Shown here in pieces: positions 1 to 64,000 of a DNA stretch of 64,000 nucleotides (positions are counted from its first letter, which is position 1; each line of letters opens with the position of its first letter). Source of the DNA: Ruminococcus sp. UBA4240. Lineage in GTDB: Bacteria > Bacillota > Clostridia > Oscillospirales > Ruminococcaceae. Under the pieces are notes generated by a model. That model was not told where the DNA came from and made no database searches. It saw only the letters and a program-made list of their open reading frames with translations. A program made the translations under genes and the position numbers. The stretch covers positions 18,692 to 82,691 of the forward strand of contig DGXE01000024.1 in the NCBI GenBank assembly GCA_002395525.1, in the 5' to 3' direction.

Positions 1-1006
1 CCCTTATCTTCAGCATATCATCGGTGCGCCCGGAGAAGTTCTCCATGCGGCAGGTGGTGCGCCCGCACTTGCAGGGCTCGTAGTAAAGGCGGGTTATGTC
101 ACGGGTGCGGTATCTGATGAGGGGCAGCGCCTCCTTGGTAAGGCAGGTGACCACCAGCTCGCCCTTTTCACCCTCGGGGAGGACTTCACCCGTTGCAGGG
201 TCAATTACCTCACATATGAAGTGATCTTCGTTTACGTGCATACCGTTCAGCTCTTGGCACTCGCCGGATACGCCGGGACCCATAAGCTCACTCATGCCGT
301 AGTTGGAGGTGACCATCAGCTCTTCGCCGAAGAGCTTTTTGAGCTGTTCCCTCATTACGTCTGTCAGCAGCTCCGACCCTACAAGGGCGGTCTTTAAATG
401 CAGGTCAGTCTTGGGATTTAGCCCCATCTGCATTGCCACCTCACCTATGCGCAGCGCATAGGAGGGGGTGGCTACCAGCAGCGTGGTTCCATAGTCCTTC
501 ATGTACATTATCTGCTTTTCCGTATTGCCGGTGGAGGAGGGGATGATGCAGCAGCCCATGTGCTCAAGCCCCTTGTGCAGACCCAGGGCACCGGTGAACA
601 TACCGTAGCCGAAGCATATCTGGCACATATCCTCGGGAACGGCGCCCCCTGCTGCGGCTATCCTTGCCACGCACTCAGCCCATGTTTCCAGATCGTTCTT
701 TGTATAGCCCACAACAGTGGGCTTGCCTGTGGTGCCCGATGATGCGTGTATGCGCAGCAGCTTTGACTTGTCCACTGCGAAAAGACCGTAGGGATAATTG
801 TCCCTGAAATCCTGCTTTGTGGTGAAGGGCAGCTTTTTAAGGTCGGAAAGCCCCTTTATGTCCTCCGGCTTTATGCCTGCCTCGTCCATCTTCTTCCTGT
901 ATGGCTCTACATTGTTATACACGTAGGGAACCAGCTTCAGAAGCCTTTCCGTCTGGATCCTTTCGATCTCGCTGCGGGGCAATGTTTCTTCCTTTGCCCA
1001 GATCAT
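1..1006 (-). CDS. phenylacetate-CoA ligase family (PaaK-like adenylate-forming enzyme); C-terminal end runs off the window
   Basis: My own reverse translation from the ATG at 1006-1004 gives [22 protein letters not shown]...[14 protein letters not shown]...[38 protein letters not shown]. It is clearly paralogous to the ORF at 1357-2652. It is absent from the ORF track because no stop lies inside the window. Confidence 0.8.
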
Positions 1007-1231
1007 TCCTATCAACTCCTATATGGTGGCACATCTGCACAGCAGATATCCCATTTGAAAACATCATTCCTATATTATCACAACTGATTTCCTTTGTCAA
1101 TAAAGAAAATACAATTTTGACGTTTTAACGCTTTTATGCATTAAAATTATTGCGTTTTGAACAAAAACCGCCCCCAACTCTCCTTGCACCCGGCTTTCAG
1201 TCTCCAAAGCTAAAATATTCAAAAAATAGTA

Positions 1232-1260
1232 TTGATTTCTGCAAAACACTATGATATAAT
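1232..1260 (+). promoter_or_regulatory. sigma-A type promoter for the 1357 ligase gene
   Basis: TTGATT (1232-1237), 17-nt spacer, TATAAT (1255-1260) with a TGn extended -10. Confidence 0.6.
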
Positions 1261-1356
1261 AAAAGCTGTTTTATTCTGTTTTATCCCTTTAAAATCACAT
1301 AGCATTAAAACTACAAAGCTACACAGCAAGAGTGTATCATAGCGGAGGTTTTTTTC

Positions 1357-2652
1357 TTGGCTTACTGGAACGAAGAAATCGAGTGCATGGATCGTGAAAA
1401 AATGCGTGAACTCCAGAGCGAAAGACTTGTTAAGAAGGTAAAGGACGTATACGACAACGTGCCCTATTACCGTGACCTTATGGATAAAAAGGGCGTAAAG
1501 CCCGAGGATATCAAGGGCGTTGACGACCTTCACAAGCTGCCCTTCCTGTCAAAGGCGGATCTGCGTGAGGCTTATCCCTACGGCCTGCTTGCCCGCCCCC
1601 TGTCGGACTGCGTTCGCATCCACTCCACAAGCGGCACCACAGGCAAGCGTGTAGTGGCATTCTATACCCAGAACGACATAGATATGTGGGAGGACTGCTG
1701 CGCAAGAGCGATCACTGCCGCAGGGGGCACCAAGGACGACGTGTGCCAGGTGTGCTACGGCTACGGCCTGTTTACGGGAGGTTCCGGGCTCAACGGCGGT
1801 TCTCACAAGGTGGGCTGTCTTACACTGCCCATGTCCTCCGGCAACACCTCACGCCAGATACAGTTTATGCGTGACCTCAACGCCACCATACTCTGCTGTA
1901 CTCCCTCCTATGCGGCATACATTGGTGAGACTCTCCATGATATGGGCTATACTCCGGATGATATACAGCTTAAGGCGGGCATATTCGGTGCGGAGCCCTG
2001 GACGGAGGAAATGCGCCGCTCCATTGAAAAGTCACTGGGTATAAAGGCATATGACATCTACGGCCTTACGGAGACCAGCGGCCCGGGCGTTGCCTTTGAG
2101 TGCTGCGAACAGCACGGTATGCACATCAACGAGGATAATTTCATCCCCGAGATAATAGACCCCGACACCGGTGAGGTGCTCCCCGAGGGCACAAAGGGCG
2201 AGCTTGTGTTCACAAGCATCACCAAGGAGGCATTCCCCCTGCTCCGGTACCGCACCCGTGACATATGCGTGCTCACCCGTGAGAAATGCGCCTGCGGACG
2301 CACCCTCATCAGAATGGCAAAGCCCATGGGCAGAAGTGACGATATGCTCATAATCAGGGGCGTGAACGTATTCCCCTCACAGATAGAGACCGTTCTCATC
2401 GAGCAGGGCTATACACCCAACTACATGATAGAGGTGGACAGGGTGAACAACTCCGACACCCTTGACATCAACGTTGAAGTGCCCGAGGGCGCATCCGAGA
2501 TCGACACCCCCCACAGGGAAAAGCAGCTTGCATCCGCTATAAAGACTATACTGGGCATAAGCCCCAAGGTACACCTTGTGCCTACAAAGTCCATCACCCG
2601 CAGCGAGGGCAAGGCTGTGCGTGTGATAGACAGAAGAAAGCTGCATGACTGA
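1357..2652 (+). CDS. phenylacetate-CoA ligase family protein (PaaK-like)
   Basis: 431 aa with a TTG start 8 nt after GGAGG. Contains the SSGTTGK AMP-binding P-loop (IHSTSGTTGKRV), YGLTE, and RYRTRD...CACGR...GRSDDMLIIRGVNVFP, which is typical of PaaK. Confidence 0.85.
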   Translation: MAYWNEEIECMDREKMRELQSERLVKKVKDVYDNVPYYRDLMDKKGVKPEDIKGVDDLHKLPFLSKADLREAYPYGLLARPLSDCVRIHSTSGTTGKRVVAFYTQNDIDMWEDCCARAITAAGGTKDDVCQVCYGYGLFTGGSGLNGGSHKVGCLTLPMSSGNTSRQIQFMRDLNATILCCTPSYAAYIGETLHDMGYTPDDIQLKAGIFGAEPWTEEMRRSIEKSLGIKAYDIYGLTETSGPGVAFECCEQHGMHINEDNFIPEIIDPDTGEVLPEGTKGELVFTSITKEAFPLLRYRTRDICVLTREKCACGRTLIRMAKPMGRSDDMLIIRGVNVFPSQIETVLIEQGYTPNYMIEVDRVNNSDTLDINVEVPEGASEIDTPHREKQLASAIKTILGISPKVHLVPTKSITRSEGKAVRVIDRRKLHD

Positions 2653-2686
2653 CAGCTTCTCTGAGCCGTTTTGAAGAATGTGTAAT

Positions 2687-2727
2687 GAAGAATGAAGATA
2701 CGTAAGGTGCTTCATTCTTCGTTTTTT
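2687..2727 (+). terminator. rho-independent terminator
   Basis: GAAGAATGAAG / CTTCATTCTTC 11-bp stem followed by GTTTTTT. Confidence 0.7.
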
Positions 2728-2754
2728 AGGTCACAGGTGTGACCTTTCCGTGCG

Positions 2755-4134
2755 GTGGTAAAAATGAGTGAACGAAAATACAATGTGAACATGACAGAGG
2801 GCAGAATACTCCCTGCCATGCTGTCCTTTGCCGTGCCTCTGATGTTCTCAAGCGTTTTGCAGCTGCTGTTCAATGCGGCTGATGTGGTGGTGGTGGGCCG
2901 CTTCTCCGGGGAGAATTCCCTTGCGGCGGTAGGCTCCACCGCCACCCTTATAAACCTGCTGACAAATCTGTTCTTAGGGCTTTCTGTGGGGGCAAACGTG
3001 ACAGTGGCACGCTTTCACGGTGCAAGGCTTGAAGCTGACCTGTCAAAGGCAGTCCACACCACTATGACCCTGAGTGTCATCAGCGGAGTGATAATGACCT
3101 TTGTGGGGTTTTTCGGGGCGCACTGGATGCTCTCCCTCATGCAGACCCCTCCCGAGGTCATCGACCTTGCCACGGATTACCTGCAGATATACTTTCTGGG
3201 CGTGACCGCAATGATGGTCTACAACTTCGGTGCTGCCATACTCCGTGCTGTGGGGGATACCAAAAGACCCCTGTACTACCTGCTGGTGTCCGGGGTGCTC
3301 AATGTCATACTCAATCTTGTATTTGTCATAGGCTTCAAAATGGATGTGTCCGGTGTCGCCCTTGCCACGGTAATGTCAGAGGTGCTTTCCGCAGTGCTGG
3401 TGGTAATGTGCCTCATGCGTGAGGGGGGCGGCATAAGGCTTGACCTGAAAAAGCTGGGGCTTGACAAGGCAAAGCTCATATCCATCATCAGCATAGGCCT
3501 GCCCGCCGGCTTCCAGGGGGTGCTGTTCTCCCTCTCCAATGTGGTGATACAGTCCTCTGTCAACGGCTTCGGCAACATCGTGGTGGCGGGGAACTCCGCC
3601 GCCCAGAATATAGAGGGCTTTGTCTACGTGGCAATGAACTCCTTCCATCAGGCAGCCATCAGCTTCACCGGTCAGAACTACGGCGCAGGCAGGTACGACC
3701 GCATCAGCAAGGTTGCAGGCTGTGCCCTTGGCTGTGTGACCGTAACGGGAGTGGTTCTGGGCTGGGGGGCATTCTTCCTGGCAACCCCCTTGCTGTCCAT
3801 ATATTCAAACAACCCGGACGTTATTGCGGCAGGTACCATACGCCTTTCGCTGGTATCCGCCACCTATGCCCTGTGCGGCTTTATGGATGTGCTGGTGGGA
3901 GTGCTGCGGGGTATAGGGCGCTCCATACTGCCCATGGCAATATCCCTGGTGTGCATATGCGGCTTCCGGCTTTTGTGGCTGGGAACGGTGTTCCAGCAGC
4001 CTGAGTTCCATGTGATAAGAATGGTGTATATGTCCTATCCCGTGTCCTGGATACTCGCCATAGCCGCAATGCTCATCTGCTATTTCATCGAGAAGAGAAA
4101 GCTTGACCGCATGGCTTTACAGGCAGAGGGCTGA
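2755..4134 (+). CDS. MATE family efflux transporter
   Basis: 459 aa, about 12 hydrophobic segments, MATE-like N-terminus (EGRILPAMLSFAVPLMFSSVLQLLFNAADVVVVGRF). The true start may be the ATG at 2764. Confidence 0.8.
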   Translation: MVKMSERKYNVNMTEGRILPAMLSFAVPLMFSSVLQLLFNAADVVVVGRFSGENSLAAVGSTATLINLLTNLFLGLSVGANVTVARFHGARLEADLSKAVHTTMTLSVISGVIMTFVGFFGAHWMLSLMQTPPEVIDLATDYLQIYFLGVTAMMVYNFGAAILRAVGDTKRPLYYLLVSGVLNVILNLVFVIGFKMDVSGVALATVMSEVLSAVLVVMCLMREGGGIRLDLKKLGLDKAKLISIISIGLPAGFQGVLFSLSNVVIQSSVNGFGNIVVAGNSAAQNIEGFVYVAMNSFHQAAISFTGQNYGAGRYDRISKVAGCALGCVTVTGVVLGWGAFFLATPLLSIYSNNPDVIAAGTIRLSLVSATYALCGFMDVLVGVLRGIGRSILPMAISLVCICGFRLLWLGTVFQQPEFHVIRMVYMSYPVSWILAIAAMLICYFIEKRKLDRMALQAEG

Positions 4135-4151
4135 ATAAGTGCATCGTGCAG

Positions 4152-4194
4152 AAGCTCCGGGAGTGCTTAAAAAGAGCGCTCCCGGAGCTTTTTG
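4152..4194 (+). terminator. rho-independent terminator
   Basis: AAGCTCCGGGAG ... CTCCCGGAGCTT stem followed by TTTT. Confidence 0.7.
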
Positions 4195-4376
4195 ACAGTG
4201 GTGCTGCATTGTCAGCCCGGAGACATACTCTGAGGATGAGGAAGCAACATGAGGAGCCCTACTGTCCATGTATGCTTTCACCAAAACAGATATGTGATTT
4301 TTGACATTTCTGACAGTTGTAATTTGCGCTTTAAAATGGTATATTTAACGTAACTACCTAAAAGGAGGACTAAACA

Positions 4377-6068
4377 ATGACCATGACCAAGAGAGCGTCA
4401 GCCCTCATAATATCCCTGCTCATGCTGCTGGGGATATGCGGGGCATTCCCCGCACGGGCTGCGGCGGCAGATGCTGCATCCATTAAATTCTCATACAGTG
4501 CGGTAACAGTGCCTGTGGGGAAGACCATTACCTTAAAGCCTGTCATAACAGGCCTGCGGGGTCCCCGCCTCAACTGGACCACCACCGACCGCTCCGTTGC
4601 CACAGTGACCGATTCCGGCAAGGTAAAGGGCATAAAGGAAGGCAAGACCACCATCAGTGCGAAGATAAGCAACACCGCCCTTTCCGCATATGTGACCGTG
4701 TATGTGGGCAAGAGGGTCAAGTCTGTCAAGGCTACCCCTGCCGAGATCACCCTTGAACCGGGTAAGACAAAGAAGCTGAAGGTCACTCTTTCCCCCTCAG
4801 ATGCGGCATACAAGGGTCTTATCTACACATCCTCGGATGAAAGCGTTGCAACCGTGAAGAAGGGCACTGTCACCGCTGTGAAGGCAGGCAGCGCTGTCAT
4901 CACCGTGACCGCTGCGGACGGCTCAAAGAAGGCGGCTCAGGTAAAGGTCACCGTAAAGGGCAGTTCCGCCGCTGCCTCAAAAACAGCCTCCACTCAGAAG
5001 ACCACCACAACAACCACCACAAAGAAGATCACCGCCACTGCTACCAACGGCTTTGACACAAAGCTTTCCGCCTTTGACCTTACAAAGAAGATGACCGTGG
5101 GCTGGAACCTGGGCAACGGCCTTGACTCCATCGGTGCATCGGAGACTGCTTGGGGCAACCCCGTCACCACAGAGGCCATGATAAAGGATGTCAAGGCTAT
5201 GGGCTTCAATTCCATACGCATCCCCGTCACCTACCACAAGCACGCCGACAGCAACGGCAACATCGACAGCAAGTGGCTTGACCGTGTGCAGGAGGTAGTT
5301 GACTACGCCTATAAGAACGGTATGTACGTAGTCCTTGACGACCACCACGACAACAGCTTCTACGACATAGGGGGCTGTGTAAAGAATGAGGCGACACTGA
5401 AAGCAAGCCGCAAGAAGATGCAGAACCTGTGGAAGCAGATAGCAAACCGTTTCAAGAGCTACGATCACAAGCTGCTGTTTGAAGTGATGAACGAACCCCG
5501 CACCGAAGGCTCCGCAAAGGAATGGTCAGGGGGCACCAAGGAAGAGCGTGACGTGCTTGCGGTGCTCACTCAGGACTGCGTAGATGCCATAAGGGCAACA
5601 GGGGGCAACAATGCATACCGCTTTGTGGTATGCCCCGCATATGCGGCTACCTCCAACACATCTATACTCAAGGGCACAAAGTTCCCCGATGATGACAGAG
5701 TTATAGTTGACATACACACCTATGCGCCCTACAACTTCGCCATGAACGGCAAGGGTCCCTCGACCTTCACTGACAGCGACAAGAGCGAGATCGACCGTTT
5801 CTACTCCACCATCAACGACATATTCATCTCCAAGGGACGGGCTGTAATAATCGGTGAGAACGGCGCTGTCAACAAGAACAACGAGGATGAGCGCTGCGCA
5901 TGGGCAGAGTACACCATCAAGGCCGCCAAGAAGTACGGCATACCCAACTTCATCTGGGACAACAACTCAAACGGCACAGGTGATGAGGCATTCGGCCTTT
6001 ACGACCGTGCAAACGGCAAATGGTACTGGGAAAAGCTTGCAAAGGCTTACACCTCTGCCGTAAAGTAG
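4377..6068 (+). CDS. secreted glycoside hydrolase family 5 (endoglucanase-like) with two N-terminal Big_2 Ig-like domains and a Thr-rich linker; no dockerin
   Basis: Signal peptide MTMTKRASALIISLLMLLGICGAFPARAAAA. Two units of about 80 aa fit the Big_2 pattern (VTVTDSGKVKGIKEGKTTISA / ATVKKGTVTAVKAGSAVITVTA). TTTTTTKK linker. GH5 hallmarks are GWNLGN, NSIRIPV, FEVMNEPR (acid/base Glu), HTYAPY and IIGENGA (nucleophile Glu). Confidence 0.85.
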   Translation: MTMTKRASALIISLLMLLGICGAFPARAAAADAASIKFSYSAVTVPVGKTITLKPVITGLRGPRLNWTTTDRSVATVTDSGKVKGIKEGKTTISAKISNTALSAYVTVYVGKRVKSVKATPAEITLEPGKTKKLKVTLSPSDAAYKGLIYTSSDESVATVKKGTVTAVKAGSAVITVTAADGSKKAAQVKVTVKGSSAAASKTASTQKTTTTTTTKKITATATNGFDTKLSAFDLTKKMTVGWNLGNGLDSIGASETAWGNPVTTEAMIKDVKAMGFNSIRIPVTYHKHADSNGNIDSKWLDRVQEVVDYAYKNGMYVVLDDHHDNSFYDIGGCVKNEATLKASRKKMQNLWKQIANRFKSYDHKLLFEVMNEPRTEGSAKEWSGGTKEERDVLAVLTQDCVDAIRATGGNNAYRFVVCPAYAATSNTSILKGTKFPDDDRVIVDIHTYAPYNFAMNGKGPSTFTDSDKSEIDRFYSTINDIFISKGRAVIIGENGAVNKNNEDERCAWAEYTIKAAKKYGIPNFIWDNNSNGTGDEAFGLYDRANGKWYWEKLAKAYTSAVK

Positions 6069-6083
6069 CTGAACATACAAACA

Positions 6084-6117
6084 AGCCCCCGGAAACTGCT
6101 CCGGGGGCTGATTTTTG
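6084..6117. terminator. bidirectional rho-independent terminator between convergent genes
   Basis: AGCCCCCGGA / TCCGGGGGCT stem, T-run on the plus strand (GATTTTTG) and T-rich sequence on the minus strand. It sits between the stops at 6068 (+) and 6123 (-). Confidence 0.7.
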
Positions 6118-6122
6118 CCAGC

Positions 6123-7301
6123 TTATGAATTCATCTTTGCCTTGTAGTCTTCCTTCAGCTTTGCAAGGCGCTTGGAATCCTCCGTGCGCTTTGCCCTTGC
6201 CTCCTCCTGTATCTTCTTTGTCTCCTCTATGCCGGATACGATGGTAGCCCATGTCTTTTCAAGGGTCTCCACCTGGATGGAGTTGCCGTTGGCGAGCCTT
6301 GTGGTGAGCTTGGTCTGTTCCACGGTGTTTGTGGCGTTCTTGAGCAGCAGCTCATTGGTCTTGTCATCAAGTGTCTTCATAGCCTCAGCCTGTATCCTCT
6401 GGCGCTTTAACATGACAGCCTGTGCAAGGGACTGCTTGAACACGGGCATGGTTATGATGAATGCGGAATTTATCTTGCGCATAAGATTTACGTTGGAGAA
6501 TTCCATGGATTTGAGCATGGGTACGGTCTGCATCGCCACATTCTCTGCGATCTTCAGATCCATTACACGCTGCTCCAGTATGGAGCGGGACTGTTCAAGA
6601 GCCTGCAGATCCATAGCGGCTGTGCCGGGATCCTCGCCTGCATCCACCTTTGCACGGTACTCCGCAATGTAGGTGTCAAGCTCGGTGCACGCCTGCTCCC
6701 CTGCCATGATGTAGCGCAGGAGCTGCTTGTAGTAGTCGATGTTGGCGTTGTACATGATCTCCAGCTTCTGGTTGGACTGGCCTATCTCGTTCTCGTACTT
6801 TTTCAGCTGGATGTATATCTTGTCCACATGGTCGCCCATGGTGTTGTACTTTGCAAGTATCTTGTCAAGGGACTTGCGTATGCTTGCAAGAAAGCCCCTC
6901 TTTTCCTCGGTGGAGAGCTCCTTTGCATCAAACTGAGCCATTATGGTGCCCAGCTCCTGCAGCAGCACGCTTGAATCGTCGATCTGTGTCATATCCATGG
7001 ATTTGAGCACCTGATCGGAGGCCTTGGATATCTCCTCTGCCACCTCGTTGCCGAAGGTAACGATGGTGTTGGGGTCGTTTACATTGATGGTGGAAACCAG
7101 CTTGTTCACCTCATCGGATGTGATAAGTTCGTTCTCCAGCTTCTGCTTCGTGGCAGTCATGGAGAAGGTGTTGGGGTCTCCTACATTGATGTTATAGGTC
7201 ATAGGTGCGGGGGCAGCTGCTGCCTGTACTTCAACAGGCTCTGCGGTGTTTGTCTCCTGCATTTGCTCTGCGGGTGTGAACTGAATGGGCATTGCTATCA
7301 T
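6123..7301 (-). CDS. telA: TelA-family toxic anion resistance protein
   Basis: 392 aa, largely helical or coiled. The segment KYNTMGDHVDKIYIQLKKYENEIGQSNQKLEIMYNANIDYYKQLLRYIMAGEQ matches the conserved TelA/KlaA core as I recall it (YI.AGE). It is paired with a YceG-like gene as in B. subtilis yceG-yceH. Confidence 0.7.
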   Translation of the reverse strand: MIAMPIQFTPAEQMQETNTAEPVEVQAAAAPAPMTYNINVGDPNTFSMTATKQKLENELITSDEVNKLVSTINVNDPNTIVTFGNEVAEEISKASDQVLKSMDMTQIDDSSVLLQELGTIMAQFDAKELSTEEKRGFLASIRKSLDKILAKYNTMGDHVDKIYIQLKKYENEIGQSNQKLEIMYNANIDYYKQLLRYIMAGEQACTELDTYIAEYRAKVDAGEDPGTAAMDLQALEQSRSILEQRVMDLKIAENVAMQTVPMLKSMEFSNVNLMRKINSAFIITMPVFKQSLAQAVMLKRQRIQAEAMKTLDDKTNELLLKNATNTVEQTKLTTRLANGNSIQVETLEKTWATIVSGIEETKKIQEEARAKRTEDSKRLAKLKEDYKAKMNS

Positions 7302-7321
7302 CCTTTCCTTTTTTCCGTTTT

Positions 7322-8890
7322 TCAGAATAGCTTCTTGAAGAGAAAGCTCTTTTTATGGGAGCGGGGTTTCGTGGGTATCTTCATTCTGGGTACGCTGCGT
7401 ATGGGTGCGCCGAACACAGGCTCCCCGATGGTGTGTGTCTCAAACGCCTTTTCGGAGATGTGCGTTTCAAGATCCCGGTAGCAGGTGGGGCAGAAGACCA
7501 GTATGTCAAAGCCCAGGTAGGACAGCATAAGGGTCTGTGTACACTGCAGCTTTGAGAATGGGTCCTCTATGGGGTCGGCGATGATGACCTTGGGTATTGT
7601 CTTGGTGAAGTCGTAGCTCTGCAGCAGCTGCAATATCTCACGGTTGAGGTTGAGGGCTACATACATGGTAAAGTCCACCAGCTCCTGTTCGCTGTCCATA
7701 AGGAGCATACCGTCATTTATCATGGCCTGCGCCTTTTCAAATATGAGCCTCTGCAAATGACCGGGGAGGAAGTTGTATCGGTTTAAGGGGGATCTCATCA
7801 GCTCGTCTATGAGCAGCTGCTTGCCCCTGTGGAAGCGGGCATATATCCTTGACTGGCTGATATACAGGTTTTTGAGGGATACCGCCTTTACCTGGAAATA
7901 GGTCTCCGGGGTCAGCATCCTCTTCACAAGCTCCCAGTAGGCCTTTATATCTCCCCCGGGGACACCCTCCACCTTGGCGAATATGACAGGCACCGTCACC
8001 ACGTCGTCCTTTACGGCAAAGCCCGTGCGGTACTTTGCCTCCTCGTCCCACAGCAGGTCTATCTCCTCGTAGGTGGTGGCAAGGACGGCGGCGTTCATGC
8101 GCTCGAACTGATTGGAGCGGAACATTGTGTCGCTGCCGGTGTACAGCATCTCATCAAGCTCTTTCTGGGCATTGTAGGCGATGGTGTTTATCTTCGCCTT
8201 GACGGGTGCCTTCGGGAAGGGCCTTACAGCAGCCGTCTTCCCCAGGCTCTCCTTCTGGAGCTTGTCGGAGAAGGGGCATTTCTCAAACATATCAAGGGCT
8301 GTGTCATCCGGGGATATACACAGCACGTCAAAGCCGCAGCGGGCAGCATAGCACAGAAAGAGGGTGTCCTCGCTGTTGGGTATGCCGTAGTACATGATGA
8401 GGGGTATCTTGTCGGTTATGGTGCCTACTGCTGCGGAGATGAAATTCATCCTCTCCACCAGGGACAGCCCCACATTCAGCTTGTCCGTGGGGACAGCCGT
8501 CAGCATTTCCCCAAGGGCAGTCTGGGCTATGAAGCGGCGCTCCTCATTGTCTATCTCGATGCGCCCGCACAGCCCGGATATAATGGCGGCATCTCCCTCC
8601 ACCCCGGAAAAGATGGGGTCAAGGTCGAACCTCCCGGGGACAGCTATGGGCAGGTCGATAAAGGCAAAGGGCTTCCCCGACTTGGTTATGTCGCTTTTGA
8701 GCTCATAGAGGAAATTGTCGTATCTGTCGGGATTCTCCAGTGTGCCTGTGAGCAGCAGGAAATATACGGGGATAAGCTCCCTTTTTGTGAAATGTCCGCC
8801 TCTGGCATAGAGCCTGACGGAATGCTCCTGGCAGATGTCCTGCCCGAGGTGCGTTATATCAGCATTTATCTGTTCAACTAAACGAGCCAT
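7322..8890 (-). CDS. YceG-like protein (partner of TelA)
   Basis: 522 aa, immediately upstream of and co-oriented with telA. Size and position match B. subtilis YceG. No catalytic motif was recognised by eye. Confidence 0.5.
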   Translation of the reverse strand: MARLVEQINADITHLGQDICQEHSVRLYARGGHFTKRELIPVYFLLLTGTLENPDRYDNFLYELKSDITKSGKPFAFIDLPIAVPGRFDLDPIFSGVEGDAAIISGLCGRIEIDNEERRFIAQTALGEMLTAVPTDKLNVGLSLVERMNFISAAVGTITDKIPLIMYYGIPNSEDTLFLCYAARCGFDVLCISPDDTALDMFEKCPFSDKLQKESLGKTAAVRPFPKAPVKAKINTIAYNAQKELDEMLYTGSDTMFRSNQFERMNAAVLATTYEEIDLLWDEEAKYRTGFAVKDDVVTVPVIFAKVEGVPGGDIKAYWELVKRMLTPETYFQVKAVSLKNLYISQSRIYARFHRGKQLLIDELMRSPLNRYNFLPGHLQRLIFEKAQAMINDGMLLMDSEQELVDFTMYVALNLNREILQLLQSYDFTKTIPKVIIADPIEDPFSKLQCTQTLMLSYLGFDILVFCPTCYRDLETHISEKAFETHTIGEPVFGAPIRSVPRMKIPTKPRSHKKSFLFKKLF

Positions 8891-8982
8891 AATAAGATAA
8901 TATGTGTAAGGTGTGGTCGATGCATGGCGGGATGACAGCTCTGCGGTTTTGGTAAGGGAAGGCAGAACTGTACCCGCATTTT

Positions 8983-9011
8983 ATTATACATAATTTATGG
9001 GCATATGTCAA
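8983..9011 (-). promoter_or_regulatory. sigma-A type promoter for yceG-telA
   Basis: The minus strand reads TTGACA (9011-9006), 17-nt spacer, TATAAT (8988-8983). Confidence 0.6.
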
Positions 9012-9072
9012 GTGTTTTAACAATGAAAAGCCGGAAGGGCGGCGAGTGTGCAGCGATGCATACCGTTCAAGC

Positions 9073-9687
9073 TCAGCGCCTTTCGTGACCGGTCATTCCA
9101 TCAGTGACTTGTGCATTGTCATAACTTTCGGTCATTATAATATTGCAGCACCAATCCGGGATGTTTTCACATTTATCTGTACAGGTGCCGTTTTCAAATG
9201 CGGCAATAAACCTGAAAGACACCGTGTTATCATATATTTTTACATGATCGCACAATGGCAGGACATTTTTCAGATTTTCCAAAGACTGGATGTAACGATG
9301 TCGGATATCCTTTTCGTCTATCCCATGACCGCCCTTGGCTACTCTTTGACGTACTCTTTCTACCGCAAGATCAGCACTGGAAAGCCCTACATAGTACAAA
9401 TGGATCTCATATCCTGTTTCCTTAGCTTTATTAATGTTCCTGATGATACTTTTGCCGCAGAGAGTAGTTTCCTGATCAAAAGATATGCCTTGTGCCATAT
9501 AACTGTGTATAAGATTTATTGCTATCCTTCCGGATCTGATAACATCCGTGCTGTTCTTCCATGAGCCGAGAGTGCGGACGATCTCATCAAGATTTACCCG
9601 CGGTAAAGTGAGCATTTCCTTATAGGTCTGATAAAGTGTGGTTTTTCCCGCACCGTTCACACCTGCGAATATGATATACTTTTTCAT
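9073..9687 (-). CDS. zeta-toxin-like P-loop kinase (AAA/zeta toxin family)
   Basis: 204 aa. Walker A is at the N-terminus (IIFAGVNGAGKTT). Size and layout resemble the zeta/COG4185 family. The start overlaps the stop of the upstream 61-aa ORF (TGATG). Lies in the low-GC region. Confidence 0.6.
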   Translation of the reverse strand: MKKYIIFAGVNGAGKTTLYQTYKEMLTLPRVNLDEIVRTLGSWKNSTDVIRSGRIAINLIHSYMAQGISFDQETTLCGKSIIRNINKAKETGYEIHLYYVGLSSADLAVERVRQRVAKGGHGIDEKDIRHRYIQSLENLKNVLPLCDHVKIYDNTVSFRFIAAFENGTCTDKCENIPDWCCNIIMTESYDNAQVTDGMTGHERR

Positions 9688-9872
9688 CAGAATCTGTTCT
9701 CCGCTATGACTTTTTTCTGTTTCTGCTGTAAAATATAGTCGGTCATGCTGCGGATAAAGTTTTTTTCTTCATCGCTTTTTGCATTCATTATCAGCTGATA
9801 TGCTTCATCAAGGTCTATATCCCTGCATTTGTCAAACGCTTCATGAAGTACTTCCGATTTGGTATTATCCAT
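9687..9872 (-). CDS. small acidic protein, putative cognate antitoxin of the zeta-like kinase
   Basis: 61 aa, AAGGAG RBS, 1-nt overlap with the kinase gene start. There is no recognisable DNA-binding motif, so the call is positional. Confidence 0.4.
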   Translation of the reverse strand: MDNTKSEVLHEAFDKCRDIDLDEAYQLIMNAKSDEEKNFIRSMTDYILQQKQKKVIAENRF

Positions 9873-9911
9873 ATAGTTCTCCTTTCGTGGACTGTTCCTG
9901 TTCAGGGGGGG

Positions 9912-10004
9912 TTATGTCAGCTTCTGATACATCTTCATAAGCTCCGCTACTATCTCGCTTTCGGTCATGTCGGGCTTGAAGCCGTATTGGCTGTTTATGC
10001 TCAT
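9912..10004 (-). CDS. 30-aa ORF translationally coupled to the S-subunit gene (MSINSQYGFKPDMTESEIVAELMKMYQKLT)
   Basis: The ATG overlaps the TGA of the specificity gene (ATGA). Found by manual translation because it is too short for the ORF track. It could be a gene remnant. Confidence 0.25.
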   Translation of the reverse strand: MSINSQYGFKPDMTESEIVAELMKMYQKLT

Positions 10005-11176
10005 TCACCCGCTACTTTTTTCATAGTCTCGATCACTTTATCTTTATATCTTACTACATCTGCAATAACAACCTTTTCCATAGCACGGATATATCGTTCC
10101 ATATAATCAAAATCAGGTGTTCCGTCTGATTTGATGGGAATAGTAATAAAACATTCTTTGATTCTGTCCCATGTCGCCTTCTTTTCATACGAAAAACGCT
10201 CTTTTGTTAATTTTTCAATACAACGTGCAAGATATAAAAGACTATGTTCAGTAACATCATCAAATGTAGGTTGTATAAGATAAGCATCCCATAAAACTGC
10301 GGTTGCTTGGGGTTGAACATATACTTTGCCCGTTGCAACTGCTCCGTTCTGAATAACATCTATACACATACTCTGAGTGTTCCAATCTTCTTTTCTACCA
10401 TAGAACATGATTCCATTATCGCCTAATTTTGCGTTTATCAGAGGAATACAAAACTCGTCTGTAGGTATTGAAGAAGTATCTTTTCGCTTATCAAAATCTG
10501 CTTTTTTACACTTTGCTTCTACTTTATCAAACAGTTCACTTATCAATATATCTGTAAACTCGACCTTTTCAGATAATACTTTCTTATCATCTTCGGTCAT
10601 TTCATAATCATTCAGACCTGTAGCCTGTAAATACGCATCCAACTCTGTGATACGGTCATGCTCCAACTCTGTGATACGGTCATGCTCCAACTCTGTGATG
10701 CGGTCACGCATATACTGCCAATCAATATCATCGACTGTGTATTCGTGGTCAGGATTAGGGTTTTCAATGACAGGAAGTTCGATTATAGTATTATTCACTC
10801 TTGGCACGAATTCTCTAACAAGATAACTCTGATAATACGCACTATGCTTATTCAATACGCTGATAAAAAATAATGCAAGAGTTTCATCAAAATTGACAAA
10901 TTTAGGAATAAGAGTCTTTGTGAACTGACCCGCATAAAAATCGTGAGTCATATAGTGAAATTTCATACTAATCATTCCAACAGCAAGACTATTACCTGTT
11001 ATCTTGTGGTCTTCATCTAAATATTCAACATATCCGAGAATTCCATTATTATTTTCTGTTCTTGTAAAATACGGATATTGAGCATCTTTGGAAAATGTAA
11101 AATTCTCCTTATCTAACTGAGGATTGTTAATTACATCGAACAAATCGCTTATGTAAAATGTTTTATTCATCAGCAC
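10001..11176 (-). CDS. HsdS-like DNA specificity subunit with two target-recognition domains (BcgI-B-like)
   Basis: 391 aa. The two-TRD architecture has a central helical spacer containing the DRITELEH x3 repeat. Overlaps the upstream methylase gene by 14 nt. Confidence 0.7.
   Translation of the reverse strand: MLMNKTFYISDLFDVINNPQLDKENFTFSKDAQYPYFTRTENNNGILGYVEYLDEDHKITGNSLAVGMISMKFHYMTHDFYAGQFTKTLIPKFVNFDETLALFFISVLNKHSAYYQSYLVREFVPRVNNTIIELPVIENPNPDHEYTVDDIDWQYMRDRITELEHDRITELEHDRITELDAYLQATGLNDYEMTEDDKKVLSEKVEFTDILISELFDKVEAKCKKADFDKRKDTSSIPTDEFCIPLINAKLGDNGIMFYGRKEDWNTQSMCIDVIQNGAVATGKVYVQPQATAVLWDAYLIQPTFDDVTEHSLLYLARCIEKLTKERFSYEKKATWDRIKECFITIPIKSDGTPDFDYMERYIRAMEKVVIADVVRYKDKVIETMKKVAGE
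10638..10709. repeat. 24-bp tandem repeat x3 inside the specificity gene
   Basis: TCCAACTCTGTGATACGGTCATGC occurs at 10638-10661 and 10662-10685 as perfect copies. The third copy at 10686-10709 has 2 mismatches. It encodes (H/R)DRITELE x3. Confidence 0.95.
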
Positions 11177-13181
11177 TCACCTGACCATTCAGAATAGCAG
11201 ACACTTTCCATGCCAGATAATCAGCAACGGTTTTCTTGAAATCCTCTTCAGTCGGTGTAGTATCAATCTTCTTATGCTGATTGAATGTCCAGTCATCACC
11301 ATTCAGAGTGATAGTGTCCTTGATAACCTTACCATTGGACTCAGTATAGTAATCCGTCTTCGGCTTCTTACCAAGGCAGATAGCAACTACTTCGTCATAA
11401 CGCTCTAATGCGTGGTCTGTATTACGCAGATTTACTTCCTGTGTGGACTTCTTACGATTCTGTCTTGAATACCCGTCTTCCGAGAAATCAATGAATGTTA
11501 CCACATCATCTTCTTCGTGTGGGCGGTTTACTTTAAACAGATATATGGCAGTCTGTACAGATGACTTACCGCTGAACAGATCAGCAGGCATACGTATACT
11601 TGCAAGCAGGGTGTTTCTTTTTAACAGTCTTTGTGAGTATACATCGCCCTGACCGCTGCCGGCATTTTCCTGTATCAGAACCGCACCATATCCTTTTTCC
11701 ATTCTTGATAATGCCTCATCAACGAAGATAAGACCTTTGCCCTGTGCTGAATAAGGCGGGTTCAAAAGGAATACATTTGCAGGAAATTCCTGCTTATCAA
11801 TCTCTTTATGAGAGTCACCACAGATAACCTGTGAAGAACCATCACCCATCAGTATCATATTAAGGACGGCAAGGATATAGATATTACCGAGGATCTCGAT
11901 GCCGAGAAGCTGCTTTGATTTAATATTATCAATCTTTTCAGCAAGAGCATCTTTATCCTTGATTTTCGACTTTGCATCGGCGATCATCAGATCCATACCT
12001 GATACAAGGAATCCTGATGAACCCATACAGGTATCCCATACGAATGAATCCATATCTGTTCTACAGATACGAGCCATCAGATTTGTGACGAAACGAGGAG
12101 TGAGGACTACATCATTAAGTCGGTCATTATCAATAGCTACCCAGTCGTTGAGGGAATTGAGTATCTTGCCTGTAAAGTCAAGATGAATATTGCTTTCAAG
12201 AAGCGGCAGTATCTCATTCTTAATCTGCTTATAAACAGATTTGATGATACTTTCGCCTTTGTTCGGTTTCCAAAGATTACGCTTATCAAAAACAGGTTTC
12301 AGATAATCTACAACCATTTTGATTTTATCATCGGAACATTTCTTTTTACGAAGAAATGATTTAGTACGAGCAATAATCTTTGTACCATCATTATCATCAG
12401 TATCATCATTACTGTCAAAATCATCAACTTCCAAAGGCTTAACGCCTTCAGTAGTAAGACCTGCCATGATAAGACCGCAGAAAAAATACAGTTTATCATT
12501 TGTGGAAAGCAGATTTTTAATTTCATTATCATCGTAGATACGCTGATGAATATCTTTTATGCTCTTTTCAAGAAGTTCCTCTTTGCTGCGCTTTAACTTT
12601 TCAAGTTCAGCATCCGTAAGATTAAGAGTATCGAGCATAGCGAAGAAATCATCAATATTCCTGTCTGCCATCATTACAAAATCGAAATCTTTGATTTCCT
12701 TCGGAATACCATTATTCTTCTGTGATACATAATAAGCCTTGATCTCGGGATCAGATATGATTCCATTTTCACCGACAGTTGTTCCGTTGATACCAACAAT
12801 AATGACTTCTTTATATGTACCTTCTGCAAGAATAGCATTGCCATAATGCAAAGCGCCATTGACTGCAAAATTTACAACGGCACTATATGGATTCTTGCCG
12901 CCTGATACAAGTTCAATGTCACCATTCTTTGTCAGTTTCTCCAGTTTTCCTTTAGAGCCTTTTGCTTCGGTCATAACAGGAATATCCCTGCGTGTTTTGT
13001 TCTGCAAAAGTATCTTTATATCGGGATAGTTGTTTCCACCATTTCCTGATTTTGAGTCAGCATTTTTAAGAGCATAGTCAATAGAACGATTGATGGATTC
13101 GGTCTTTCCGTAATGTCTGATTTTCAGGTTGTCAAGTTCTGCCTTGTAATATTCCTCAACTTTTTCTTCAACACTTGCCAT
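11163..13181 (-). CDS. fused PD-(D/E)xK nuclease-like domain plus gamma-class N6-adenine DNA methyltransferase (BcgI-A-like Type IIB RM subunit)
   Basis: 672 aa. Motif I is FVWDTCMGSSGFLV and motif IV is LLNPPYSAQG. The N-terminal 180 aa or so carry P53-D54...E72-A-K74 (YPDIKILL...VMTEAKG). No HsdR is present in the window. Confidence 0.6.
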   Translation of the reverse strand: MASVEEKVEEYYKAELDNLKIRHYGKTESINRSIDYALKNADSKSGNGGNNYPDIKILLQNKTRRDIPVMTEAKGSKGKLEKLTKNGDIELVSGGKNPYSAVVNFAVNGALHYGNAILAEGTYKEVIIVGINGTTVGENGIISDPEIKAYYVSQKNNGIPKEIKDFDFVMMADRNIDDFFAMLDTLNLTDAELEKLKRSKEELLEKSIKDIHQRIYDDNEIKNLLSTNDKLYFFCGLIMAGLTTEGVKPLEVDDFDSNDDTDDNDGTKIIARTKSFLRKKKCSDDKIKMVVDYLKPVFDKRNLWKPNKGESIIKSVYKQIKNEILPLLESNIHLDFTGKILNSLNDWVAIDNDRLNDVVLTPRFVTNLMARICRTDMDSFVWDTCMGSSGFLVSGMDLMIADAKSKIKDKDALAEKIDNIKSKQLLGIEILGNIYILAVLNMILMGDGSSQVICGDSHKEIDKQEFPANVFLLNPPYSAQGKGLIFVDEALSRMEKGYGAVLIQENAGSGQGDVYSQRLLKRNTLLASIRMPADLFSGKSSVQTAIYLFKVNRPHEEDDVVTFIDFSEDGYSRQNRKKSTQEVNLRNTDHALERYDEVVAICLGKKPKTDYYTESNGKVIKDTITLNGDDWTFNQHKKIDTTPTEEDFKKTVADYLAWKVSAILNGQVSADE

Positions 13182-13224
13182 AATATCGATCCCTTTCGCT
13201 AAAGTGGAGAAACCTCCTTATTAC

Positions 13225-13253
13225 ATTATAGCACATAATTGTGGGAATTTCAA
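13225..13253 (-). promoter_or_regulatory. sigma-A type promoter for the R-M operon
   Basis: The minus strand reads TTGAAA (13253-13248), 17-nt spacer, TATAAT (13230-13225). An AAGGAGG RBS lies downstream. Confidence 0.6.
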
Positions 13254-13265
13254 CTGATTAATAGT

Positions 13266-13296
13266 GAAAAGAAAACCGCCTGCATTTGCAGGCGGT
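13266..13296 (-). terminator. rho-independent terminator after nadB
   Basis: ACCGCCTGCA / TGCAGGCGGT stem, followed on the minus strand by TTTTCTTTTC. Confidence 0.7.
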
Positions 13297-13310
13297 ACAG
13301 CTTGTATTTA

Positions 13311-14762
13311 TTATAATGTTTCCTTCAGCACGATGTATGCCACCGTAGCAAGGGACTTTGCCTCCACATAGTCACGGTCGATGATGTAGTTCCCCTTTTC
13401 AAGGGTGTTCTTTATCTCGCAGACCTGTTCAAAGCCCTCCACAGCCGCCTGCTTGTCGGGAATGACAAAGTAGGCTCTCTGCATGATGTGGCGTATCCTT
13501 GTGCGCAGTCCTGTGGGGATGTGCTCCGCATTTTCCGGCTGTGTGAAGGTGTATTCCGGCACGGTCACATCAGGGTCATATTTCTCTGCAATGTCCTCTG
13601 CGGCACGTCTGCCGAATACAAGCGCCTCCAGCAGGGAATTGGATGCAAGGCGGTTATTGCCGTGAACTCCCGTGCAGGAGCATTCGCCTACCGCATAGAG
13701 CCCCTCAATGTCAGTGCGGGCATAGGTGTCAACGGCTATGCCCCCCATGAGGTAGTGCTGGCAGGGGTATATGGGGATAAGGTCATGCCCCATGTTGATG
13801 CCCTGTGTCAACAGGAACTCGAATATCATGGGGAAGCGCTGATGCAGGAACTCCTCTCCCATGTAGCGTATGTCAAGGAAGAATTCATCGCTGCCTGTGC
13901 GCTTGCTTTCAAGCATGATGGAGCGGGACACCACATCACGGGGAGCAAGCTCCAGGCGGTCATCGTACCTGTCCATGAACCGCTCTTTGTTGCAGTTGAG
14001 CAGATACGCACCCTCGCCTCTCACGCTCTCGGAGATAAGGAAGCATTCCCTTGAATGTTTGTCCGCATAGGCGGTGGGGTGGAACTGTATGTAGGACAGA
14101 TCCTTTATCGTCGCCCCCAGTGCATAGGCGGCGGTGATGCCGTCACCTGTGGCAATGGCGGAGTTGGTGGTGTAGTCGTATACACGGCCTATGCCGCCTG
14201 TGGCAAGCACCATGAAGCGGGAGGTGAAGGTGATATGCTCCCCGTCTTTCAGCACATCCACAGCAAAGCCGCTGCCGTTCCTCTCCAGACGGCACATAAG
14301 GGCAAAGTCCAGCATAGTCACATTGGGGAGCTGCTCCACAGTCTCCCTGAGCACCTTTGTTATCCGTGCCCCGGTGGAATCCCTGTAATGGAATATCCTG
14401 CGCTTTGTGTGGCCGCCCTCCAGGGTGCGGTCAAGCTCCCCTGTCTTGTCACGGTCAAAGTCAACTCCCAGCTGCAGCAGATGCTCTATCTCCTCTGCTG
14501 CACGGGTGACCAGCACCTGTACTGCGGCAGGGTCGTTCTTGAAGCCCCCCGCAACAAAGGTGTCGTTGGTGTGTATGGCGGTGGTGTCATCGTCAACGGG
14601 CTTGTAGACAGCCGCAATGCCCCCCTGTGCCAGGTGGGAGTTGCAAAGCTCCTTTTCCCGTTTGCATATGAGCAGCACTTTAAGGTGTGAGGGCAGGGAA
14701 AGGGCGGTGTAAAGACCCGCTGCACCTGCCCCTGCGATTATGACGTCGTAATTTGTATCCAT
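13311..14762 (-). CDS. nadB: L-aspartate oxidase
   Basis: FAD-binding N-terminus DVIIAGAGAAGLYTAL, succinate dehydrogenase/fumarate reductase-type flavoprotein fold, about 480 aa. The start at 14762 is preferred (GAAGGA RBS). The ORF track start is 14780. Confidence 0.8.
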   Translation of the reverse strand: MDTNYDVIIAGAGAAGLYTALSLPSHLKVLLICKREKELCNSHLAQGGIAAVYKPVDDDTTAIHTNDTFVAGGFKNDPAAVQVLVTRAAEEIEHLLQLGVDFDRDKTGELDRTLEGGHTKRRIFHYRDSTGARITKVLRETVEQLPNVTMLDFALMCRLERNGSGFAVDVLKDGEHITFTSRFMVLATGGIGRVYDYTTNSAIATGDGITAAYALGATIKDLSYIQFHPTAYADKHSRECFLISESVRGEGAYLLNCNKERFMDRYDDRLELAPRDVVSRSIMLESKRTGSDEFFLDIRYMGEEFLHQRFPMIFEFLLTQGINMGHDLIPIYPCQHYLMGGIAVDTYARTDIEGLYAVGECSCTGVHGNNRLASNSLLEALVFGRRAAEDIAEKYDPDVTVPEYTFTQPENAEHIPTGLRTRIRHIMQRAYFVIPDKQAAVEGFEQVCEIKNTLEKGNYIIDRDYVEAKSLATVAYIVLKETL

Positions 14763-14804
14763 TTCCAATCCTTCTATCATATCCGGAGGAGAGCCCTGTC
14801 AGGC

Positions 14805-15965
14805 TCATTCATCCCCCAGAGGAAATACCTCATCATGGGCTATCTCTGCAATGTGTTCGGTAGCGCCCTTTGCATCGTCTATGCTGCCGCAGCCGTCAAC
14901 CCCGTTGGACGTCCACATACAAAGCCCGTTCCAGCCGTTGTTGTAGGCGTTTTCGTAGTCCTCATAGCAGGTGCGCCCGCTTTCACTTAGCACCGCAAAT
15001 TCACCGATGACAGCGGGCTTTGTGTGTGTAAGCCCGAACTCTGCGGGGGTAGTCTCAAAGGGGTACCCCATGTAGGAATACTGCCAGTAGTAGTAGTGGG
15101 GGCAGTCATAGTCAAGGTAGGCGCTTTCCCCCGCAAGGGAGCCCAAGTACTCATCGGAGAAGTAGTTTCCGTCGTACTTGTCGGAGGTGTACTTTATCAT
15201 GCCCAGCCCCACGGTCACAAGCTCATCGGAGTTGTCGTGTATGGCTGCGGCGCACCTTGCAAAGAAGGTGCAGAGCACATCCCAGTCTATCTGGCCGCAC
15301 TCGGCGTTTTCCTTTATCCAGTCGGGCTCGTTGCACAGGTCTATGCTCCACAGGTAGGGGTTTTTGCCGTATCTCTCGGTAAAGGGCAGCACATAGCCGT
15401 CTATGTAGGACTGTGTGCCCTCCTCGCTGCTGACCATAGTGCGGAAGTTCTCGTAGCCCACGTTGCTGTCCTTGAAGTGGTCAAAGGACAAAAGGGTCGC
15501 CATGATGTAGATGTGGTGCTTTTCCGCCAGCTCAAAGAGCTTGTCCAGATCCTTCCAGTGCTTGCCGGAAACGGACTGGAGGATCCCGTCCTTGTCCACC
15601 TTCAGAGTGGATGTGCCGGAACAGTTTATCCATATGCGGGAGGCGTTCACGCCGCTTTCGTGCAGCTTTGCGAAGTGCTCGTCCCAGAAGGTCTCGTTGA
15701 ATGCGCCCCCGAAGTCGTTCCATTTGTCCCAGGGGGTGTTGACCCCGTTTATGAAAAGGGTCTTGCCGTCCACGGTGAAGCGGTTTCCGTCAACTCTGAT
15801 GACAGTTTTGTCATAGTCGGCGGAGGAGGCGGCTGTCTCGGCAGTCCCGGCGGCGGAGGTGCTTGTCTCCTGTACGTCCGCAGGAGCAGTATTGCAGCCT
15901 GCCATGCCTGTCACAGTGACAACGGCGCATACAGCCGCAGCCGCTCTTTTAATTGTGGACTTCAT
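14805..15965 (-). CDS. lipoprotein glycoside hydrolase, clan GH-A (GH5-like, possibly beta-mannanase)
   Basis: Lipobox VTGMAGC. FINGVNTPWDKWNDFG, DLCNEPDW (acid/base Glu) and AVIGEFA (nucleophile Glu). Confidence 0.65.
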   Translation of the reverse strand: MKSTIKRAAAAVCAVVTVTGMAGCNTAPADVQETSTSAAGTAETAASSADYDKTVIRVDGNRFTVDGKTLFINGVNTPWDKWNDFGGAFNETFWDEHFAKLHESGVNASRIWINCSGTSTLKVDKDGILQSVSGKHWKDLDKLFELAEKHHIYIMATLLSFDHFKDSNVGYENFRTMVSSEEGTQSYIDGYVLPFTERYGKNPYLWSIDLCNEPDWIKENAECGQIDWDVLCTFFARCAAAIHDNSDELVTVGLGMIKYTSDKYDGNYFSDEYLGSLAGESAYLDYDCPHYYYWQYSYMGYPFETTPAEFGLTHTKPAVIGEFAVLSESGRTCYEDYENAYNNGWNGLCMWTSNGVDGCGSIDDAKGATEHIAEIAHDEVFPLGDE

Positions 15966-15996
15966 ATGTCGCTCCTTTGTGCCATAAAGGTGGCTG

Positions 15997-16170
15997 TTAG
16001 TCTATTCTATCGCCAAGGTTTAATTCCAAAAGCTCCGGGACAGCATATCTTACACGTTCTATCAAAGCATCAAGTGAGCCGGATTCAAGAACAAGCCCGG
16101 GAACATCCCTGCTTGTAGCGACCCAGACGGCAGCTTCGCTGTCCCACAGCATATCTATTCTGTAATTCAT
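15997..16170 (-). CDS. DUF1902-like small protein (HicB-N-terminal-like fold)
   Basis: Manual translation gives a 57-aa product, MNYRIDMLWDSEAAVWVATSRDVPGLVLESGSLDALIERVRYAVPELLELNLGDRID. A GAGGGA RBS precedes it. It is too short for the ORF track. Confidence 0.5.
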   Translation of the reverse strand: MNYRIDMLWDSEAAVWVATSRDVPGLVLESGSLDALIERVRYAVPELLELNLGDRID

Positions 16171-16309
16171 TGTCTATCCCTCGATTTTAAATACTTGTGC
16201 TCCTGTGCTGTCTATTCTGCTTACGCATTTTCAATATCTCTCCCCGGTTCGTCACCGCTCAGATTGAAAATGGATTTCGTTCTCCGAAAGGAAACGGATG
16301 AGATTCCTC

Positions 16310-17269
16310 TCAGAAATACTTGTGTCCCCTTGTAAGCCTCAGCAGAAGCTCCAATCGCACGCTGTCACGGTATTCCGGGCGCACCATGTAGTAGACGTAG
16401 GTCTCCAGTATGTTTATATCCGGGACACTGCGCCCCTCTATCTTGAAATTGCGGTACCCCATGGGAACATATCTTTCGTATATGGCACCGGGGGAGATGT
16501 GCAGCGGGGAATCCGTGGTCTGATAAAGGCTTTTCAGCATACAGTCGCACATGAAGGGCTCCGGGTCGCACATCTGATGATGCTCTTTCAGGTAGTCCGC
16601 ACACTTTATCTGGGAGCGGCCTATGGAGCGGTAGTGCTCCCCTCTGCGGCGGCAGTGAGGGGTGCAGCAGGGGTTTATGAGCAGCTCGCACTTCTCCTTG
16701 TGGGGGAGATCTTCGAGCAGGTCAAAGTCATTGTTGAAATTGTAGTCCAGCACCACAAGGGAGTAGTTCCGCTCCAGCTCTTTTATAAGGTCTTCACGGC
16801 TCTCTATCTGCTTGCAGGTGGAAGAGGTTATCTTCATGCCGGGGAAGTTTCTGCGGATGTGCTCCTCCAAATAGGGGAGAAAGACAATGGCTTCGTTAAG
16901 CCCGTTGTCCGCCGCCTTCATGACTGCATTGCAGAAGGGGTCATTCAGGTGCTTTCTTTCAAGGACAGGGTTTGTGAGGGTAAAGCGGCAGGGTATGCCA
17001 CGGTCATTGAACTGTTTGAGCATCTCCCGCATGACACGTCCTTCCATAGGTCCCTGTATAAAGCGCCCCCCGTTCCAGATCATGTTGGGGAACGCCCCGT
17101 ATACCGAGCCTATGGAGATGTTGTCATAAAACTCCTCCGGATGCTTTGCGAGATAGTCCGCAAGGATGATATTCAGCTTGAAATGCCGTACAAAGTCCGG
17201 CAGATGGAAATATATCTTATCCATATCCTGTCCACTAAAACTATCACGGCGCTGCGGATGACAGCTCAT
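16310..17269 (-). CDS. conserved hypothetical Cys-rich protein directly downstream of atpC
   Basis: 319 aa (304 aa if the start is MDKIYF at 17224). Contains a CCTPHCRRRGEHY...C...CDPEPFMCDC cluster. No family was recognised. Confidence 0.5.
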   Translation of the reverse strand: MSCHPQRRDSFSGQDMDKIYFHLPDFVRHFKLNIILADYLAKHPEEFYDNISIGSVYGAFPNMIWNGGRFIQGPMEGRVMREMLKQFNDRGIPCRFTLTNPVLERKHLNDPFCNAVMKAADNGLNEAIVFLPYLEEHIRRNFPGMKITSSTCKQIESREDLIKELERNYSLVVLDYNFNNDFDLLEDLPHKEKCELLINPCCTPHCRRRGEHYRSIGRSQIKCADYLKEHHQMCDPEPFMCDCMLKSLYQTTDSPLHISPGAIYERYVPMGYRNFKIEGRSVPDINILETYVYYMVRPEYRDSVRLELLLRLTRGHKYF

Positions 17270-17679
17270 CCGTTATTGCCGTTGTTTTTAACGCTCAGCC
17301 TGTTGAGGGCACGTTTCAGCTTCATCTCCGCAAGGTCGATGTCATGCTGATTTGCCTTTTCTTCAAGTCGTCTGCGGGCATCCTCCTCGGAGCGGCGTGC
17401 CCAGTTCTCGTCGATCTCATCAGCCCATTCAGCCGCATCCACGAATATGCGCACACGGTTGTAGCCCACCTTGACTATGCCGCCGGAAACTGCCGCAACA
17501 CGCAGCTCTCCCTCTCCCTGACGCACCTTCAGCGCCCCGGGAGGAAGTGCGGCAACAAGGGCTATGTGTCCCGCAAGTATGCCGATGTCGCCCTCGGTGG
17601 AGCGCACTATGACCTCTGTCGCCTCATCATCGAAAAACACCTTTTCCGGGGTGAGCACAGTCAGCTTGAAAGGGGTCAT
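17266..17679 (-). CDS. atpC: F1 ATP synthase epsilon subunit
   Basis: 137 aa, LTVLTPEKVFFDDEATEVIVRSTEGDIGILAGH pattern, last gene of the atp cluster. Confidence 0.9.
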   Translation of the reverse strand: MTPFKLTVLTPEKVFFDDEATEVIVRSTEGDIGILAGHIALVAALPPGALKVRQGEGELRVAAVSGGIVKVGYNRVRIFVDAAEWADEIDENWARRSEEDARRRLEEKANQHDIDLAEMKLKRALNRLSVKNNGNNG

Positions 17680-17680
17680 A

Positions 17681-19105
<1,425 letters not shown>

Positions 19106-19555
19106 CTATTTCAACGATTTGTTATAATCCTCGAACCAGTCTTCAACAGTGACACATTTAACATCCGTAAACTGCTTAAGCTGCTTGTCATTGGTCAGAA
19201 ACAAGTCACATCCATACACAACAGCAACAGCTAATTGTAACGAATCCATGGGTTTAAAGCTACTGTAAGTTGCTCTTATCTTTGCAGCCATTTCTGCAAT
19301 GTCGGTGTCAATCTTGATGAGATCTACACCATAATCTTCGATGAATTCAAAAAACACATCCACCTTAGCAAGATTACCGGTACGATAAGGATGCACAAGA
19401 TACTCCATGCAAGTTACAGCAGAGGTCAGGACTTCTTTTTCAGATACATAGACCTCTTTGAAAACTGCCTTGGTGAGTTCTCCATATTGTTCATTATCAT
19501 CAAGGAAGTAAATCAACGGAGTTGTATCAAGAAAAATACGTTTAAACTCTGTCAT
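19106..19555 (-). CDS. PIN-domain ribonuclease toxin (VapC-like)
   Basis: 149 aa with the N-terminal FLDTTPLIYFLD acidic motif and a later TNDKQL motif. It overlaps the upstream antitoxin gene by 14 nt. It is visibly AT-richer than the flanking atp genes. Confidence 0.75.
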   Translation of the reverse strand: MTEFKRIFLDTTPLIYFLDDNEQYGELTKAVFKEVYVSEKEVLTSAVTCMEYLVHPYRTGNLAKVDVFFEFIEDYGVDLIKIDTDIAEMAAKIRATYSSFKPMDSLQLAVAVVYGCDLFLTNDKQLKQFTDVKCVTVEDWFEDYNKSLK

Positions 19556-19766
19556 TCGAGCGCAGCTCCTCTATATATCGGTCTATATCCTCGGCTGTAT
19601 CGAACATCTTTTTCCCTCTCCCCATGTATTTGTCGAGGTCGATGTCCCTTTTCTTCTCATGGGTGCTGTCAAGTATGGTTATGATAACCTTTTGACCGGC
19701 AGAGAGAGAAACCTTTTCATCCATTACAATACGTTCGCCGTTGTAATAACCATTTACAGAAAGCAT
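19542..19766 (-). CDS. AF2212/DUF104-like antitoxin (VapB-type partner of PIN)
   Basis: MLSVNGYYNGERIVMDEKVSLSAGQKVIITILD fits the DUF104 pattern. An AAGGAGGA RBS precedes the ATG at 19766. The ORF track start at 19808 is probably too early. Confidence 0.6.
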   Translation of the reverse strand: MLSVNGYYNGERIVMDEKVSLSAGQKVIITILDSTHEKKRDIDLDKYMGRGKKMFDTAEDIDRYIEELRSNDRV

Positions 19767-19849
19767 ACTCTCCTCCTTTTCTCCGCTTAAAACGAATCTC
19801 TGCCGCATACAAAGCCGCAGAAGCTGACCGGCCGGCGCAGGCTCCCTTT

Positions 19850-20707
19850 CTACTGTCTCCCTGCCACGATCTCGGTTATCTCCTGAGTGATGGCTGCCTG
19901 ACGGGCACGGTTGTAGTCGAGGGAGAGGGTGTTTATCATTTCCTGTGCATTGTCGGAGGCATTCTCCATGGAATTGCGCCTTGCCGCCTGCTCGGAGGCA
20001 AAGGACTCCAGCACCGCACAGAACACCATCCCCGTAAGGTAGTGTACCACGATGTTGTCAAACACCACCCCTGCGGAGGGCTCGTATATGGGGATGTTCT
20101 TTGAGGGCAGCTCATTGTCTTTGGGTATATTCACAGGCAGCAGCCCCATAGTGGTGGCTGTCTGTGTCAGGGGAGACACGAACTGGGTGTAGAAAAGCTC
20201 CACACTGCGGTACTGCCCTCTTGTATAGGCAGTAACTATGTCCTCTGCGATGAACTGGGCGTGATGCACCCCCAAAGTGTCGCCGATGCCTGCGTATTCG
20301 GACTTCATGGTGCAGCCCCTGCGGTTGAAGTGCTCCACAGCCTTGCGGCCGAATGCCATTATCTCCACATTCTCCATGCCGCCGCATTCCTCGGCTCTTG
20401 CATGGACCAGCTTGAATACAGAGTTGTTGAAGCCCCCTGCAAGCCCTCTGTCCCCTGCTATTACCACGAACAGGTATTTACCATCATCCTTTGCTTTGGT
20501 AAAGGGGGAGAGAAAGCCGGGATTTTCCGCCTGTATCTCGCACATGGTGAGGTACAGCTCGGTGAAATAGGGCTGGGCGTTGTCCGCCCTTTCCTTTGCC
20601 CGCCGCAGCTTGGAGGATGCCACAAGCTCCATGGCCTTTGTTATCTGCATTGTGGATTCGACGCTCTTTATCCTGCGCCGTATGTCCTTCATATTGCCCG
20701 ATGCCAT
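19850..20707 (-). CDS. atpG: F1 ATP synthase gamma subunit
   Basis: 285 aa, MKDIRRRIKSVESTMQITKAMELVASSKLRRA and C-terminal ITQEITEIVAG. Confidence 0.95.
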   Translation of the reverse strand: MASGNMKDIRRRIKSVESTMQITKAMELVASSKLRRAKERADNAQPYFTELYLTMCEIQAENPGFLSPFTKAKDDGKYLFVVIAGDRGLAGGFNNSVFKLVHARAEECGGMENVEIMAFGRKAVEHFNRRGCTMKSEYAGIGDTLGVHHAQFIAEDIVTAYTRGQYRSVELFYTQFVSPLTQTATTMGLLPVNIPKDNELPSKNIPIYEPSAGVVFDNIVVHYLTGMVFCAVLESFASEQAARRNSMENASDNAQEMINTLSLDYNRARQAAITQEITEIVAGRQ

Positions 20708-20748
20708 TACTGCTCCTTATGGGTCGTCATCCCTGCTATGGTACAGGG

Positions 20749-22257
20749 TCACTTTATAAAGCTCTCGGTGTACTCGTCTATTGCGCCTGACAGCGCCTTG
20801 TCCGTCTCCTCCGAGAGGGGCTTGCCGGTGCGTATCTCGGCGAGTATGTCCGAGTGGTTGTTGTCAAGATATGCATACAGCCCTGTCTCGTACTCACGCA
20901 CCCTGTCCACGGGCACGTTTTTCAGCCGTCCGTGTGTGACCGCATAGATGATAGCCACCTGATGGGCAACATCAACAGGGGAGTTCTTGTCCTGCTTTAA
21001 TACCTCCACAACACGCTCACCTAAGGCAAGCCTGTCCTTGGTGTCCTTGTCGAGGTCGGAGCCGAACTGTGAAAAGCTCTGCAGCTCCCTGTACTGGGAG
21101 TAGGTGAGCTTTAATGTGCCCGATACCTTCTTCATGGGCTTTATCTGGGCAGAGCCGCCCACACGGGAAACGGATATGCCCGGGTTTACGGCAGGGCGCA
21201 CACCGGAGTTGAACAGATCCGTTTCAAGGAAGATCTGCCCGTCGGTGATGGATATTACATTTGTGGGAATGTATGCGGATACATCTCCCGCCTGTGTCTC
21301 TATGATGGGCAAAGCGGTTATGGAGCCGCCGCCGTACTCCTCGCTGAGGGAGCAGGCTCTTTCAAGCAGCCTTGAATGGAGATAGAACACATCTCCGGGA
21401 TATGCCTCTCTTCCGGGCGGCCTTTTGAGCAGCAAAGAAAGTGTGCGGTATGCCACAGCGTGCTTGGACAGGTCGTCGTATACGCACAGCACATCCTTCC
21501 CCTGATGGAGGAAGTACTCAGCCATTGCCACGCCTGTGTAGGGGGCTATGTACTGGAGGGGTGCCAGCTCCGATGCGGATGCGGATACGACTATGGTGTA
21601 GTGCAGGGCATCGTTCTTTGCAAGGGTGTCCACCACGTTTGCCACGGTAGAACGCTTCTGCCCTATGGCTACATATACGCAGATGACATTTTCCTTTTTC
21701 TGGTTGATGATGGTATCAAGGGCGATGGTGGTCTTTCCCGTCTGCCTGTCGCCGATGATGAGCTCACGCTGACCTCTGCCCACGGGTATCATGGAGTCTA
21801 TGGCCTTGATACCTGTCTGTAAGGGGCGTGATACGGATTTCCTTGCGATTATGCCATAGGCGGGCTGCTCTATGGGCAGCTTTTCGGTGGTGTCTATGGG
21901 GCCTTTGCCGTCGATGGGCTGACCCAGGGGGTTCACAACTCTCCCCAGGAGAGCCTCTCCCACAGGGACAGACACAACGCTGCCTGTGCGGCGCACGGTG
22001 TCCCCCTCCTTGACAGCTGCGTCAGAGCCTAACATAACAGCCCCCACGGTGTCCTCGTCAAGGTTCATTGCCATGGCGGACACACCGTTGTCAAGCTGCA
22101 GAAGCTCTCCCGACATACAGTTGTCAAGGCCGTATATGGTGCATATGCCGTCTCCCACAGTGATGACTGTGCCGGTGTCGTGGTGCTCTATACCGCTGCG
22201 GAAGGAGCGTATCTGGTTTTTGATTATTCCGGTTATCTCATCCGGACGAAGTTCCAT
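20749..22257 (-). CDS. atpA: F1 ATP synthase alpha subunit
   Basis: 502 aa, Walker [16 protein letters not shown], typical alpha N-terminus. Confidence 0.97.
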
Positions 22258-22304
22258 TTGATCATCCCTTTACTAAGATGTTGGACAGCTGATAAACGGC
22301 TGAC

Positions 22305-22505
22305 TTAATCAGTGTATCTTTCAAGGTGTTCCCAGTCTATGTCGTCTGCATCGTAATACTCGCCGCTCATGGCTTTTTCAAGCTCCTTGGATTCTGCGGG
22401 TGTGAGCTTGGTGTAGTCAGGATCCCACGCAAGCACTATACGCCGGAGCATTTCGGATGTCGCAGCTTTCTGCGTGCTGCCTTTTTGCATACCTGGTCGT
22501 TTCAC
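22305..22505 (-). CDS. 66-aa hypothetical protein embedded between atpH and atpA
   Basis: The ORF overlaps the atpH stop by 4 nt. It has a basic N-terminus and a very acidic C-terminus (YYDADDIDWEHLERYTD). No family was recognised. Confidence 0.4.
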   Translation of the reverse strand: MKRPGMQKGSTQKAATSEMLRRIVLAWDPDYTKLTPAESKELEKAMSGEYYDADDIDWEHLERYTD

Positions 22506-23044
22506 ACTATTATCCTGTCCTCTATCTGCTGCTTCATTGATGCAAGGCGTGTCCTTACAGAGCCGTCAAGGAGCTCGTCCCCGATCTTGACGACAACACC
22601 GCCTATTATGGCAGGGTCTACCTTCTCGGTGATGATGAGCCGCTTGCTGTACTTTTTTTCCAACTTTTCCTTCAGGGCGGCACGTTCCTTTGCCCCAAGG
22701 GGCACGGCAGTGGTGACCGCCGCCTCGGCTATGCCCGCCCTTTCGTAGTAGCCCTTGCGGTATTCACGGGCAATGGGGGCAAATCTGCCTATCCTGCCCT
22801 TTACCGCCAGCAGGCACATAAAGTCAAGCACCGTGTCTGTCACACGTCCCCCGAACACGCTCGAAAGCAGTCCGGTCTTCTCTGTGTCTGCCACGTCCGG
22901 GGCGCAGAGTATGTCCATAAATTCCGGGTTATCCCCTAATATGGCGGCTATCTGGGAAAGCTCCCCGTCTATCTCGGGGGCATTGCCGTCTTCATATGCT
23001 ATCTCAAGGAGTGCGGCTGCATAGGTCTTTTCTACTGCTCCCAT
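22502..23044 (-). CDS. atpH: F1 ATP synthase delta (OSCP) subunit
   Basis: 180 aa, YAAALLEIA N-terminus and C-terminal IIGGVVVKIGDELLDGSVRTRL. Confidence 0.9.
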   Translation of the reverse strand: MGAVEKTYAAALLEIAYEDGNAPEIDGELSQIAAILGDNPEFMDILCAPDVADTEKTGLLSSVFGGRVTDTVLDFMCLLAVKGRIGRFAPIAREYRKGYYERAGIAEAAVTTAVPLGAKERAALKEKLEKKYSKRLIITEKVDPAIIGGVVVKIGDELLDGSVRTRLASMKQQIEDRIIV

Positions 23045-23055
23045 AGGGCGCCTCC

Positions 23056-23568
23056 TTAATTGCTGCTGTCATCAAGCTCATTCAGAAAGTCGTGTATGAG
23101 CCTTTCCTGCTCGGTGTCGCTGCTTACCTGGTGACCTATTACCTTGCCTGCGATGTCAAGCGCAAGGTCGGAGATCTCGTCCTTGACGGAGTTGACAGCC
23201 CGCACACGCTCCCGCTCGATGTCCTCATCGGCTCTCTGGCGAATCAAAGCAGCCTGCTGCCTTGCCTCGGTGATTATCTCGTCGGAGCGGGCGGATGCCT
23301 TGCGGGAAGCCTCGGCGATCATGGCGGCGGATTCTTCCTTTGCGCCTGCTATGCGCTGGGAATACTCCTCCCGCATCTCCTTGGCCTCGGACAGAGCCTT
23401 GTCCGCATCAAGATAGGTCTGGGTGACGGATCTTTTTCTCTCGTCAAGTATTTTGTTCACAGGTTCAAAAAGGAATTTCTTAAACAGCAGCACGAGTATG
23501 AGGGTATTGCACAGAACACCGATTATGGTGGTGGGCTCTATGCTGAAAAATTCAAAATTCATATCCAT
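23056..23568 (-). CDS. atpF: Fo ATP synthase b subunit
   Basis: 170 aa, a single N-terminal TM segment followed by a long charged helix, canonical operon position. Confidence 0.85.
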   Translation of the reverse strand: MDMNFEFFSIEPTTIIGVLCNTLILVLLFKKFLFEPVNKILDERKRSVTQTYLDADKALSEAKEMREEYSQRIAGAKEESAAMIAEASRKASARSDEIITEARQQAALIRQRADEDIERERVRAVNSVKDEISDLALDIAGKVIGHQVSSDTEQERLIHDFLNELDDSSN

Positions 23569-23584
23569 GCGGTCTTACTTCCTA

Positions 23585-23926
<342 letters not shown>

Positions 23927-24694
23927 TTATTCCTTTCCCGCTGCCTGCCCTATGTAGGTCATGGAGAGCATGATGAAAACATATGACTGTATGACAGAGG
24001 AGAAAAGATCAAAGTAAATGGAGAGGGCTGCGGGAATGCCTATCTGGAACACCTTGAAGTAGTCCGTAATGACCGATGATGTGCCGATAAGGTTGTACAC
24101 CGCATTGGATGCCACCGTCAGCGCCGCATATACCATGGATGTGATTATCATGCCGCTGGATATGTTGCCGAAGATACGTATGCCCATGGCTGCGGGAGTG
24201 GCTACCTCACTGAGTACGTTTATTGGGGTGATGACGGGTGTAGGCTCGGCATAGCTTTTCAGATAGCCGAAGAACCCGTTGGTGCGTATCTTGTAGAATG
24301 TGATGAGAAACAGTGTCATAGCCGCCCATGTGCCCGTGCAGGAGATGTCCGCAGTCATGCTGCGAAGCCCCGTCATGCTTATAAGGGAGCCGAAGAGGGC
24401 AAAGGCGAATATGGCGCATATGTAGGGGGCAAAGCCCAGCATGGTAGTGCCCATGTTCTCCGCCACAAGGTTGTTGAAGAACTCCACTATCCACTCCGCA
24501 ATGACCTGCCGCTTGGATTCGGGCTTCAGCTTCAGGTTGTGGGTGAGCACCTTCATGGCGATGAACAGGAGTATTATGACCAGCCACCCTGTCACCACCG
24601 TCTCGGATATGGAAAACAGCACCTCTCCCCCGGAGAGGAAGCTTATCATCCGACGTGGTCCCTCCACATTGATCTGTATTTCGGTATTGTACAT
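23927..24694 (-). CDS. atpB: Fo ATP synthase a subunit
   Basis: 255 aa polytopic protein with the conserved Arg region (MGIRIFGNISSG). Confidence 0.9.
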   Translation of the reverse strand: MYNTEIQINVEGPRRMISFLSGGEVLFSISETVVTGWLVIILLFIAMKVLTHNLKLKPESKRQVIAEWIVEFFNNLVAENMGTTMLGFAPYICAIFAFALFGSLISMTGLRSMTADISCTGTWAAMTLFLITFYKIRTNGFFGYLKSYAEPTPVITPINVLSEVATPAAMGIRIFGNISSGMIITSMVYAALTVASNAVYNLIGTSSVITDYFKVFQIGIPAALSIYFDLFSSVIQSYVFIMLSMTYIGQAAGKE

Positions 24695-24712
24695 AGTAAT
24701 CCTCTTTGCTGT

Positions 24713-25111
24713 CTACTTTTTCATCCTGTGCCCAAACTCGTCCCTTATGCCCAGAAGGGTGTAGCCCGCCTTCGGGAAAAGCAGGGGGATAAAGGTACAG
24801 GGGAAGTTTATAAAGCTGACATTATAGCCTATCCACAGCACGCCCCCCATAATGAGGAGCCGCAGAAGATAGAACATGAGCATATAGCGCCTGCCGCCCT
24901 TTTCGCCCTTGTCCACGGCGTGAACGGTCGCCCATCCCAGAAGGAGCATATTCACAAGGCTCCCCAGTATCCCAAGGGCAAGCCCCAGGGGGACTTCGGG
25001 GGTAAAGCCGTAAAAGGGCAGTGTAAGCAGGAATGTGATGACAGCACCTGCCAGAGTGCATTTCAGCAGGAATGGGAGCTGTTCGCCCATAAGTCTTTTG
25101 AACTGCTCCAT
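24713..25111 (-). CDS. atpI: AtpI-like small membrane protein
   Basis: Four hydrophobic segments, first gene of the atp cluster. The start at 25111 (MEQFKRL, GGAGAGAG RBS) is preferred because the promoter -10 box lies only 7 nt upstream of the track start at 25150. Confidence 0.55.
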   Translation of the reverse strand: MEQFKRLMGEQLPFLLKCTLAGAVITFLLTLPFYGFTPEVPLGLALGILGSLVNMLLLGWATVHAVDKGEKGGRRYMLMFYLLRLLIMGGVLWIGYNVSFINFPCTFIPLLFPKAGYTLLGIRDEFGHRMKK

Positions 25112-25156
25112 ATCTCTCTCCGATCTGCCGTCTGGTTTTCGCTGTATCAAATAATC

Positions 25157-25185
25157 ATTATAACAAATCCAACCTTAAATTTCAA
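25157..25185 (-). promoter_or_regulatory. sigma-A type promoter of the atp operon
   Basis: The minus strand reads TTGAAA (25185-25180), 17-nt spacer, TATAAT (25162-25157). Confidence 0.6.
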
Positions 25186-25241
25186 TAGGTTTATTAAATT
25201 TTAATATAAACACTCTGTAAACAAGCGGGTCACAGGCTGCA

Positions 25242-25907
25242 TCATCTGACCACGATCACGGTGGTCAGGTAGTCTCCCTCATCCGGGAGATCCTCCGCAC
25301 GGGTGTATACCTCCTCCTCGTCGGCAGAGCAGCGGGATACTGCCATGAACTTCCTCCCACGCAGCAGGTTTTTCACACGCTTCATATCGTGTATCTTCAT
25401 GATGACACTGGTGTCGCACATGGAGTACAGCTCATCAAAGTGAGGGGTGTCCTCCGGCAGCAGCACAGCCGCCCCGTTCCCCTTTGCCAGGGCACGGCGC
25501 TCCTCGGCAGCCACTGCTGATATGCTTGATACCCCCGGTATCCAGATGCAGTTGTAGCCCGCATCTATAAGCAGCTCTGTGAGCACTGCGGCAGGGGAGT
25601 ACAGTGCCGCATCCCCCAGGACGGGCATCGCCGCATTTCTCCCCTCGTCAAGTATATCCATGACAGCGGCGGCGGCTCTGGTTGCCCGCACGCTGTCAGT
25701 GCTGTCGTCAGAGGATATGTCCGCCCTGATGATGCTCTTTCCCGAGAGCCTTGCCCCCGCAAGGGCGGTGTCAAGGGCGGCAGTCTTTCCCTCACGGTTT
25801 ACCGCACCTATTATGGCATCAGCCCCCTCAAGGGTATTTACAGCCTTTACGGTCATAAGCTCCGGATCTCCCGGCCCTACGCTTACACAATAGAATATAC
25901 CTTTCAT
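25242..25907 (-). CDS. tetrapyrrole (precorrin-2 C20 / cobalt-factor II) methyltransferase family, CbiL/CobI-like
   Basis: MKGIFYCVSVGPGDPELMTVKAVNTLEGADAI is the TP_methylase N-terminal signature. There is an alternative upstream start at 25976. Confidence 0.65.
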   Translation of the reverse strand: MKGIFYCVSVGPGDPELMTVKAVNTLEGADAIIGAVNREGKTAALDTALAGARLSGKSIIRADISSDDSTDSVRATRAAAAVMDILDEGRNAAMPVLGDAALYSPAAVLTELLIDAGYNCIWIPGVSSISAVAAEERRALAKGNGAAVLLPEDTPHFDELYSMCDTSVIMKIHDMKRVKNLLRGRKFMAVSRCSADEEEVYTRAEDLPDEGDYLTTVIVVR

Positions 25908-26052
25908 ATCAAACACCCCTTTAGTAGTTATCAGATGTCGGAAAGAGTCACGGTCAACGCTTTTATACATAGTCATAACCTAAAAAAGATCAACAAAACT
26001 ACTTGACAATCGGTAATATGTTGTGCTTTCGGGTGAAACAGGAGGTGCTACA

Positions 26053-26195
26053 ATGGCTTACACGAAATCTGGCGAGTTTATGCGCAAATTGAGGGTAAAA
26101 CATAACGAGGTGATGGGCGATGCCGCCAAGCTGCTCAGTGTTTCCACACCATTTCTTTCTGCTGTTGAGAACGGAAAAAAGGACGTTTGCGTAAG
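26053..26195 (+). pseudogene. XRE-type HTH gene, apparently truncated or fused into the antisense of ispE
   Basis: A strong AGGAGG RBS precedes MAYTKSGEFMRKLRVKHNEVMGDAAKLLSVSTPFLSAVENGKK, which is a clear HTH. After that the frame runs without a stop to 26520, across the 3' end of ispE, in sequence that looks non-protein-like. Confidence 0.3.
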
Positions 26196-26237
26196 ACAGT
26201 TTACGAAAGGCGGGGTGATTCCCATGGACAATACCTG

Positions 26238-27044
26238 TCAATCACTTCTCAGCCTGCACTCGCTCACAAAGTACCCCTTTTCCTCCAGAGCCTTTGCTGC
26301 GGCGGACATCAGGGCGGTGTCTTCGTATATGCCGAAGACGGCAGAGCCGCTGCCCGTCATCATGGCGTGGTCTGCTCCGCTCCGGAGCATGAACTCACGG
26401 AGAAAGCCCACATCCGGCACATTTACCACCCTTTCAAAGACGTTGTACAGGGCAATGCCGTGGAACAGCTTCCCCTCCGTGCCACGGCTACGGGGCGGGA
26501 GAGCGTCGATAAGGGCATAGGCTCTTGCTGTGGAGATGCCCGCCGCTCCCTTTGCCACAAGGATATGCTCATCAAAGGCGGGCATAGGCTCTATTATCTC
26601 ACCGATGCCACGGCACACCGCACAGCCTCCGTAAATGCAGAAGGGTATGTCTGCTCCTATGTGCGCCCCTATATCCGCCAGCCCTGCCTTCCCCAGACCG
26701 GTGCCGTAAAGGGAGTCAAGGGCACAAAGCACGGCGGCGCCGTCGGTGCTGCCGCCTCCCAACCCCGCCTCCATGGGGATGTGCTTTTCTATATGGATAT
26801 GACAACCGCCTGCTGTGCCTGTTTTTTCAAAGAAGGCACGGGCGCATTTTATGCATATGTTGCGCCCGTCACGGGGCACATTTTCATTGTCGCAGGAAAG
26901 GGTGATGTCATGGGCTTTCTCCACCGTGACCACATCACACAGGCTGATGCTGTGCATTATGGTCTCAAGCTCGTGGTAGCCGTCAGCCCTCTTCCCTGTC
27001 ACGTCAAGGGTGAGATTTACCTTTGCATAGGCGTTTACGGTCAT
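26238..27044 (-). CDS. ispE: 4-diphosphocytidyl-2-C-methyl-D-erythritol kinase
   Basis: VNAYAKVNLTLDV, GYHELETIM and the GHMP motif PMEAGLGGGSTDGAAVL. The start at 27044 has an AGGAGG RBS. Confidence 0.9.
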   Translation of the reverse strand: MTVNAYAKVNLTLDVTGKRADGYHELETIMHSISLCDVVTVEKAHDITLSCDNENVPRDGRNICIKCARAFFEKTGTAGGCHIHIEKHIPMEAGLGGGSTDGAAVLCALDSLYGTGLGKAGLADIGAHIGADIPFCIYGGCAVCRGIGEIIEPMPAFDEHILVAKGAAGISTARAYALIDALPPRSRGTEGKLFHGIALYNVFERVVNVPDVGFLREFMLRSGADHAMMTGSGSAVFGIYEDTALMSAAAKALEEKGYFVSECRLRSD

Positions 27045-27054
27045 TTGCACCCTC

Positions 27055-27651
27055 CTAATTGATGTAGAACCCCGCAACGAAGCGGCTTTCAGGGCAAAGC
27101 TCCGCCAGCTCCCTTATGCGGTAGGTACGGCGGGCATTGTTGTACAGGTTGCACACGGTATAGCCGCCGTCCCTGTACTGCACTGCCACGTAGTGCATGG
27201 GGGATATGGGAAAGTCCTTTATGCGGTAGCACAGGATACACGCCCCCACCGCCCTTGATACGTTTTCAAAGTCCTTATAGTCCCTTGCCCTCATGCAGGG
27301 TATGCGCATTTTGTCAAGGCATTTCTCCAGCTTGTAGGGGTTCACGCCGAAGAGCCCTCCAAGCCACAGCCCGTACATCCGAAGCCCTAAGACTATGGCC
27401 TGCATATCGGGCTTGTGGCCTAAGAGGGTCATGGCATTGTATACAGCAATGGCCGCACAGCCATTGTTTGCCATGCGGCACAGACCCATTCTGTATGTGG
27501 ACACAGCACAGCGACCCTGTCCGTTGATAAGCACTCCCGGCTCAATGGGCAGAGCCTTTTCTATGGAAAGATTTCTCTCATGCTGCCTTCTTGCTAAGGG
27601 CGATGCCTTTTGCAGCAGCTCATCCCGTGTTATCATAGGATCAGCCCACAA
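27055..27651 (-). CDS. hypothetical protein, possibly a papain-fold (C39/BtrH-like) cysteine peptidase
   Basis: 198 aa. The candidate catalytic Cys lies in ANNGCAAIAVYNAM and a downstream His in SPMHYVAV. This assignment is weak. Confidence 0.35.
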   Translation of the reverse strand: MWADPMITRDELLQKASPLARRQHERNLSIEKALPIEPGVLINGQGRCAVSTYRMGLCRMANNGCAAIAVYNAMTLLGHKPDMQAIVLGLRMYGLWLGGLFGVNPYKLEKCLDKMRIPCMRARDYKDFENVSRAVGACILCYRIKDFPISPMHYVAVQYRDGGYTVCNLYNNARRTYRIRELAELCPESRFVAGFYIN

Positions 27652-28801
27652 ATTCCTTTATTCGCTGTACCGCTGTTTTGATATGGGCTATGGAGTATGC
27701 GTAGGAAATGCGGATATAGCCCTCTCCGCATTCGCCGAAGGCATTCCCGGGCACCACCGCAACGCTGTGCTCGTACAGAAGCTTTTCGCAGAACTCCTCG
27801 CTTGACAGCCCCGTTGACTTTATGGAGGGGAACACGTAGAATGCCCCCTGGGGCTCAAAGCAGTCAAGCCCTATGGAATTAAGGGCGTTCACAAGATAGC
27901 GCCTGCGCTGATCGTACTCACGGCGCATCTTCTCCACGTCCGCATCGCACTCTTCAAGTGCCTCGATGGCGGCATACTGGGATATAGTGGGGGAGGACAT
28001 TATGCCGTACTGGTGTATTTTCAGCATCTGCTTCACAAGGGGCTGGGGAGCACAGATATACCCAAGTCTCCACCCCGTCATGGAATATGCCTTTGAAAAG
28101 CCGTTTACATATATGGTGCGCTCCCTCATGCCGGGCAGCTGTATTATGGAGAAGTGCTTTATGCCGTAGGTAAGGGCGGAGTATATCTCATCAGTGAGGA
28201 CAAGTATATCCGTGCCACGGAGCACCTCTGCAACTGCTTCAAGGTCTTCCCTTTCCATAACAGCCCCTGTGGGATTGTTGGGGAAGGGGAGGATCAGCAC
28301 CTTTGTCTTGGGTGTGATGGCGGCTTTAAGCTGCTCTGCCGTGAGCCTGAACCTGTCCTGGGCCCTTGTGGTTATGGGCACGGGCACGCCGCCGCACAGG
28401 GATACTATTGGTGAATAGCATACAAAGCAGGGCTCCACCACAAGCACCTCGTCACCCGGGTCGATAAGGGATCTTATGGCAATGTCTATGCCCTCGGAGC
28501 CCCCTACGGTGACGATTATCTCGCTGTCCGGGTCATAGTGGACACCGGTGTCCCGTTCGGTCTTGGCGGAGATGGCTCGGCGAAGCTCTGAAAGTCCCGA
28601 ATTTGCGGTGTACTTGGTCTTTCCCTTTTCAAGGGCGGTAATGGCGGCATGGCGCACATTCCAAGGGGTCTGGAAATCAGGCTCCCCCACACCCAGAGAG
28701 ATGACCCCCTCCATTGCGTTGGCAAGGTCAAAGAACTTGCGTATGCCGGAGGGCTTCATTTCACGGCATTTTTTCGCTATCAGCTTATCATAGTCTATCA
28801 T
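27641..28801 (-). CDS. class I/II PLP-dependent aminotransferase
   Basis: 386 aa, PFPNNPTG, PLP-lysine motif SKAYSMTGWRLGY, RISY near the C-terminus. Confidence 0.85.
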   Translation of the reverse strand: MIDYDKLIAKKCREMKPSGIRKFFDLANAMEGVISLGVGEPDFQTPWNVRHAAITALEKGKTKYTANSGLSELRRAISAKTERDTGVHYDPDSEIIVTVGGSEGIDIAIRSLIDPGDEVLVVEPCFVCYSPIVSLCGGVPVPITTRAQDRFRLTAEQLKAAITPKTKVLILPFPNNPTGAVMEREDLEAVAEVLRGTDILVLTDEIYSALTYGIKHFSIIQLPGMRERTIYVNGFSKAYSMTGWRLGYICAPQPLVKQMLKIHQYGIMSSPTISQYAAIEALEECDADVEKMRREYDQRRRYLVNALNSIGLDCFEPQGAFYVFPSIKSTGLSSEEFCEKLLYEHSVAVVPGNAFGECGEGYIRISYAYSIAHIKTAVQRIKEFVG

Positions 28802-29277
28802 GGGGAGACCATACCCCTTTCATCTGCGGATTCATCCTCCATAAACAGCCCCGACTCCTTGAAGCGCTTGAGCACAAAGTGTGTCTTGGTGGCGACCACG
28901 CCTTCCAGTGTGGACAGACGCCTTGCCACGAACAGGGCTATCTCCTTGTAGTCCGAGCCGGAAAGGGTCACGGCAAGGTCAAAGGAGCCTGACATGAGGG
29001 TCACGCTGTCCACCTCATCAAAGCGCATGATGGTGCGGGCGATGTCATCAAAGCCGAAGTCGGCCTTGGGGGTGACATTCACCTCGATAAATGCGGTGAC
29101 TGCGTTCTTGTCGGCAAGCTCGTCGTTTATAACGGCGGTGTAGCCCTTGATTATCCCCGCCTTTTCGTAGGCGGCGATCTTGTCGGCTACCTCCTTGCCG
29201 GTCATGCCGGTCATTACGCCCAGTTCCTCGTTGGAAAGGCGGGCGTTTGATTTTAAAAGCTCCAGTAATGCATCCAT
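28798..29277 (-). CDS. Lrp/AsnC family transcriptional regulator
   Basis: 159 aa with an N-terminal HTH (LLELLKSNARLSNEELGVMTGMT) and an AsnC-type ligand domain. Overlaps the aminotransferase gene by 4 nt. Confidence 0.8.
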   Translation of the reverse strand: MDALLELLKSNARLSNEELGVMTGMTGKEVADKIAAYEKAGIIKGYTAVINDELADKNAVTAFIEVNVTPKADFGFDDIARTIMRFDEVDSVTLMSGSFDLAVTLSGSDYKEIALFVARRLSTLEGVVATKTHFVLKRFKESGLFMEDESADERGMVSP

Positions 29278-29294
29278 AATATACCTTCTTTCGA

Positions 29295-29468
29295 TTAGAG
29301 GTTAGAGATTAGAGGTTAGAAAATAGAGAATGTAAAATAGATTTGTTTGCTCAATTCCTCTTTGCTTTTTGTTGCACATAGGCTTCGCTTTTGCGGATAG
29401 AGAGGCTATAAAGCTATATGTTCATCGTAAGCTCATCTTGCATCTTGCTTCTTGCATCTTGCTTCTAT
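29295..29468. repeat. intergenic element 1 bounded by inverted heptamer arrays
   Basis: The left array is TTAGAGG TTAGAGA TTAGAGG TTAGAAA ATAGAGA (29295-29329). The right array is CATCTTG CATCTTG CTTCTTG CATCTTG CTTCTAT (29434-29468). Confidence 0.85.
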
Positions 29469-30781
29469 CCTATTACTTCTTCCTCAAGCACATATTCTGC
29501 GGTCACGTATATCTTCGGTGTGGCAACGCCCTCGTCGCCTGTGAACCATACCCTGTCGTAGGAGGAGATGATGAAGTCCACCGCCATCTTGTGATCCCCC
29601 TCCTGCATATCGAAGTCGATAAGGTCTATCTGGGCGGTTATGTCCTCTCCCGTAAGCTCGCTGAGCTGTGTGGAATCTCCCACAAGGAAGAGGGTCAGCC
29701 CCGAGGCGACAGGGGTGAACTCGAACTGAGCGGGCTTGTTTATGAACTGTATATCCTTGCCCTTGATGGACAGGGGCTTTTTGGCTATGCCCTCCGACGG
29801 GCAGGTGACAGTGATTGTATCCACATTGGACAGATTTTCGTAGTCTGCGGGGAGGAAATTCTCTGCGGAGAATGTGAACACTGACCCTGCATCCACCTCA
29901 CGCATATTTATGGTGCCTATGTTAAGGCGCTCTATGTCCTTCACACGGCTGCCGGGGGCAGCAAGGTCAAGCTCCTCTGCGGAGAATACCAGCTGCGAGC
30001 GGAACCAGCTCAGATCAAGGTTTGCGGGGGCATTGATGATATTCACATCCAGGGGCAGAGTCTGGCGCACAAGGACGGGTATCTGCACCGCAAAGCTGGT
30101 CTTGTCGAAGTAGAGGCTCGAGGTGTCGGAGATGAGGGTGCTGTCCTTGTAGAGCAGCAGCTCTGCGGCGGAGGTCTCAAAGGTGGAGGAAAGGTTCTCC
30201 GGAGGATTTACTCCGGCGCATACCTTCGTTATGGAGTTGATGGTGTCCTGGGGGCCTGTTATGGTGACACTGGCGGGGGATACCACAGGATCTCCGGAGA
30301 TGTAGCCGGAGGCCAGCCGCAGATCCTTTACCTCAGGCTCTATGGTAAATTCCTTGGATACTATTTTGTCAAACGCCACTGTTACCGAGGAGGGGGTTAT
30401 GGTCTTCACCTCAAATTCAGTGCCGCTCAGGGACTGGACATCAAGGCGCAGATCGTATTCCCTTGCCATCATCACGTTGGTGACACTGACATTCGCCACC
30501 AGGTCCTCAGCCTTGATGGAGCCTATCTTTGCACGCTCCCCGGATATCTGTACAGTGACAGTCTCATCAGACAGCTCTATGACCTCAAGATTCTGGGACT
30601 GGGCGTAGGTGCCGTCCAGGTCTATCTTGACAGGCACGTTGTAGATGGTCTTGTCCGTGGTGGGGTATACGGTTATGGATACCACTATCCATATGACTAT
30701 GGCTATGAGCAGGGAAATGACCATAAGGGAGCGGTCCCTCATGAGCGCCTGCTTCAGGTTCTCGAATAGTTTCTTGAACAT
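29465..30781 (-). CDS. cdaR: YbbR-domain protein, CdaA regulator
   Basis: 438 aa, N-terminal TM segment, repeated YbbR-like beta domains, 1-nt overlap with cdaA. Confidence 0.8.
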   Translation of the reverse strand: MFKKLFENLKQALMRDRSLMVISLLIAIVIWIVVSITVYPTTDKTIYNVPVKIDLDGTYAQSQNLEVIELSDETVTVQISGERAKIGSIKAEDLVANVSVTNVMMAREYDLRLDVQSLSGTEFEVKTITPSSVTVAFDKIVSKEFTIEPEVKDLRLASGYISGDPVVSPASVTITGPQDTINSITKVCAGVNPPENLSSTFETSAAELLLYKDSTLISDTSSLYFDKTSFAVQIPVLVRQTLPLDVNIINAPANLDLSWFRSQLVFSAEELDLAAPGSRVKDIERLNIGTINMREVDAGSVFTFSAENFLPADYENLSNVDTITVTCPSEGIAKKPLSIKGKDIQFINKPAQFEFTPVASGLTLFLVGDSTQLSELTGEDITAQIDLIDFDMQEGDHKMAVDFIISSYDRVWFTGDEGVATPKIYVTAEYVLEEEVIG

Positions 30782-31632
30782 TATGCCTTATCCTCCTTTT
30801 TCCTGCGGGCGGAGGAGGCGGGGGAGGACTCCGGGATGAGCTTGCGGGAAAGGGTCTGCCGCAGGGAATCCTTTGAGAAGCCTCTTTGCAGATCACCGTT
30901 TTCCGCTATGGATATGGCGCCTGTCTCCTCGGATACCACTATGACGATGGCATCGGAGTTCTCGCTCATGCCTATGGCGGCACGGTGGCGGGAGCCTAAC
31001 TGCTTGTTGATGGCATCCTCGTTGACGGGCTTTGGCAGGAACACCCCCGCCGCATATATCTTGCCGTCACGCATTATCACCGCCCCGTCGTGCAGAGGGC
31101 ATTTGGGGTAGAATATGGTGCCGAAAAGCTCCTTGGAGGGCACCGCATTGACTATGGTGCCGTTGGAGACCAGATCCCCCAGCTTTGTCTCCCTTTCTAT
31201 TACGATAAGGGCGCCTGTGGTGGTGGAGGAGAGATCCTCGCAGGCCTCGCATATGGCTGTTATCTCCTCGGAGACCGGGGTGACTTCGCTGTCCGTGCCT
31301 GTCAGCTTGTCAAGCATGGGGAAGCGGGCGTGCCCCACACGCTCTATGGTGCGGCGCAGCTCCGGCTGGAAGAGTATCAGCACCGCTATGATACCGATGT
31401 TGAATATCCTCTGGAATATCCACTGCACCGCCTTCATCTGCCCCACATAGGCAAGAAAGTAGAACAGCACCAGAATGAGTATGCCCTTGATAAGGCCTTC
31501 GGCGCGGGTATCACGGATAAACTGTATCAGCTTGTATATCAGATAGGTGAGCACCGCAATATCCAGCACATCCCAGAAGGAGGGGGGCCATATGGTGTTA
31601 AAGGAGTTTATCAGTTCGTCTAAAAGTTCCAT
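30781..31632 (-). CDS. cdaA: diadenylate cyclase (c-di-AMP synthase)
   Basis: 283 aa, three N-terminal TM segments, DAC domain motifs GALIVIERETKLGD, DGAVIM, HRAAIGMSE, GAISIAENG. Confidence 0.9.
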   Translation of the reverse strand: MELLDELINSFNTIWPPSFWDVLDIAVLTYLIYKLIQFIRDTRAEGLIKGILILVLFYFLAYVGQMKAVQWIFQRIFNIGIIAVLILFQPELRRTIERVGHARFPMLDKLTGTDSEVTPVSEEITAICEACEDLSSTTTGALIVIERETKLGDLVSNGTIVNAVPSKELFGTIFYPKCPLHDGAVIMRDGKIYAAGVFLPKPVNEDAINKQLGSRHRAAIGMSENSDAIVIVVSEETGAISIAENGDLQRGFSKDSLRQTLSRKLIPESSPASSARRKKEDKA

Positions 31633-31687
31633 GTGATAGGATCCTCTGCTGCTTGTTGTGTAGAAAGGATTTCAGGCGCTGCAGGGG

Positions 31688-32980
31688 CTAAGCCTCTTTT
31701 GCTGCTTCTGCCGCTTCTGCTGCCCTTTTCTCCGCCATCTGCTGTCTTGCTGTGGATAGCATGAGCTTGATGCGGTTTTCCTGATTTACCTGTGTGGCGC
31801 CCGGGTCGTAGTCGATGGGAGCGATGTTGGCTTCGGGGTACATCTCACGGAGCTTTCGTATCATGCCCTTGCCGATGATGTGGTTGGGCAGGCAGCCGAA
31901 GGGCTGTGCGCACACGATGTTCCCGTAGCCCATGTGGATCATGTCCACCATTTCTGCGGTAAGGAGCCACCCCTCACCCATCTTGTTGGCAGGGGAGATG
32001 TATGCCTCCACCTCCTTCTTGGCCTCCTCAAAGGGGGTAGGGCCGAAGAAGCGGGTCTTTTTCACAGCTCTGATTATCTTGTTCTGCATCATCTTGAAAA
32101 AGCCCTTGATGCCGAGAGAGCCGAAGTATTTCTTGTATTTGATGTGGTAGAGCTCTGTCTCCACCACATGGTGATCTCCCATGAAGATAAGGAAGTCTAT
32201 GAGCCCGGGGCAGTAGACCTCGCACCCCTCGGATTCAAGGAATTTCTGGAGCTCGTTGTTGCCCAGGGGGGAGTATTTGATGAATATCTCGCCTACTATG
32301 CCCACCTTGACCACATCCGGGTCATCCTTGTAGGGGATGGCTTCAAAGTCCTTTATTATGCGGGCGGTCACCCTGTCAAAGGCGGTGTAGCTGAATTTCA
32401 GGTTGGCAAGCTCCTGCTCCCACTTTGCTATAAGGGCATCCGTGTCCCCCTTGTTTATTTCGTAGGGGCGCACCTGATTGCCCAGCAGCATGAGCACATC
32501 CGCATAGCATACAGCGGTGATGAGCTGTGCCAGCAGGGGAGCTGTCATGGAAAAGCCGGGGTTTTTCTCTATGGCGGGCATTGCCAGTGATATTACAGGC
32601 ACCTGCTCCATGCCGCACTTGATGAGGGCCTTGCGGATAAGGTGTATGTAGTTGGAGGCACGGCAGCCGCCGCCTGTCTGCACCATCATAAGGGCAGTCT
32701 TGTCAGGGTCGAACTCGCCGCTTTTGAGGGCGTCTATGAACTGACCTATTACCAGCAGAGCCGGGTAGCAGGTGTCATTGTGGGTGTAGCGCAGCCCCTC
32801 GTTTATTATCCTCCTGCCTGTGGTGGTAAGGAGTTTCATTTTGTATCCGTGGTTGTTGAACACCTTTTCCAGCAGGCGAAAGTGTATGGGAAGCATATTG
32901 GGGATGAGTATGGTGTACTCCTTGCGCATCTCCTCTGTAAAGAGGAGCCGCCCTGTCTCGTCATATATAAGTTCTGCCAT
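31688..32980 (-). CDS. 2-hydroxyacyl-CoA dehydratase family / CoA-activase-associated (DUF2229-like) protein
   Basis: 430 aa. EYTILIPNMLPIHFRLL...HNDTCYPALLVIGQ...GGGCRASNY resembles the dehydratase-like modules of BcrAD/HgdC-associated proteins. No activase ATPase is adjacent. Confidence 0.5.
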   Translation of the reverse strand: MAELIYDETGRLLFTEEMRKEYTILIPNMLPIHFRLLEKVFNNHGYKMKLLTTTGRRIINEGLRYTHNDTCYPALLVIGQFIDALKSGEFDPDKTALMMVQTGGGCRASNYIHLIRKALIKCGMEQVPVISLAMPAIEKNPGFSMTAPLLAQLITAVCYADVLMLLGNQVRPYEINKGDTDALIAKWEQELANLKFSYTAFDRVTARIIKDFEAIPYKDDPDVVKVGIVGEIFIKYSPLGNNELQKFLESEGCEVYCPGLIDFLIFMGDHHVVETELYHIKYKKYFGSLGIKGFFKMMQNKIIRAVKKTRFFGPTPFEEAKKEVEAYISPANKMGEGWLLTAEMVDMIHMGYGNIVCAQPFGCLPNHIIGKGMIRKLREMYPEANIAPIDYDPGATQVNQENRIKLMLSTARQQMAEKRAAEAAEAAKEA

Positions 32981-33085
32981 GTTATCGCTCCTATCAAGAC
33001 TATTGCATCACTGTCCGCAGACTGTATCAAATCGATCAATACATTATACCACATGATTATTAACATTTCAAGTATTTTTGCAAAA

Positions 33086-33315
33086 CTGGAAGCAAGAAGT
33101 TAGAAGCAAGAGGCAAGATGAAGTAACGATGAACATATAGCTTTTTGCCTCTGTTACTGCAAAGTATTACTTTTTCGCAAAAAAAGGAAAGAGCCGGCAT
33201 CCCTGCCGGCTCATGACTTCTGATATCTGATTTCTAATGCGGCAGAGCAGAGGCAGAACACTCGCAATTCGTTGTCTGCTTATCTTGCCTCTTGCTTCTT
33301 GCCTCTTGCTTCTGC
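33086..33315. repeat. intergenic element 2 bounded by inverted heptamer arrays
   Basis: The left array is CTGGAAG CAAGAAG TTAGAAG CAAGAGG CAAGATG (33086-33120). The right array is TATCTTG CCTCTTG CTTCTTG CCTCTTG CTTCTGC (33281-33315). The core shares ACGATGAACATATAGCTTT with element 1, in inverted orientation. Confidence 0.85.
33176..33212 (-). terminator. rho-independent terminator downstream of the AIM24-like gene, located inside element 2
   Basis: GAGCCGGCA / TGCCGGCTC stem, followed on the minus strand by TTTCCTTTTTTTGC. Confidence 0.65.
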
Positions 33316-33318
33316 CAA

Positions 33319-34023
33319 TCAGTTGCTCTTGGGGAGATAGGGGATGATAGCGCCTGCAAGTGCGCTTGCGGGCATAGTCTGGAGCCAGATGCGCCCCGGG
33401 CCTGTAACACGGGTGTTGAAAAGGCCTTCGCCGCCCAGCAGAGCGTTGCCTACGCCGGCAACTGTCTCTATGTCAACAGAGCAGGTGGCATCCATTGCTG
33501 CAAGATAGCCTGTGTCTATGAGCATGGACTGACCGGGGGCAAGGTCGTAGTTGTATACGCCGCCGTTTATCTCAAGGAATACCATGCCGGTGCCGGTGAA
33601 CTTCTGCATGATGAAGCCTTCGCCGCCGAAGAAGCCTGCACCCACCTTCTTCTGGAAGAAAAGCTCCATGTTCACGCCCTGTGAGTTTGCAAGGTATGCC
33701 TGCTTCTGAGCTACGATGGAATTGCCGCCGTTTAGCTGTATGCACAGGATGTCACCGGGGAATGTGGATGCGAATGCTATCTCACCGGGGCCTCCCTGTG
33801 AGGTGTAGGTGTTCCTGAACATGGACTCGCCTGTCAGGGCAGATTTTGCCAGACCGCCCAGTGCGCCCAGCAGACCACCCTTGCCGCCGCCTGAGAGGCC
33901 TGTCTGCATCTGCATATTGGGGGTCATCCAGGACATGGCGCCTTTCTGGCACTCTATGCTCTCGCCTGCATCAAGCTTGCAAACCAGAGCGCAAAGGGGC
34001 TTGTTGATAACTTCGTATTGCAT
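33319..34023 (-). CDS. AIM24/TIGR00266 (DUF124) family protein
   Basis: 234 aa. MQYEVINKPLCALVCKLDAGESIECQKGAMSWM and Gly-rich beta repeats are typical of the family. Confidence 0.7.
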   Translation of the reverse strand: MQYEVINKPLCALVCKLDAGESIECQKGAMSWMTPNMQMQTGLSGGGKGGLLGALGGLAKSALTGESMFRNTYTSQGGPGEIAFASTFPGDILCIQLNGGNSIVAQKQAYLANSQGVNMELFFQKKVGAGFFGGEGFIMQKFTGTGMVFLEINGGVYNYDLAPGQSMLIDTGYLAAMDATCSVDIETVAGVGNALLGGEGLFNTRVTGPGRIWLQTMPASALAGAIIPYLPKSN

Positions 34024-34252
34024 GATTATTCCTCCGTTTCTGCGAATGTTTTCGCTGTATTGATATTATCATATTATGGCGCCGATGTCAATATTTTTTT
34101 GCACTTTTGTTATGAAAATGTTTTTTTGCCTGTTCCCGGGCACTATCTCCGGAAAAGCAAGGAATGTGGGGGCATTGTGCATAATGCAGTAAAATACATT
34201 CCGGAGGCTGTCATATTTTTCGTTGCAGTTCGGTTACAATTTGGTACAGGAC

Positions 34253-34281
34253 TTGAAATATTTGCAATTTGCGTTTATAAT
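34253..34281 (+). promoter_or_regulatory. sigma-A type promoter of the 34467-39555 operon
   Basis: TTGAAA (34253-34258), 17-nt spacer, TATAAT (34276-34281). This leaves a leader of about 180 nt. Confidence 0.55.
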
Positions 34282-34466
34282 AGATGTGTATATTCGGTAA
34301 GTGTCGGCTGATGTCGGCAAAGCACCGGCTTATGCCGGTACAGACTCCAAATCACTTTACAGTGAATGTCAATTTATTTTGACGTTCACCAGCAGACCTC
34401 ACAAGCGCACAGGCTTTCAGCCCGCCTCGGCGGCTGATATGCTCTGCGCCCCAAGGTGGTGTATAG

Positions 34467-35513
34467 ATGTTCAAAAAGAAAGAAAAGCTCCCTGTGACCG
34501 GGGCTAAGGCGGAAGACAAGGGAGCCGTTAAGGTAGGCTTAAAGCCTGCCCCCCTACAGCCCGGTGCGAAGGGCGCTGACAAGGCTCTCTCAGAGCAGGA
34601 GGGCAAAAAGAAAAGCAAGCCCCGGGAGAAATTCCGGGAAAAGCGAAGCGTGGCAGACCCCAACACACCCTTTGCAAGGGCGCTGCTCATACCCAGCATT
34701 TTAGGTGTCATCACCTTTTTTGTAGCACCCTTCCTCATAGTTATCTACTACTCCTTCCTTGACAACCCCATTGCCAAGGAATTCGTGGGATTTTCCAACT
34801 ACGGTGCGGTGCTCGGCAACAGCGCCTTCCAGACAGCCGCCAAGAATACCCTGATACTCTCTGCGGTTTCCGTGCCCGCTGCGGTGGTGTTCTCACTGCT
34901 GCTGGCTCTGCTTCTGGATGCGAAGATACCCATGAAGAGTATGTTCCGCACCTTCTTCCTGTCTCCCATGATGGTGCCTGTTGCCTCCATCGTGCTCATA
35001 TGGCAGGTAATATTCCACTACAACGGCTCCCTCAACTATATGCTGGCACAGCTCTTCGATTTGGCGCCCATTGACTGGATGAAGTCCGACAAGAGCCTTA
35101 TGGTGGTAAGTGTGCTGTTTCTGTGGAAAAACCTGGGGTACAACATGATACTGTTCATGACAGCCCTCTCAAACATCCCCAAGGATCTCATCGAAGTGGC
35201 AAGGCTGGAGGGCGCAGGGGGCATATGGGTGCTCACTCACCTGAAGCTCAGGTACATTTCCCCCACGGTGGTGTTTGTCACCATACTCTCTCTCATAAAC
35301 TCCTTCAAGCTGTTCAGAGAGGTGTATCTGCTGACGGGGGACTATCCCTATCAGAGCCTGTATCTGCTGCAGCACTTCATGAACAACACATTCCGTTCCC
35401 TTGACTATCAGAAGTTGTCCTCCGCCGCCCTTATCATGGCGCTGGTGATGATATTCATCATCGGACTGCTGGTGCTGACGGAGAACGTATTCGGGGAGGA
35501 TATTGAGGAATGA
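34467..35513 (+). CDS. carbohydrate-type ABC transporter permease (MalF/BPD_transp_1) with a Lys/Glu-rich N-terminal extension of about 75 aa
   Basis: 348 aa, 6 TM segments, EAA-loop region (EVARLEGAGGIWVLTHLKL). Confidence 0.8.
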   Translation: MFKKKEKLPVTGAKAEDKGAVKVGLKPAPLQPGAKGADKALSEQEGKKKSKPREKFREKRSVADPNTPFARALLIPSILGVITFFVAPFLIVIYYSFLDNPIAKEFVGFSNYGAVLGNSAFQTAAKNTLILSAVSVPAAVVFSLLLALLLDAKIPMKSMFRTFFLSPMMVPVASIVLIWQVIFHYNGSLNYMLAQLFDLAPIDWMKSDKSLMVVSVLFLWKNLGYNMILFMTALSNIPKDLIEVARLEGAGGIWVLTHLKLRYISPTVVFVTILSLINSFKLFREVYLLTGDYPYQSLYLLQHFMNNTFRSLDYQKLSSAALIMALVMIFIIGLLVLTENVFGEDIEE

Positions 35514-36421
35514 CAAAAAAGAAAAAGAAGCGTTTCTCCCTGTCAAAGACCTGGTCGAATATCCTGCTCGGCATAGTCACCGTGTTCACAGCCATATCAG
35601 CGGTGATATTCCTGCTCCCCACGGTGCTGACCATAACCAACTCATTCATGGCGCAGTCGGAGATAAACGCCAACTACGGCATGATCTTCAACACCGTCAC
35701 CGGGAACAAGACCTTCATAGCAGAGAAGGTAAACCTTAAATTCATCCCCGATATGGTGTCCTTCGGCCAGTACGGCACCTTCCTGCTGAAAAGCCCGGAC
35801 TACCTGCTGAAATTCTGGAATTCCGTCATCTACACCGTGCCCATCGTCATATTCCAGATACTTGTGGCACTGGGGGCATCCTATTCCTTTGCACGGCTCA
35901 CGGGAAAGATAAAGGAGATCATATTCTTCATCTACATCGTGGTAATGCTCATGCCCTACCAGGTAACGCTGGTGCCCAACTACCTTGTGGCTGACAAGCT
36001 GGGGATACTGGGCACACGCCTTTCCATCATACTGCCGGGCATATTCTCCCCCTTTGCGGTGTACCTGCTGACAAAGGCCATGAAGCGCATACCCAAAGCC
36101 TTTTCAGAGGCGGCTAAGCTGGACGGGGCAAGCGAATTCAGGATATTCACCGATATATATATGCCTATGGTAAGGGGCTCCATATTCTCGGTAATGATCC
36201 TCATCTTCATCGACTACTGGAACATGGTGGAGCAGCCCATGGTGCTGCTTTCCGACGAGGGGATGTACCCCCTGAGCGTATTCCTGTCAAAGATCAATTC
36301 CGGAGATACAGGCCTTGCCTTTGCGGCGGCGGTGGTGTACATGATACCCTCCATGCTGCTCTTCCTCTACGGGGAGGATGCCCTTGTGGAAGGCATCTCC
36401 GGCTCGGCAACGCTGAAATAG
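35510..36421 (+). CDS. carbohydrate-type ABC transporter permease (MalG-like)
   Basis: 303 aa, EAA loop EAAKLDGASEFRIFTDIYMP, ATGA overlap with the upstream permease gene. Confidence 0.8.
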   Translation: MTKKKKKRFSLSKTWSNILLGIVTVFTAISAVIFLLPTVLTITNSFMAQSEINANYGMIFNTVTGNKTFIAEKVNLKFIPDMVSFGQYGTFLLKSPDYLLKFWNSVIYTVPIVIFQILVALGASYSFARLTGKIKEIIFFIYIVVMLMPYQVTLVPNYLVADKLGILGTRLSIILPGIFSPFAVYLLTKAMKRIPKAFSEAAKLDGASEFRIFTDIYMPMVRGSIFSVMILIFIDYWNMVEQPMVLLSDEGMYPLSVFLSKINSGDTGLAFAAAVVYMIPSMLLFLYGEDALVEGISGSATLK

Positions 36422-36478
36422 CCGCTTAAAGGACACGGGGCACGACCCCCTTCAACTGATTCTAACGGAGGTATTGCA

Positions 36479-38395
36479 ATGGAACAGGAACAGGCCAACC
36501 GCAGAAAAGATATTATAAAGAATATTCTTATAATATTCCTTATCATAATGCTGCTGCTGACATTCTTCTCAAATACCATACTCAACTACTCCCTGCCCCA
36601 GGTCTCGGCGGTGTATGCCACCCAGGCCACCATTTCCGAGCAGATAAGGGGCAGCGGGAGCGTGCAGCCTGCACAGACCTATGAGGTGAAGATAAACGAG
36701 GATCGTGAGGTCAAGAGCGTGCTCGTGCGTGTGGGAGACACCATCAAGGCGGGAGATACCATCGCCATACTTGAGGATGTGGACAATTCCACCGCCGTAC
36801 AGGAGGCAAGGGACAAGCTGGCAGACCTGGAGCTTGACTACCGCAAGGCGCTGCTGGACTCAAACTCCACCTCCTACAGCTCAGACATCCTTGCCATAGA
36901 GCGGGCGGAGCAGGAGCTGGAAAAGCTGAAGAAGCAGCGTGAGGAGGCTGTCAAGTATGAGGCCGAATCCAAGGAGGCAGCCACCGATGTGCGCACAGCC
37001 ACTGCTGATGTGGACAAGCTGAAGGCTGAAAAGGAAAAGTACAACACTATGCTCTCCTCCGCAAGCACAGAGGATATGCTGGATCTCACCGATGCCCACT
37101 ACAAGAAGATACAGGCGGCAAAGCAGGCTGTTACCGATGCGGAGAAGGCATTTGCCGATGCCCAGGCCGCATACAAGAAATTCTCATCAGGCATAGACAC
37201 CACTGATATAGACAGCACTCTCATCGCAAAGCGCAACGAGGCTGACAAGCTGCGCACGGAGAACAACAACCTGTACACCAAGATAGCCAATGCGGAGGCG
37301 GGCGCAGATACATCGAGCTATTCGGAGACCATTGCCAACAATATCACCACCATCAACAACCTGAACCGTGAGATCTCAAACCTTATGCACAAGCAGTCCC
37401 TGACTGCCGGCGACAAGAAAAAGCTCGAAGACCTTGAAAAGGCACAGGAAAAGGCTGAGAAGGCCGTCACCGATGCCAAGGATGCCCAGGCTCAGGCTAT
37501 AAGAGAGGTAAAGCTGGAGATAAAGGGCTGGATAGACGACGTGGACAGAAGGCTTGAAGCCGCTAATGGAAAGCTCACCGACGTTACCAACCGCAAGGAC
37601 GACATCGCAGGCCAGGGCATATCCAAGGTGTCCGATATAGACAGCAAGATAGAGAGCCAGGAAGCCTCAATACAGAAGCTCAAGGATGACCTTCACAACA
37701 AGCAGATCACGGATTCCACCGCTGCATCAAAGACACAGCTTGACCTGGAATCAAAGAAGAATGCGGTGGACAGGCAGCAGAGAGCCCTTGACAAGCTCCT
37801 TGCCGGCACCGATAAGGAGATAGTCTCCAAGTCCGGCGGCGTGGTGGCAAGCATAAACATATCCGCAGGCAGCAAGGCTGAGGCGGGCAAGGTAGTAGCC
37901 ACCGTGAATGTAACGGATCTGGGGTACCTCATTGAGATGCCCGTAAAGGCGGAGCAGGCCAAGAAGATCCGTGTGGGGGACATTGCAGAAGTAGTGTCCT
38001 GGTACGGCTCCAACATCTCCGCTACCGTCAAGGAGATCAAGGCGGACAGCAACAACCCCCAGTCACAGAAGATACTCGTGTTTGAGATAACCGGCGATGA
38101 CATAACCGTTGGACAGAACCTTACCCTGCAAATGGGCAGCAAGGGTCAGCAGTACTCCGTTACCGTGCCCAACAACGCCATCAGGGAGGACTCAAACGGC
38201 AAATACGTGCTGGTGATGGAATCAAAGTCCTCACCCCTTGGCAACAGGTACAAGGCAGCCCGCTACCCTGTTGAGGTGCTGGCAAAGGATGAGAAGAACT
38301 CCGCAGTATCGGGTCTTTCCGGCAATGAGTTCGTCATCACCACCTCCACAAAGCCCATAAACGCAGGTGCTCAGGTAAGACCTGCGGAGGACTGA
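36479..38395 (+). CDS. HlyD/membrane-fusion-protein-like adaptor with an exceptionally long coiled coil
   Basis: 638 aa. N-terminal TM segment, lipoyl-like half motif (VLVRVGDTIKAGDTIAILED), about 330 aa of heptad-rich charged helix, then the second lipoyl half and a beta-barrel (GGVVASINISAGSKAEAGKVVATV...). Confidence 0.65.
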   Translation: MEQEQANRRKDIIKNILIIFLIIMLLLTFFSNTILNYSLPQVSAVYATQATISEQIRGSGSVQPAQTYEVKINEDREVKSVLVRVGDTIKAGDTIAILEDVDNSTAVQEARDKLADLELDYRKALLDSNSTSYSSDILAIERAEQELEKLKKQREEAVKYEAESKEAATDVRTATADVDKLKAEKEKYNTMLSSASTEDMLDLTDAHYKKIQAAKQAVTDAEKAFADAQAAYKKFSSGIDTTDIDSTLIAKRNEADKLRTENNNLYTKIANAEAGADTSSYSETIANNITTINNLNREISNLMHKQSLTAGDKKKLEDLEKAQEKAEKAVTDAKDAQAQAIREVKLEIKGWIDDVDRRLEAANGKLTDVTNRKDDIAGQGISKVSDIDSKIESQEASIQKLKDDLHNKQITDSTAASKTQLDLESKKNAVDRQQRALDKLLAGTDKEIVSKSGGVVASINISAGSKAEAGKVVATVNVTDLGYLIEMPVKAEQAKKIRVGDIAEVVSWYGSNISATVKEIKADSNNPQSQKILVFEITGDDITVGQNLTLQMGSKGQQYSVTVPNNAIREDSNGKYVLVMESKSSPLGNRYKAARYPVEVLAKDEKNSAVSGLSGNEFVITTSTKPINAGAQVRPAED

Positions 38396-38429
38396 TAAGA
38401 GCGATACCACTCCGTAAGACTGATGGCAG

Positions 38430-38450
38430 TCTCTAACTTCTAACCTTTCT
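38430..38450. repeat. solo heptamer array
   Basis: TCTCTAA CTTCTAA CCTTTCT. This is the same heptamer family as elements 1-4 but on one side only. Confidence 0.5.
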
Positions 38451-38460
38451 GGTGTTTTCT

Positions 38461-39555
38461 ATGTCAAAGAAAGCTAACAAACTGACAAAACTTGATATTG
38501 TGTGCATAGTCATAGATGTGATCGCAGCAATTGCAGTGGGGATCATCCTTGGGGCTATAAACAGCATCAAGGGCAGCACCGGCGCAGACAGCGCCGCAAG
38601 TGCCTGGGGCAACGGCGAGAGCCGCTATGCACAGGCGGCAGTCTATTTCACCTATCTGTCGGGCTTTGATATAAACGGTGCCCATTCCATGCACAGCGCC
38701 GTGGAGCAGTACCTTGCCTCACAGGTGGATCTGAAAAAGGCGGAGCACCGTGTCTGGGTAGACTGCGGGTACGGTGAATCCTCAGGCAGCGCCCAGGGCA
38801 CTTTGGGCAGCACGGATGCAGTGCTGTGCGGCACATGGGGGGATTACTTCCTCTTTCACCCGGGGGATTTCATCTCAGGCAGCATTTATGAGGACAACGA
38901 TATGAACCTTGATGTGTGCGTGCTTGACAACACAGCCTCCTGGATACTGTTCGGCGGCCTTGACACGGCGGGTATGACTGTCACCATAAATGACAGGGCT
39001 TACCTGGTGGTGGGGGTCATTGACCAGGGGATGAAGACAAATTCCGACTTTGCCGCCTACGGCAGCAAGCCCCGCATATATATGCCCTATCAGTCCCTGA
39101 AAAACCTGAAGGAAGCCGCTTCCATGACCTCCTACGAGATATGCATCCCCTATGTGCTGGACGGCTATGCACTGGAAGCCATCAAGAAGGGCGTTTCCGC
39201 AGATGAGAGCACCTACATGGCAGTGGATGAATCGGGGCGGTTCGACCTGGTAAAGCTGGTGAGGAGCTTCCCCGGCATATTCAACAACGTTATGGTGGCA
39301 GGGGGCATAGTCTACCCCTGGTATGAAAACGTCCTGCGGGCAGCGGAGATAAAGTGTGTCATACTGGCATTCATGGGAGCTGTGATACTGATAATCGGCA
39401 TCATCGTGTTCGTGTACCTGTTCTTCCGCTTCACCAAGGCATTCGCTGCCTTCGTCAAGTGGATAAAGAGCAAGTTTGACGCATCCTATCAGCGGCGCAT
39501 ATCCAAGAAATACTACAAGACCCACCCCCGCCCGAAGGAGAACCCACAGACCTGA
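38461..39555 (+). CDS. bitopic membrane protein with a MacB-type periplasmic core domain but no FtsX TM bundle
   Basis: N-terminal TM segment, an extracytoplasmic domain of about 270 aa (VLDNTASWILFGGLDTAGMTVTINDRAYLVVGVIDQG is MacB_PCD-like), one C-terminal TM segment and a basic tail. The ORF track gives a GTG start at 38452. Confidence 0.5.
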   Translation: MSKKANKLTKLDIVCIVIDVIAAIAVGIILGAINSIKGSTGADSAASAWGNGESRYAQAAVYFTYLSGFDINGAHSMHSAVEQYLASQVDLKKAEHRVWVDCGYGESSGSAQGTLGSTDAVLCGTWGDYFLFHPGDFISGSIYEDNDMNLDVCVLDNTASWILFGGLDTAGMTVTINDRAYLVVGVIDQGMKTNSDFAAYGSKPRIYMPYQSLKNLKEAASMTSYEICIPYVLDGYALEAIKKGVSADESTYMAVDESGRFDLVKLVRSFPGIFNNVMVAGGIVYPWYENVLRAAEIKCVILAFMGAVILIIGIIVFVYLFFRFTKAFAAFVKWIKSKFDASYQRRISKKYYKTHPRPKENPQT

Positions 39556-39578
39556 GGCGGGAAGCAAGGGCAGAAAAC

Positions 39579-39617
39579 AGCCATCTCATCCATATGGTGA
39601 GATGGCTTGATTTTTTG
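39579..39617 (+). terminator. rho-independent terminator
   Basis: AGCCATCTCA / TGAGATGGCT stem followed by TGATTTTTTG. Confidence 0.75.
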
Positions 39618-39820
39618 TGCGGTTTAAGATTGGTTTAAGGTTCGTGTGCTATTCTCATAGTCAAAGGGTGACCCCCCACCCTTTGATAGTGATATCATCT
39701 TTTTCCTTTTTTCCTTTTTTCCTTTTTCTCCCCCATGAAGCGGCCGGGCATCACAGGATGCTGCGGCTGCTTTATTTTTGCAGACTCAAGGCAGAAAGAG
39801 GAGAAAAAGTATGCTTGCAA

Positions 39821-40625
39821 TTGCGGAAATAAAGCAGGAAAGAGGTGGCAAACCAATATCAAATACCAGGTGTAGAGGCTTATTTTACCCAAAGCTATCA
39901 AAAACTGCCAATTTCACGGACGATAGAGAACATTACTCATTAAGCCCAAGGAAAATGGTGCGTATACAAGCCATTCATAGTGTTCCCGTGAAATTGGGGG
40001 CATTCGCGAAAACAAAGCAAGCAAAGAGGAAATAAAGCTATATCGAATGCATTTGCGGAAATAAAGCAAGCAAAGAGGAAGCAAAGCAATATCGAACGCC
40101 TTTGCGAAAATAAAACAGGAAAAGAGGGAGTAAAGCAACGTCGAATGCATTTGCGGAAATAAAGCAGGAAAGAGGTGGCAAACCAATATCAAATACCAAG
40201 TGTAGAAGTTTATTTTACCCAAAGCCATCAAAAACTGCCAATTTCACGGAGTAGGAGGATTATACTTGCCATAGACTAATAAGAAAATGGGGAGAAATTA
40301 AACAATCAATACTTCACCAGCAGTGAAATTGGGGGCATTCGCAAAAACAAAGCAAGCAAAGAGGTGGCAAATCAATATCAAATACCAGGTGTAGAAGTTT
40401 ATTTTACCCAAAGCCATCAAAAACTGCCAATTTCACGGACGATAGAGAACATTATTCTCATTAAGCCCAAGGAAATTGGTGCGTATATTCAAGCCATTCA
40501 TAATGTTCCCGTGAAATTGGGGGCATTCGCGGAAATAAAGCAAGCAAAGAGAAAACAAAGCTATATCGAATGCATTTGCGGAAATAAAGCAAGCAAAGAG
40601 GAAACAAAGCAATATCGAACGCCAT
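39821..40625. repeat. nested noncoding repeat array (100-bp unit A x3, 88-bp unit B x2, degenerate tandem units of about 49 bp, three conserved long-loop hairpins)
   Basis: Unit A lies at 39821-39920, 40151-40250 and (partial) 40361-40439. Unit B lies at 39921-40008 and 40440-40531. CCAATTTCACGG / CCGTGAAATTGG inverted pairs lie at 39908/39986, 40238/40323 and 40427/40509. Confidence 0.9.
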
Positions 40626-40662
40626 TGTAACCAAATATTGGCAAAAAAATGCCCGTAAACAC

Positions 40663-40691
40663 TTGAAATGCCCCTGCTTGTGTGCTATAAT
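40663..40691 (+). promoter_or_regulatory. sigma-A type promoter of the 40742 gene
   Basis: TTGAAA (40663-40668), 17-nt spacer, TATAAT (40686-40691). Confidence 0.6.
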
Positions 40692-40741
40692 CAAAATAAG
40701 GATGATACCACCTCGCAAAAAGGAAAAAGGAGTGATTTTGA

Positions 40742-42721
40742 ATGAAAAACGCAACAGCAAAAAGAGCGGCAGCCGCTCTTGCAGCTCTGCTCATGACTGT
40801 GTCCGCAGGTACGGGGGTACTTGCCACAGAGTACTATTATGAGCCTACACACCTGGCGGGCTACTACTACAACAGCAAAACAGGCTTCTGGTACGATGAC
40901 TACAACCAGGCAGTAGCTGCGGCTATGGATCTGGGGGGCACGGATGCCGATGTGCATTACATAAAGCCGGCAGTTGATTCAAGCTCGGTGTGCAATGCCA
41001 CATATCAGTGGTACAACGGCAACACCAAAAAGTATTACCGCACCGAGACGGATGCCTGGAACGCAGATATACAGGCTGAGACCTACAATGCATGGGAGCG
41101 CCTCAATGTTGATTCTTCCACTAAGGTGAGTGCAAACTATCCCTGGTACAATTCCAAGACTAACAGATACTACAGATCCCAGTCCGATGCGGCAAAGGCC
41201 TCCGGAGGGGACTATTCCGGCGTTGTCTATGCCTTTGACGACACCACCTACAATACCACCTGCACTGCGGATTTCCCCTGGTACAACACCTATACCAACA
41301 GGTACTACAAGACCCAGTCCGCCGCAGCTCAGGCTGATACAAGGGGCACTGTCTACAATGCGTGGACCAACAGCGACTATTCCGCCAATGTAAGCTCCAC
41401 CTACCCCTGGTACAATACTGCCACAGGCAGATACTACCGCACGGAGCAGGCCGCAAGATCCGCATCTGCCGGAGGCACTGTCACCTATGCGTACAGCGCT
41501 GCCACCTCCAACAGGGCAAGCGCCACATATCCCTGGTACAGTGCGCTGACAAAGCTCTACTACAAGACCTATCAGGCAGCCCTTGCCGCATCCGGCAACA
41601 ACGATGCCTATGTATCACAGCAGTACACTGCCACATCAAAGAGTGCAAGCTCCACCTATCCCTGGTACAGCTCCTACACCAACCTGTACTACAAGACCAA
41701 GGAAGATGCCGTGGCTGCATCCCTTTACAGCGAGGGCTACGTATCCTACGCCTATTACCAGAGCTCAAAGAGCGCCAGCGCTACCTATCCCTGGTACAGC
41801 AACATGACAGGGCTGTACTACAAGTCCTATTCGGATGCCCTCAACGCCTCCGGCGGCAGGGAATCCGCAGTTTCACAGAAGTATTTTGCCACATCCAATT
41901 CCGTGAGCCAGACCTATCCCTGGTACTCATCCTACACGAAGAAGTACTACAAGACCCAGAACGATGCCATCAACGCTTCAAACGGCAACGCAGGCTATGT
42001 TTCCTACGCATACAGCAATGTGGCATACTCCAACAGTGTAAGCAAGACCTATCCCTGGTACAGCAGCGTTACAAGGCGCTACTACAAGACCTATGATGAT
42101 GCCCTTTCCGTATCCAACGGCAATCCTTCCTATGTAAGCATGGCATACAGCTCAGGCACATCCTCAACGACCACACGCACAACCACCTCCGTATCCTCCG
42201 GCACGCCCTATATCAACGGCCTCAAGAGCTACAACGGCTGGACAAAGGTAGCATCCTACCTGAGAGGACATACGGGCACCATATATGTGCGCATGAACGG
42301 GGCAACATCCGTTCCCTCCAGTGTATTCTCCGCAATGAAGGGACGCAACATCACCGCCGTGTTCATACTTTCAAACGGCATAAGATGGACAGTAAACGGC
42401 AGGAATGTTGGCACAGCAAGGACTGTTGACGTTTACTCCGCCTCCACAAAGGCCATACCTTCGAGCGCTGTACGCAAGGTATCCTACGGCTCGGTGGGCA
42501 CAGCACAGGTGCTTGCAGGCAGCCCTGATACATCCTTTGGCTTTACGGGCAAGATAACCGTAAAGCTGAACAAGTCCCGTGCAGGCAGGAGAGTAGTAGT
42601 TTACCGCTACAGCACCGTAACACGCAAGCTGTACAGCAACTCCACCACATCTGTTTCCTCCACAGGTCATGTGACCTTCTCCGCATCAAAGGGCGGCTAT
42701 TATCTCATAGTCATAAAGTAA
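40742..42721 (+). CDS. secreted protein with 9-10 YPWY(N/S)xxTxxYY(K/R)T repeats and a C-terminal beta-rich domain
   Basis: 659 aa. Signal peptide MKNATAKRAAAALAALLMTVSAGTGVLA. Repeats have a period of about 42 aa from about aa 85 to 470. A Ser/Thr linker follows, then a domain of about 170 aa of unknown type. Confidence 0.8.
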   Translation: MKNATAKRAAAALAALLMTVSAGTGVLATEYYYEPTHLAGYYYNSKTGFWYDDYNQAVAAAMDLGGTDADVHYIKPAVDSSSVCNATYQWYNGNTKKYYRTETDAWNADIQAETYNAWERLNVDSSTKVSANYPWYNSKTNRYYRSQSDAAKASGGDYSGVVYAFDDTTYNTTCTADFPWYNTYTNRYYKTQSAAAQADTRGTVYNAWTNSDYSANVSSTYPWYNTATGRYYRTEQAARSASAGGTVTYAYSAATSNRASATYPWYSALTKLYYKTYQAALAASGNNDAYVSQQYTATSKSASSTYPWYSSYTNLYYKTKEDAVAASLYSEGYVSYAYYQSSKSASATYPWYSNMTGLYYKSYSDALNASGGRESAVSQKYFATSNSVSQTYPWYSSYTKKYYKTQNDAINASNGNAGYVSYAYSNVAYSNSVSKTYPWYSSVTRRYYKTYDDALSVSNGNPSYVSMAYSSGTSSTTTRTTTSVSSGTPYINGLKSYNGWTKVASYLRGHTGTIYVRMNGATSVPSSVFSAMKGRNITAVFILSNGIRWTVNGRNVGTARTVDVYSASTKAIPSSAVRKVSYGSVGTAQVLAGSPDTSFGFTGKITVKLNKSRAGRRVVVYRYSTVTRKLYSNSTTSVSSTGHVTFSASKGGYYLIVIK

Positions 42722-42732
42722 TTCACTGCTTT

Positions 42733-42767
42733 CCGCCTTCCCCCACGGGGAGGGCGGATTTGTTTAT
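42733..42767 (+). terminator. rho-independent terminator
   Basis: CCGCCTTCCCC / GGGGAGGGCGG stem (one G-T pair) followed by ATTTGTTTATT. Confidence 0.65.
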
Positions 42768-42923
42768 TGTGCACAAACGAAGGGGAACACCTGCAATTTG
42801 TGCACCTTTTTCTCAACGGAAAGGGAACAGGGAAAACGGCGCTGTATAACGCTTTACAAGGTGAAAGTACACTGGTGGAAAGCTCCGGCTGTCTGCAAAA
42901 CAGACAAAAGTGCAAGAAATGAC

Positions 42924-42952
42924 TTGCAAATAGCAAATATGGGTGATATAAT
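42924..42952 (+). promoter_or_regulatory. sigma-A type promoter of the 43012 gene
   Basis: TTGCAA (42924-42929), 17-nt spacer, TATAAT (42947-42952), TGn extended -10. Confidence 0.6.
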
Positions 42953-43011
42953 ATTCATACAAAGATAGGGCTCTTGTGTCATAAGGGCTTATATTCAAGG
43001 AGGTTATCACA

Positions 43012-43737
43012 ATGAAATTCGATAAGTTTGCAGGACTGGCTGCAGCCGCTCTGGCCGTATCACTTCTTACCACCGGCGTAAGCGCTCAGGGCAACAGCAA
43101 GTACATTGAAGAGAGGACCGCCGGCAAGGACTACTTCATGACCGTAAACAGCTCAGATGATTCCATCGCCGCATGGTGCAAGGATTCCGGCGTTGATGTT
43201 ACCGAGGTTTACGGCTGCAGATTCTATATCACCGTAAATGATCCTTCACAGGGCTACGGCGGCGCTATCGGCATCAATGCCACCGCCAACAACTGGGAGG
43301 CTCACGAGTGGGGCAATGACGGTGCAGGCAAGGCTATCACCTCTGACGGCTCTACCATTGAGTTCATGTCAGATTCCCCTGCATTCAAGGCTGACGATGA
43401 GTACGCCAACTTCTTCCTCCAGAACTGGTGGGGCGATTTCAGCGTTGATGACTGCGACCTGCTTGACAAGGACGGCAACGTTCTCGAGGCTGTAGGCGCT
43501 GCTGCTGAGGAGGCTCCCGCTGAGGAGGCTGTTGAGGAAGTTGTTGAGGAAGAGGTAGTTGAAGAGGCTGCTCCCGCTGAGGAAGCTGTTGTTGAAGAGG
43601 CTCCTGCCGCTGAGGAAGCTGCTCCCGCCGCTGTTGCAGATACCACAGCTCCCAAGACCGGCAATGCATCCGCTGCTGCCGTTGCAGTTGTTATGATAGC
43701 TGCTGCAGGCGCTATGGCTCTTTCCAAGAGAAAGTAA
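43012..43737 (+). CDS. cell-wall-anchored surface protein with an xPKTG sorting signal
   Basis: 241 aa. Signal peptide, a globular domain of about 130 aa, an acidic (E/A/V/P) linker, then TAPKTGN plus a hydrophobic stretch plus KRK. Confidence 0.7.
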   Translation: MKFDKFAGLAAAALAVSLLTTGVSAQGNSKYIEERTAGKDYFMTVNSSDDSIAAWCKDSGVDVTEVYGCRFYITVNDPSQGYGGAIGINATANNWEAHEWGNDGAGKAITSDGSTIEFMSDSPAFKADDEYANFFLQNWWGDFSVDDCDLLDKDGNVLEAVGAAAEEAPAEEAVEEVVEEEVVEEAAPAEEAVVEEAPAAEEAAPAAVADTTAPKTGNASAAAVAVVMIAAAGAMALSKRK

Positions 43738-43756
43738 GCTGAACACATGACTATCT

Positions 43757-43789
43757 GCCCCCATCACATGATGGGGGCTTTTGTCGTTT
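43757..43789 (+). terminator. rho-independent terminator
   Basis: GCCCCCATC ACAT GATGGGGGC perfect 9-bp stem followed by TTTTGTCGTTT. Confidence 0.8.
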
Positions 43790-43811
43790 AGCCCAAAAAT
43801 TCCCGAAGCTA

Positions 43812-43840
43812 TTGACTATTTGCTTATTTAATGGTATAAT
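43812..43840 (+). promoter_or_regulatory. sigma-A type promoter of thrC
   Basis: TTGACT (43812-43817), 17-nt spacer, TATAAT (43835-43840). Confidence 0.6.
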
Positions 43841-43907
43841 TAGACACGCTGTCCGTGAACGGCAGCTTTACCGGGGCGGACAGCCAAAGATGTTATGAGG
43901 TGGTAAA

Positions 43908-45389
43908 ATGTATTATACAAGCACAAGGGACAGCTCCCTCAGAATAGACTCAGCACAGGCCATAGTCAAGGGCATCTCCGACGAGGGCGGGCTTTTTGTC
44001 CCTGTTGAGATACCCTCCCTTTCCATGGATGAGATAGTATCCTATGCGGATATGACCTATCCTGAAAGGGCTGCCGCCATATTCTCCAAATATCTCACCG
44101 ACTTTACCGCAGCAGAGCTGCGCTACTGCACTGAGAGCGCCTACAACGACAAGGCCTTTGCGACTGCGTCCATAACGGAGATATCCCATCTCTTTGACGG
44201 CACATATGTTCTGGAGCTGTGGCACGGTCCTACCTGCGCATTCAAGGATATGGCGCTGCAGATACTCCCCTATCTGCTCACCACATCCCTTAAAAAGATA
44301 AATGTTGACAAGAAGGTTGTCATACTCGTTGCCACCTCCGGTGACACGGGCAAGGCGGCGCTTGAGGGCTTTGCCGATGTGGAGGGCACTTCCATCATGG
44401 TGTTCTACCCCGAGGACGGCGTATCTGCCATGCAGAAGAAGCAGATGACCACACAGGACGGTGACAATGTGTGCGTATGTGCGGTAAAGGGCAACTTTGA
44501 CGACTGCCAGAACGGTGTAAAGGCCATATTCACCGACGAGGACATCAAGGCGCAGCTTGCGGAGAGGGGAATGATGTTCTCCTCCGCCAACTCCATCAAC
44601 TGGGGCAGACTTGCTCCCCAGATAATCTACTACATCTCCTGCTACTCCGAGCTGGTAAAGAACGGTGAGATAAAGGCAGGGGAGCCTATAAACATCACCG
44701 TGCCCACAGGCAACTTCGGCAATATCCTTGCGGCATACTATGCAAAGCGCATGGGTCTGCCTGTAAACAAGCTCATATGCGCCTCAAATGCCAACAACGT
44801 GCTGACAGATTTCCTCACCACAGGCGTATATGACCGCAACAGGACATTTGTCACCACTATCTCCCCTTCCATGGACATACTCATCTCCTCCAACCTGGAA
44901 AGACTGCTATATATAATGACCGGAGATGATGCGAAGATCCGTGAGTGGTTCGGCAAACTGTCAAAGGAAGGCAGATACGAGGTTGACGAGGCTGTAAAGG
45001 CACAACTTTCGGCAGACTTTGCCGCCGGCTGCTGTGACGATGAGCGCACAAAAGCCACCATCAAGGAGATATACGACAAGTATTCCTACACCCTCGACAC
45101 CCACACCGCCGTTGCTGTGGCTGTGTATGAGGATTACAGGAAGGCCACCGGGGACAAGACACGCACTGTCATTGCCTCCACTGCCTCTCCCTACAAGTTC
45201 GGCACAGCAGTCCTTGAAGCCCTTGAGGGCAAGGCACCGGAGGACGAGTTTGAGAAGGTGGATCGCATAAACGCCCTTTCAGGCTATGAGATACCCGCAT
45301 CCCTTGCGGCGCTCAGAACCAAGAAGATACGCTTTACAGGCGCGATCGACAGGGCTGATATGAAGGAATTCGTGCTGAAGGAAGTATAA
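43908..45389 (+). CDS. thrC: threonine synthase (long form)
   Basis: 493 aa, YYTSTRD N-terminus, LELWHGPTCAFKDMALQ (PLP lysine), ATSGDTGKAA. Confidence 0.9.
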   Translation: MYYTSTRDSSLRIDSAQAIVKGISDEGGLFVPVEIPSLSMDEIVSYADMTYPERAAAIFSKYLTDFTAAELRYCTESAYNDKAFATASITEISHLFDGTYVLELWHGPTCAFKDMALQILPYLLTTSLKKINVDKKVVILVATSGDTGKAALEGFADVEGTSIMVFYPEDGVSAMQKKQMTTQDGDNVCVCAVKGNFDDCQNGVKAIFTDEDIKAQLAERGMMFSSANSINWGRLAPQIIYYISCYSELVKNGEIKAGEPINITVPTGNFGNILAAYYAKRMGLPVNKLICASNANNVLTDFLTTGVYDRNRTFVTTISPSMDILISSNLERLLYIMTGDDAKIREWFGKLSKEGRYEVDEAVKAQLSADFAAGCCDDERTKATIKEIYDKYSYTLDTHTAVAVAVYEDYRKATGDKTRTVIASTASPYKFGTAVLEALEGKAPEDEFEKVDRINALSGYEIPASLAALRTKKIRFTGAIDRADMKEFVLKEV

Positions 45390-45421
45390 TCATAGGCGAC
45401 AGCCGCATAAAGGAGCAGGAT

Positions 45422-46156
45422 ATGTCCCTTTGGGTCATGGCGGATACGCATTTATCACTGTCTGTGGACAAGTCCATGGAAAAATTCCCCGGGTGGGAAA
45501 ACTACGTTGAGCGCATAAGAACCAACTGGCTTGATGTGGTAAAGCCGGAGGATACCATAGTTCTCCCCGGGGACATCTCCTGGGGCATGAGCTTTGAGGA
45601 GGCAAAGGCTGACCTTGCCTTCCTCCACGCCCTCCCCGGGCGGAAGATAATCTCAAAGGGCAACCACGACTACTGGTGGAACACCCTTGCGAAGATGGAG
45701 CGCTTTATAGACGAATGCGGCTTTGACAGCCTGCACATACTCCACAACAACTGCTATGAGTATGAGGGGATCGGGATATGCGGCACAAGGGGCTGGATAA
45801 ATGACAGCTCGGAGCCTGCGGATGCAAAGATAATAGCCCGTGAGGCGGGCCGCCTTGAAATGTCTGTAAAGGCGGCTCTGGAAAAGGGGCTTTACCCGGT
45901 GGTATTTCTCCACTACCCCCCCTACTATGCACAGGAGAGAAACGACAGCATAATAGAGGTGCTAAAGCGCTATCAGATAAAGGATGTGTACTACGGGCAC
46001 CTTCACGGGAAAATGACCCACAACCGTGCGGTCATCGGGGAAAAGGAGGGCATGAACCTGCACCTTATCTCCGCAGACTACCTGAGATTCCATCCGTATC
46101 CTGTGAATGTACAATGCATAATGCAATGCATAATGAAACGTTCCGACGGGGCTTGA
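45422..46156 (+). CDS. metallophosphoesterase family protein
   Basis: 244 aa, MADTHLS, LPGDISW, KGNHDYWW, YGHLHG motifs. Confidence 0.8.
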   Translation: MSLWVMADTHLSLSVDKSMEKFPGWENYVERIRTNWLDVVKPEDTIVLPGDISWGMSFEEAKADLAFLHALPGRKIISKGNHDYWWNTLAKMERFIDECGFDSLHILHNNCYEYEGIGICGTRGWINDSSEPADAKIIAREAGRLEMSVKAALEKGLYPVVFLHYPPYYAQERNDSIIEVLKRYQIKDVYYGHLHGKMTHNRAVIGEKEGMNLHLISADYLRFHPYPVNVQCIMQCIMKRSDGA

Positions 46157-46256
46157 CTTCCTCTTTGGGTGGTGTAGTGTACAACAGCCGCCAAACGCAA
46201 AAACAGGCAACCCATTCTACATTCTGCCTTATACTTCATTATAAGGGGGGTTTTGT

Positions 46257-47165
46257 ATGACCGATATCATTATTATTGGAGCAGGAACGGCGGGTATGAC
46301 CGCCGCCATATATGCCCGCAGAGCCGCAAAGACTGTGATCGTGTTTGAGGGCATGAGCTACGGCGGACAGATAATCAATACCCCGGAGATAGAGAACTAT
46401 CCCGCAATTGCGGGGATATCGGGCTTTGACTATGCCACAAAGCTCTTTGAGCAGTGCTCGGCCTTAGGTGCCGAGATACGCTTTGAAAAGGTCACCGCCC
46501 TTGAAGATAAAGGCGCTGTGAAGGCCGTCACCACCCCTAACGGCACATACGAGGCAAAGGCGGTCATCATCGCCACCGGGTCGGAAAACAGAAAGCTGGG
46601 CGTAGAGCGGGAGGATGCCCTTGTGGGAAAGGGCATATCCTATTGTGCCACCTGCGACGGCGGCTTTTACAGGGGCAAGAGGGTAGCCGTGGTAGGCGGC
46701 GGCAACACAGCCCTTGAAGATGCCCTTTACCTTGCGGATATTGCAAGCGATGTGTACCTTATCCACCGCAGGGATACCTTCAGAGGGGAGCAGGCCACGG
46801 TCGACAGCCTTTCTGCCCGTGAGAACGTGCATTTCGTGCTGTGCAGCAGGGTGACGGCTCTTGTGGGAGACCCCCGCCTTGAAGGCATCGAGGTCACCGA
46901 CAATGAGGGCAATGTGCAGGTGATACAGGTAAGCGGCCTGTTCGTGGCTGTGGGCAGGATACCCAACAACAGGGAATTTGCACAGCTCATCCCCCTTGAC
47001 GAGGGCGGATATGTGGCAGCCGGAGAGGACTGCACCACCCCCGTGCCCGGCATATTTGCCGCCGGGGACAACCGCAGCAAGGCGGTAAGACAGCTTGTCA
47101 CCGCTGCCGCCGACGGGGCGGTGGCTGCAACACAGGCTATATCCTATATCAATCTGGGCAGCTGA
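46257..47165 (+). CDS. trxB: thioredoxin-disulfide reductase
   Basis: 302 aa, IIIIGAGTAGMTAAIYA, redox-active CATCDG, VVGGGNTALEDALYL. Confidence 0.92.
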   Translation: MTDIIIIGAGTAGMTAAIYARRAAKTVIVFEGMSYGGQIINTPEIENYPAIAGISGFDYATKLFEQCSALGAEIRFEKVTALEDKGAVKAVTTPNGTYEAKAVIIATGSENRKLGVEREDALVGKGISYCATCDGGFYRGKRVAVVGGGNTALEDALYLADIASDVYLIHRRDTFRGEQATVDSLSARENVHFVLCSRVTALVGDPRLEGIEVTDNEGNVQVIQVSGLFVAVGRIPNNREFAQLIPLDEGGYVAAGEDCTTPVPGIFAAGDNRSKAVRQLVTAAADGAVAATQAISYINLGS

Positions 47166-47187
47166 GGAAAGGCAGACAGGTCTTGCA

Positions 47188-47826
47188 ATGAAAAAGGATA
47201 TTATGGACCCTTCCGGGTTTGTGCTGCTGTCGGACTATGTGCCCGGCATGATACAGGAGATACGCTACTTCTCCACCTACAACTTCGTGGGGGACAGGAT
47301 AAACGGCTATGAGGAGCCGGTTGCCCTTATGACCGCACAGGGGGCGAGGGCTCTGCGCAGGGCGGCGGATGAGCTGAATGTGAAGGGCTACCGCATCAAG
47401 GTGTTTGATGCCTACCGCCCCGCAAGGGCTGTGGAGCACTTTGTCATGTGGGGCATCGAGGATATGGATCTGCGGATGAAACCCTATTTCTACCCCGGGC
47501 TTGAAAAGCAGGAGCTTTTTGCAAAGGGGTACATCGCAGGCAAGTCCTCCCACAGCAGGGGCAGCACGGTGGATCTCACCTTGCTTGACATGGCAAGCGG
47601 CAGAGAGGTGGATATGGGCGCACCCTTTGACTATTTCGGGGAGATTTCACACCCGGATTTCAAAGGCATTACCGAGGAGCAGTACGAAAACCGCCTTATC
47701 CTCAGGAATGCCATGCTGAGAAACGGCTTTCTCCCCATAGACTGCGAGTGGTGGCACTTCACCCTGGCAGATGAGCCCTATCCCGATACCTATTTTGATT
47801 TTCCCATAACATCGAAGATGATCTGA
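47188..47826 (+). CDS. D-alanyl-D-alanine dipeptidase (VanX/DdpX, peptidase M15D)
   Basis: The start at MKKDIMDPSG is preferred. SSHSRGSTVDLTL and EWWHFTL are the zinc/catalytic motifs. The ORF track start at 47095 lies inside trxB. Confidence 0.85.
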   Translation: MKKDIMDPSGFVLLSDYVPGMIQEIRYFSTYNFVGDRINGYEEPVALMTAQGARALRRAADELNVKGYRIKVFDAYRPARAVEHFVMWGIEDMDLRMKPYFYPGLEKQELFAKGYIAGKSSHSRGSTVDLTLLDMASGREVDMGAPFDYFGEISHPDFKGITEEQYENRLILRNAMLRNGFLPIDCEWWHFTLADEPYPDTYFDFPITSKMI

Positions 47827-48309
47827 ATGAAAAAAGAAGAAAAGACCAATGTAATGCGTATCTTAGACGCAAAGAAGATAAGCTACACCCCCCACAGCTA
47901 CACCGCCGATCCCACCCTTACCGGGGAGGATATTGCGGCTATACTGGGGGAGGCTCCGGAGCAGGTGTTCAAGACCCTTGTTACAAGGGGGAAGACAGGG
48001 GCATACTATGTGTTCGCTGTCCCCGTGAACGCAGGGCTTGACCTTAAAAAAGCCGCCAGAGCCGCCGGGGAGAAGTCCGTAGAGATGATAAAGCAGAAGG
48101 AGCTGCTGCCCCTTACAGGCTATGTCCACGGGGGCTGCTCCCCCATAGGCATGAAAAAAGCCTTCAGGACATTTATCCACGAGACTGCCATTCTGTATGA
48201 CACTATATGTGTAAGCGCAGGGAAGGTGGGCTGCCAGATAGAGCTGTCCCCCGCAGATCTTATAGATGCGGCATCCCTCACCACAGCAGATGTGGCAGGA
48301 GAGGCATAG
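47827..48309 (+). CDS. ybaK: Cys-tRNA(Pro)/Cys-tRNA(Cys) deacylase
   Basis: 160 aa, FKTLV...YVFAVPV...TGYVHGGCSPIGMKK is typical of YbaK. Confidence 0.85.
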   Translation: MKKEEKTNVMRILDAKKISYTPHSYTADPTLTGEDIAAILGEAPEQVFKTLVTRGKTGAYYVFAVPVNAGLDLKKAARAAGEKSVEMIKQKELLPLTGYVHGGCSPIGMKKAFRTFIHETAILYDTICVSAGKVGCQIELSPADLIDAASLTTADVAGEA

Positions 48310-48330
48310 AAACACTTAGATATAACAGAA

Positions 48331-48365
48331 ATGCAGATCCTTTCAAAGGGTCTGCATTTTTTTTG
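48331..48365 (+). terminator. rho-independent terminator
   Basis: ATGCAGATCC / GGGTCTGCAT stem followed by TTTTTTTT. Confidence 0.8.
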
Positions 48366-48449
48366 CCCCGGATGAAAAAAAGCCCCTCTTTTTGTTAGTA
48401 TCTTGTTATAGTGGATGTGGTATACTCATAATCAAAGGGGGCAACAAAC

Positions 48450-49160
48450 ATGAAATTCGATGCATTTACAAAGGTTATTATAGGTGTGGTTTTAGGAGCG
48501 GTAGTAATTACCGTTATCCTTTCCAATATGGGGCTCATCGGGATAAAGCATGAGACGGCAGTCCTCCGTGAAAAGCCCGTGAAGGCAGAGATCGTCGTAT
48601 TTACCGATGATATAGATACATCCGATTCCCTTTCCGCCGCATACAGGTTTTACTGCGCCAATACGGACAGCTACTATACCTGCCCGGAGGATGCCCTTGC
48701 AGATGCAGGGGATGAGAACGCCGCCGTGTGCGATGCCTGGGTCATGGCAAATACAGACTGCGCCTATGAACCCTCCTCCGCATATCCCTGGTTCTGCGAA
48801 AGGGTGGGCAAGTACTTCACCTGTGAGGAGGATGCCATTGCCGCAGCCGAGGCTGCGGGAGGCAGCAGGGACGATGTAAGCCTTGCCGGTGTACAGGTGA
48901 CCACCTCCTCCGGGGCAAGCGTTGTCTACCCCTGGAAGAACCTTTCCACAGGCCGCTTCTACATGACAAAGGCGGATGCCGCTGCCGCCTCCGGCGGTGA
49001 TGAGGGCATGGTGACCCTTGCCTATGAGAACTACTGCACCGACAGTGCCGACGAAGCTCACCCCTGGTTCAACACCGCCTCCGGGAAGTATTACGCTACC
49101 GAAGCTGCTGCCAATGCAGCAGGGGACGGCGTGACCTTCCTGTGCGGCGAGAGCTTCTGA
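48450..49160 (+). CDS. membrane-anchored protein with 4 YPW(F/Y)-type repeats (paralog family of 40742)
   Basis: 236 aa with an N-terminal TM anchor. The repeats are YRFYCANTDSYYTCPEDA, YPWFCERVGKYFTCEEDA, YPWKNLSTGRFYMTKADA and HPWFNTASGKYYATEAAA. Confidence 0.75.
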   Translation: MKFDAFTKVIIGVVLGAVVITVILSNMGLIGIKHETAVLREKPVKAEIVVFTDDIDTSDSLSAAYRFYCANTDSYYTCPEDALADAGDENAAVCDAWVMANTDCAYEPSSAYPWFCERVGKYFTCEEDAIAAAEAAGGSRDDVSLAGVQVTTSSGASVVYPWKNLSTGRFYMTKADAAAASGGDEGMVTLAYENYCTDSADEAHPWFNTASGKYYATEAAANAAGDGVTFLCGESF

Positions 49161-49267
49161 AAAAATTTTTGAAAACCCTGAGTTTTTGTTAGGGTGTTGT
49201 TATGGTCGGTATGATATAATTGATACATCAAAGAGAGAAAAACCTTTGAATTGAAAGGAGCAGATAT

Positions 49268-49750
49268 ATGACAAAGATGAAATTAAGAGCAATGACAGTA
49301 GCTTTAATGATAATGTCCCTGTGCGGTGCAGGCGTTATGGCGGCAAGTGATGCCCCTGCCTGTGAGAAGGAGCTGCCCACCCTTTCCTCCATGCACCAGA
49401 CAGCAGCTGAGACAGCCGTAAAGCCCCCGATAAAGAGTCCCGAAAAGCCCCCGATAAAGAGTTCCGACAGACTTACGGGAGTCTACTGCTGGTACTGTGA
49501 GCATACAGGAAGATATTACATTGACGAGGAAGATGCCTACAACGACCAGCCCTATGCCGAGGCAGAGATATACAACGCATGGGAGCTGATGAACCAAGAT
49601 ACCACATACGTTCCCGACGAGAACCACAGATGGTGCAGCACAAGGACCGGCCTTTGCTACGCCTCCAAGGGAGCAGCCCTTGACATCACCATGGCAATGG
49701 GCGGCACTGCCAGCGAAGTAATAGACGTATCTGAGTACATCAAGAAGTAG
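49268..49750 (+). CDS. secreted small protein with 2 divergent repeats of the same family
   Basis: 160 aa with a signal peptide. Carries a tandem PPIKSPEK/PPIKSSDR motif, then YCWYCEHTGRYYIDEEDA and HRWCSTRTGLCYASKGAA. Confidence 0.7.
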   Translation: MTKMKLRAMTVALMIMSLCGAGVMAASDAPACEKELPTLSSMHQTAAETAVKPPIKSPEKPPIKSSDRLTGVYCWYCEHTGRYYIDEEDAYNDQPYAEAEIYNAWELMNQDTTYVPDENHRWCSTRTGLCYASKGAALDITMAMGGTASEVIDVSEYIKK

Positions 49751-49819
49751 TATAAACAAACACGCTTGTGTCTCTTTACAGAGTTTTCATACACTTTCTC
49801 CTTCCCCCCTATACAGCAG

Positions 49820-49858
49820 CCCCCCTGACCGGATCTTCGGCAGGGGGGGTGTTGTATT
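49820..49858 (+). terminator. probable rho-independent terminator
   Basis: CCCCCCTG...CAGGGGGG stem followed by TGTTGTATT, which is a weak T tract. Confidence 0.5.
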
Positions 49859-50074
49859 AGAAGCAAGAAACAAGATGCAAGAAGCAAGATCATGTGATGA
49901 TGACCATGCGGCTTGCACCCTCTTTCCACACAAAAGCGCAGCGTTTAAGGGCAGCCATATGGTCATCGTCACATCATCGCAAAAGCAGCGCTTTTGCGAA
50001 ACACAGCAGAGGGCAGCAGCAAGCCATTCCCCGTCACTCTTTCTTGCCTCTTGCCTCTAACCTCTAACTTCTAT
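49857..50074. repeat. intergenic element 3 bounded by inverted heptamer arrays, with a highly structured core
   Basis: The left array is TTAGAAG CAAGAAA CAAGATG CAAGAAG CAAGATC (49857-49891). The right array is TTTCTTG CCTCTTG CCTCTAA CCTCTAA CTTCTAT (50040-50074). The core holds an imperfect stem of about 25 bp (49888-49912 / 49954-49978) and a perfect hairpin GCAAAAGC-AGC-GCTTTTGC (49979-49997). Confidence 0.85.
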
Positions 50075-50472
50075 CCGGGCAGACAACTCTTGTCCTCACA
50101 TTCCCTGCATTTTTCGATGTGGCGCTTGAGCTTGTTGAAGGATTCGGAGCTGATGTCGTGCTCCAGCTTGCAGGCATCCTCTGCGGCAAGGTCGCCGTCC
50201 ACGCCCAGGTTTTTCAGCCAGTCGGTCAGCACAACGTGCTTTTCGTATATGCTCTCTGCCACTATGCGCCCCGCCTGTGTAAGGGTGATGTAGCCGGAAT
50301 CGTCGATGTTGATGAAGCCGCCCTCCTTAAGCAGACCCACGGCACGGCTCACACTGGGCTTTGATACCTGCATCTCACGGGAAATGTCGATGGAGCGCAC
50401 TTCCCCGCTCCTGTTGTGTATGATAAGTATGCTTTCAAGGTAGTCCTCGCCGGATCTTCTCAGTTCGTGCAT
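50071..50472 (-). CDS. DtxR/MntR family metal-dependent transcriptional regulator
   Basis: 133 aa, GEDYLESILII...ISREMQVSKPSVSRAV (wHTH), a DtxR dimerisation region, and a Cys-rich tail CRECEDKSC. Confidence 0.8.
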   Translation of the reverse strand: MHELRRSGEDYLESILIIHNRSGEVRSIDISREMQVSKPSVSRAVGLLKEGGFINIDDSGYITLTQAGRIVAESIYEKHVVLTDWLKNLGVDGDLAAEDACKLEHDISSESFNKLKRHIEKCRECEDKSCLPG

Positions 50473-50693
50473 AATGACCCTCCCTTATGATTTGTCACCA
50501 TTATTTTAATATATTAAAGCGTTTTTGTCAAGGGGGGAGGAGGATAACCACAAAATCAAATTTTACAAAATCAATCACGGCAGCTCACCGGGGAGCGGTA
50601 TGCAAAGCCCCGGATGATGACAACCATAAACGGCATGAGCCGAGGGTCAGCCTGCTGCTTCGGGGGTGTGCGGAAAAAACTCTTTTTCACCCC

Positions 50694-50722
50694 TTGCATT
50701 TATAATCGTGATGTGGTATAAT
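50694..50722 (+). promoter_or_regulatory. sigma-A type promoter of pyrG
   Basis: TTGCAT (50694-50699), 17-nt spacer, TATAAT (50717-50722). The leader is about 93 nt. Confidence 0.6.
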
Positions 50723-50803
50723 ATTCTAAATGTGTTTATTTGCCATGTACGCCGTCGGGAACATAGTGCCGCAAGTGCCTGTTCCGGGGGTACAGCGAAC
50801 TAA

Positions 50804-52429
<1,626 letters not shown>

Positions 52430-52447
52430 GCCGCAGTGGAGATAAAG

Positions 52448-54682
52448 ATGAAGAGTAACCATAGATTTTTTGCCTTTGCTGCCGCTGTGATGATGCTCTC
52501 CGGGATCAGTATGCCCGTATCCGCCGAGGAGCGCACCTTCACCGTGGGCTTTGATGCAGAGTTCCCCCCCTACGGCTATCAGGACGAAAGCGGGGAGTAC
52601 GTGGGCTTTGACCTTGACCTGGCACAAGAGGTGTGCAAGAGAAACGGCTGGGAGCTGGTAAAGCAGCCCATAGACTGGGACTCCAAGGATATGGAGCTTT
52701 CCACAGGGGCGATCGACTGCATCTGGAACGGCTTTACCATAGACGGCAGAGAGGATGCCTACACCTGGTCGGTGCCCTATATCGACAACTCACAGGTAAT
52801 AGTAGTGAAGGAGGATTCGGGAATATCCGAAGCCTTGGACCTTGCAGGGAAGACTGTCTGCGTACAGGCGGATTCCTCAGCCCTTGCCGCCCTTACGGGG
52901 GAGGATGCAACGGATGAGAACAAGGCGCTGTGTGCCTCCTTTGCGGAGCTTTCCCAGGTGGGGGACTACAACAGCGCATTCTTAAACCTTGATACAGGCG
53001 CTGTGGATGCGGTCATACTGGACTACGGCGTGGCAAACTACGAGGTGGCCAGCCGCAGCGGCTTTATCATTCTCGAAGAGCCTATATCCTCGGAGAAATA
53101 CGGCGTGGGCTTTCTCAAAGGCAACACCGCCCTTCGTGATACAGTGCAGAACACCCTCTTTGACATGGCTGATGACGGCACCTTCGGGACAATAGCCGAA
53201 AAATGGGACTTGTCCGACAGCGTGTGCATATCCCAGTACTACCGTGCCCAGTCATTTGTTGATATGGACACCTTCACCGTGGGCTTTGATGCAGAGTTTC
53301 CCCCCTACGGCTATCAGGACGAAAGCGGGGAGTATGTGGGCTTTGACCTTGATCTGGCACAAGAGGTGTGCAAGAGAAACGGCTGGGAGCTGGTAAAGCA
53401 GCCCATAGACTGGGACTCCAAGGACATGGAGCTTTCCACAGGGGCGATCGACTGTATCTGGAACGGCTTCACCATAGACGGCAGAGAGGATGCCTACACC
53501 TGGTCGGTGCCCTATATAGACAACTCACAGGTAATAGTGGTGAAGGAGGATTCGGGAATATCCGAAGCCTTGGACCTTGCAGGGAAGACTGTCTGCGTGC
53601 AGGCGGATTCCTCAGCCCTTGCCGCCCTTACGGGGGAGGATGCAACGGATGAGAACAAGGCGCTGTGCGCCTCCTTTGCGGAGCTTTCCCAGGTGGGAGA
53701 CTACAACAGCGCATTCTTAAACCTTGACACAGGTGCTGTGGATGCGGTCATACTGGACTACGGCGTGGCAAACTACGAGGTGGAGAGCCGGGATGGCTTT
53801 ATCATTCTCGAAGAGCCTATATCCTCCGAGAAATACGGCGTGGGCTTTCTCAAAGGCAACACCGCCCTGCGTGACACAGTGCAGAACACCCTCTTTGACA
53901 TGGCTGATGACGGCACCTTCGGGACAATAGCCGAAAAATGGGGCCTGACCGACAGCGTGTGCATCGAGAGAGCAGCCGCCGGCACAGAAGCAGCCCCCGC
54001 TCCGGAAAAGAGCGGCAGCAAGTATTCCCTGTCAAACCTTGGGTTCATAGCATCACAGCTTTTAAAGGGGCTGCTGGCTTCCTGCAGCATATTCTTCCTC
54101 ACGCTTGTATTTTCCCTCCCCTTAGGGCTTATCATCGCCTTCGGGAGAATGTCGAGGATACGCCCCCTGCGGTGGCTGATAAAGCTGTACATCTCGGTAG
54201 TGAGGGGTACTCCTCTCATGCTGCAGCTGCTGGTGGTGTTCTTCGGCCCCTACTATATCTTCGGCATAAAGACGCCCTCATCCTATCGCTTTATAGCGGT
54301 GATAATCGGCTTCTCCCTCAACTATGCCGCCTACTTTGCAGAGATATACCGTGCAGGCATACAGGCAGTAAGCCCGGGACAGCATGAGGCTGCACAGATA
54401 CTGGGCTACACAAAGACACAGACCTTCTTCCGCATAATCTTCCCCCAGATGGTCAAAAACATCCTTCCTGCCGCCACAAACGAGATAATCACCCTTGTAA
54501 AGGATACATCCCTTGCCTTTGCGGTGTCCTATACCGAGATGTTCAACGCCGCAAAGCGGGTGGCAGCGGCACAGACCACTATCATGCCCCTTTTTGTGGC
54601 AGGCCTGTTCTACTACATCTTCAATGCCCTTGTGGCACTGGTGATGTCCAGGATAGAAAAGAGAATGAACTACTTCAAATAA
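52448..54682 (+). CDS. amino-acid ABC transporter fusion of two tandem substrate-binding domains plus a permease (GlnP-like)
   Basis: Signal peptide, two SBP_bac_3 domains of about 245 aa, then a His/Glu/Gln/Arg/opine-type permease (RGTPLMLQLLVVFF, EAA-like region HEAAQILGYTKTQTFFRIIFPQ). Confidence 0.85.
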   Translation: MKSNHRFFAFAAAVMMLSGISMPVSAEERTFTVGFDAEFPPYGYQDESGEYVGFDLDLAQEVCKRNGWELVKQPIDWDSKDMELSTGAIDCIWNGFTIDGREDAYTWSVPYIDNSQVIVVKEDSGISEALDLAGKTVCVQADSSALAALTGEDATDENKALCASFAELSQVGDYNSAFLNLDTGAVDAVILDYGVANYEVASRSGFIILEEPISSEKYGVGFLKGNTALRDTVQNTLFDMADDGTFGTIAEKWDLSDSVCISQYYRAQSFVDMDTFTVGFDAEFPPYGYQDESGEYVGFDLDLAQEVCKRNGWELVKQPIDWDSKDMELSTGAIDCIWNGFTIDGREDAYTWSVPYIDNSQVIVVKEDSGISEALDLAGKTVCVQADSSALAALTGEDATDENKALCASFAELSQVGDYNSAFLNLDTGAVDAVILDYGVANYEVESRDGFIILEEPISSEKYGVGFLKGNTALRDTVQNTLFDMADDGTFGTIAEKWGLTDSVCIERAAAGTEAAPAPEKSGSKYSLSNLGFIASQLLKGLLASCSIFFLTLVFSLPLGLIIAFGRMSRIRPLRWLIKLYISVVRGTPLMLQLLVVFFGPYYIFGIKTPSSYRFIAVIIGFSLNYAAYFAEIYRAGIQAVSPGQHEAAQILGYTKTQTFFRIIFPQMVKNILPAATNEIITLVKDTSLAFAVSYTEMFNAAKRVAAAQTTIMPLFVAGLFYYIFNALVALVMSRIEKRMNYFK
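52534..53965. repeat. 735-bp-period tandem duplication (two near-identical SBD-coding copies)
   Basis: Copy 1 is 52534-53230 and copy 2 is 53269-53965. Only scattered mismatches are visible, so identity is well above 95% by eye. Confidence 0.9.
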
Positions 54683-54724
54683 GGTGCTGACAGTCCCGTC
54701 GGGGACGATCTGAAAGGGAACATA

Positions 54725-55501
54725 ATGATCTTACTTGAAACCAGAAACATAAAAAAATCCTTCGGTGATGTGCAGATACTCAAGGATGTGAGCATGAACG
54801 TGGAAAAGGGGGAGGTCATCTCCATCCTAGGTCCCTCCGGCTCCGGGAAGACCACCTTCCTGCGGTGCCTTGCCATGCTTGAGACCATAGACAGCGGAGA
54901 GATATCCTACCTTGGGGAAAAGGCAGCCACGACCCACACCGACCCCTCAGGCACAGCAAGAGCCGTCTACGCAAAGGGCAAAGAGCTTAAAAAGATAAAG
55001 AGCTATTTCGGTCTGGTGTTCCAGAACTTCAACCTTTTCCCCCATTACACGGTGATGCAGAACCTGACGGATGCCCCAATACACGTACAGGGGGTATCCC
55101 GTGAGGAGGCGGTGAAAAGGGCGGAGCACCTGCTTGAAAGGATCGGCATGACCGACCGTGCGGGGCACTATCCATCGCAGCTCTCCGGAGGGCAGCAGCA
55201 GCGTGTTGCCATAGCCCGTGCTTTGTGCATGGAGCCTCAGATACTCTTCTTTGACGAGCCCACCTCCGCACTTGACCCGGAGCTTACCGCAGAGATACTG
55301 AAGCTCCTTAAAGGCCTTGCCGCAGAGAAGATGACTATGGTGATAGTCACCCATGAGATAGACTTTGCCCGTGCAGTGTCTGACAGGGTCATATTCATGG
55401 ACGGGGGCGTTATCGTGGAGCAGGGGGCACCAAAGGATGTCATAGACAACCCCTCCAACGAACGCACAAGGGCATTCCTTAAAAAGATGCAGGAGATCTG
55501 A
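54725..55501 (+). CDS. amino-acid ABC transporter ATP-binding protein (GlnQ-like)
   Basis: 258 aa, Walker [10 protein letters not shown], signature [15 protein letters not shown], Walker [13 protein letters not shown]. Confidence 0.92.
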
Positions 55502-55502
55502 T

Positions 55503-55982
55503 ATGGATATTAGAGTAGGCCACGGTTATGACGTGCATAAGCTGATAGCAGGCAGACCCCTTATCCTGGGGGGGAAGGAGATACCCTTCCCCTTCGGGCT
55601 TTTCGGCCATTCCGATGCGGATGTGCTGACCCATGCCATAATGGATGCCCTTCTTGGGGCGTGCGCCCTTGGGGACATAGGTCAGCACTTCCCCGACAGC
55701 GACGAAAAATACAAGGGTGCGGACAGCATCGACCTTCTGGAAAAGGTACGGGAGATAATAGGGGAAAAGGGCTATGCCATCGGCAACATAGATGCCACCA
55801 TCGTATGCCAGAAGCCCAAGCTTGCCCCCTTTATCCACGGTATGCGTGAAAACATTGCCGCCGCCTGCAGGATAGACATTGACAGGGTGAGCATCAAAGC
55901 CACCACCGAGGAGGGTCTTGGCTTTACCGGCAGAAGTGACGGCATAGCCGCCCATGCAGTGGCGCTTGTGACAAAGAACTGA
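55503..55982 (+). CDS. ispF: 2-C-methyl-D-erythritol 2,4-cyclodiphosphate synthase
   Basis: 159 aa, [37 protein letters not shown]. Confidence 0.95.
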
Positions 55983-56003
55983 TATATAAAGGGCAGTGAT
56001 GAT

Positions 56004-56660
56004 ATGGCTTTCTCCCCCGAGGGACTTGATTTTCTGACGGAAAATATGCTCAACAACAGCAGAGACTGGTTCCGGGAGAACAAGGGCAGATATGAGGAGC
56101 TGGTGGACAAGCCCATGAAGGCGCTTTCCGCAAAGCTCTGCGAATATGTGATGCAGATAGACAGCCGCCTTGAAGTGGTGCATATCTCCCGCATCTACCG
56201 TGATGCCCGCTTTGCCGCACACAAGGGGATATTCCGGGAGAATATGTGGGTATCCTTCAGTGCGGTAAAGGATCTGTACAAGTCTCTCCCCGCCTTTTAT
56301 TTTGACATCTCACCGGCAGGCGTGGAATACGGCTGCGGTTTTTATGTACCCCCGGACGGGGCTATGGAAAAGCTCAGGGGCATGGTAAAGGCGGGCTCGC
56401 CTTTGTACAATGCCGCCCAGGAGTGCATCGACACACATCCGGAGATCATCCTGTACGGGGACAAATACAAGCGGGACCGTTTCCCCGAAGCCTCCGAAAA
56501 GCAGAAGGAATGGCTTAACCGCAGGACCTGCGGCGCAAATGTTTATGTGACCGACCCTGCTGTGATGTTCTCCGAGGAGCTGGCGGATATTGTGGGCAGC
56601 TGCTTTATTGACATGGCGCCTGTGTACCGCCTGTGCCTTGCAGCAGCAGAGCAGGCGTGA
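56004..56660 (+). CDS. DUF2461 (TIGR02453) family protein
   Basis: 218 aa. FSPEGLDFLTENMLNNSRDWFRENKGRYEELV and IYRDARF are typical of the family. Confidence 0.7.
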   Translation: MAFSPEGLDFLTENMLNNSRDWFRENKGRYEELVDKPMKALSAKLCEYVMQIDSRLEVVHISRIYRDARFAAHKGIFRENMWVSFSAVKDLYKSLPAFYFDISPAGVEYGCGFYVPPDGAMEKLRGMVKAGSPLYNAAQECIDTHPEIILYGDKYKRDRFPEASEKQKEWLNRRTCGANVYVTDPAVMFSEELADIVGSCFIDMAPVYRLCLAAAEQA

Positions 56661-56663
56661 CAG

Positions 56664-56938
56664 ATAGAGGTTAGAGGTCAGCGATTAGAGGTCAGAGGGC
56701 GTGACAAAGATTGGTTTGCCTTGGTTTCTCTTTGCTGCCCCTCCTGTGGAACCCGCAGAGTGGATGAGGGAGCCTGCTATAGCGGCTGCTTTTGCAGGGA
56801 AAGAGTACGATAAGTGAGCAAGTCATCGTCACAGTATAGCCCCTCTCCGCATAGATCCTTACCTAACAGTTGAGGAGGGCAAGATGTCTGTGAGTTGTCA
56901 GCTTATCTTGCTTCTTGCTTCTATTATCTTGCATCTAT
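56664..56938. repeat. intergenic element 4 bounded by inverted heptamer arrays
   Basis: The left array is ATAGAGG TTAGAGG TCAGCGA TTAGAGG TCAGAGG (56664-56698). The right array is TATCTTG CTTCTTG CTTCTAT TATCTTG CATCTAT (56904-56938). Confidence 0.85.
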
Positions 56939-56956
56939 AAGGAAAGGAATGATGAT

Positions 56957-57646
56957 ATGGAACAGGCAAAGAAGATACTCATAGTAGATGATGAAAAGAA
57001 TATCCGCAATGTTATCAATGAATACGCCCGCTTTGAGGGGTACGAGACCGCCGAGGCCGAGGACGGTATGCAGGCGGTGGAGATGTGCCGCAAGGAGGAC
57101 TTTGACCTTATCATCATGGATATCATGATGCCAAAGCTTGACGGCTTTTCAGCGGTGAAGGAGATACACAAGGCAAAGCAGATACCCGTTATCATGCTGT
57201 CTGCCCGCAGCGAGGAATACGACAAGCTCTTCGGCTTTGAGCTGGGAGTGGAGGACTACGTGACCAAGCCCTTCTCCCCCAAGGAGCTGCTGGCAAGGGT
57301 GCGTGTGGTGCTAAAGCGCTCGCAGCCTGCCGAGGCGGCAGGTGCCAAGGAGGTCATGACCTTTGAGGGGCTTGAGATCAACATGAGCGGCAGGGAGGTC
57401 TATGTGGACGGCACAGCCGCACAGCTCACCCCCAAGGAATACGATCTGCTCTTCTACATGGTTCGCAACAAGGGCATTGCCCTTTCAAGGGAAAAGCTCC
57501 TTGAAGAGGTGTGGGGCTATGACTTCTTCGGGGATGACCGCACTGTGGACACCCACATAAAAATGCTGCGCAACTCCCTGGGGGAATACCGCAAGTTCAT
57601 AGTCACCCTGAGAGGCATGGGCTACAAGTTCGATGCAGGTAAATAG
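56957..57646 (+). CDS. OmpR-family response regulator
   Basis: The start at MEQAKKILIVDDE is preferred. Receiver Asp in DLIIMDIMMPKLDG. C-terminal winged helix (TVDTHIKMLRNSLG...RGMGYKF). Confidence 0.9.
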   Translation: MEQAKKILIVDDEKNIRNVINEYARFEGYETAEAEDGMQAVEMCRKEDFDLIIMDIMMPKLDGFSAVKEIHKAKQIPVIMLSARSEEYDKLFGFELGVEDYVTKPFSPKELLARVRVVLKRSQPAEAAGAKEVMTFEGLEINMSGREVYVDGTAAQLTPKEYDLLFYMVRNKGIALSREKLLEEVWGYDFFGDDRTVDTHIKMLRNSLGEYRKFIVTLRGMGYKFDAGK

Positions 57647-57648
57647 GC

Positions 57649-59103
57649 ATGAAGAAAAGGGCTGAAAAGCAGGCGGGCTTGCAGAATATAAAAAAGAGCC
57701 TGCGCAGTGTCCGCTTTACGGTGTGGATATACTTTGCCATATTCATAGTTGCCATACTGGTGCTCATATGGATAACCTTTACTGCCACCTTTACCGCCAA
57801 CTACCGCACCCAGAAGGAGAACACCGTGCGCTCGGTGGGGGAGCACATCGTGACGGCGCTCTACGGAGGCGGCCTTTCGGGGCGCACCATTGACGCTCTC
57901 GGGCGGGATAACGACCTGTGCATAATACTCCAGGACTCCTACGGAATAACCCTGTATTCCTATGATGCGCTCGGGGGCAACTGCTATATCCACGGCAGTG
58001 GTGCCTCGGAGCTGGCAGGGTACCGCACCCTTGCGGACAGCGCAGCAGACGGGCAGTATTACACCGAGATGAAGAATGAGACCATAGATCAGGATACCAT
58101 ACTGCTTGTCCGCAAGGTGGGGGACGTGGAATATCCCATGTATGTGTTCATAAACACCACGGTGGAGCCTGTGGCAGCCACCGTGTCCCTTATCCGCTCC
58201 CAGATGATGCAGATAAGTGCCGCCATGCTCATACTGGGCTTCGGCATATCCATATTCCTCTCCAACCTTATCAGCCGCCCCATAGTGCGCATAACACGCT
58301 CCGCCAGAAAGCTGGGGCAGGGGGACTACAACGTGGAGTTCAACGGCAGCGGCTATACCGAAACGGAGCAGCTTGCAGACACTCTGAACTTTGCCTCCCA
58401 CGAGATAAGCAAGGTGGACGGTATGCGCCGGGATCTTATGGCAAACATATCCCACGACCTGCGCACCCCCCTTACCATGGTGAAGGCATATGCGGAGATG
58501 ATACGGGATCTCTCCGGGGACGACCCGGTGAAGCGGGCGCAGCACCTTGATGTCATAATCGACGAATCCGACCGCCTTGCGGCTCTGGTAAACGACATTC
58601 TCGACCTTACCAAGCTGGAGAACGGCACAGGGGAGTTAAATCTCGGGGTCATAGACCTCCACGGATGCATAGAGTCCATCATGACCCGCTACACCATCCT
58701 TGCTGAGCAGAAAGGGTATACCTTTATTGTGAGCGTGCCGGAGGGTATGTACATAAGGGCGGATGAGATAAAGCTGGAGCAGGTGCTTTACAACCTTATC
58801 AACAACGCAGTCAACTACTCCGGGGAGGAAAAGACCATATATGTGACCGCTGTGAGACAGGGCGGGGACATAGAGGTAGCTGTCACGGACACGGGGGAGG
58901 GCATAAGCAAGGAGCTGATGCCCCTCATCTTCGACCGCTACTACCGTGCGGAAAAGTCCAAGCGGGAGGTCATAGGCACAGGCCTGGGCCTTTCCATAGT
59001 AAAGCAGATACTCATACTCCACGGCTTTGAGTTCGGGGTGCGCTCCGAGGTCGGCACAGGCAGCACCTTCTGGTTCAGGACACAGAGCGTTGAGGGCTCT
59101 TAG
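57649..59103 (+). CDS. sensor histidine kinase (TM-sensor-TM-HAMP-HisKA-HATPase)
   Basis: 484 aa, H-box MANISHDLRTPLT, N box LYNLINNAVNY, G boxes DTGEGI and GTGLGLSIV. Confidence 0.9.
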   Translation: MKKRAEKQAGLQNIKKSLRSVRFTVWIYFAIFIVAILVLIWITFTATFTANYRTQKENTVRSVGEHIVTALYGGGLSGRTIDALGRDNDLCIILQDSYGITLYSYDALGGNCYIHGSGASELAGYRTLADSAADGQYYTEMKNETIDQDTILLVRKVGDVEYPMYVFINTTVEPVAATVSLIRSQMMQISAAMLILGFGISIFLSNLISRPIVRITRSARKLGQGDYNVEFNGSGYTETEQLADTLNFASHEISKVDGMRRDLMANISHDLRTPLTMVKAYAEMIRDLSGDDPVKRAQHLDVIIDESDRLAALVNDILDLTKLENGTGELNLGVIDLHGCIESIMTRYTILAEQKGYTFIVSVPEGMYIRADEIKLEQVLYNLINNAVNYSGEEKTIYVTAVRQGGDIEVAVTDTGEGISKELMPLIFDRYYRAEKSKREVIGTGLGLSIVKQILILHGFEFGVRSEVGTGSTFWFRTQSVEGS

Positions 59104-59123
59104 TTGTATAATCAGATCATGAG

Positions 59124-59156
59124 GGATGGGGAGAATACGCTCCTCATCCTTTTTTC
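59124..59156 (+). terminator. rho-independent terminator
   Basis: GGATGGGGA / TCCTCATCC stem (one mismatch) followed by TTTTTTC. Confidence 0.65.
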
Positions 59157-59241
59157 TGACTTCTGATGGGCGAAAGGCAACAAGACTGGCTGTACAAATT
59201 AGTAAATCTGCCAAATTTTCCCGAAGTAAATTTACAATGCA

Positions 59242-59270
59242 TTGACAAATCTGTAAAAAAATGATAGAAT
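59242..59270 (+). promoter_or_regulatory. sigma-A type promoter of the GGDEF-EAL gene
   Basis: TTGACA (59242-59247), 17-nt spacer, TAGAAT (59265-59270), TGn extended -10. Confidence 0.6.
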
Positions 59271-59340
59271 GTAAAGTAACAATGGGTAATTGTCTTTTGT
59301 GACGATCGGTTTCAACATTTAAGGAAAGGCGGTGGCAGAT

Positions 59341-61662
59341 ATGAAAAATAACAAGAACAAAGAGTCTGACTCTTTTCTGCTGCTGTCTGCGGCGCTGCTG
59401 GCAGCTCATATCGCCGTCATAGCCCTTGCCTGCGTATTTTTCGCCCTTATCTCCCTGATAGAGAACACCACTCTGCGCACTATCTATTTTGCGGCGCTCA
59501 TGGCTCTGACCATGGTGGTCACCATAGTCATGGATGCCTTCTACACACGCATGGTGCGGCGCAATAATGCAGCGATCAAGATACAGTCCATAGTCAGCCG
59601 TGTAAACACACTTGCCATACTGTGGGATACCTCATACAGGGTGATCATGGTAAATGATGCCTTTGAAAACTCCACCCACTATTCCAAGGACGACATCAGC
59701 GACATGGAGACCCTGAAAAAGATACTTCCCGAACGGGCATTTACCATGGATCTCAACGACCCTGCAAAGCTGGAGGAGTTCATCCGCTGCGACTTTGAGC
59801 CTGTCACCATACAGGGGCGCACAGGGGGCTCCGTCAAGACGGTGTGGAGCCACCTGGTCATCACCGATGTGGGCATATTCAGCGGCAGTGAGGCAGTGAT
59901 ACTCTCCCTTGGGGCTAACATCTCCGAGGAGGACAGGATGCGGGAGGAGCTCCAGAGCTACTCCACAAAGGCTACGGACAACGAAAAGCTGTACCATATG
60001 TCCGTGGAGCTTTCCGAGATAGGCATGGTCATAGGCTCTGACAAGCAGAGCGGCTTCTATGTCACAGACAGCTTCCGCCGTATGCTGGGCTTCCCCGAGG
60101 ACGAGGAATATGTGGAGAACAAGGACATTGTGGAAAGGATCCACCCTGATGACAAGGAAGCTCTGGCACGGGTGCTTATGAGCGCTGTGTCGAGCCCTCA
60201 GATGGGTCAGTCCGCAAGGGCGCAGTTCAGAGCATCCGACGGCAAGGGAAACTATCACTGGTACGAAATGCGCTTCAAGCACTCAAAGGATGACAAGGGG
60301 GGCTACCTCAGCTGCGGTGCCCTTATCAACATCGACGAGAGCAAGAGCCGTGACGAGCTTATAGAGCGCATGGCATACTTTGACGAGCTGACACAGGTCT
60401 ACAACAGACAGCGCTTGATGATGCTGGGCAACGAGATCTTCAAAAGTGCCTCTGATGAAAAGAATTACTGGGTAGTGGCACTTGATGTGGATGATTTCCA
60501 CATAATAAACGATACCTGCGGCTACGGCACAGGAGATATGCTCCTGAAACAGGTGGCGCTCATCCTCATGCGGCAGGCTCCCAATAATTCCGTCATCGCA
60601 AGGATCGGCGGGGACAACTTTGCCATGATAGTCCCCATGGGACAGGGCGTGGAGAACATCGCCGTGCTCATAGCAGCCATACAGGAGGAGGTGGCAAAGG
60701 TCACGGAGCTGGGGCTTGACAACATGAACATCACCTGCTCGGCGGGCTACTGTGTCATGCACTCCGACCAGAACAGCGACTTCACCCGTGCCCTTGAACA
60801 CGCTGAATTCGCCCTTACTCTGGCAGGCAGCACCAAATCGGGCATACGCCGCTTTGACAGCAGGCTCAATCAGGCAGCGATCACACGTTCAAACATCGAA
60901 AAGGATCTTATAGCCGCCCTTGACAACAACGAATTCACCCTCTACTATCAGCCCAAGATAGACCTTGGAACAGGGGATATCATTGGCATGGAGGCACTGA
61001 TCCGCTGGATAAAGCCGGATGGCACCATAGTACCCCCCATGGAGTTTATACCCATTGCGGAGGGCTCCATGTTCATAACCAAGCTGTCACGCTTTGTGCT
61101 TCACGAGGCGTGCAGACAGAACAAGGAGTGGCAGGACAAGGGCTTCCCCCGCATGACCGTATCCGTGAACCTGACAGCGGTTGATTTCTACCAGTCCGAC
61201 ATCACAGCCACCATAACAGGGGTGCTGGAGGAGACAGGCCTTGATGCCAAATACCTTGACATCGAGCTTACGGAGTCCATGGCGCTAAAGGATATAAATG
61301 TCGCCATAAGCCAGATGAATGAGATGCGAAAGCTTGGGATAAAGATATCCATGGACGACTTCGGCACGGGTTACTCATCGCTTAGCTATATCCAGCAGCT
61401 GCCCATCACGTTGCTGAAACTTGACCGCTCCTTTATCATGTATTTGGAGGACGACAAGGTGTCCCGTGAGATAGTCTCTGCCGTTATCAGGATAGCAAAA
61501 TCCAAGAACATAGAGACCATAGCCGAGGGCGTGGAGTCCGCCGGTCAGGTGGGCATACTGCGGGATTCGGGCTGCGATCAGGGTCAGGGCTATTTCTTCG
61601 GCAAGCCCATGACAGCACAGGATTTTGAGCAGTTCATGCTTATGAAGAAAAACGCAAGATAG
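59341..61662 (+). CDS. membrane-anchored PAS / degenerate GGDEF / EAL protein (probable c-di-GMP phosphodiesterase)
   Basis: N-terminal TM segments and PAS-like regions. The GGDEF site reads IGGDNFA. The EAL domain is intact (MEALIRW, NLTA, ELTES, DDFGTGYSSL, KLDRSF, EGVES, QGYFFGKP). Confidence 0.85.
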   Translation: MKNNKNKESDSFLLLSAALLAAHIAVIALACVFFALISLIENTTLRTIYFAALMALTMVVTIVMDAFYTRMVRRNNAAIKIQSIVSRVNTLAILWDTSYRVIMVNDAFENSTHYSKDDISDMETLKKILPERAFTMDLNDPAKLEEFIRCDFEPVTIQGRTGGSVKTVWSHLVITDVGIFSGSEAVILSLGANISEEDRMREELQSYSTKATDNEKLYHMSVELSEIGMVIGSDKQSGFYVTDSFRRMLGFPEDEEYVENKDIVERIHPDDKEALARVLMSAVSSPQMGQSARAQFRASDGKGNYHWYEMRFKHSKDDKGGYLSCGALINIDESKSRDELIERMAYFDELTQVYNRQRLMMLGNEIFKSASDEKNYWVVALDVDDFHIINDTCGYGTGDMLLKQVALILMRQAPNNSVIARIGGDNFAMIVPMGQGVENIAVLIAAIQEEVAKVTELGLDNMNITCSAGYCVMHSDQNSDFTRALEHAEFALTLAGSTKSGIRRFDSRLNQAAITRSNIEKDLIAALDNNEFTLYYQPKIDLGTGDIIGMEALIRWIKPDGTIVPPMEFIPIAEGSMFITKLSRFVLHEACRQNKEWQDKGFPRMTVSVNLTAVDFYQSDITATITGVLEETGLDAKYLDIELTESMALKDINVAISQMNEMRKLGIKISMDDFGTGYSSLSYIQQLPITLLKLDRSFIMYLEDDKVSREIVSAVIRIAKSKNIETIAEGVESAGQVGILRDSGCDQGQGYFFGKPMTAQDFEQFMLMKKNAR

Positions 61663-61724
61663 CTGTACTTCACCGGCAGGCGGGAGCCTTCCGGACATAC
61701 AGCACACAAAAAGGATGGTGCAAT

Positions 61725-62807
61725 ATGTCAAAGAAAAGAATAGGTATCCTTACATCAGGGGGCGACTGCCCTGGACTCAACGCCACTATCAGAGGCGTTG
61801 CAAGGGCGTGCTACAACCAATTCGGGGACGATGTGAAGATCATCGGCATACAGAACGGCTATTACGGGCTTATCAACAACATCGCCCGTGAGATGCAGCC
61901 CTCGGAGTTTTCGGGGATACTCACCCAGGGGGGCACTATCCTCGGCACAAAGCGCCAGCCCTTCAAGATGATCTCCTCCATCGGGGAGGACAACATCGAC
62001 AGGGTAAAGCAGATGAAGGACACCTACAAGGACTTGAAGCTTGACTGCCTGCTGACCCTGGGGGGCAACGGCACCCACAAGACGGCAAATCTGCTGTCCC
62101 AGGAGGGGCTCAATGTCATAGGCCTCCCCAAGACCATAGACAATGACATCTACGGCACGGATGTCACCTTTGGCTTCCACACCGCAGTTGACACTGCCAC
62201 GGACGTTATCGACAGGCTGCACACCACAGCCGCCTCCCACAGCCGCATACTCATGGTGGAGATAATGGGCAACAAGGCGGGCTGGCTCACCCTCTATTCC
62301 GGTATTGCAGGGGGCGCAGATGCCATTGTTATCCCTGAGATACCCTATGACATCGACAAGATAATACAGTGCCTGCAGGAGCGCTCTGACAGAGGCCACC
62401 GCTTCTCCATAGTGGCAGTGGCAGAGGGCGCATACAGCAAGGAGGAGGCCAAGCTCAAAAAGAAGGAGCGGGCAAAGCGCCGCCTTGATGCGGGAATAAC
62501 CACCATTACAGCCACTATGGCAGGGGAGATACAGAAGGCAACAGGCATGGAAACAAGGGTATGCGTGCCCGGGCATATGCTCAGGGGCGGCTCTCCCTCA
62601 GCCTATGACCGCATACTTGCAACACGCTTCGGCGTAAAGGCGGCAGAGCTTATCGCAGACGGCAAGTACGGCGTATCCGTTGCCATGATAAAGTCGGAGA
62701 TAGGCACAAATCCCCTTGAGGAAGTGGCAGGCAAGACGAAGTTCGTAGATCCTGAGGGGGGCTATGTAAAGAGTGCAAAGGATCTGGGCATCTCCTTCGG
62801 AGACTGA
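61725..62807 (+). CDS. 6-phosphofructokinase (phosphoryl donor uncertain)
   Basis: 360 aa, IGILTSGGDCPGLNATIRGV, LGGNGTHKTA, GLPKTIDNDI, MGNKAGW, PGHMLRGG. Confidence 0.9.
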   Translation: MSKKRIGILTSGGDCPGLNATIRGVARACYNQFGDDVKIIGIQNGYYGLINNIAREMQPSEFSGILTQGGTILGTKRQPFKMISSIGEDNIDRVKQMKDTYKDLKLDCLLTLGGNGTHKTANLLSQEGLNVIGLPKTIDNDIYGTDVTFGFHTAVDTATDVIDRLHTTAASHSRILMVEIMGNKAGWLTLYSGIAGGADAIVIPEIPYDIDKIIQCLQERSDRGHRFSIVAVAEGAYSKEEAKLKKKERAKRRLDAGITTITATMAGEIQKATGMETRVCVPGHMLRGGSPSAYDRILATRFGVKAAELIADGKYGVSVAMIKSEIGTNPLEEVAGKTKFVDPEGGYVKSAKDLGISFGD

Positions 62808-62831
62808 TCCTGCCGCTGAAAGGAGAAAACA

Positions 62832-63704
62832 ATGATCCCGGTGGTTTTATCTGCTGTCATGCTGGCGGCTGCACCTATGGACAATGCTATGATGATAAAC
62901 GGTGCAAGCGCCATTGTGGGTCTTGCAAACCCCTGGACTGAATACGCATCCCCGGAGGAAGCGGGGCAGGCGGCAGGCTTCGGGTTTGAGCTTCCCGACA
63001 GCATTGAGGGCTATGACTTTGACACCGCAAGGGTAATGAACAGGGAGATAATTCAGGCGGACTTTGCCGACGGTGACAGCACCCTCACTCTGAGAAAGGG
63101 CACGGTCGAAGGGGACATCTCCGGGGACTACAATACCTATAAGAACAGGTACAGGGGCACTATCGGGGGCGTTACGGTGCATATCCGTGCCAATGGGGAG
63201 GAATTCTCCACCGCCGTATGGGAAAGGGACGGATACAAGTACTCATGCAGCTTTTCCCCGGCTGTTCCCAAAAGGACTATGGCAAAGGCTCTGAAAGCTG
63301 TCATCAGTAGTCTTGCAAACCCTTGGACTGAGTATTCATCCATGGAGGAAGCGGAACAGGCGGCAGGCTTTGGGTTTGAGCTCCCAGACAGCCTTGACGG
63401 CTACGAGTTTGACACCGCAAGGGTAATGAACAAGGAGATGATCCAGGCGGACTTTGCCGACGGTGACAGCACCCTCACCCTGAGGAAGGGCACGGTCGAA
63501 GGGGACATCTCCGGGGACAACAATACCTACAAAAACAGGTACAGGGGCACTATCGGGGGCGTTACGGTGCATATCCGTGCCAATGGGGAGGAATTCTCCA
63601 CCGCCGTATGGGAAAGGGACGGGTACAAGTATTCATGCAGCTTTTCCCCGGCTGTTCCCAAAAAGACGATGGCCGCCATTTTAAAGCAGCTATGCGCTGA
63701 TTAG
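62832..63704 (+). CDS. exported hypothetical protein made of two domains of about 130 aa (recent internal duplication)
   Basis: 290 aa with a hydrophobic N-terminus. LANPWTEY(A/S)S(P/M)EEA(G/E)QAAGFGFELPDS...GVTVHIRANGEEFSTAVWERDGYKYSCSFSPAVPK occurs twice with a 390-nt period (62922 vs 63312). Confidence 0.7.
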   Translation: MIPVVLSAVMLAAAPMDNAMMINGASAIVGLANPWTEYASPEEAGQAAGFGFELPDSIEGYDFDTARVMNREIIQADFADGDSTLTLRKGTVEGDISGDYNTYKNRYRGTIGGVTVHIRANGEEFSTAVWERDGYKYSCSFSPAVPKRTMAKALKAVISSLANPWTEYSSMEEAEQAAGFGFELPDSLDGYEFDTARVMNKEMIQADFADGDSTLTLRKGTVEGDISGDNNTYKNRYRGTIGGVTVHIRANGEEFSTAVWERDGYKYSCSFSPAVPKKTMAAILKQLCAD

Positions 63705-63710
63705 CAAAGC

Positions 63711-63744
63711 AGGAGGCAGGGAGCGATCCCTGTCTCCTTTTTCC
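63711..63744 (+). terminator. rho-independent terminator
   Basis: AGGAGGCAGGGA / TCCCTGTCTCCT stem (one mismatch) followed by TTTTCC. Confidence 0.65.
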
Positions 63745-63835
63745 TCCCGTATAGGGGCTGATATGTCAAAATCGTCAATAAAATATTAAAACATATGTTC
63801 ATAACGGATAAAGCGGGGAAAATTGTTATTCGCAC

Positions 63836-63864
63836 TTGACACGGAAAAATCAATGTGATATAAT
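63836..63864 (+). promoter_or_regulatory. sigma-A type promoter of the last gene
   Basis: TTGACA (63836-63841), 17-nt spacer, TATAAT (63859-63864), TGn extended -10. Confidence 0.6.
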
Positions 63865-63921
63865 CAAGTATACGGGAAGATGTCTGTACAGGCATCTGTA
63901 TGACAGATAGGAGACGGTAGT

Positions 63922-64000
63922 ATGAAGATAAAACCCAGGTATATAGTTATCTGCGCACTGCTCTGCGTGGCAGCGCTGGCTATCTCCATAGGTATGTTCT
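63922..64000 (+). CDS. 5' end of a gene for a membrane or secreted protein (partial)
   Basis: ATG after a GGAGA RBS. MKIKPRYIVICALLCVAALAISIGMF is hydrophobic. The gene runs off the window. Confidence 0.4.
   Translation, partial: MKIKPRYIVICALLCVAALAISIGMF

What the first reader, a model, noticed from the sequence alone, without database searches (positions are those of the whole stretch)
40742..42721. Family of exported proteins built on a YPWYxxxTGRYYxT-helix repeat that I cannot place (three paralogs within 9 kb)
The 659-aa secreted protein carries 9 clear copies and 1 degenerate copy of a module of about 42 aa: (Y/F)PWY(N/S)-x2-T-x2-YY(K/R)(T/S)-x3-A-x2-AS-GG-x-V-x-Y. Examples are ANYPWYNSKTNRYYRSQSDAAKASGG, STYPWYNTATGRYYRTEQAARSASAGG and KTYPWYSSVTRRYYKTYDDALSVSNG. 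The same module appears in two smaller neighbours, 4 times in the TM-anchored 48450-49160 protein and 2 times in the secreted 49268-49750 protein. There it is often bracketed by cysteines (YPWFCERVGKYFTCEEDA, YCWYCEHTGRYYIDEEDA). It superficially recalls clostridial/choline-binding cell-wall repeats (WYY...G), but the spacing and the conserved trailing Ala-rich helix differ. I cannot assign it to any named repeat family from memory. The two small paralogs also share a conserved upstream block, TTTTTGTTAG-N-TTGTTAT-GT-G-ATG-TATA(C/A)T (about 48392-48428 and 49184-49220), which suggests duplication including the promoter and possible co-regulation. A cell-surface location and an aromatic-rich repeat suggest a glycan-binding or cell-wall-binding module.
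Basis: partly seen in the sequence, partly recalled or inferred. Interest (0 to 1): 0.68.

Follow-up and report, generated by a model that had tools for sequence, protein, structure and literature searches.

The report
Undescribed tyrosine-rich surface-protein repeat domain
Three exported proteins of an uncultured gut or rumen Oscillospiraceae bacterium are built from a small, confidently folded, tyrosine-rich repeat domain that matches no catalogued protein family, so it is a real new domain family whose function (probably binding a surface or dietary polymer) is still untested.

Summary
Gene A (40742-42721) encodes a signal peptide, 10 units of a roughly 38-aa module spaced 42-48 aa apart, a Thr/Ser linker and a separate C-terminal domain. 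B (48450-49160) has 4 units behind an N-terminal membrane anchor, and C (49268-49750) has 2 behind a signal peptide. The strict motif occurs 9 times in A and in none of 20,000 shuffles.

The genes are real. Against a syntenic strain, pN/pS is 0.15-0.21 and A keeps exactly 659 aa.

No match was found in Pfam, NCBIfam, PHROGs, PADLOC or PDB sequences. That includes CW_binding_1, at E <= 10, for 77 single units.

AlphaFold2 gives a confident fold (pLDDT 89.8): beta-hairpin, short helix, strand. Foldseek finds nothing below E = 0.2.

The family is rare, at 60 clusters among 1.84 billion representatives. Most are Oscillospiraceae-type proteins, some fused to Big_2 or fn3. Cys-rich relatives occur elsewhere, for example in Flavobacterium caeni (hhalign 96%).

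Function cannot be settled in silico. The best reading is a multivalent, aromatic-studded surface stalk that binds a repetitive polymer. Verdict: a real, undescribed extracellular repeat domain. It is a useful addition for family curators, and there is no evidence of a new mechanism.

The parts
40663..40691 (+). Promoter of gene A: TTGAAA-17 nt-TATAAT with an extended -10 TG
   Evidence: Consensus scan, 11 of 12 matches. A purine-rich RBS (AAAGGAAAAAGGAG) lies before the ATG.
40742..42721 (+). Gene A: 659-aa exported protein made of a signal peptide, 10 repeat units, a T/S linker and a C-terminal domain. The mature protein has pI 9.4 and is 13% Tyr.
   Evidence: ORF. Composition. The syntenic orthologue in L010 is 95.8% identical, has the same length, and gives pN/pS 0.15.
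40742..40825 (+). Sec-type signal peptide of A (aa 1-28, MKNATAKRAAAALAALLMTVSAGTGVLA)
   Evidence: Read from the sequence. No predictor was run.
40850..42154 (+). Array of 10 repeat units in A. Units start at nt 40850, 40994, 41129, 41264, 41393, 41519, 41648, 41777, 41906 and 42041. Consensus: S-T-Y-P-[WY]-Y-S-S-Y-T-G-[RK]-Y-Y-x-T-x-x-D-A-L-A-A-S-G-G-N-S-S-Y-V.
   Evidence: HMM domain E-values 2.5e-7 to 1.7e-18. Coordinates. Column frequencies. The AF2 model of units 8-10 has pLDDT 89.8, with each unit folding as hairpin, helix, strand.
42155..42199 (+). Thr/Ser-rich linker (GTSSTTTRTTTSVSS)
   Evidence: Read from the sequence.
42200..42718 (+). C-terminal two-lobed domain of A (aa 487-659). 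It is a separate, also uncatalogued domain, and it also occurs in P0023, a GLUG-motif protein without the repeats.
   Evidence: AF2 pLDDT 94.1, pTM 0.86. No Pfam or PDB sequence hit. Only weak fold matches to ZU5 and beta-sandwich CBM or amylase-C domains, TM <= 0.49. Presence in P0023.
42732..42758 (+). Intrinsic terminator of gene A, which makes the gene monocistronic
   Evidence: 12-bp stem with 9 GC pairs, followed by a T-run.
48378..48424 (+). Upstream block of B, shared with C, holding TTGTTA-18-CATAAT
   Evidence: Direct repeat family D1, 72% identity over 47 nt. Alignment. Promoter-like site, 9 of 12.
48450..49160 (+). Gene B: 236-aa protein with an N-terminal membrane anchor (aa 8-31) and 4 units starting at nt 48633, 48774, 48918 and 49050. 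Units 1-2 are Cys-bracketed. pI 4.2.
   Evidence: There are 22 orthologues at >= 90% identity in Oscillospiraceae MAGs, all named hypothetical. pN/pS 0.21.
49172..49218 (+). Upstream block of C, shared with B, holding TTGTTA-18-TATGAT
49268..49750 (+). Gene C: 160-aa protein with a signal peptide (aa 1-25) and 2 Cys-containing units starting at nt 49475 and 49616. pI 4.6.
   Evidence: There are 14 orthologues at >= 90% identity, always adjacent to B. pN/pS 0.15.

Best explanation
Shown: A, B and C are real, selectively constrained genes of an uncultured Oscillospiraceae bacterium. They encode exported proteins built from a previously uncatalogued mini-domain of about 38 aa that repeats every 43 aa or so. 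Each unit is predicted to fold on its own as a beta-hairpin (PWYS / YYK around a T-G turn), a two-turn helix (xxDAxxAS) and a short third strand (YVS). Conserved Tyr/Trp, Ala and Val residues hold the unit together. In distant relatives, disulfide-type cysteines take some of those positions.

Inferred: there are too many conserved aromatic residues per unit for all of them to be buried. A tandem array would therefore present a long, regularly spaced strip of exposed tyrosines outside the cell. The most likely mode of action is low-affinity, multivalent binding of a repetitive polymer. Candidate ligands are the cell's own wall glycopolymers or peptidoglycan, and plant or host glycans.

In A, the array would sit between the signal peptide and a separate C-terminal domain. 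In B, it would be held at the membrane by an N-terminal anchor. In C, it would be released as a small soluble form.
For: Repeats are real and non-random.

Genes are real: purifying selection and fixed length against the syntenic strain L010 (pN/pS 0.15-0.21). A also has its own strong promoter, RBS and terminator.

The unit is folded, not disordered: AF2 pLDDT 89.8 with the same hairpin, helix and strand in all three modelled units. Column conservation is position-specific: A20 98%, V31 97%, Y14 95%, Y3 88%, Y6 86%, T10 85%.

The family is undescribed: no hit in Pfam, NCBIfam, PHROGs, PADLOC or PDB sequences, and nothing in Foldseek below E = 0.2.

Context is extracellular and adhesin-like. 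Every carrier has a signal peptide, anchor or lipoprotein-like start. Fusion partners are Big_2 (P0024, P0028), fn3 (P0037) and the C-terminal beta-sandwich-containing domain, and no carrier has an enzyme domain. Unit number varies from 2 to 11 between proteins.

Cys-rich relatives match the same register, as expected for a small extracellular fold that can be stabilised by either aromatic residues or disulfides.

The host encodes a secreted GH5 cellulase with Big_2 domains, and homologues come from rumen and gut metagenomes. This is consistent with a fibre-associated lifestyle.

There is a precedent for a Tyr-rich region holding a secreted protein on a Gram-positive envelope through lipoteichoic acid: the Sbi Y domain (PMC3378709).
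Against: No ligand-binding evidence of any kind exists. No carbohydrate-binding or wall-binding fold was recovered for the repeat.

A is basic (pI 9.4) while B and C are acidic (pI 4.2 and 4.6). A shared electrostatic ligand such as teichoic acid is therefore not obviously compatible with all three.

There is no conserved gene neighbourhood pointing to a pathway.

The AF2 alignment was shallow (34 rows, all from the family) and pTM was only 0.58, so the arrangement between units is uncertain.
Confidence: 0.45

Rival explanations
1. Passive stalk or surface-layer building block. On this reading the repeat is a rigid spacer or self-assembling structural unit with no ligand of its own. The array would project or space the C-terminal domain, or form an abundant surface coat (S-layer-like). 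B and C would be accessory structural pieces.
For: A is monocistronic with a near-consensus promoter, a strong RBS and a strong terminator. It is Ser/Thr/Ala/Tyr-rich with only 2 Cys and has a basic pI. It evolves fast between genera, with the best non-strain homologue 35-44% identical, but is conserved within the species. It has no sortase, SLH or CWB2 anchor. All of this is typical of surface-coat proteins. Co-occurrence with Big_2 and fn3 stalk domains fits too.
Against: There are no expression or abundance data. B and C consist almost only of repeats, yet B is already membrane-anchored and C is small and soluble. That argues the unit itself does something. Strong conservation of many aromatic residues goes beyond what a spacer needs.
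Confidence: 0.25
2. Kazal/follistatin-like inhibitor modules. The hairpin-helix-strand unit would be a metal-free and disulfide-free relative of Kazal-type domains. The arrays, especially the Cys-rich relatives, would act as extracellular protease inhibitors.
For: The unit order beta1-beta2-alpha-beta3 matches the Kazal fold as known from the literature (my own knowledge). The top PDB Foldseek hit for the three-unit block is follistatin, a tandem Kazal-containing protein, aligned over 118 columns. Distant relatives carry about 6 Cys per unit.
Against: That hit is not significant (E = 1.2, probability 0.10, TM 0.27, rmsd 7.8 A). No Kazal family appears for the Cys-rich proteins even at E <= 10, nor for the 77 units. 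A has no disulfides and no evident reactive-site loop.
Confidence: 0.05
3. Divergent choline-binding / clostridial cell-wall repeat (CW_binding_1), in other words a known family that sequence drift has hidden.
For: There is a superficial similarity: aromatic-rich beta-hairpins around a Gly turn, repeated in tandem in exported Firmicute proteins (sequence).
Against: No CW_binding_1 match for A, B or C at E <= 1, or for any of 77 single units at E <= 10. The period is about 43 aa, not about 20, and each unit holds a helix and a third strand. No choline-binding structure appears among the PDB matches.
Confidence: 0.03
4. Not a domain at all: a low-complexity, Tyr/Ser/Thr-rich, intrinsically disordered region whose apparent periodicity comes from recent DNA-level tandem duplication.
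For: The region is compositionally biased, at 15.5% Tyr, 14.6% Ser and 11% Thr. TRF detects a 129-bp period over 1.9 copies.
Against: DNA copies are only 73% alike, so the duplication is old. Conservation is position-specific. The motif is absent from 20,000 shuffles. The fold prediction is confident and identical in each unit. The unit is recognisable in other phyla with a very different composition. Selection is purifying.
Confidence: 0.02

Closest known systems
Choline-binding / clostridial cell-wall repeats (Pfam CW_binding_1, PF01473)
   Same: Tandem aromatic-rich beta-hairpin repeats in exported Firmicute proteins. They are the natural functional analogy for multivalent binding of a repetitive wall polymer.
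   Different: No sequence match at any threshold tried. The period here is about 43 aa against about 20. This unit adds a helix and a third strand. It also has a conserved T-G turn and a DAxxAS helix that choline-binding repeats lack.
Kazal-type / follistatin-module tandem domains
   Same: A small extracellular unit with the order hairpin, helix, strand, used in tandem. Follistatin is the best, though non-significant, PDB fold match. Distant relatives of the repeat are disulfide-rich.
   Different: No significant structural or sequence match. The window proteins hold the fold with Tyr/Trp instead of three disulfides. No reactive-site loop signature is present.
Tandem small modules of phage homing endonucleases (NUMOD / IENR-type)
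   Same: The best BFVD fold matches are repeatedly proteins of this kind, which string together short beta-beta-alpha-type modules. Some family units (YxYNGxxYxTLxEAxxAGG) look similar by eye.
   Different: All of these matches are non-significant (E >= 0.2, TM about 0.2). No NUMOD family was hit by any unit. Those modules are intracellular DNA binders, whereas these proteins are exported.
Tyr-rich Y domain of Staphylococcus aureus Sbi
   Same: A tyrosine-rich region of a secreted Gram-positive protein with no LPXTG anchor, which holds the protein on the envelope by binding lipoteichoic acid (PMC3378709). It is a precedent for the proposed mode of action.
   Different: This is a functional analogy only. 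No sequence comparison was made here, and Sbi's Y region is not known to be built from this repeat.
Generic Gram-positive surface-protein stalk domains (Big_2, fn3)
   Same: They co-occur with the repeat in the same proteins (P0024, P0028, P0037). They show the same tandem use and variable copy number.
   Different: Those are Ig-like beta-sandwiches of 80-100 aa. This is a roughly 38-aa alpha/beta mini-domain.

Membership tests
CW_binding_1 (choline-binding / clostridial cell-wall repeat) | Sequence match to the Pfam model PF01473 | tested here: not met
   No hit for A, B or C at E <= 1, or for 77 single units at E <= 10.
CW_binding_1 (choline-binding / clostridial cell-wall repeat) | Period of about 20 aa, with each unit a single beta-hairpin and no helix | tested here: not met
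   Unit spacing is 42-48 aa. The AF2 unit is hairpin, 7-residue helix, strand.
CW_binding_1 (choline-binding / clostridial cell-wall repeat) | Binding of choline-decorated teichoic acid or glucan | not testable with these tools
   Requires binding assays.
Kazal / follistatin-like domain | Sequence match to the Pfam Kazal models | tested here: not met
   No Kazal family for the units or for 10 Cys-rich relatives at E <= 10.
Kazal / follistatin-like domain | Significant structural superposition on a solved Kazal or follistatin domain | tested here: inconclusive
Kazal / follistatin-like domain | Three conserved disulfides | tested here: not met
   A has 2 Cys in 631 mature residues. Only the distant relatives are Cys-rich.
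NUMOD / IENR homing-endonuclease modules | Sequence match to the Pfam NUMOD models, or a significant fold match | tested here: not met
   No NUMOD hit among the 77 units. BFVD matches all have E >= 0.2 and TM about 0.2.
Sortase-anchored (LPXTG) surface proteins | C-terminal LPXTG-type motif, followed by a hydrophobic segment and a basic tail | tested here: not met
   A ends in a beta-strand (...GGYYLIVIK), with no motif and no NCBIfam LPXTG_anchor hit. The neighbouring gene 43012-43737 does have such a tail (APKTGN...KRK).
New family defined here (Tyr-rich hairpin-helix-strand repeat) | Unit consensus Y-P-[WY]-Y-x-x-x-T-G-x-Y-Y-x-T-x-x-x-A-x-x-A-S ... Y-V, recognised by the unit HMM | tested here: met
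   10, 4 and 2 units in A, B and C. 60 clusters in 1.84 billion representatives. Reciprocal HMM and hhalign to the Cys-rich relatives.
New family defined here (Tyr-rich hairpin-helix-strand repeat) | Exported context: signal peptide, membrane anchor or lipoprotein start | tested here: met
   N-termini of A, B, C and of the homologues were read directly. No predictor was run.

The most novel reading that the evidence does not exclude
The unit defines a new, phylogenetically scattered superfamily of extracellular mini-domains. Its fold would be held together either by an aromatic (Tyr/Trp) core, as in gut and rumen Oscillospiraceae, or by disulfides, as in Flavobacterium and environmental bacteria. 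In tandem it would act as a new class of carbohydrate- or wall-polymer-binding module, in effect a new CBM-like or anchor family. In Oscillospiraceae it would form the main exposed surface of an abundant coat protein.
Probability: 0.2. Interest if true: 0.65.

Novelty: new variant of a known kind. Interest (0 to 1): 0.4.

Why it matters
Oscillospiraceae are abundant and mostly uncultured members of gut and rumen communities, and very little is known about their surface proteins. This work delivers a defined, confidently folded repeat domain with unit boundaries, a consensus, an HMM-ready alignment and a list of carriers. Family curators can add it directly, and it removes three 'hypothetical proteins' per genome from the dark matter.

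If the repeat proves to bind a glycan or a wall polymer, it would be a new anchoring or adhesion module for this group. It would also be a compact aromatic scaffold of interest for protein engineering. The parallel Tyr-core and disulfide-core versions of one fold are a neat case of alternative stabilisation of an extracellular mini-domain.

Without a function, it remains a well-characterised domain of unknown function.

Tried and rejected
1. Named repeat families. Pfam, NCBIfam, PHROGs and PADLOC scans of the whole proteins, of 77 single units and of the distant relatives gave nothing consistent. Single-unit hits to OCRE (E = 6.7e-4, 1 unit), zf-CCCH_UNK and HNH_repeat were isolated and compositional, so I rejected them.

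2. PDB by sequence. The unit profile matched only the CDR-H3 of antibody 10E8 (E >= 0.3), which is chance. The C-terminal domain profile matched nothing.

3. Fold searches. PDB and BFVD gave nothing below E = 0.2 for the repeat. The follistatin/Kazal, B-box/U-box and homing-endonuclease themes are kept as leads only.

4. Kazal membership was tested by sequence and not met.

5. Conserved operon partners. Neighbourhoods of homologues in other genera are unrelated, so context gives no functional hint. The look-up for P0005 found nothing on record.

6. Genome scan. The broad alignment failed for lack of a conserved stretch. The tighter alignment found only 2 of 185,579 species genomes, because the pattern was very strict. 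This is therefore not a distribution estimate.

7. A second database search with the C-terminal domain returned mostly short fragments and added little.

8. Hypervariable contingency locus. Rejected, because A has the same length and pN/pS of 0.15 between strains.

9. Literature searches for the motif and for Tyr-rich Oscillospiraceae surface proteins found nothing relevant apart from the Sbi analogy.

10. My 'loose' regex was mis-specified and matched nothing in A, B or C, so that part of the output should be disregarded.

11. Model coordinates are not exposed, so solvent exposure of the tyrosines and Cys-Cys distances could not be measured.
Full report
**Observation**

The three ORFs exist as described: A at 40742-42721 (659 aa), B at 48450-49160 (236 aa) and C at 49268-49750 (160 aa). 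A regex and an iterated HMM both delineate the repeat.

- A has 10 units, starting at aa 37, 85, 130, 175, 218, 260, 303, 346, 389 and 434, spaced 42-48 aa apart. Domain E-values run from 2.5e-7 for the degenerate first unit to 1.7e-18.
- B has 4 units and C has 2.
- The strict motif [YF][PQ]WY[NS]xxTxxYY[KR][TS] occurs 9 times in A and in none of 20,000 shuffles of A.
- A six-frame scan of the window and of all fetched loci with the unit HMM finds only these three carriers in the window.
- At the DNA level the copies are old. TRF sees only one 129-bp period, at 73% identity.
- The Cys bracketing in B and C is real.
- The shared upstream block of B and C is real. It is 47 nt long and 72% identical, and it holds a weak sigma-70-like site.

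**The genes are real and constrained**

The window matches a 205-kb metagenome scaffold. B, C and the housekeeping genes have orthologues at 90% identity or more in MAGs labelled Oscillospiraceae bacterium, and all B and C orthologues are named 'hypothetical protein'.

A related strain (L010) is fully syntenic. Its A orthologue is 95.8% identical and also exactly 659 aa. pN/pS is 0.15 for A, 0.21 for B and 0.15 for C, against 0.03-0.18 for the neighbouring housekeeping genes. A is therefore not a hypervariable contingency gene.

A has its own near-consensus promoter (TTGAAA-17-TATAAT with TG, 40663-40691), a strong RBS and a strong terminator (42732-42758).

**Anatomy of A**

- Signal peptide, aa 1-28.
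- Repeat array, aa 37-471.
- Thr/Ser linker.
- C-terminal domain, aa 487-659.

Mature A is basic (pI 9.4), 13% Tyr, and has 2 Cys. B and C are acidic, with 8 and 5 Cys respectively.

The unit consensus from 323 units is S-T-Y-P-[YW]-Y-S-S-Y-T-G-[RK]-Y-Y-x-T-x-x-D-A-L-A-A-S-G-G-N-S-S-Y-V. Near-invariant positions are A20 (98%), V31 (97%), Y14 (95%), Y3 (88%), Y6 (86%) and T10 (85%).

**Structure**

AlphaFold2 on units 8-10 of A, with a 34-row family alignment, gives mean pLDDT 89.8 and pTM 0.58. All three units have the same elements: two short strands forming a hairpin, a 7-residue helix, and a third short strand.

The C-terminal domain is a separate two-lobed domain (pLDDT 94.1, pTM 0.86). 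It has only weak fold matches, to ZU5 and to beta-sandwich CBM or amylase-C domains (TM <= 0.49, E >= 4.6e-3), and no sequence match in PDB. It also occurs in P0023, a GLUG-motif protein that lacks the repeats, so it is an independent module.

**Is it a known family?**

No, as far as the libraries at hand can tell.

- Pfam-A, NCBIfam, PHROGs and PADLOC give nothing for A, B or C.
- 77 single units scanned at E <= 10 give only scattered one-off hits and no CW_binding_1, Kazal or NUMOD.
- A unit profile against all PDB sequences hits only an antibody CDR, at E >= 0.3.
- Foldseek of the three-unit model finds nothing below E = 1.2 in PDB or below E = 0.2 in BFVD.

Two themes recur among the non-significant matches. 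One is tandem Kazal-type modules (follistatin). The other is the small beta-beta-alpha-type modules of phage homing endonucleases. Both are leads on fold class, not evidence of membership. Kazal was tested by sequence on the Cys-rich relatives and not found. Literature searches found nothing on the motif.

**Distribution**

The word-indexed search of 5.8 billion proteins gives 23 homologues of A, all unannotated. Those that carry a name come from Oscillospiraceae MAGs.

The exhaustive profile search of 1.84 billion representatives with the unit profile gives only 60 clusters at E <= 1e-3. Their architectures are:

- Signal peptide, 3-11 units and the C-terminal domain. This is the majority.
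- Signal peptide, Big_2 and units (P0024, P0028; also P0035 by eye).
- Units plus fn3 (P0037).
- Small repeat-only proteins (P0027, P0041, and the B and C orthologues P0029 and P0045).
- A borderline phage tape-measure-like protein with two units (P0073).
- Cys-rich proteins with units of the form CC-x5-P-[YF]-Y-C-x2-T-x2-C-Y-x-T-x3-A-x2-A-C-G-x2-C-x2-C. One of these is a hypothetical protein of Flavobacterium caeni (P0056).

The Cys-rich group is truly related. An HMM built only from its units finds A at 76 bits, in register on nine of the ten units (all but the degenerate first), against a maximum of 6.7 bits in 1,000 composition-matched shuffles. hhalign of the two unit alignments gives 96% probability and E = 3.8e-9 over the hairpin and helix. 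There is some circularity here, because those units were first found with the Tyr-type profile.

No enzyme domain was seen in the ten carriers scanned against Pfam. Homologues in other genera have unrelated neighbours, so context does not suggest a pathway.

**Mechanism**

What is shown is an exported, folded, tandemly repeated mini-domain under purifying selection. What is inferred is its function.

Each 38-aa unit conserves five aromatic positions plus Ala and Val core positions. That is more aromatic residues than so small a fold can bury. An array should therefore display a periodic strip of tyrosines. Such strips are the usual way that tandem wall-binding repeats and type-A carbohydrate-binding modules engage repetitive polymers (established knowledge). 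The Tyr-rich Y region of S. aureus Sbi binds lipoteichoic acid (PMC3378709).

The host encodes a secreted GH5 cellulase with Big_2 domains, and relatives come from rumen and gut samples.

I therefore favour multivalent binding of a glycan or wall polymer (confidence 0.45). The main rival is a purely structural stalk or coat role (0.25). Kazal-like inhibitor, divergent choline-binding repeat and disordered low-complexity readings are minor rivals.

The opposite charge of A on one side and B and C on the other argues against a single electrostatic ligand. That remains unexplained.

**Novelty and verdict**

Its claim that the repeat has no named family is supported, and its functional guess is reasonable but untested.

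The architecture is the familiar one of Gram-positive surface proteins built from tandem small repeats. The repeat domain itself, and incidentally the C-terminal domain, appear undescribed. I rate this as a new variant of a known kind, with interest 0.4. It is solid material for a new family entry and a reasonable target for structural and glycan-binding work. It gives no sign of a new biological principle.

Noticed in passing
window 39556-40741: The 1.2-kb non-coding region upstream of gene A is made of locally repeated DNA: a 105-nt segment x3, a 142-nt segment x3, and a 49-bp tandem repeat. It is absent from the rest of the window and matches no Rfam family. A syntenic strain (L010) has only 625 nt here, and two other assemblies break inside the region, so copy number varies between strains. 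Its role is unknown.
   Followed up: partly
window 42200-42718 (A aa 487-659): The C-terminal domain of A is itself an uncatalogued two-lobed domain, confidently modelled (pLDDT 94). It is shared with a GLUG-motif protein (P0023) and with other Oscillospiraceae proteins. It has only weak ZU5 and beta-sandwich CBM-like fold matches, and it may be the wall-association module.
   Followed up: partly
window 43012-43737 (+): A 241-aa secreted protein directly downstream of A. It has an acidic Glu/Ala/Val-rich linker and a C-terminal APKTGN motif followed by a hydrophobic segment and KRK. This is a sortase-type anchor of the (S/P)PxTG kind, with only weak LPXTG_anchor and CD1107-like hits. Its N-terminal domain has no family.
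   Followed up: no
window 9073-13181 (-): The low-GC island (GC 0.38-0.43, against about 0.53 elsewhere) encodes the type I restriction-modification subunits HsdS and HsdM and a zeta-toxin-like kinase. It was probably acquired horizontally.
   Followed up: partly
window 4377-6068 (+): A GH5 cellulase with two Big_2 domains, which points to a fibre-degrading lifestyle for the host.
   Followed up: partly
P0073 / P0150 (JGI metagenome proteins, not in the window): A phage tail tape-measure-like protein (phrog_25241, phrog_35029) carries two borderline copies of the unit (YFSSTTNKFYTSYAAALKD and YYSSTTGKYYENYTEALKD). The whole-protein E-value is 2e-4. This hints that the module may also occur in phage structural proteins.
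   Followed up: partly
window 38452-39555 (+) and 36479-38395 (+): A MacB_PCD-domain membrane protein and a HlyD/YknX-like adaptor lie just upstream of the repeated DNA. Both are conserved in synteny with gene A in the related strain, but there is no evidence of a functional link.
   Followed up: no
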